Assembly: GCA_041476445.1 (NCBI GenBank)
Contig: JBGOTK010000001.1
Coordinates: forward strand, 1 to 25,694
Length of the DNA: 25,694 nt
Source: Minisyncoccia bacterium
GTDB lineage: Bacteria > Patescibacteriota > Minisyncoccia > UBA6257 > JACOXY01
Reading direction: 5' to 3'
Positions within the stretch are counted from its first letter, which is position 1; each line of letters starts with the position of its first letter. Below, piece by piece: positions 1 through 25,694 of the stretch. The translations under genes and the position numbers were made by a program. The notes beneath the pieces are model-generated. The model saw only the letters and a program-made list of their open reading frames with translations, was not told the origin of the DNA and did not search any database.

Positions 1-1890
1 CGGATCGATATGAGCGGTGAAATTCTTGATGAGTGTTTCCAACTCATCAAATTTCTTCTCCGCTAAAAGCGCCTGGCTCATGGCATCGACATACTCAATG
101 CGCATAGGGGCGAGCGTAAGTGCCCGTTTTAAGACCGCCTCGGATTTCGTTAGATCTTCCGGCATACCCAAGCTTTCAGAGCCGATGCGATACAATGATC
201 CCAAGATGTAATACATCTGCGGTTCAAAGGGGCGTTCTCGGTTAAGATCCGCAAGTGCGTTCGTAACTTTTTTATACATCGAGACAAGCGCTGGTTTGTC
301 TTCGGGTTTAATCTCTTTATCTTGAAGTGCCTTTAGTAGTAGTTCCCAACCAGCTGACTTCTTAATATCAAAAGCAAGGTAGGGAGAAGAGATGGTAAAC
401 GACGTTTCGAGAATTGTATCCGCATCGGAGTACAGTTCGGCGTCGATGGTTGCATTATATTCAAGAATCAGTGGATTTGAGCGATACGGAACCCACACCG
501 CGTACCAAATAAAGGCGAGCGCTGCGATGCTCGTCGCGGCACCCACAAATATCTCAGTACTTGAAACTACCCTTGTTTCCCGCTTTGCTTCTGACATCGC
601 CGAAACCGGATAGTACCCGTGCTCTAAAAAATATGAAAACCCTAAGAATGTGAAAAATCCAAGGTATGTCGCGAAGGTATCAAAGAGAAAGAAATCCTGC
701 GCAACGTAGGCAGCGAACGTTGCACCAAGTACGGAAGCCATAAACGGATCCTTTTTAAAGATCCGATAAAGAAAGAACACTAAACTCCCTATCACCAATA
801 CGTAGCCAGCAAAGAGCGTGATACCTCCCTCAGCTAAGATTTGGAGAATTTGATTGTGCGGACGATCAAACCACTGATCGATCAGACCTACGTGATAATC
901 GTAGTGCTTATTTGATACAGAAATAAAATTTTCCGCGCCCCAGCCAAATAGGGGCCGATCCTTGAAACCCTCAAGCGCAATCCTCCATTCCGTAAGACGC
1001 TCGGAAACTGAGTTTGCTTCTATGGAATTCGCTACCCGCTTAAGGAGAGAATACCGTTCCACGAGTGGCGCACTGGGATGGGTAAGAACAAAACTAAGAA
1101 AGACTAACAGTGTAACGAGGGCGATATCAAGACCGACAACGAATTTCTTTAGCTGCAGGCTTTTCCCTGGAAAAAAATGAATAAGGACTGCAAAAGTCAG
1201 AAGTCCGGCTAAAAATCCTATATAATCGCCGCGGGTTTGCGTAAGCACGATCACGGCGGCAAAAAATACCATAAGCAGGGTAAGCGCGATCACTTGCCCA
1301 TATCGCTGTGGCTGCCGTAACAGCGAAAAGGATTTAAGTAAAAACAGTGCCGTGAACCCGATCACAAAAAGTAAAAATGCTCCTAAAAAGGACGGGTTAC
1401 CAAAGGTGCCATAGAGACGTAGCTGGGTATCACTATTCAGAAGACCAAACACCGAAGAGACAAGTCCAGTTACGATAAAAATCAAGAATGCAATCTGCCA
1501 GTCGCGTTTGGTTTTAAGTACGGTCACGAGCATCAGAAAATATACGGCCCAAATCCCGAACTGTATCACGCCGTCCGATCGTTCTACCGTCGAGAAAAAC
1601 GATCGCATGATGTCTACACCGGTAAAACCAGTGAGCACGTACCCAGCCAGCAAGACCATAATACTGATAACCAAATAATTCTTAAAATTCGGCCAGTGCG
1701 TTTTTGAGCGCGCCATTAAGACCGCCCAAAAAGGCAGAGCTAAACCTACCAAAAGACGTAAGGTATAGACCTTGGCAGAGATAAACGGGAAAAAGAGCCC
1801 AAAGGAAAATATGAGAGGGGTAATAAAGAGCACGGCATACATTAACATTTTTACTGTCCGCTCAAGTTTGTGTGTAGCGATTGGAACCAT
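1..1890 (-). CDS. O-antigen ligase / O-oligosaccharyltransferase (Wzy_C) family multi-pass membrane protein; 3' end truncated by the window edge
   Basis: Absent from the ORF track because it runs off the edge. Manual translation from the ATG at 1890 gives MVPIATHKLERTVKMLMYAVLF...GTFGNPSFLG...TQTRG...RLTEWRIALEGFKDRPLFGWGAENF...FDRPHNQILQILAEGG...FTAHIDP. These are ligase-type motifs (GxxGNP, P-x-x-GWG-x-ENF, HN), collinear with the paralogue at 5286-7328. Confidence 0.85.
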   Translation of the reverse strand, partial: MVPIATHKLERTVKMLMYAVLFITPLIFSFGLFFPFISAKVYTLRLLVGLALPFWAVLMARSKTHWPNFKNYLVISIMVLLAGYVLTGFTGVDIMRSFFSTVERSDGVIQFGIWAVYFLMLVTVLKTKRDWQIAFLIFIVTGLVSSVFGLLNSDTQLRLYGTFGNPSFLGAFLLFVIGFTALFLLKSFSLLRQPQRYGQVIALTLLMVFFAAVIVLTQTRGDYIGFLAGLLTFAVLIHFFPGKSLQLKKFVVGLDIALVTLLVFLSFVLTHPSAPLVERYSLLKRVANSIEANSVSERLTEWRIALEGFKDRPLFGWGAENFISVSNKHYDYHVGLIDQWFDRPHNQILQILAEGGITLFAGYVLVIGSLVFFLYRIFKKDPFMASVLGATFAAYVAQDFFLFDTFATYLGFFTFLGFSYFLEHGYYPVSAMSEAKRETRVVSSTEIFVGAATSIAALAFIWYAVWVPYRSNPLILEYNATIDAELYSDADTILETSFTISSPYLAFDIKKSAGWELLLKALQDKEIKPEDKPALVSMYKKVTNALADLNRERPFEPQMYYILGSLYRIGSESLGMPEDLTKSEAVLKRALTLAPMRIEYVDAMSQALLAEKKFDELETLIKNFTAHIDP

Positions 1891-1900
1891 AATGAAGCCA

Positions 1901-1928
1901 ATTGTACCTTACGGAGATAAAAATTCAA
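1901..1928 (-). promoter_or_regulatory. Putative sigma70 promoter of the first ligase gene
   Basis: Minus strand reads TTGAAT-N16-TACAAT, ending 10 nt before the ATG at 1890. Confidence 0.4.
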
Positions 1929-2009
1929 TTTACCCTGTTAGAGAATAGTGCGTGAATAATATGACTTGAGTCATTCGCAATGACTTTCTCCAACTGAGTA
2001 AATTCCCTA

Positions 2010-2048
2010 CACAAAAGTCCCCCGACATAAATGTCGGAGGACTTTGTG
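2010..2048 (-). terminator. Intrinsic terminator downstream of the surface-protein gene
   Basis: Minus strand GUCCUCCGACA-UUUA-UGUCGGGGGAC forms an 11-bp stem followed by UUUUGUG, about 40 nt after the stop at 2090. Confidence 0.75.
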
Positions 2049-2089
2049 CTTTCACTTCTCTAAGAAGCGTTAGGCCCTCGCGTAGCGAA

Positions 2090-4003
2090 CTACGGCAAGA
2101 ACACGTCCGGCGTCTTGAAGAGGCTGAGGCCCCAGGTCTGATTGACGTTAGTTGTACCACCTACGCTCCATTTTACATTGGACAATACGTAGTGCACGAA
2201 CATACCGCTCGTACCCGTGATACCCGAAACGCTTGAAACCTGACGAGCTGACAAAGCTACCGTAACCGTGTCGCCATCGGCAACGTTCACAGTCTTGTCA
2301 TTCGTAACTGAGCCACTGCCACCAGCGATGGTAGTGATCGTTGACGCACTGCCGCTTACCACGTCAATGACAAACATTGAGTTGGTCGGCAAGGTGAGTG
2401 TACCGCCCTTCGCAGTTATCTTGAAGGTCAGGGTACCGTCAACCGAGCTTGATACCACTACAGAGCCCGTGCTCGAAAGCTGCTGCGCGTTCTTGGTAGC
2501 GCTGCCGCTTACGAACTGGATAAGCGCAACCTCACGGTAGGCATGGACATCGTTACCGCTCACCGCTGAGCTAACAGTCGGTGCAGCCGTGGTTCCATCT
2601 CCTTTCCTGAAGAGTGAGGCACCTGCAGCCGGCATAGCCACTGAAGCTACCGAGCCATTCCCAGTTGCCACCACATCAGCCTTGATAACGAAGGTCTTAT
2701 ACGTATTCACCGGAACATTAGCGTTCACATTGGTGAAGACTACGTTACCCGCAGCCGATGACGTTGCCGCCGAAGCGAGCAAGGTACCATTCGCGTCATA
2801 CAACTTGTAGACCGAAGGCTCCACCGAGGTGAAGGTTGACGAAACGGCGAGCGTCAGCAAGGTTGCATCCGCCGTTTGGGCGTTCGCAACAAAGCGAAGC
2901 ATCTCTACGTCCGTAGCACCACTCGAACCATCGATGTAGATGTTATGCGCCAACTGATTGTCAGACGCCACCGAAAGCGAAAGAGTTGAAGCTCCGCCCG
3001 CTTTGAAGGTGTGTGTGCGACCATTGGCTGACGTGTTGAGCGAAGCATCGTAGATGCTCAAGTTAACACAGTCATGCGCGCGCATACTGTTTGATCCGTA
3101 CTCCTGGATTGCCACGGTGCGATTGTTGTCAATCTGACCAACCGTGTCAACGCTGAAGGTAAGGGTCTTCTTCATGTCTTTTGGTACGCGGAAGTTAATG
3201 CCGCCCACCGATACTGAGTAGACATAGCTGCTGTCAGTATTAAGCGAGGTGTCATTAACTGGAACCGTTACCAACTTGGTTGAACCATCCCAAGCGGTGA
3301 TCGCAGTGATGAAGGAGCTCGGCTTGTAGGTCGTCGAGCCATTCGTTACTGCAAGCTGGAGGTTTACCCGATCAACTATGACGTCAGAGTTTACTGCCTT
3401 CACGTCGATACCATACACCGGCACATTCATGCCTGTGTAGGCGTTCGGGTTAGCCGCTGGCGTTGAAGCCAGGGTTACCACCATTGAACCTTCGCCAGTT
3501 GATACACAACCCGCTGGCGGAGGAGTCGTGCCGCCAACGCCACCTGGAACTGGGGCCGGGGTCGCCACAGTCGCGATTTGAGCGCGAGTCTTGGGACCAA
3601 AATAACCGGCCGCCGGCGAGATGCCGTGCGCGGCTTGATACGAAGCGAGCGCTGCCTTGGTTCTTGCACCAAAGTAGGTCGACTCGCTGCCAGGAGCACC
3701 GGCGCCGCTTGAGGCAACCATAGCACCATGGCTGTTGAGGAATTGCTGGAGCTGCATGACGTCCGAACCAGTGCTACCGAGAGTGAGGTCCCGGGTAAAA
3801 CTGTAGGAAGCGCTGCCGCCGCCCTGAAGAGAGCCGAGTTGAGCCTGCAACTGCGCGATCTGGGCAAGCAAAGCGTTCACCTGTGCCTGGAGGTCCGTTT
3901 GACCATTTGCCACCGGCACGAGCATGGAAACGCCCGAGAGCCACACAAGGGTAGTCGCAGAAAGCAAAACTGAAGCAACTCTATTTCTGCTTGAAATACT
4001 CAT
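2090..4003 (-). CDS. Large secreted peptidoglycan-binding-domain protein (S-layer-like, Ser/Thr/Val-rich), 637 aa
   Basis: Signal peptide (MSISSRNRVASVLLSATTLVWLSGVSMLVPVANG), short coiled coil (LQAQVNALLAQIAQLQAQL), PG_binding_1-like segment (FTRDLTLGSTGSDVMQLQQFLN...YFGARTKAALASYQAAHGI...GYFGPKTR), then beta-rich S/T-rich domains. Start moved from 4147 to the ATG at 4003, which directly precedes the signal peptide. Confidence 0.8.
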   Translation of the reverse strand: MSISSRNRVASVLLSATTLVWLSGVSMLVPVANGQTDLQAQVNALLAQIAQLQAQLGSLQGGGSASYSFTRDLTLGSTGSDVMQLQQFLNSHGAMVASSGAGAPGSESTYFGARTKAALASYQAAHGISPAAGYFGPKTRAQIATVATPAPVPGGVGGTTPPPAGCVSTGEGSMVVTLASTPAANPNAYTGMNVPVYGIDVKAVNSDVIVDRVNLQLAVTNGSTTYKPSSFITAITAWDGSTKLVTVPVNDTSLNTDSSYVYSVSVGGINFRVPKDMKKTLTFSVDTVGQIDNNRTVAIQEYGSNSMRAHDCVNLSIYDASLNTSANGRTHTFKAGGASTLSLSVASDNQLAHNIYIDGSSGATDVEMLRFVANAQTADATLLTLAVSSTFTSVEPSVYKLYDANGTLLASAATSSAAGNVVFTNVNANVPVNTYKTFVIKADVVATGNGSVASVAMPAAGASLFRKGDGTTAAPTVSSAVSGNDVHAYREVALIQFVSGSATKNAQQLSSTGSVVVSSSVDGTLTFKITAKGGTLTLPTNSMFVIDVVSGSASTITTIAGGSGSVTNDKTVNVADGDTVTVALSARQVSSVSGITGTSGMFVHYVLSNVKWSVGGTTNVNQTWGLSLFKTPDVFLP

Positions 4004-4044
4004 TGTTTTGATTAGTTTGTTATTGTTATGTTTTTGCTGAATTT

Positions 4045-4200
4045 CGGGAGGAATATCGTTCCCCATTACCGACCCGCCGCCTACTTTGACCGCCCGCTTC
4101 TGTGAGGTTCGCGGGCCCCGAAACTTTTTCGGATGGCCTCCCCCCAAAAGAGCGGGGGCAGGAGGTAGATGGCTAGCTCAATAAGGACAATACCCGTAGT
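4045..4200 (-). promoter_or_regulatory. GC-rich multi-hairpin 5' leader of the surface-protein gene
   Basis: Minus-strand stems: CCUCCUGCCCCC/GGGGGGAGG, CCGAAA-AAG-UUUCGG, CCCGC/GCGGG and UCGG..GGGAA/UUCC..CCGA. An A-rich stretch follows up to the ATG. Confidence 0.4.
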
Positions 4201-4207
4201 ATCAATA

Positions 4208-4235
4208 AACTGAAAAAGCCTCGCTTGAGCGAGAC
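4208..4235 (-). terminator. Intrinsic terminator-like hairpin
   Basis: Minus strand GUCUCGC-UCAA-GCGAGGC followed by UUUUUCAGUUU. Confidence 0.6.
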
Positions 4236-4359
4236 CCGTTCTACATGCAAATGCTTGCTACAAGGCGCAAACCGTATTTATACAGTTACGATTGCCACCT
4301 TTTAACTTGCACTTACTTGTGTTAACCCGGCCTCACCCAGGTTTCCGCCAAGGCGGAAT
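4208..4359 (-). ncRNA. Candidate ~150-nt small RNA or attenuator leader
   Basis: Begins just downstream of an extended -10 with a 5' hairpin (4343-4358). Contains a long bulged hairpin (4262-4301) and ends in a terminator-like stem plus U tract. No known family recognised. Confidence 0.35.
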
Positions 4360-4365
4360 ATATCT

Positions 4366-4374
4366 ATTATAGCA
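4366..4374 (-). promoter_or_regulatory. Extended -10 promoter element (TGnTATAAT)
   Basis: Minus strand reads TGCTATAAT, a perfect extended -10. Confidence 0.6.
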
Positions 4375-4527
4375 AAGCCCTTAGCTGGTCTACTGTGGAA
4401 TACTTGCTAATTCTAGCCTTTTTAGGAGAATTCGTCAAATACCACACAACAACCTATTACAAAATCAATATCTCACTAACGGCTCCAAGATAAGGAAACG
4501 GGGGGGCAAACAATTGGTTACCGTAGC

Positions 4528-5169
4528 CTAAACCTCTGCAACTTCTCGTGCCCTATAATAACTTGCCGGCCCTCCGCTACCAACTCGTTCCAAAACTCCC
4601 TGCTCGCATAGCTTCTGAAGGTCATAGCGAAGCGTCCGCTCGCTGACACCAGGAAATACGGCAATAATATCACGTATTGCCGCATGGCCTAATTCGGCAA
4701 CTCGCTTTGTTACTGCCCAAAGTCTATCTGGATTATGTTTACCTTTAACTAAGCTTTCGTTTTGAGCAGGAGGCGATGCCACCTCTGATCTTTCTGGATA
4801 TATACTGCCGATAGTTTCATTGCCTGATTCATCCGGCAAAGGAGAAAATATACTTTCCAGATCTAAGGTAATTGGTTTTTGTTCTGAGACGTTCCGCAAT
4901 GCCATCCTTAAATATTGGATTTCGCGATAGATGATCTGAGAATCGGCGTAGGTAATCTGTCCAACCGCCTCACCATACATCACGAGCGACTCCATAAGCC
5001 CGAGCGTCTGCAGCGCCCTTGGAAAGTCGCTTTGGGACTCTTCCCGTATGAGCTGCACATTCAACATCTGAAGCTCGTTCCTCAAATGAACTTCAGAGAT
5101 TTGTTCAGCAAGGCGAAACAGAGCATGACTTATCTCAAGTGCTTTGCGTCTCAAATTAAAACTTGCCAT
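4528..5169 (-). CDS. Hypothetical protein with a helical N-terminus and a C-terminal DeoR-like winged HTH
   Basis: C-terminus AAIRDIIAVFPGVSERTLRYDLQKLCEQGVLERVG matches the DeoR-type HTH pattern (VSxxTxRxDL). Confidence 0.65.
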   Translation of the reverse strand: MASFNLRRKALEISHALFRLAEQISEVHLRNELQMLNVQLIREESQSDFPRALQTLGLMESLVMYGEAVGQITYADSQIIYREIQYLRMALRNVSEQKPITLDLESIFSPLPDESGNETIGSIYPERSEVASPPAQNESLVKGKHNPDRLWAVTKRVAELGHAAIRDIIAVFPGVSERTLRYDLQKLCEQGVLERVGSGGPASYYRAREVAEV

Positions 5170-5242
5170 AGCTTCGTTTTGTTAATGCTCTCATCCTAGT
5201 CGTAGCTTCCAGTCTGTGTCAATCAGCATCACGGCAAAATCC

Positions 5243-5270
5243 TTGTATTCGCAAGAAAAGAGTTTAGAAT
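5243..5270 (+). promoter_or_regulatory. Putative sigma70 promoter of the second ligase gene
   Basis: TTGTAT-N16-TAGAAT, ending 15 nt before the ATG at 5286. Confidence 0.4.
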
Positions 5271-5285
5271 GGAAACATCTAAAAA

Positions 5286-7328
5286 ATGAACGATATTTTC
5301 TTGCGCGCTACGAAGGTCTTGCTGTACCTCGCGCCAGTTTCCGTGCTCATTGTGGCGAGTTCAATGTTCTTCCCCTTCATCGTGGGCAAGGCCATTTTAT
5401 TACGGATCATGGTTGAACTTGGCTTATTCGCCTATGTTTGCTATCTCCTCTCGCCTGGCAGCGCGGAAAAGTGGGAACATTTTAAGACAGTGAGTCGCCA
5501 TCCCCTCTTCATCGCCCTCGCGACCTTTACCCTGCTCTTTCTCTTATCAAGCCTTACCGCCGTAGACTCAATGATTGCCTTCTGGTCAAACTTTGAGCGC
5601 GGAGAAGGGGCGCTCCAAATGCTCCATTATGGAATTTATTTCTGCTTGGTGGCTTTGGTCTTGAGAAGCAAGCGTGAGTGGTATGCCTATAGCGGCTGGA
5701 TTCTTTTCTTGGGACTATTTGTTTCTCTCTACGCTTGGGGACAGCGCTTCGGCGGCTCAGCGATGGGCTTCTTCGGCGATGGAACCCGAGCCTCGGGCAC
5801 GCTGGGGAATCCGCTGTATCTTTCGACCTTTATACTTTTTCTATTTTTCTTCGCCCTCTGGCTCATAAAAGAGAAGCAGGACCTACTGCTGCGCATTGTC
5901 TTGGTTATGTACAGCATCTTTCAACTCGCAACCTTCGCGGCACTCGCCCAATCGCGCAACGGCGTGGCCGGTCTTGGTCTTGGCATCGTTGTCGGATTTT
6001 TCACTTTGGCATTCCTCAAGACGAATACACTTACTATCGGTTCCTACTCTCTCCGCCGTATCGCAGCTGGAATCTTAGTGCTAAGCATTCTGCTCGGGGG
6101 AATATTTTATGTCACCCGTACCAATCCTTTCTGGCAAAATTTCCCCGGACTGAAGCGTTTTGCGCGCGAACGGGTGCTCACCGGCATCGACGACCGCGTC
6201 TGGACGTGGGAAACGACGCTCCAGGGCATTAAGGAAAAACCATTCTTAGGTTGGGGACCGGAAAATTTTCCCATTATCTTCGACAAGTATTACAACGCGA
6301 ATCATTTTGGATCGGACAGCTGGTTCGATAGGGCCCACGACATTTATCTTGAATATCTGATCGACGGCGGCATTGTGCTCTTTCTTGGCTATATCGCTAT
6401 CTGGGCCATGTTCATCCGCGAACTACGGCGCCGGCGCCACCTCTTTCCGCCCGTCACCTTGGCGCTCTTTACTGGTTTTGCGACCGCTTATTTCGTTCAA
6501 GGGCTCACCGCGTTTGAAGTGCTGCCGATCTATATACTGCTCTACGCCTTTTTTGCCTTTTTGATACGCCTCTCGCTTGATCTTGATGCGCCGATAGACG
6601 ACCGCGACCAGAGGAAACACCCCACTCACGGAGCCAGCAGCCGCGAGGTGCCTCTCTGGCATTACCTGGTCATTATCGGGGTGGGCTCAGCGGTGGTGTT
6701 AGCCATGTACTTCGCAAATTATTTGCCCTATAGGAAAAACCGTTTGCTGCTTACCGCGGCTGCAAGCCAAGGCAATCAAGGAGAAGCCTTCCTTGTATTT
6801 ATGGGTGGCAAAGACCCGCAGACTGGAAAAGAGTACCCCGGGGCGCTTACCTACTACTCCCCGATAGGGCAACAAGAAACCGTACAGTATTTCAATTTAT
6901 TCGTCCTTAAAATACTTGAAGCCAATGCCAATAATCCGGAGTTTGCTAAACAGGCCGACTCTATAAAGCAGCTGGTGCAAAGAACCAATGAAATATACGA
7001 GGAGAACGAGAACACGCCCTTTCGGGCCGTGGGCGCTAAAACGCTTTACTATTTGGGGCTGATACACTTCCGTGCCGCCATGATTACTCGCGACCAGACT
7101 CTCATCGACAAAGCAGAGACGCTTATGCGTAAAGGCTACGCCCTGGCTCCTGACCGGCTGGAGTTCATCTACGGCCTCCTCGATATCGCCGCAGCCAAGA
7201 GCGACCGAGTCGCAGCTGGACCACTTATAGAGCGCGCCAAAACACTCCGCCCCGATCTCCAGCAGAATGCGGCCTATGAAGCACTTTTCGCGAAAGACTC
7301 AGTAACAAGCACACCTAAGAAGCCCTGA
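5286..7328 (+). CDS. O-antigen ligase / O-oligosaccharyltransferase family membrane protein with a helical (TPR-like) C-terminal region
   Basis: Many TM segments; motifs RASGTLGNPLY, QSRNG, RVWTW...KEKPFLGWGPENF, WFDRAHDIYL. Confidence 0.85.
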   Translation: MNDIFLRATKVLLYLAPVSVLIVASSMFFPFIVGKAILLRIMVELGLFAYVCYLLSPGSAEKWEHFKTVSRHPLFIALATFTLLFLLSSLTAVDSMIAFWSNFERGEGALQMLHYGIYFCLVALVLRSKREWYAYSGWILFLGLFVSLYAWGQRFGGSAMGFFGDGTRASGTLGNPLYLSTFILFLFFFALWLIKEKQDLLLRIVLVMYSIFQLATFAALAQSRNGVAGLGLGIVVGFFTLAFLKTNTLTIGSYSLRRIAAGILVLSILLGGIFYVTRTNPFWQNFPGLKRFARERVLTGIDDRVWTWETTLQGIKEKPFLGWGPENFPIIFDKYYNANHFGSDSWFDRAHDIYLEYLIDGGIVLFLGYIAIWAMFIRELRRRRHLFPPVTLALFTGFATAYFVQGLTAFEVLPIYILLYAFFAFLIRLSLDLDAPIDDRDQRKHPTHGASSREVPLWHYLVIIGVGSAVVLAMYFANYLPYRKNRLLLTAAASQGNQGEAFLVFMGGKDPQTGKEYPGALTYYSPIGQQETVQYFNLFVLKILEANANNPEFAKQADSIKQLVQRTNEIYEENENTPFRAVGAKTLYYLGLIHFRAAMITRDQTLIDKAETLMRKGYALAPDRLEFIYGLLDIAAAKSDRVAAGPLIERAKTLRPDLQQNAAYEALFAKDSVTSTPKKP

Positions 7329-8148
7329 GGGTTTTCAGGTATTCACGCATCTCTTTGCCGAATTCCTCATGATGCGCACCGAAGTACGCGTTGGCTTTCA
7401 TAAGCCCCAGTTTTGAACCGCAATCAAAACGCGTGCCCTTGAATTCAACACCGAATACCCGGCCGCCTTTTTTCATGTACGCAAGTAAGGCGTCAGTAAG
7501 ATAAAATTCGCCGCCGATTGTGGCATTTGCCTTATCGCTGCATAATTTTTTAATCTCTTTAAACAGTTCAGGGGTAAGCACGTAACGGCCGATAATCGAG
7601 AGGTTCGAGGGCGCATCTTCTAGCTTCGGCTTTTCTACGAGGGTTTGCACCTCGAAAATGCCGCGCTGTCTGCTGCCTGCCGACCCCTTAGTTGGAGTAA
7701 CGCCTACAATGCCGTAACGGGAAACTAAAGCCTTAGGTACCCGCTCAAGGAGAAGCACCGGTGCCTTCATTTTTTTCGAGAGCGCTACCATGGCGCGTAC
7801 GGTGCGGCCTCCCTCTACTAATACATCATCGCCGAATGAAACGTAGATGAACTTCTCCCGACGGACCAAGGGCTGACCCTTTAATATGGCGTCGGCATTG
7901 CCACGCATGACTTTTTGCGTGGCAAATGTTATGGAGCGGGCGCCGCCATATTTCGTAACATATTCCCTGACCTTCTCCTGATGCGGCGAGGTTACAAACA
8001 CAAGATCGCGAACCCCCGCAGCCGCAAGTTCGTCGATGGCGTACTGAATAAGCGGCTTATCGGCCACGCCAAGCAAATACTTAGGGACTGACCACGTAAG
8101 CGGTTGGAGGCGCGTACCCCAGCCAGCTACCGGCAGAATGGCTTTCAT
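7315..8148 (-). CDS. galU: UTP-glucose-1-phosphate uridylyltransferase (GalU-like nucleotidyltransferase)
   Basis: MKAILPVAGWGTRLQP...PK...DKPLIQY, GDD, VEKP, GRYVLTP, FDCGSKLG. Start at the ATG at 8148. Overlaps the convergent ligase gene by 14 nt. Confidence 0.85.
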   Translation of the reverse strand: MKAILPVAGWGTRLQPLTWSVPKYLLGVADKPLIQYAIDELAAAGVRDLVFVTSPHQEKVREYVTKYGGARSITFATQKVMRGNADAILKGQPLVRREKFIYVSFGDDVLVEGGRTVRAMVALSKKMKAPVLLLERVPKALVSRYGIVGVTPTKGSAGSRQRGIFEVQTLVEKPKLEDAPSNLSIIGRYVLTPELFKEIKKLCSDKANATIGGEFYLTDALLAYMKKGGRVFGVEFKGTRFDCGSKLGLMKANAYFGAHHEEFGKEMREYLKTLRAS

Positions 8149-8151
8149 ATG

Positions 8152-16722: not shown

Positions 16723-18072
16723 CTAAGAAGTAATAAATTCTTTTAGCTTCGCGAGCTCGCGGTCCAAAACTTCACGACTTCGCGCCTCAATATTTAAACG
16801 CAATAATGATTCGGTATTAGATTTGCGGAGATTAAACCGCCAGTCGGAATATTCGACGGAGAGACCGTCAATATGCTCGACTGTGCCGTCTTTATACTCA
16901 CTTTCAGCTCGCGCAATGATTTCGTCTTTCTTTTCGGTTTCAAAATTAATTTCGCCAGAGATGAAGTGTGTTTCGAGGAGTGGGCGCACCACTTCAGAAA
17001 AAGGTTTCCCCTCGCGCGAGAGGAGATCGAGCAGTAAAAGCACTGGGTAAATACCACTATCTAAAGACATGGTTTCCTCAAAATAGAAATGGGAACTTAG
17101 TTCTCCAGCAAAAACCGCGCCTTCGCGCTTCATGACCTCGGGAATAAAGGAGTGGCCTACGCGGCTAATGATCAAACGGCCGCCGCCGCGCTCCACGACA
17201 TCTTTGATCGGCCAAATAACGCGCGGCTCACCTACAATCGCGCTCCCCGGTTTTTTCTTTAAAATTTCTTGGGCGAAGAGTGCCGTCATAAAACAGCCTT
17301 CTACTAGCTCGCCCCTTTCGTCATAGAAAAATACCCTGTCGCCGTCCGCATCCCAGGCAATGCCCATATCCGCGCCCGCACTTTTCACCAGTTCTGAAGT
17401 TTCTTTACGATTTTGTGGGAGCATCGGATTGGGGCTGCCTTTGGGGAAGGTACCATCCGGCTCCTCATCAAGCCCCACAAGGGTAAGCGGCAGATTGGCG
17501 CGCTCTACAAACTGCCGAAATACTTTGCCAGACATACCAAAATTCGCGTTCATCACCATCTTCATGGGTTTGATATTCGCTACATCAAACTTCTCGAGCA
17601 GAAAATCAAAATAGGCAGGCAGCACGTCTTCTCGTTGTATGGTGCCGGGCTTCACGAGTTCCGGTTTGCGATCTTTTACCGCTAGCTCATAGATCTTCAC
17701 GAGACCGCTTTCTGCGGAGAGCGGTCCCATGCCTGAGCGAACCAATTTCAGACCGTTCCACTCCCGGGGATTGTGCGAGGCCGAGATGAAAACGCCGCCA
17801 TCAACGCCCAAGTGCTCGGAGGCAAAGTAATAGACGTCTACCGGTACGACGCCAATATCAAAGACATGCACGCCGCTCTCCTTAAACGCCCGGCAGACCG
17901 CGTCAAATAGGGCGGGACCTGACTCGCGCACATCGCGCCCCACCACCACCTTCCAGGCCTCAAGATGCGCCGCAAAGGCCTTGGCGATCGCCGCAACCAC
18001 CTCCTCGTTGATTTCCTTCGGATAGCGCCCGCGGATATCGTAGGCTTTGAAGATTTCTCTATTGATCTCCAT
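16723..18072 (-). CDS. Phosphomannomutase/phosphoglucomutase
   Basis: IFKAYDIRG, ISASHNP (phosphoserine loop), DADGDR (metal loop), GELSSH. Start at the ATG at 18072. Confidence 0.9.
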   Translation of the reverse strand: MEINREIFKAYDIRGRYPKEINEEVVAAIAKAFAAHLEAWKVVVGRDVRESGPALFDAVCRAFKESGVHVFDIGVVPVDVYYFASEHLGVDGGVFISASHNPREWNGLKLVRSGMGPLSAESGLVKIYELAVKDRKPELVKPGTIQREDVLPAYFDFLLEKFDVANIKPMKMVMNANFGMSGKVFRQFVERANLPLTLVGLDEEPDGTFPKGSPNPMLPQNRKETSELVKSAGADMGIAWDADGDRVFFYDERGELVEGCFMTALFAQEILKKKPGSAIVGEPRVIWPIKDVVERGGGRLIISRVGHSFIPEVMKREGAVFAGELSSHFYFEETMSLDSGIYPVLLLLDLLSREGKPFSEVVRPLLETHFISGEINFETEKKDEIIARAESEYKDGTVEHIDGLSVEYSDWRFNLRKSNTESLLRLNIEARSREVLDRELAKLKEFITS

Positions 18073-18171
18073 TGATGTGCTAATGATACACAAATGACTC
18101 GATGAAGTGAACGCCCTGAGCTCGAAACTGCATTGAATTGAGGCCATTTTTAGGGTAAAGTTACCTTCGTA

Positions 18172-20307
18172 ATGGCCAGACGCAAAGCCAAAAGGGAAGA
18201 AGAGGATTGGGACGAGGAAGACGAGGACCAGGGTGATGCCTGGCTAAGACCCGAGACAAAAAAAACCATTCTCGCTATTTTTTTTATTGTAGCGGCCATT
18301 CTTCTAGTGCTCTCACTCTTCGGCAAAGCCGGACCAGCGGGCGACATGATTTATCGTTTTTTTAACTGGCTGCTCGGCCTCGGTTACTTCCTTTTGCCGC
18401 TCGCCTTTCTCTTTGCCGCCGCCGTATTCCTTATCGCCGAGCGGAAAAAGATACTTATTACGACGATTATCGGCGGAATTTTACTGGTACTCTCCGGACT
18501 GGGCTTTATCGACATTATCTCGCCGGATAAAGGCGGTGTCTTAGGGTCGCTCGTGGGCTCAATAGAAATTCCCTTTGGTTATACCGCTTCAATCGTGCTT
18601 ACTGTAGCGCTCTTCCTGGCAAGCGGCATCATAATGCTCAACACACACATTGTCTTAAAAAATCCGCTTAAGCGTCCGCTGCGTAAGAAGACGGATATCG
18701 AAGCCCTTAATTTGCCCGACGAGGCAGAAGAGAATGATGCCGAAGAGGCGGAAGAGGAAGAGTCCGACGAAGATGAGCGTGAGCAAGAGGACGAGTCGGA
18801 AGAAGAAAAAGAGCTTATGGTAACCGAGGGCGATATGCGGCCCGAAGGAAAACGTAAAGCCTTTACATTGCCCAAAGTAAGCAAGGATTATACACCGCCG
18901 ACACTCGACTTGCTCGTGTCGTCCGTTGAAAAACCGACCTCCGGCGACCTCAGAGCAAACGCCAATATCATCAAGCGCACCCTCGAGAGCTTCGGCATCC
19001 CGGTTGAGATGAGCGAGGTTAACATTGGCCCCAAGGTTACGCGCTACAGCCTGAAGCCAGCCGAAGGCGTGAAGCTCGCGAAAATCACGGCGCTCAAGCA
19101 AGACCTCTCGCTCGCGCTGGCCGCGCACCCCATCCGTATCGAGGCGCCCATCCCGGGTAAATCGCTCGTCGGCATCGAGGTACCGAATAAGTCCGCCGCT
19201 ATCGTGCGCCTGGGCTCGCTCATGATCTACCCGGAGTTCGCGAGTTCGGGACAGCTGGGCTTTATTCTCGGCCGCGACGTCACCGGCAATCCCATTTTCG
19301 CCGACATCTCAAAGATGCCCCACCTCCTCATCGCCGGCGCGACCGGCAGCGGCAAGTCTGTCGCCTTGCACGCGCTTATCGTTTCTCTTTTATATAAAAA
19401 CGGTCCGCAGACGCTTCGTTTTGTCATGATCGATCCCAAACGTGTCGAGCTCTCAATCTATAACGGCATACCGCATCTTGTCTCGCCTGTCGTAATGGAC
19501 GGCAAAAAGACCATGGGCGTGTTCCGTTGGGCAATCAAAGAAATGGAAAATCGCTACGAAGTTCTCCAGATGTCCGGGAACAAGGATATTAAGAGCTACA
19601 ATGCGGCGCACCGCTCTGATCCCCTGCCCTTTATCGTAATCATCGTAGACGAGCTCGCCGATCTTATGGCCGCGCACGGCCGCGAGATTGAGGGTTCGAT
19701 CGTGCGCCTCGCGCAGATGGCTCGCGCGGTAGGTATTCATCTTATCCTCGCGACTCAGCGGCCCTCGGTTGAAGTCATCACCGGCCTCATCAAGGCAAAC
19801 ATCACGAGCCGCATGGCGCTTCAGGTAGCGAGCCAGGTGGATTCACGCACCATCCTCGACGGCTCGGGCGCCGAGTCGCTCCTCGGCGGTGGCGACATGC
19901 TTTTTGTCTCATCTGATTTTTCAAAACCCAAACGTATCCAGGGAGCCTACCTTAGCGAAGAAGAAATGAATGCCGTCGCCGACTTTATTCGCAGTCATAA
20001 CGAGGCGCCGGTTACCGAAGACTCGGAGAACTCCGTTCTGAGCGCCCTAGACGGCGCCGAAGTCGAGGCGCGCGGGAACTCTAAGGAAATTTTCGACGAG
20101 TTTGCCGATGCCGGAGACGGCGACGACGATGAAATCGTGGAGCAAGCTACCAACCTGATTCGGGAAACTAAAAAAGCTTCGGCTTCGTTTTTACAGCGAC
20201 ATTTAAAGATCGGCTACGCCCGCGCTGCGCGCGTGCTTGATATCCTAGAGAAAGAGGGTAAGATAGGGCCTGGACGGGGGGCCAAAGAACGCGAGGTCTT
20301 TTTGTAA
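18172..20307 (+). CDS. ftsK: DNA translocase FtsK/SpoIIIE
   Basis: N-terminal TM helices, acidic linker, motor domain (GATGSGKS, IDPK, DELAD, ATQRPS) and C-terminal gamma domain (ASFLQRHLKIGYARAARVLD). Confidence 0.95.
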   Translation: MARRKAKREEEDWDEEDEDQGDAWLRPETKKTILAIFFIVAAILLVLSLFGKAGPAGDMIYRFFNWLLGLGYFLLPLAFLFAAAVFLIAERKKILITTIIGGILLVLSGLGFIDIISPDKGGVLGSLVGSIEIPFGYTASIVLTVALFLASGIIMLNTHIVLKNPLKRPLRKKTDIEALNLPDEAEENDAEEAEEEESDEDEREQEDESEEEKELMVTEGDMRPEGKRKAFTLPKVSKDYTPPTLDLLVSSVEKPTSGDLRANANIIKRTLESFGIPVEMSEVNIGPKVTRYSLKPAEGVKLAKITALKQDLSLALAAHPIRIEAPIPGKSLVGIEVPNKSAAIVRLGSLMIYPEFASSGQLGFILGRDVTGNPIFADISKMPHLLIAGATGSGKSVALHALIVSLLYKNGPQTLRFVMIDPKRVELSIYNGIPHLVSPVVMDGKKTMGVFRWAIKEMENRYEVLQMSGNKDIKSYNAAHRSDPLPFIVIIVDELADLMAAHGREIEGSIVRLAQMARAVGIHLILATQRPSVEVITGLIKANITSRMALQVASQVDSRTILDGSGAESLLGGGDMLFVSSDFSKPKRIQGAYLSEEEMNAVADFIRSHNEAPVTEDSENSVLSALDGAEVEARGNSKEIFDEFADAGDGDDDEIVEQATNLIRETKKASASFLQRHLKIGYARAARVLDILEKEGKIGPGRGAKEREVFL

Positions 20308-20333
20308 AGAGAGCTCGCCCCTCGGCCGGACTA

Positions 20334-21053
20334 ATGAACGAAAAAGGCTTCAAACATATTTTTGTCGAGGCAGTAAGCACTCGGGGATTTAGCACTGAGC
20401 GTCTCTCCGAGCTTTCCGGCGTACCTGAACGATTTATCGAAGCCTTGCGCGCGGGGAATTATGATCACCTGCCCCCCTCCCCTTACGTACGGGGGTATTT
20501 GTATAAGATTGCGGCACTCCTTGGCGCAAATCCCGAAGAGTGGTGGCGCGCCTATCGCGAAGAACACATTCCCACGGGATCAGGCGCCCAAGACCGGCTG
20601 CCTGTAAACCGTTTCAATTTAAAACGCTTCGGCAAAGGCAAGATCGCGCTTGCCGCCCTTGCCGTACTTATCCTTGGTTACGGGGCGCTGCGCTTTAATC
20701 AAATTTTCGGCGTGCCGGAGCTCAATATTACCAATCCGAATACCACAAGCATCGTGGTGCAAAATGACCGCTATCTCGTTACCGGAAAGATATCCGCTGG
20801 CGACGCGCTTACGATTAACGGCGAGTCCGAAATGATCAGGGGCGACGGCACATTTGAAAAAGAGTTACAGCTGTATCCGGGCATAAATACCTTTGAGTTT
20901 ACCGTTGCCCATTTTTTGGGGCGCGACGCCCATGAGACCCGCAAAATCGTCTACCAGCCAGACATCGAGATGGCTCCGCAGCCGCCGCCCGAGCCCATCG
21001 CTCCAACGTCTAGCCCACGCGTTACCGCGACAAGCTCAGACGAAGGTATATAA
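20334..21053 (+). CDS. RodZ-like HTH membrane protein with an extracytoplasmic beta (Ig-like) domain and a Pro-rich tail
   Basis: N-terminal HTH (ERLSELSGVPERFIEALRAGNYDHLPPSPYVRGYLYKIA), one TM helix, and a position between ftsK and recA. Confidence 0.65.
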   Translation: MNEKGFKHIFVEAVSTRGFSTERLSELSGVPERFIEALRAGNYDHLPPSPYVRGYLYKIAALLGANPEEWWRAYREEHIPTGSGAQDRLPVNRFNLKRFGKGKIALAALAVLILGYGALRFNQIFGVPELNITNPNTTSIVVQNDRYLVTGKISAGDALTINGESEMIRGDGTFEKELQLYPGINTFEFTVAHFLGRDAHETRKIVYQPDIEMAPQPPPEPIAPTSSPRVTATSSDEGI

Positions 21054-21076
21054 TATAACAATCGTACTACACGCAT

Positions 21077-22153
21077 ATGACAAAAAAAGAAGATAAAAAA
21101 ATAAAGGAGACGGTGGCGGTCGCTGAAATGCCCGTCGCTGAAATGAAAGAAAAAACAAAAGAAACTAAAGCTGAGAAGGATAAAGACCTCAACAATCTCC
21201 TGAGCTCGCTTCAGGACAAGTTTGGCGAGGGCTCCATCATGAAACTTGGCGAGGTGAAGAAGGTGAATGTTGATGTAATCCAAACGGGCTCATTCTCACT
21301 TGATATCGCGCTTGGTACCGGCGGCATCCCCAAGGGCCGCATTGTTGAAATCTTTGGCCCGGAATCGAGCGGCAAAACAACGCTTGCTCTAAACGTCGTT
21401 GCCCAGGCGCAAAAGGCAGGCGGCCGGGCGGCGTATATCGATGCCGAGCACTCCATGGACCCTAAATACGCCGCGAAGCTTGGCGTAAAAGTTGACGATC
21501 TATTAATCTCCCAGCCCGACAGCGGCGAAGAGGCGCTCAATATTTTGGAAAGCCTGGTGCGTTCGAACATTATTGATATTATCGTAGTTGACTCCGTAGC
21601 GGCGCTTACGCCCAAAGCGGAAATCGAAGGCGAAATGGGTGCGCAATTCATCGGGCTCCAGGCGCGCATGATGAGCCAGGCACTTCGCAAACTGACCGCC
21701 ATTGCCGACAAATCAAGCACGCTCATCATTTTTATCAATCAGCTCCGGGAAAAAATAGGCGTCATGTGGGGCAGTCCAGAAACCACGCCCGGCGGCCGGG
21801 CGCTTAAGTTTTATGCCTCCGTACGCATTGACGTCCGCCGCATTGCCTATGTGAAAAAAGGCGATGAGGTGGTCGGCAATCGCGTGCGGGCCAAGGTGGT
21901 AAAAAACAAAGTGGCCCCGCCCTTCCGCGAGGCTGAGTTCGACATCATGTATGGCGAAGGCATCTCCTACGAAGGCGATGTGCTCACTGCGGCTTTGAAT
22001 TCCGGTGTGGTCACAAAGTCTGGAGCGAGTTATTCTTATGAAGGAGAGCGTCTTGGAACTGGCTTCGACAATATTAAGACGCGGCTCAAAGAAGATAAGA
22101 AACTTCTTAAAGAAATAGAAAAGAAAGTTAAAGGTGTTACAGAACGAGATTAA
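21077..22153 (+). CDS. recA: Recombinase RecA
   Basis: [55 protein letters not shown]. The true start may be a downstream ATG (21128 or 21143). Confidence 0.97.
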
Positions 22154-23429
22154 ACAGTTTGTTGGTATTGCTATAGTACTCTTCCTCGTAATACTAGGGG
22201 GCTTCCTTTTGTTTTCGCACGCTGCCGCCCCGGAGGCCCCTCGAGCGGATAATTCCGCTCTTGTTGCCCCACCCGCAGCGCCACAAGGTCAAGTTGCCGA
22301 ACCCTCGGCACCGCTTCTTGCGGGTGGTGATATGGGCGCCACGGCCCCTACCGCAGCAACAAGCACAGCAACACATGTACTTTCCCCGCTCGCTACAGAT
22401 CGAAAAGCAGAGGTTCAAGCGGCTTTCGCTGCCAAATCAATCCTCGACATCGTAAAAGATAAAGCTCTGCTTCAAGACTCGCTCCAAGTCATGGGCATCT
22501 CGGCGGTCATGAGCAAGCTTGTCGCCGAATCAAACGGCGGCTCGACCTTTGATTGTCATCAGGAGGCCCACTATATTGGACGGAATGCTTACGATCTCTT
22601 TAAAGAAAAGGCATTTGCCGAGTGCGATGCTTCCTGCCACTCCGGCTGTTACCATGGCGCCATGGAAACGATGCTGCAGGAGAAGGGCACGGGAAACCTT
22701 GCCGCCACCATTGACAGCGTCTGCCAAACCTTCAGCACGAGTTTCGGCATTTTTGAATGCCTCCATGGCGTGGGCCACGGCATCCTCGCCTACATGAACT
22801 ACGACTTGCCAGCCACGCTTAAGGAGTGCGGGAAGTTGAGCAGTAATTTCGAAACTACGTCGTGCTATGGCGGCGCGTTTATGGAAAACGTGCTCACCGG
22901 CGAGGGACTCGGTGCCAGCTCGATTCATACCACCACCTGGGTGAGCAAGAACCCCCAGTTTCCTTGTAGTGGCATCGATCAAGACTTCAATGTGCAATAC
23001 CAATGCTACCAGATGCAGACCAGCTGGATGCTGTGGCTAAATGGCTATAATTTCGACGGCGTAAAAGACGAGTGCCTTAAAGCACCGGGGAACATGATTC
23101 CCGTGTGCTTCAAAAGCTACGGGCGCGACGCGGCTGGCAATTCGCTTCGTGATGCGCAAAAGATCGTGCCACTCTGCGAAAAAGTTCCAGCGGGTGACAA
23201 TCGCAACCAATGTGCCATCGGCGCGGTAAACGTCATCGTAGACTTCTGGGGCGGCAAGCTCGACAATCAGGCCACCGTGCTGTGTTCTCTCTTCAAAAAC
23301 GATGAGCAAAAGGCTTGTTACGAAACGCTTGCTTGGCGCTTAGGTGATGTATTTGGCGGCAATATCGCCAAGAAGACTGCGGTCTGCAACGGCTTTGACG
23401 AAAAATACCGCTATCTCTGCAATACGTAA
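22134..23429 (+). CDS. Exported Cys/His-rich hypothetical protein
   Basis: N-terminal TM or signal segment, Ala/Pro linker, then 18 Cys in repeated units ([29 protein letters not shown]). The GTG start overlaps the recA end by 20 nt. Confidence 0.7.
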
Positions 23430-23514
23430 TGCGAATCTCGTCTGAATGCTACGAATAATTCGGATGCACCGATTCGTAGCCGGTTATTCCGACACTCATT
23501 CGTTGCATTCGCAT
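23429..23514. repeat. Second CGAAT/ATTCG-module palindrome, between convergent genes
   Basis: Outer pair ATGCGAAT/ATTCGCAT; inner pair GCTACGAAT/ATTCGTAGC. Confidence 0.6.
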
Positions 23515-23532
23515 ATCATTTGTAGATTAGAA

Positions 23533-24351
23533 TTATATTTTTTCTAAAAGTTTGTAGAAGTTTTCAAATAGCTTCGCTACGAGTATTGGGCCAGTGCCAC
23601 CAGGTGTGGGCGTGTAAAAAGCTAATTTTTTCTCACTCATCGAGAGCGGCTCGGGATCAAAGTCGCCGATCCATGTACCGTTTTTTTCCGAGTAACCAAA
23701 ATCGATAACTGCTGCTCCTGGTTTAAGCATCGAAGTTTTTATAAAACCGCCGGCGCCGGCGCCCAGCACCACGAGATCCGCGCGAGAGATTAGAGAAAGA
23801 TCGCTTTCTTTGTCGAGCATGATTATTTCGCGCGCTTTGCCGATGAGCCAGGTTGCTACAGGTTTCCCTACCAGAATGCCCATGCCTACGACTGCTACCG
23901 TAGCACGACTCAGATCGAATTTCTTTTCTTTAAGTATTTCTTCGGTCGTAGCGACTGCAGGTGGAAGGACTGGATTTCTTTCCGTGTAAAATGCTCCGAG
24001 GGCTCGTTCGGAGAGGGCATCCACGTCTTTCTCGCGCGGAATAGCATTTAAGGCGTAGTGCCGATTTAACTCGCCCGGCAAGGGCAGCTGGAGCACTAGC
24101 CCACCCACCGCCTTCGATTGGCCAAGTTTGCCAATCTCGTCGCGCAGCTCGTCGTTTGTAATCGTCGGTAGAAACTCATAGATACGAAAATCGACGCCGA
24201 GCTCTGCGGCAGTTTTCTTTTTGATGCGCAAAAAGTTAACGGATGAGGGATCCTCCCCTACCAAAACCGCACCGAATATCTTGGTCGTTTTCGGACGCTT
24301 TTTAACCTCGTCCAAAATCCGCCGCTGTATTGCTTTGCCGTCAATCTGCAT
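23533..24351 (-). CDS. folD: Methylenetetrahydrofolate dehydrogenase/cyclohydrolase FolD
   Basis: IDGKAI, LVGEDPSS, LQLPLP, KDVD, VGKP, TPTPGGTGP. Start at the ATG at 24351. Confidence 0.85.
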   Translation of the reverse strand: MQIDGKAIQRRILDEVKKRPKTTKIFGAVLVGEDPSSVNFLRIKKKTAAELGVDFRIYEFLPTITNDELRDEIGKLGQSKAVGGLVLQLPLPGELNRHYALNAIPREKDVDALSERALGAFYTERNPVLPPAVATTEEILKEKKFDLSRATVAVVGMGILVGKPVATWLIGKAREIIMLDKESDLSLISRADLVVLGAGAGGFIKTSMLKPGAAVIDFGYSEKNGTWIGDFDPEPLSMSEKKLAFYTPTPGGTGPILVAKLFENFYKLLEKI

Positions 24352-24354
24352 AAA

Positions 24355-24568
24355 TAGAATCCAGCTCACTACTAGTCCCAGTCCGCGTTGCCTAGAAAAA
24401 TAAAGTATACCTTATATTTCTAGGCAACCCTGCGCGCTACGGCAAACATCACACATCCCTTTGTCGCTCCTCGTCGACGTACTCCCCAAGTACAATCTTC
24501 TCGTCGCTTCGCGGACTGCACGATGTTTTCACATAGCGCAGCCGGAAATAGTAGTGAGATGGATTCTA
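24355..24568. repeat. Inverted-repeat-bounded branched element, copy 2 (214 bp)
   Basis: Terminal inverted repeats 24355-24381 and 24542-24568 (23/27 match), beginning and ending in TA. Hairpin A spans 24387-24428 and hairpin B spans 24434-24539. Confidence 0.75.
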
Positions 24569-24610
24569 GAAGGAATGTATACGAAAATGCCGAAAAAGTG
24601 AAGTGACACG

Positions 24611-24629
24611 GCGAGCGGGCGTTGCTCGC
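24611..24629 (-). other. GC-rich hairpin just after the RT stop codon
   Basis: GCGAGC-N7-GCTCGC with no U tract. Confidence 0.35.
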
Positions 24630-24652
24630 GAGTCGCTATTACGTTTACTATC

Positions 24653-25660
24653 CTATTCAGACGATCGTCTGGATAGGATAGTAGCTTCTCTAATCTTCTT
24701 CTGTAACTTCTCTGTATTGCCGTGCTTTAACAGACCGAGATACGAATGTATCGTTTCGGAAGTCGGGTGCTCAGCCAATCTCCTCATCATCCGCTTCCTT
24801 GTCGCAGTCCGGAGTACCCGATTGTCCGCAAAATGCACCCAACCCAGGAAATCCACTCCGGAAGCTAATGTCTTGAGAAAAAGCTTTTGTGGGTGAAGTT
24901 CCAGCTTCAAATACTCAAGGAGAAATGCCTGTATACGTGGGATGAGCATTTCAAGCCACCTTCTATCTTCTGAAAATACGACGAAGTCATCGGCATAGCG
25001 GATATAGTATTTGGTCTTCAGTATATGCTTCATATGCCTGTCGAACTCATGCATATAGACATTGACCAAGAGTTGCGAGGTAAGATTGCCGAGCGGTAAA
25101 CCGACTCCAGGCCTGGTCTCAAAGCTCTCTACTACTGCCCGAAGTAGTAAGAGAATGTCTGCGTCGGAGATACGCGTCTCAAGGAGAGAATGCAAGACAC
25201 GGTGATCAATACTCGCGAAAAACTTCCTAATATCGCATTTCAGGACCCACGCAGTACGGGTATTGTTTTTACTTACCTTGTTTGAGAAAGCGCGAAAACG
25301 ATTCAGTGCTTTATGCGTTCCTTTTTCGACTCGGCAAGAATACGAGTCAGCAATAAACGTCTTATCGAAAAACGGATAGAGAATTCTGTAGATGGCATGA
25401 TGCAGGAGTCGATCACGGACTGTAGCTTTATGAATGTCGCGCGGCTTGGGATCATTGATTTTGAAAGCGTGATAAGGGCCGTGGCGGTAGGTATGCTGCT
25501 TCAGTTCCTCGTGGAGCGTCAAAATATTATCCATAAGCTGGAGTGAGAATTCTTGGACATCCTGCTTATGGCGCTTGCCTCTCACAAACTCTTCCCAAGC
25601 TGCCAAAATATTTTCTATACTTATGATATCTTGATAAGTACGTGTTAGTTGGCTGCGCAT
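24653..25660 (-). CDS. Reverse transcriptase, DGR-type
   Basis: KPRDIH...RDRLLHHA, DSYSCR..KGTH, KCDIRKFFASIDH, GLPLGNLTSQ (the GxxxSQ motif of DGR RTs), YIRYADDF, DFLGW. 335 aa, with no maturase or endonuclease domain. Confidence 0.85.
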   Translation of the reverse strand: MRSQLTRTYQDIISIENILAAWEEFVRGKRHKQDVQEFSLQLMDNILTLHEELKQHTYRHGPYHAFKINDPKPRDIHKATVRDRLLHHAIYRILYPFFDKTFIADSYSCRVEKGTHKALNRFRAFSNKVSKNNTRTAWVLKCDIRKFFASIDHRVLHSLLETRISDADILLLLRAVVESFETRPGVGLPLGNLTSQLLVNVYMHEFDRHMKHILKTKYYIRYADDFVVFSEDRRWLEMLIPRIQAFLLEYLKLELHPQKLFLKTLASGVDFLGWVHFADNRVLRTATRKRMMRRLAEHPTSETIHSYLGLLKHGNTEKLQKKIREATILSRRSSE

Positions 25661-25694
25661 AACAATCTAAATTACAAGCATGACTCCTTATAAC

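What the first reader, a model, noticed from the sequence alone, without database searches (positions are those of the whole stretch)
24355..24568. Branched element copy 2 lies between the RT and folD, with TA ends
Seen: the 27-bp TIRs begin and end with TA, enclose a 42-bp near-perfect palindrome and hairpin B, lie 84 nt downstream of the RT stop on the same transcript strand, and end 3 nt before the folD ATG. Known: TA-flanked TIR elements (ERIC, Correia, RUP) are MITE-like, and retron ncRNAs also consist of two structured arms closed by terminal inverted repeats. Inference: either a MITE mobilised in trans, or a structured RNA that could be a template or primer for the adjacent RT, which would explain the dispersed copy at 8152. 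Caveat: copy 1 lacks TA ends.
Basis: partly seen in the sequence, partly recalled or inferred. Interest (0 to 1): 0.7.

Follow-up and report, generated by a model that had tools for sequence, protein, structure and literature searches.

The report
Selfish palindromic repeat beside DGR reverse transcriptase
The 214-base hairpin-rich stretch between the reverse transcriptase and folD is a shortened copy of a 270-base selfish palindromic DNA repeat scattered through this tiny bacterium and many relatives, and it has nothing to do with the neighbouring reverse transcriptase, which belongs to a diversity-generating retroelement with its own template elsewhere.

Summary
In detail: the inverted ends, the 42-nt palindrome, hairpin B, the 84-nt gap to the RT stop and the 3-nt gap to the folD ATG are all as described.

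The element is one of about 14 copies of a ~270-nt branched palindromic repeat in this 749-kb CPR genome. In copy 2 the top of hairpin A has been deleted. A model of half the element finds the family in 44 of 151 genomes of the same order.

The RT link is not supported:
- The RT is a DGR enzyme. It has the LGNLTSQ motif, and bAvd and adenine-mutated TR/VR pairs sit on contigs C29 and C90.
- 18 of 38 element-bearing genomes gave no match to this RT.
- An element lies within 1.5 kb of 1 (perhaps 2) of 30 RT loci and next to 0 of 30 folD loci.
- Differences between copies are not adenine-specific.

Stems covary strongly with almost no G-U pairs, which points to a DNA-level palindrome.

Mobility is supported. 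One relative carries 97-99.6% identical copies, in both orientations, plus unoccupied sites. The source metagenome holds an element-free allele at copy 1.

No transposase fits: IS630-type is found in 0 of 44 element genomes, and Y1/HUH shows no enrichment.

This scan already reported the family from copy 1 (e1-5290393). My results agree and add to it.

The parts
24355..24568 (.). Copy 2 of the branched palindromic repeat (214 nt). It is an internally deleted member of a ~270-nt family.
   Evidence: nhmmer and CM hits; alignment A2 shows about 56-60 nt missing from the top of hairpin A.
24355..24381 (.). Left terminal inverted repeat arm (closing stem).
   Evidence: 25 nt, 88% complementary. 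The arms covary within each copy across the family.
24387..24428 (.). Remnant of hairpin A: a 42-nt near-perfect palindrome. Its basal stem is homologous to the base of hairpin A in full copies.
24434..24539 (.). Hairpin B, the best conserved half. It has a covarying lower stem, pyrimidine-rich CCTCGTC internal loops and a GTAC-tipped apical hairpin (24479-24493).
   Evidence: CM R1 scores it at 136 bits.
24542..24568 (.). Right terminal inverted repeat arm.
8152..8420 (.). Copy 1, full length (TIR + hairpin A + hairpin B + TIR), same family orientation as copy 2. It ends 2-3 nt from the NTP-transferase (galU-like) ATG.
   Evidence: An element-free allele in the source sample joins 8150 to 8424 (table 5c).
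24569..24652 (-). Unique 84-nt spacer between the RT stop and the element. It has no other copy in the genome apart from the palindrome at its RT-proximal edge.
   Evidence: BLAST against the genome.
24646..24683 (.). 38-nt palindrome overlapping the RT stop codon. It belongs to a different repeat family and is not part of the branched element.
24653..25660 (-). DGR-type reverse transcriptase (335 aa, LGNLTSQ and YADD motifs).
23533..24351 (-). folD (methylene-THF dehydrogenase/cyclohydrolase). The likely start is the ATG at 24351.
   Evidence: (both Pfam domains).

Best explanation
Copy 2 is a decayed, internally deleted member of a family of ~270-nt non-coding nested palindromes: a ~30-bp terminal inverted repeat closing two long hairpins. 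These behave as selfish, non-autonomous mobile DNA in the short intergenic spacers of this CPR (Parcubacteria-type) bacterium and about 30% of sampled genomes of its order. It landed by chance in the spacer between a DGR reverse transcriptase and folD, and later lost the top of hairpin A. The structure is kept at the DNA level, as Watson-Crick symmetry equal on both strands. This suggests that whatever moves or maintains the element recognises a folded or dyad-symmetric DNA form, not a strand-specific RNA.

Shown: family membership, dispersal, lack of coding capacity, covariation, independence from the RT and from folD, near-identical copies in both orientations in a relative, and occupied versus unoccupied sites.

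Inferred: that it inserts (or is excised) as a whole unit at sites resembling its own GGAAC(C) terminus or at TA; that the enzyme acts in trans and is not a classical IS630, IS4/IS5 or Y1 transposase; and that insertion 3 nt before a start codon is tolerated because this genome shows no Shine-Dalgarno signal.
For: The family has 8 full and about 6 partial copies in the 749-kb genome, all intergenic. No frame stays open across copies. The consensus fold is the branched three-way structure, and 52 of 89 pairs show compensatory changes among the 9 own copies.

In 70 half-elements from 31 genomes (the window's own and 30 others), 91% of stem cells are paired, against 61% in shuffles and 32-44% in slid controls. 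28 of 30 pairs show double changes. G-U is only 1.6% of cells, against 3.3% for A-C, with no consistent strand bias. Folding energy also does not consistently favour one strand.

The family is found in 44 of 151 genomes of the order.

The RT is a DGR enzyme. Its homologues sit next to bAvd. TR/VR pairs with 22 of 22 and 21 of 21 mismatches at TR adenines lie on C90 and C29, and bAvd is present on both contigs. 18 of 38 element genomes gave no match to this RT, among them some with 14-19 element matches. An element lies within 1.5 kb of an RT in 1 (perhaps 2) of 30 loci, against roughly 0.75 expected from element density. None lies next to folD in 30 loci; the only match is a weak hit (E 0.0045) about 1.1 kb away in one locus. 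Differences between copy 2 and other copies fall on A in only 9-22% of cases.

Mobility: in G055 four copies are 96-99.6% identical while their flanks are much more diverged. They sit in both orientations relative to the conserved flanks CTTGGCTTC / CAGTCTC. Two paralogous unoccupied sites read GGAACC or GGAGCC in place of the element. A contig in the source sample bridges 8150 to 8424 without copy 1.

SD-like motifs lie upstream of 10% of long ORFs, against 10.8% background.
Against: No enzyme that could move the element was identified, and no longer element with the same ends exists in this assembly. The assembly has 94 contigs, and repeats may be unassembled.

No clear target-site duplication: 21 of 31 elements have none. 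The 4-nt CCCA repeat at the G055 junctions fits insertion as well as slippage deletion.

The own-genome copies are only 67-79% identical, so they may be long immobile. Their intact stems could reflect intra-palindrome gene conversion rather than selection.

Conserved unpaired purine/pyrimidine blocks inside the hairpins would also fit a functional RNA or single-stranded DNA ligand. No expression data exist.

The element-free allele at copy 1 carries 7 unrelated letters, so it is a replacement, not a clean empty site.
Confidence: 0.8

Rival explanations
1. The element is a structured RNA (retron-like ncRNA, or a DGR accessory RNA) that serves as template or primer for the adjacent RT, and reverse transcription explains the dispersed copies.
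For: It lies 84 nt downstream of the RT on the same strand. The minus (RT-sense) strand of copy 2 folds better (-101.5 versus -78.5 kcal/mol). One other genome (G055, contig C22) has an element about 620 nt downstream of an RT homologue.
Against: The RT is a DGR enzyme with its own TR upstream. The second RT copy in this genome has no element nearby. 18 of 38 element genomes gave no match to this RT. 28-29 of 30 RT loci have no element. Substitutions between copies are not adenine-specific. The strand preference in folding is not shared by other copies. Rfam gives no match.
Confidence: 0.03
2. It is an IS630/Tc1-type MITE that duplicates TA on insertion and is moved by a DDE transposase encoded elsewhere.
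For: Copy 2 is flanked by TA on both sides. TA is the commonest flank across 31 elements (10 left, 9 right), and 4 of the 31, besides copy 2, have it on both sides. It has TIRs, small size and intergenic location.
Against: DDE_3 is found in 3 of 151 genomes, none of which carries the element, so 0 of 44 element genomes have it (for the own genome). Because the termini read A-GAAC...GTTC-T in many copies, a flanking T/A is equally an extension of the TIR. The young G055 copies and copy 1 have no TA.
Confidence: 0.07
3. It is a REPIN/BIME-like element moved by a RAYT or IS200-type Y1 (HUH) transposase that recognises the hairpins as single-stranded DNA.
For: Structure rather than sequence is conserved, and pairing is Watson-Crick only. 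There are conserved unpaired motifs next to small hairpins, and no TSD. This genome does carry an IS200-like element.
Against: Y1_Tnp is found in 13 of 44 element genomes against 30 of 107 without the element. High-copy, nearly closed genomes such as G026 and G096 show none. None of the 11 Y1_Tnp loci searched is flanked by the element. The hairpin ends of the IS200-like insertion are unrelated in sequence.
Confidence: 0.1
4. It is a host-serving structural module that works in either orientation (transcript-end stabiliser, terminator or insulator, or a protein-binding platform at gene boundaries), kept by selection rather than by mobility.
For: 9 of 15 copies sit 2-4 nt from a start or stop codon. 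The stems stay intact although copies are 20-33% diverged. Dyad symmetry gives each strand one purine-loop and one pyrimidine-loop hairpin. Copy 1 carries an outward promoter-like site facing galU.
Against: It is not conserved at orthologous places (0 of 30 folD loci). Occupied and unoccupied sites exist, and there is an element-free allele. Presence across families is patchy. Copy 2 has no promoter-like or terminator-like site.
Confidence: 0.15

Closest known systems
Bacterial MITEs: Correia elements (Neisseria), ERIC/IRU (enterobacteria), RUP (Streptococcus pneumoniae)
   Same: Non-coding, TIR-bounded, dispersed in intergenic DNA, able to fold into long hairpins when transcribed. TA is often at the ends, and presence/absence polymorphism occurs.
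   Different: This element is about twice as long. It has a branched nested-palindrome body (two long internal hairpins with conserved unpaired blocks) and strong compensatory covariation between copies. It has no consistent TA duplication, and no IS with matching ends or IS630-type transposase in the host genomes. What I say about Correia, ERIC and RUP is from my own knowledge, not tested here.
REP / BIME / REPIN elements with RAYT (Y1-HUH) transposases
   Same: Intergenic palindromic units whose structure is conserved more than their sequence. They have no TSD and are often wedged at gene ends.
   Different: No co-occurrence with Y1_Tnp genes and no Y1 gene flanked by the element. The unit is much larger and is closed by a 30-bp TIR.
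Retron msr-msd non-coding RNA
   Same: Inverted repeats closing a structured region next to an RT gene.
   Different: The RT here is a DGR RT, not a retron RT. Retron ncRNA lies upstream of its RT, whereas this element lies downstream. The element has many copies and occurs in genomes where the RT was not found.
DGR template repeat and DGR RNA (the real partner of this RT)
   Same: Located in the same cassette as the RT.
   Different: The TRs of this genome are on C29 (7791-7908) and C90 (792-885). They lie upstream of the RT, are unrelated in sequence to the element, and show adenine-only mismatches to their VRs.
T-shaped inverted terminal repeats of parvoviruses (AAV ITR, flip/flop)
   Same: Architecture only: an outer palindromic stem closing two internal hairpins, found in two orientations that are exact reverse complements of each other (as in G055).
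   Different: This element is chromosomal and interstitial, not a replicon end, and no Rep-type HUH gene is linked. The comparison rests on my own knowledge and is a structural analogy, not a claim of membership.

Membership tests
MITE (non-autonomous TIR element) | Terminal inverted repeats | tested here: met
   25-30 bp arms in every full copy. The arms match each other better than they match other copies.
MITE (non-autonomous TIR element) | Short, with no coding capacity | tested here: met
   214-292 nt. Stops are scattered in all six frames, and no frame is conserved.
MITE (non-autonomous TIR element) | Many dispersed copies | tested here: met
   About 14 copies in the own genome. Found in 44 of 151 genomes of the order, many with multiple matches.
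MITE (non-autonomous TIR element) | Direct target-site duplication | tested here: inconclusive
   21 of 31 elements have no adjacent direct repeat. TA is seen at 10 of 31 left ends and 9 of 31 right ends. The G055 junctions share CCCA, which fits either insertion or slippage deletion.
MITE (non-autonomous TIR element) | A parent IS with the same ends and a transposase | tested here: not met
   There are no solo or widely spaced TIRs in the own genome. DDE_3, DDE_Tnp_1 and TnpB were not found in the own genome. DDE_3 is in 0 of 44 element genomes. DDE_Tnp_1 is in 0 of 5 and rve in 1 of 5 high-copy genomes.
MITE (non-autonomous TIR element) | Presence/absence at otherwise matching sites | tested here: met
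   G055 has occupied loci (L144-L146, L151) and unoccupied loci (L159, L160). There is an element-free allele of copy 1 in run X1.
REPIN / RAYT system | Co-occurrence with, and flanking of, a Y1 (RAYT) gene | tested here: not met
   13 of 44 element genomes have Y1_Tnp, against 30 of 107 without the element. There is no element in the 11 Y1_Tnp loci searched.
Retron | Retron-clade RT with its ncRNA immediately upstream | tested here: not met
   The RT scores best against group-II-like models, far below every curated cut-off, and carries the DGR motif. The element is downstream of it.
Retron | ncRNA and RT inherited together | tested here: not met
   The RT was found in 20 of 38 element genomes. 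An element lies near an RT in 1-2 of 30 loci.
Diversity-generating retroelement (for the RT, not the element) | RT with the [LIV]GxxxSQ motif | tested here: met
   LGNLTSQ is seen in the translation. That this motif marks DGR RTs is from my own knowledge.
Diversity-generating retroelement (for the RT, not the element) | TR/VR pair differing only at TR adenines, with VR at the 3' end of a target gene | tested here: met
   C90: 22 of 22 core mismatches at A. C29: 21 of 21. The link of C29 to the window's RT is inferred from contig ends and the count of cassettes. It is not shown by an overlap.
Diversity-generating retroelement (for the RT, not the element) | Accessory Avd gene | tested here: met
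   bAvd at C90:426-734 and C29:7953-8156, and next to homologous RTs.
Diversity-generating retroelement (for the RT, not the element) | The branched element acts as TR or VR | tested here: not met
   It has no similarity to the TRs. Mismatches between copies are not adenine-specific.
cis-regulatory RNA of folD (e.g. ZTP or THF riboswitch) | Match to a known family, and conservation upstream of folD | tested here: not met
   No Rfam match at E up to 1. No element lies next to folD in any of 30 folD loci in element-bearing genomes; the only match is a weak hit about 1.1 kb away.

The most novel reading that the evidence does not exclude
The branched palindrome is a new kind of structure-dependent mobile DNA of CPR bacteria that spreads without any classical transposase. 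One possible route is whole-unit insertion, in either orientation, at sites sharing 6-8 nt with its own GGAAC(C) terminus, carried out by a not yet recognised enzyme or by host replication/repair acting on the folded three-way junction.
Probability: 0.2. Interest if true: 0.6.

Novelty: new variant of a known kind. Interest (0 to 1): 0.35.

Why it matters
For the finding as posed, the result is deflating: the element next to the RT is not a retroelement RNA, and the RT is an ordinary CPR DGR enzyme.

The repeat family itself is of moderate interest. I found no description of it in two full-text paper searches. It occupies a noticeable share of the scarce intergenic DNA of ultra-small genomes. 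It keeps an elaborate nested-palindrome structure through compensatory change, and it shows recent movement in one relative. Yet none of the usual transposases accompanies it.

It also breaks assemblies and can be mistaken for riboswitches, small RNAs or retron RNAs in CPR annotation, so recognising it avoids false leads.

Tried and rejected
- Rfam at E up to 1 on the window, and up to 5 on the RT loci, gave nothing relevant. There is no group II intron domain around the RT.
- Coding potential of the element: rejected.
- Strand preference of folding: copy 2 favours the RT-sense strand, but the nine copies split 5 to 4.
- The 541-aa gene bracketed by two inverted copies on C2 was a possible transposase. 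It is an ABC-type solute-binding protein.
- tRNA genes as insertion targets in G055: none found.
- The genome search does not accept DNA alignments, so a covariance model of the B half was built instead. The full 270-nt model was not attempted because of calibration time.
- Sequencing runs: no RNA holder is listed, and all six holders are sediment metagenomes kept as contigs. Expression could therefore not be examined.
- Laying contigs gave no listed joint across copy 2. Many joints were not shown, so this says nothing about polymorphism there.
- I could not decide whether the G055 unoccupied sites are never-occupied targets or excision/deletion remnants.
- Two full-text literature searches for such repeats in Patescibacteria/CPR returned nothing pertinent.

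Full report
**Observation.** The stretch 24355-24568 has inverted ends of 25 nt at 88% complementarity (27 nt with four mismatches) that start and finish with TA. It contains a 42-nt palindrome (24387-24428) and a second long hairpin (24434-24539). It lies 84 nt beyond the stop of a minus-strand RT gene (24653-25660) and 3 nt before the ATG of minus-strand folD (23533-24351). It folds far better than shuffled sequence, with z of -8.7 and -10.3. A related stretch lies at 8152-8420.

**What the element is.** The window is the whole of contig C1 of a 749-kb, 94-contig, 50% GC genome that is 95.7% complete. The RT homologues come from Parcubacteria-type CPR bacteria.

Profile searches of this genome find eight full-length copies of about 270 nt. 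They are at C1:8152, C2:5157, C2:17651, C2:19650, C3:20059, C28:7613, C44:866 and C89:2163. There are also copy 2 and about five further fragments, all between genes.

Each full copy has a terminal inverted repeat of about 30 bp, a long hairpin A, a short central CCC-loop-GGG turn, and a long hairpin B that resembles the reverse complement of A. The whole unit is therefore nearly its own reverse complement.

In copy 2 only the base of hairpin A survives as the 42-nt palindrome. About 56-60 nt of its upper part are missing. No reading frame is conserved.

**Structure.** RNAalifold on the nine own copies returns the branched fold, and 52 of 89 pairs show compensatory double changes.

A covariance model of the B half collected 70 half-elements from 31 genomes, the window's own and 30 others. 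In these, 91.3% of stem cells are paired, against 61.4% after shuffling and 32-44% with slid partners. 28 of 30 pairs show changes on both sides.

Pairing is almost purely Watson-Crick. G-U makes up 1.6% of cells and A-C 3.3%, with no consistent strand bias. Folding energies of the nine copies do not favour one strand.

This pattern is what a DNA-level palindrome gives, and it is unlike a strand-specific functional RNA. The two arms of each TIR also match each other better than they match other copies.

**Distribution.** The model finds the family in 44 of 151 genomes sampled from the same order. Presence is clustered by family, for example 7 of 7, 6 of 6 and 6 of 7 in some families and 0 of 7 in others. 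Up to about 10 full elements are scored per genome.

**The RT.** The 335-aa protein carries LGNLTSQ and YADD. It scores below the cut-off of every curated RT family. It has thousands of 60-72% identical homologues in CPR genomes.

In three long contigs these homologues sit beside a bAvd gene and a small upstream gene, which is the layout of a diversity-generating retroelement. DGRs are known to be common in CPR, and one DGR clade is restricted to Patescibacteria (PMC8144416).

This genome has two RT copies. The second is split between C90 and C5 by an insertion after the residues PRDIH.

On C90, upstream of that RT, lie three parts:
- bAvd at 426-734.
- A TR at 792-885.
- A VR at 1279-1372, at the 3' end of a 193-aa gene. 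All 22 core mismatches fall at TR adenines.

A second cassette ends contig C29. It has VR 7295-7412, TR 7791-7908 with 21 of 21 mismatches at adenines, and bAvd 7953-8156, which lies 12 nt from the contig end. C90 is contiguous with its own RT, and C1 starts 34 nt upstream of the window's RT. I therefore infer that C29 is the missing upstream half of the window's DGR. No overlap proves it.

**Test of the RT hypothesis.**
- Of 38 element-bearing genomes, 20 have an RT of this kind and 18 do not. The 18 include genomes with 14-19 element matches and 99% completeness.
- Among 30 RT loci with 1.5-kb flanks from element-bearing genomes, one has a full element (G055 C22, about 620 nt downstream) and one has a weak hit. 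Taking about 5 elements per 800 kb and 4-kb loci, I estimate roughly 0.75 hits by chance, so the count is about that.
- The second RT of this genome has no element nearby.
- The 84-nt spacer is unique in the genome.
- Differences between copy 2 and the other copies fall on adenine in 9-22% of cases, unlike the TR/VR pairs.

The element is therefore neither template, primer nor product of this RT.

**Test of a folD role.** No element lies next to folD in any of 30 folD loci from element-bearing genomes; the only match is a weak hit (E 0.0045) about 1.1 kb away in one locus. Rfam finds no riboswitch.

**Mobility.** In relative G055, four copies are 96-99.6% identical and two others are 98.5% identical to each other. 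The DNA around the four-copy group is a much more diverged outer repeat. Relative to its conserved flanks (CTTGGCTTC on one side, CAGTCTC on the other), the whole element, including asymmetric markers 10 nt from its tips, occurs in both orientations.

Two further copies of the outer repeat are unoccupied. They read GGAACC or GGAGCC where the element would be.

This shows that the 271-nt unit is gained or lost as a block. The shared CCCA at both junctions leaves open whether this is insertion at a site resembling the element's own terminus or a slippage deletion.

In the source metagenome, a contig joins window positions 8150 and 8424 with seven other letters. That is an allele without copy 1 (table 5c).

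**Ends and targets.** Across 31 elements, TA is the commonest dinucleotide outside GAAC...GTTC, at 10 left ends and 9 right ends. Only four of the 31, besides copy 2, have it on both sides, and 21 show no adjacent direct repeat. Many termini read A-GAAC...GTTC-T, so TA can be an extension of the inverted repeat.

**Search for a mobilising enzyme.**
- No longer element with these ends exists in the assembly.
- The own genome lacks DDE_3, DDE_Tnp_1 and TnpB-type matches. It has only a fragment of a Y1 transposase at a contig end. This fragment probably belongs to the IS200-like insertion that splits the second RT, but the link is inferred, not shown.
- Across the 151 genomes, Y1_Tnp occurs in 13 of 44 element genomes and 30 of 107 others.
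- DDE_3 occurs in three genomes, none of which carries the element.
- The five richest genomes lack DDE_Tnp_1, and only one has an rve match.
- None of the 11 Y1_Tnp loci searched is flanked by the element.
- The gene bracketed by two inverted copies on C2 is a solute-binding protein.

**Context.** Nine of fifteen copies lie 2-4 nt from a start or stop codon. This genome shows no Shine-Dalgarno signal: 10% of long ORFs have an SD-like motif, against 10.8% background. That may explain why an insertion 3 nt before an ATG is tolerated.

Copy 1 has an outward promoter-like site facing galU. Copy 2 has none.

**Relation to earlier work in this scan.** A follow-up on copy 1 (e1-5290393) reached the same general reading, a selfish, flippable palindromic repeat. 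I reached mine before reading it, and I then tested its 'flippable' claim and its REPIN/RAYT comparison. The flip is real in G055. The RAYT link is not supported by co-occurrence.

**Verdict.** The MITE-like reading is broadly supported, with an unidentified mover. The RT-template reading is rejected.

Noticed in passing
window 24646-24683; also G000 C5:16775-16817, C90:2074-2108, C29:5855-5892 and 6521-6556, C41:2306-2341, C11:10875-10912: The 38-nt palindrome that overlaps the RT stop codon (TACTATCC...ACGATCGT...GGATAGTA) is 92-94% identical to the two palindromes bracketing a paralogue of the window's 16030-16602 gene on C29 (5920-6492, 46% identity). Both RT copies end in it. On C90 and C29 another copy lies upstream of the DGR target gene, so each DGR cassette appears bracketed by this palindrome.
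   Followed up: partly
G000 C29:7285-8168 (outside the window): This is probably the missing upstream half of the window's DGR. It has a VR at 7295-7412 at the end of a target gene, a TR at 7791-7908 with 21 of 21 mismatches at TR adenines, and bAvd at 7953-8156 on the opposite strand, 12 nt from the contig end. Linkage to C1 is inferred, not shown.
   Followed up: yes
G000 C90:1-369 and C5:16788-17696: The second DGR RT copy (91% identical over residues 1-78, 75% over 74-334) is interrupted after the residues PRDIH by an insertion with similar small hairpins at both ends. The reading frame at the C90 side resembles the C-terminus of an IS200-type transposase. C60 starts with the same 141 nt, and a Y1_Tnp fragment sits at the end of C56.
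   Followed up: partly
whole genome G000: There is no Shine-Dalgarno signal. GGAG/GAGG/AGGA occurs at -20 to -4 in 10% of 399 long ORFs, against 10.8% of random 17-mers. Upstream regions are A/T-rich instead.
   Followed up: partly
window 8165-8194, minus strand: A promoter-like site (TTGAGA, 18 nt, TATTAT) lies inside the left arm of copy 1, pointing at the galU-like gene. Its possible ATG at 8160 lies 5 nt after the -10 box. Copy 2 has no equivalent.
   Followed up: no
window 8150-8424 (run X1, the probable source sample): A contig of depth 3.6 joins 8150 to 8424 with the letters TTCGAGC in place of copy 1. This is an element-free allele in the same sediment sample.
   Followed up: partly
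G000 C2:17651-19920: A family-5 solute-binding protein gene (18021-19646) is bracketed by two full element copies in opposite family orientation. The layout resembles a composite transposon, but the cargo is ordinary.
   Followed up: partly
G055 loci L144-L146, L151, L159, L160: The element sits inside a second, older family of nested palindromic repeats (an outer stem, CTAATGCTTTTCGAGAGAC and its complement, plus a side hairpin). L151 also carries an extra 23 nt followed by a second GGAACC after the element. CPR intergenic DNA seems to hold several layers of such repeats.
   Followed up: partly
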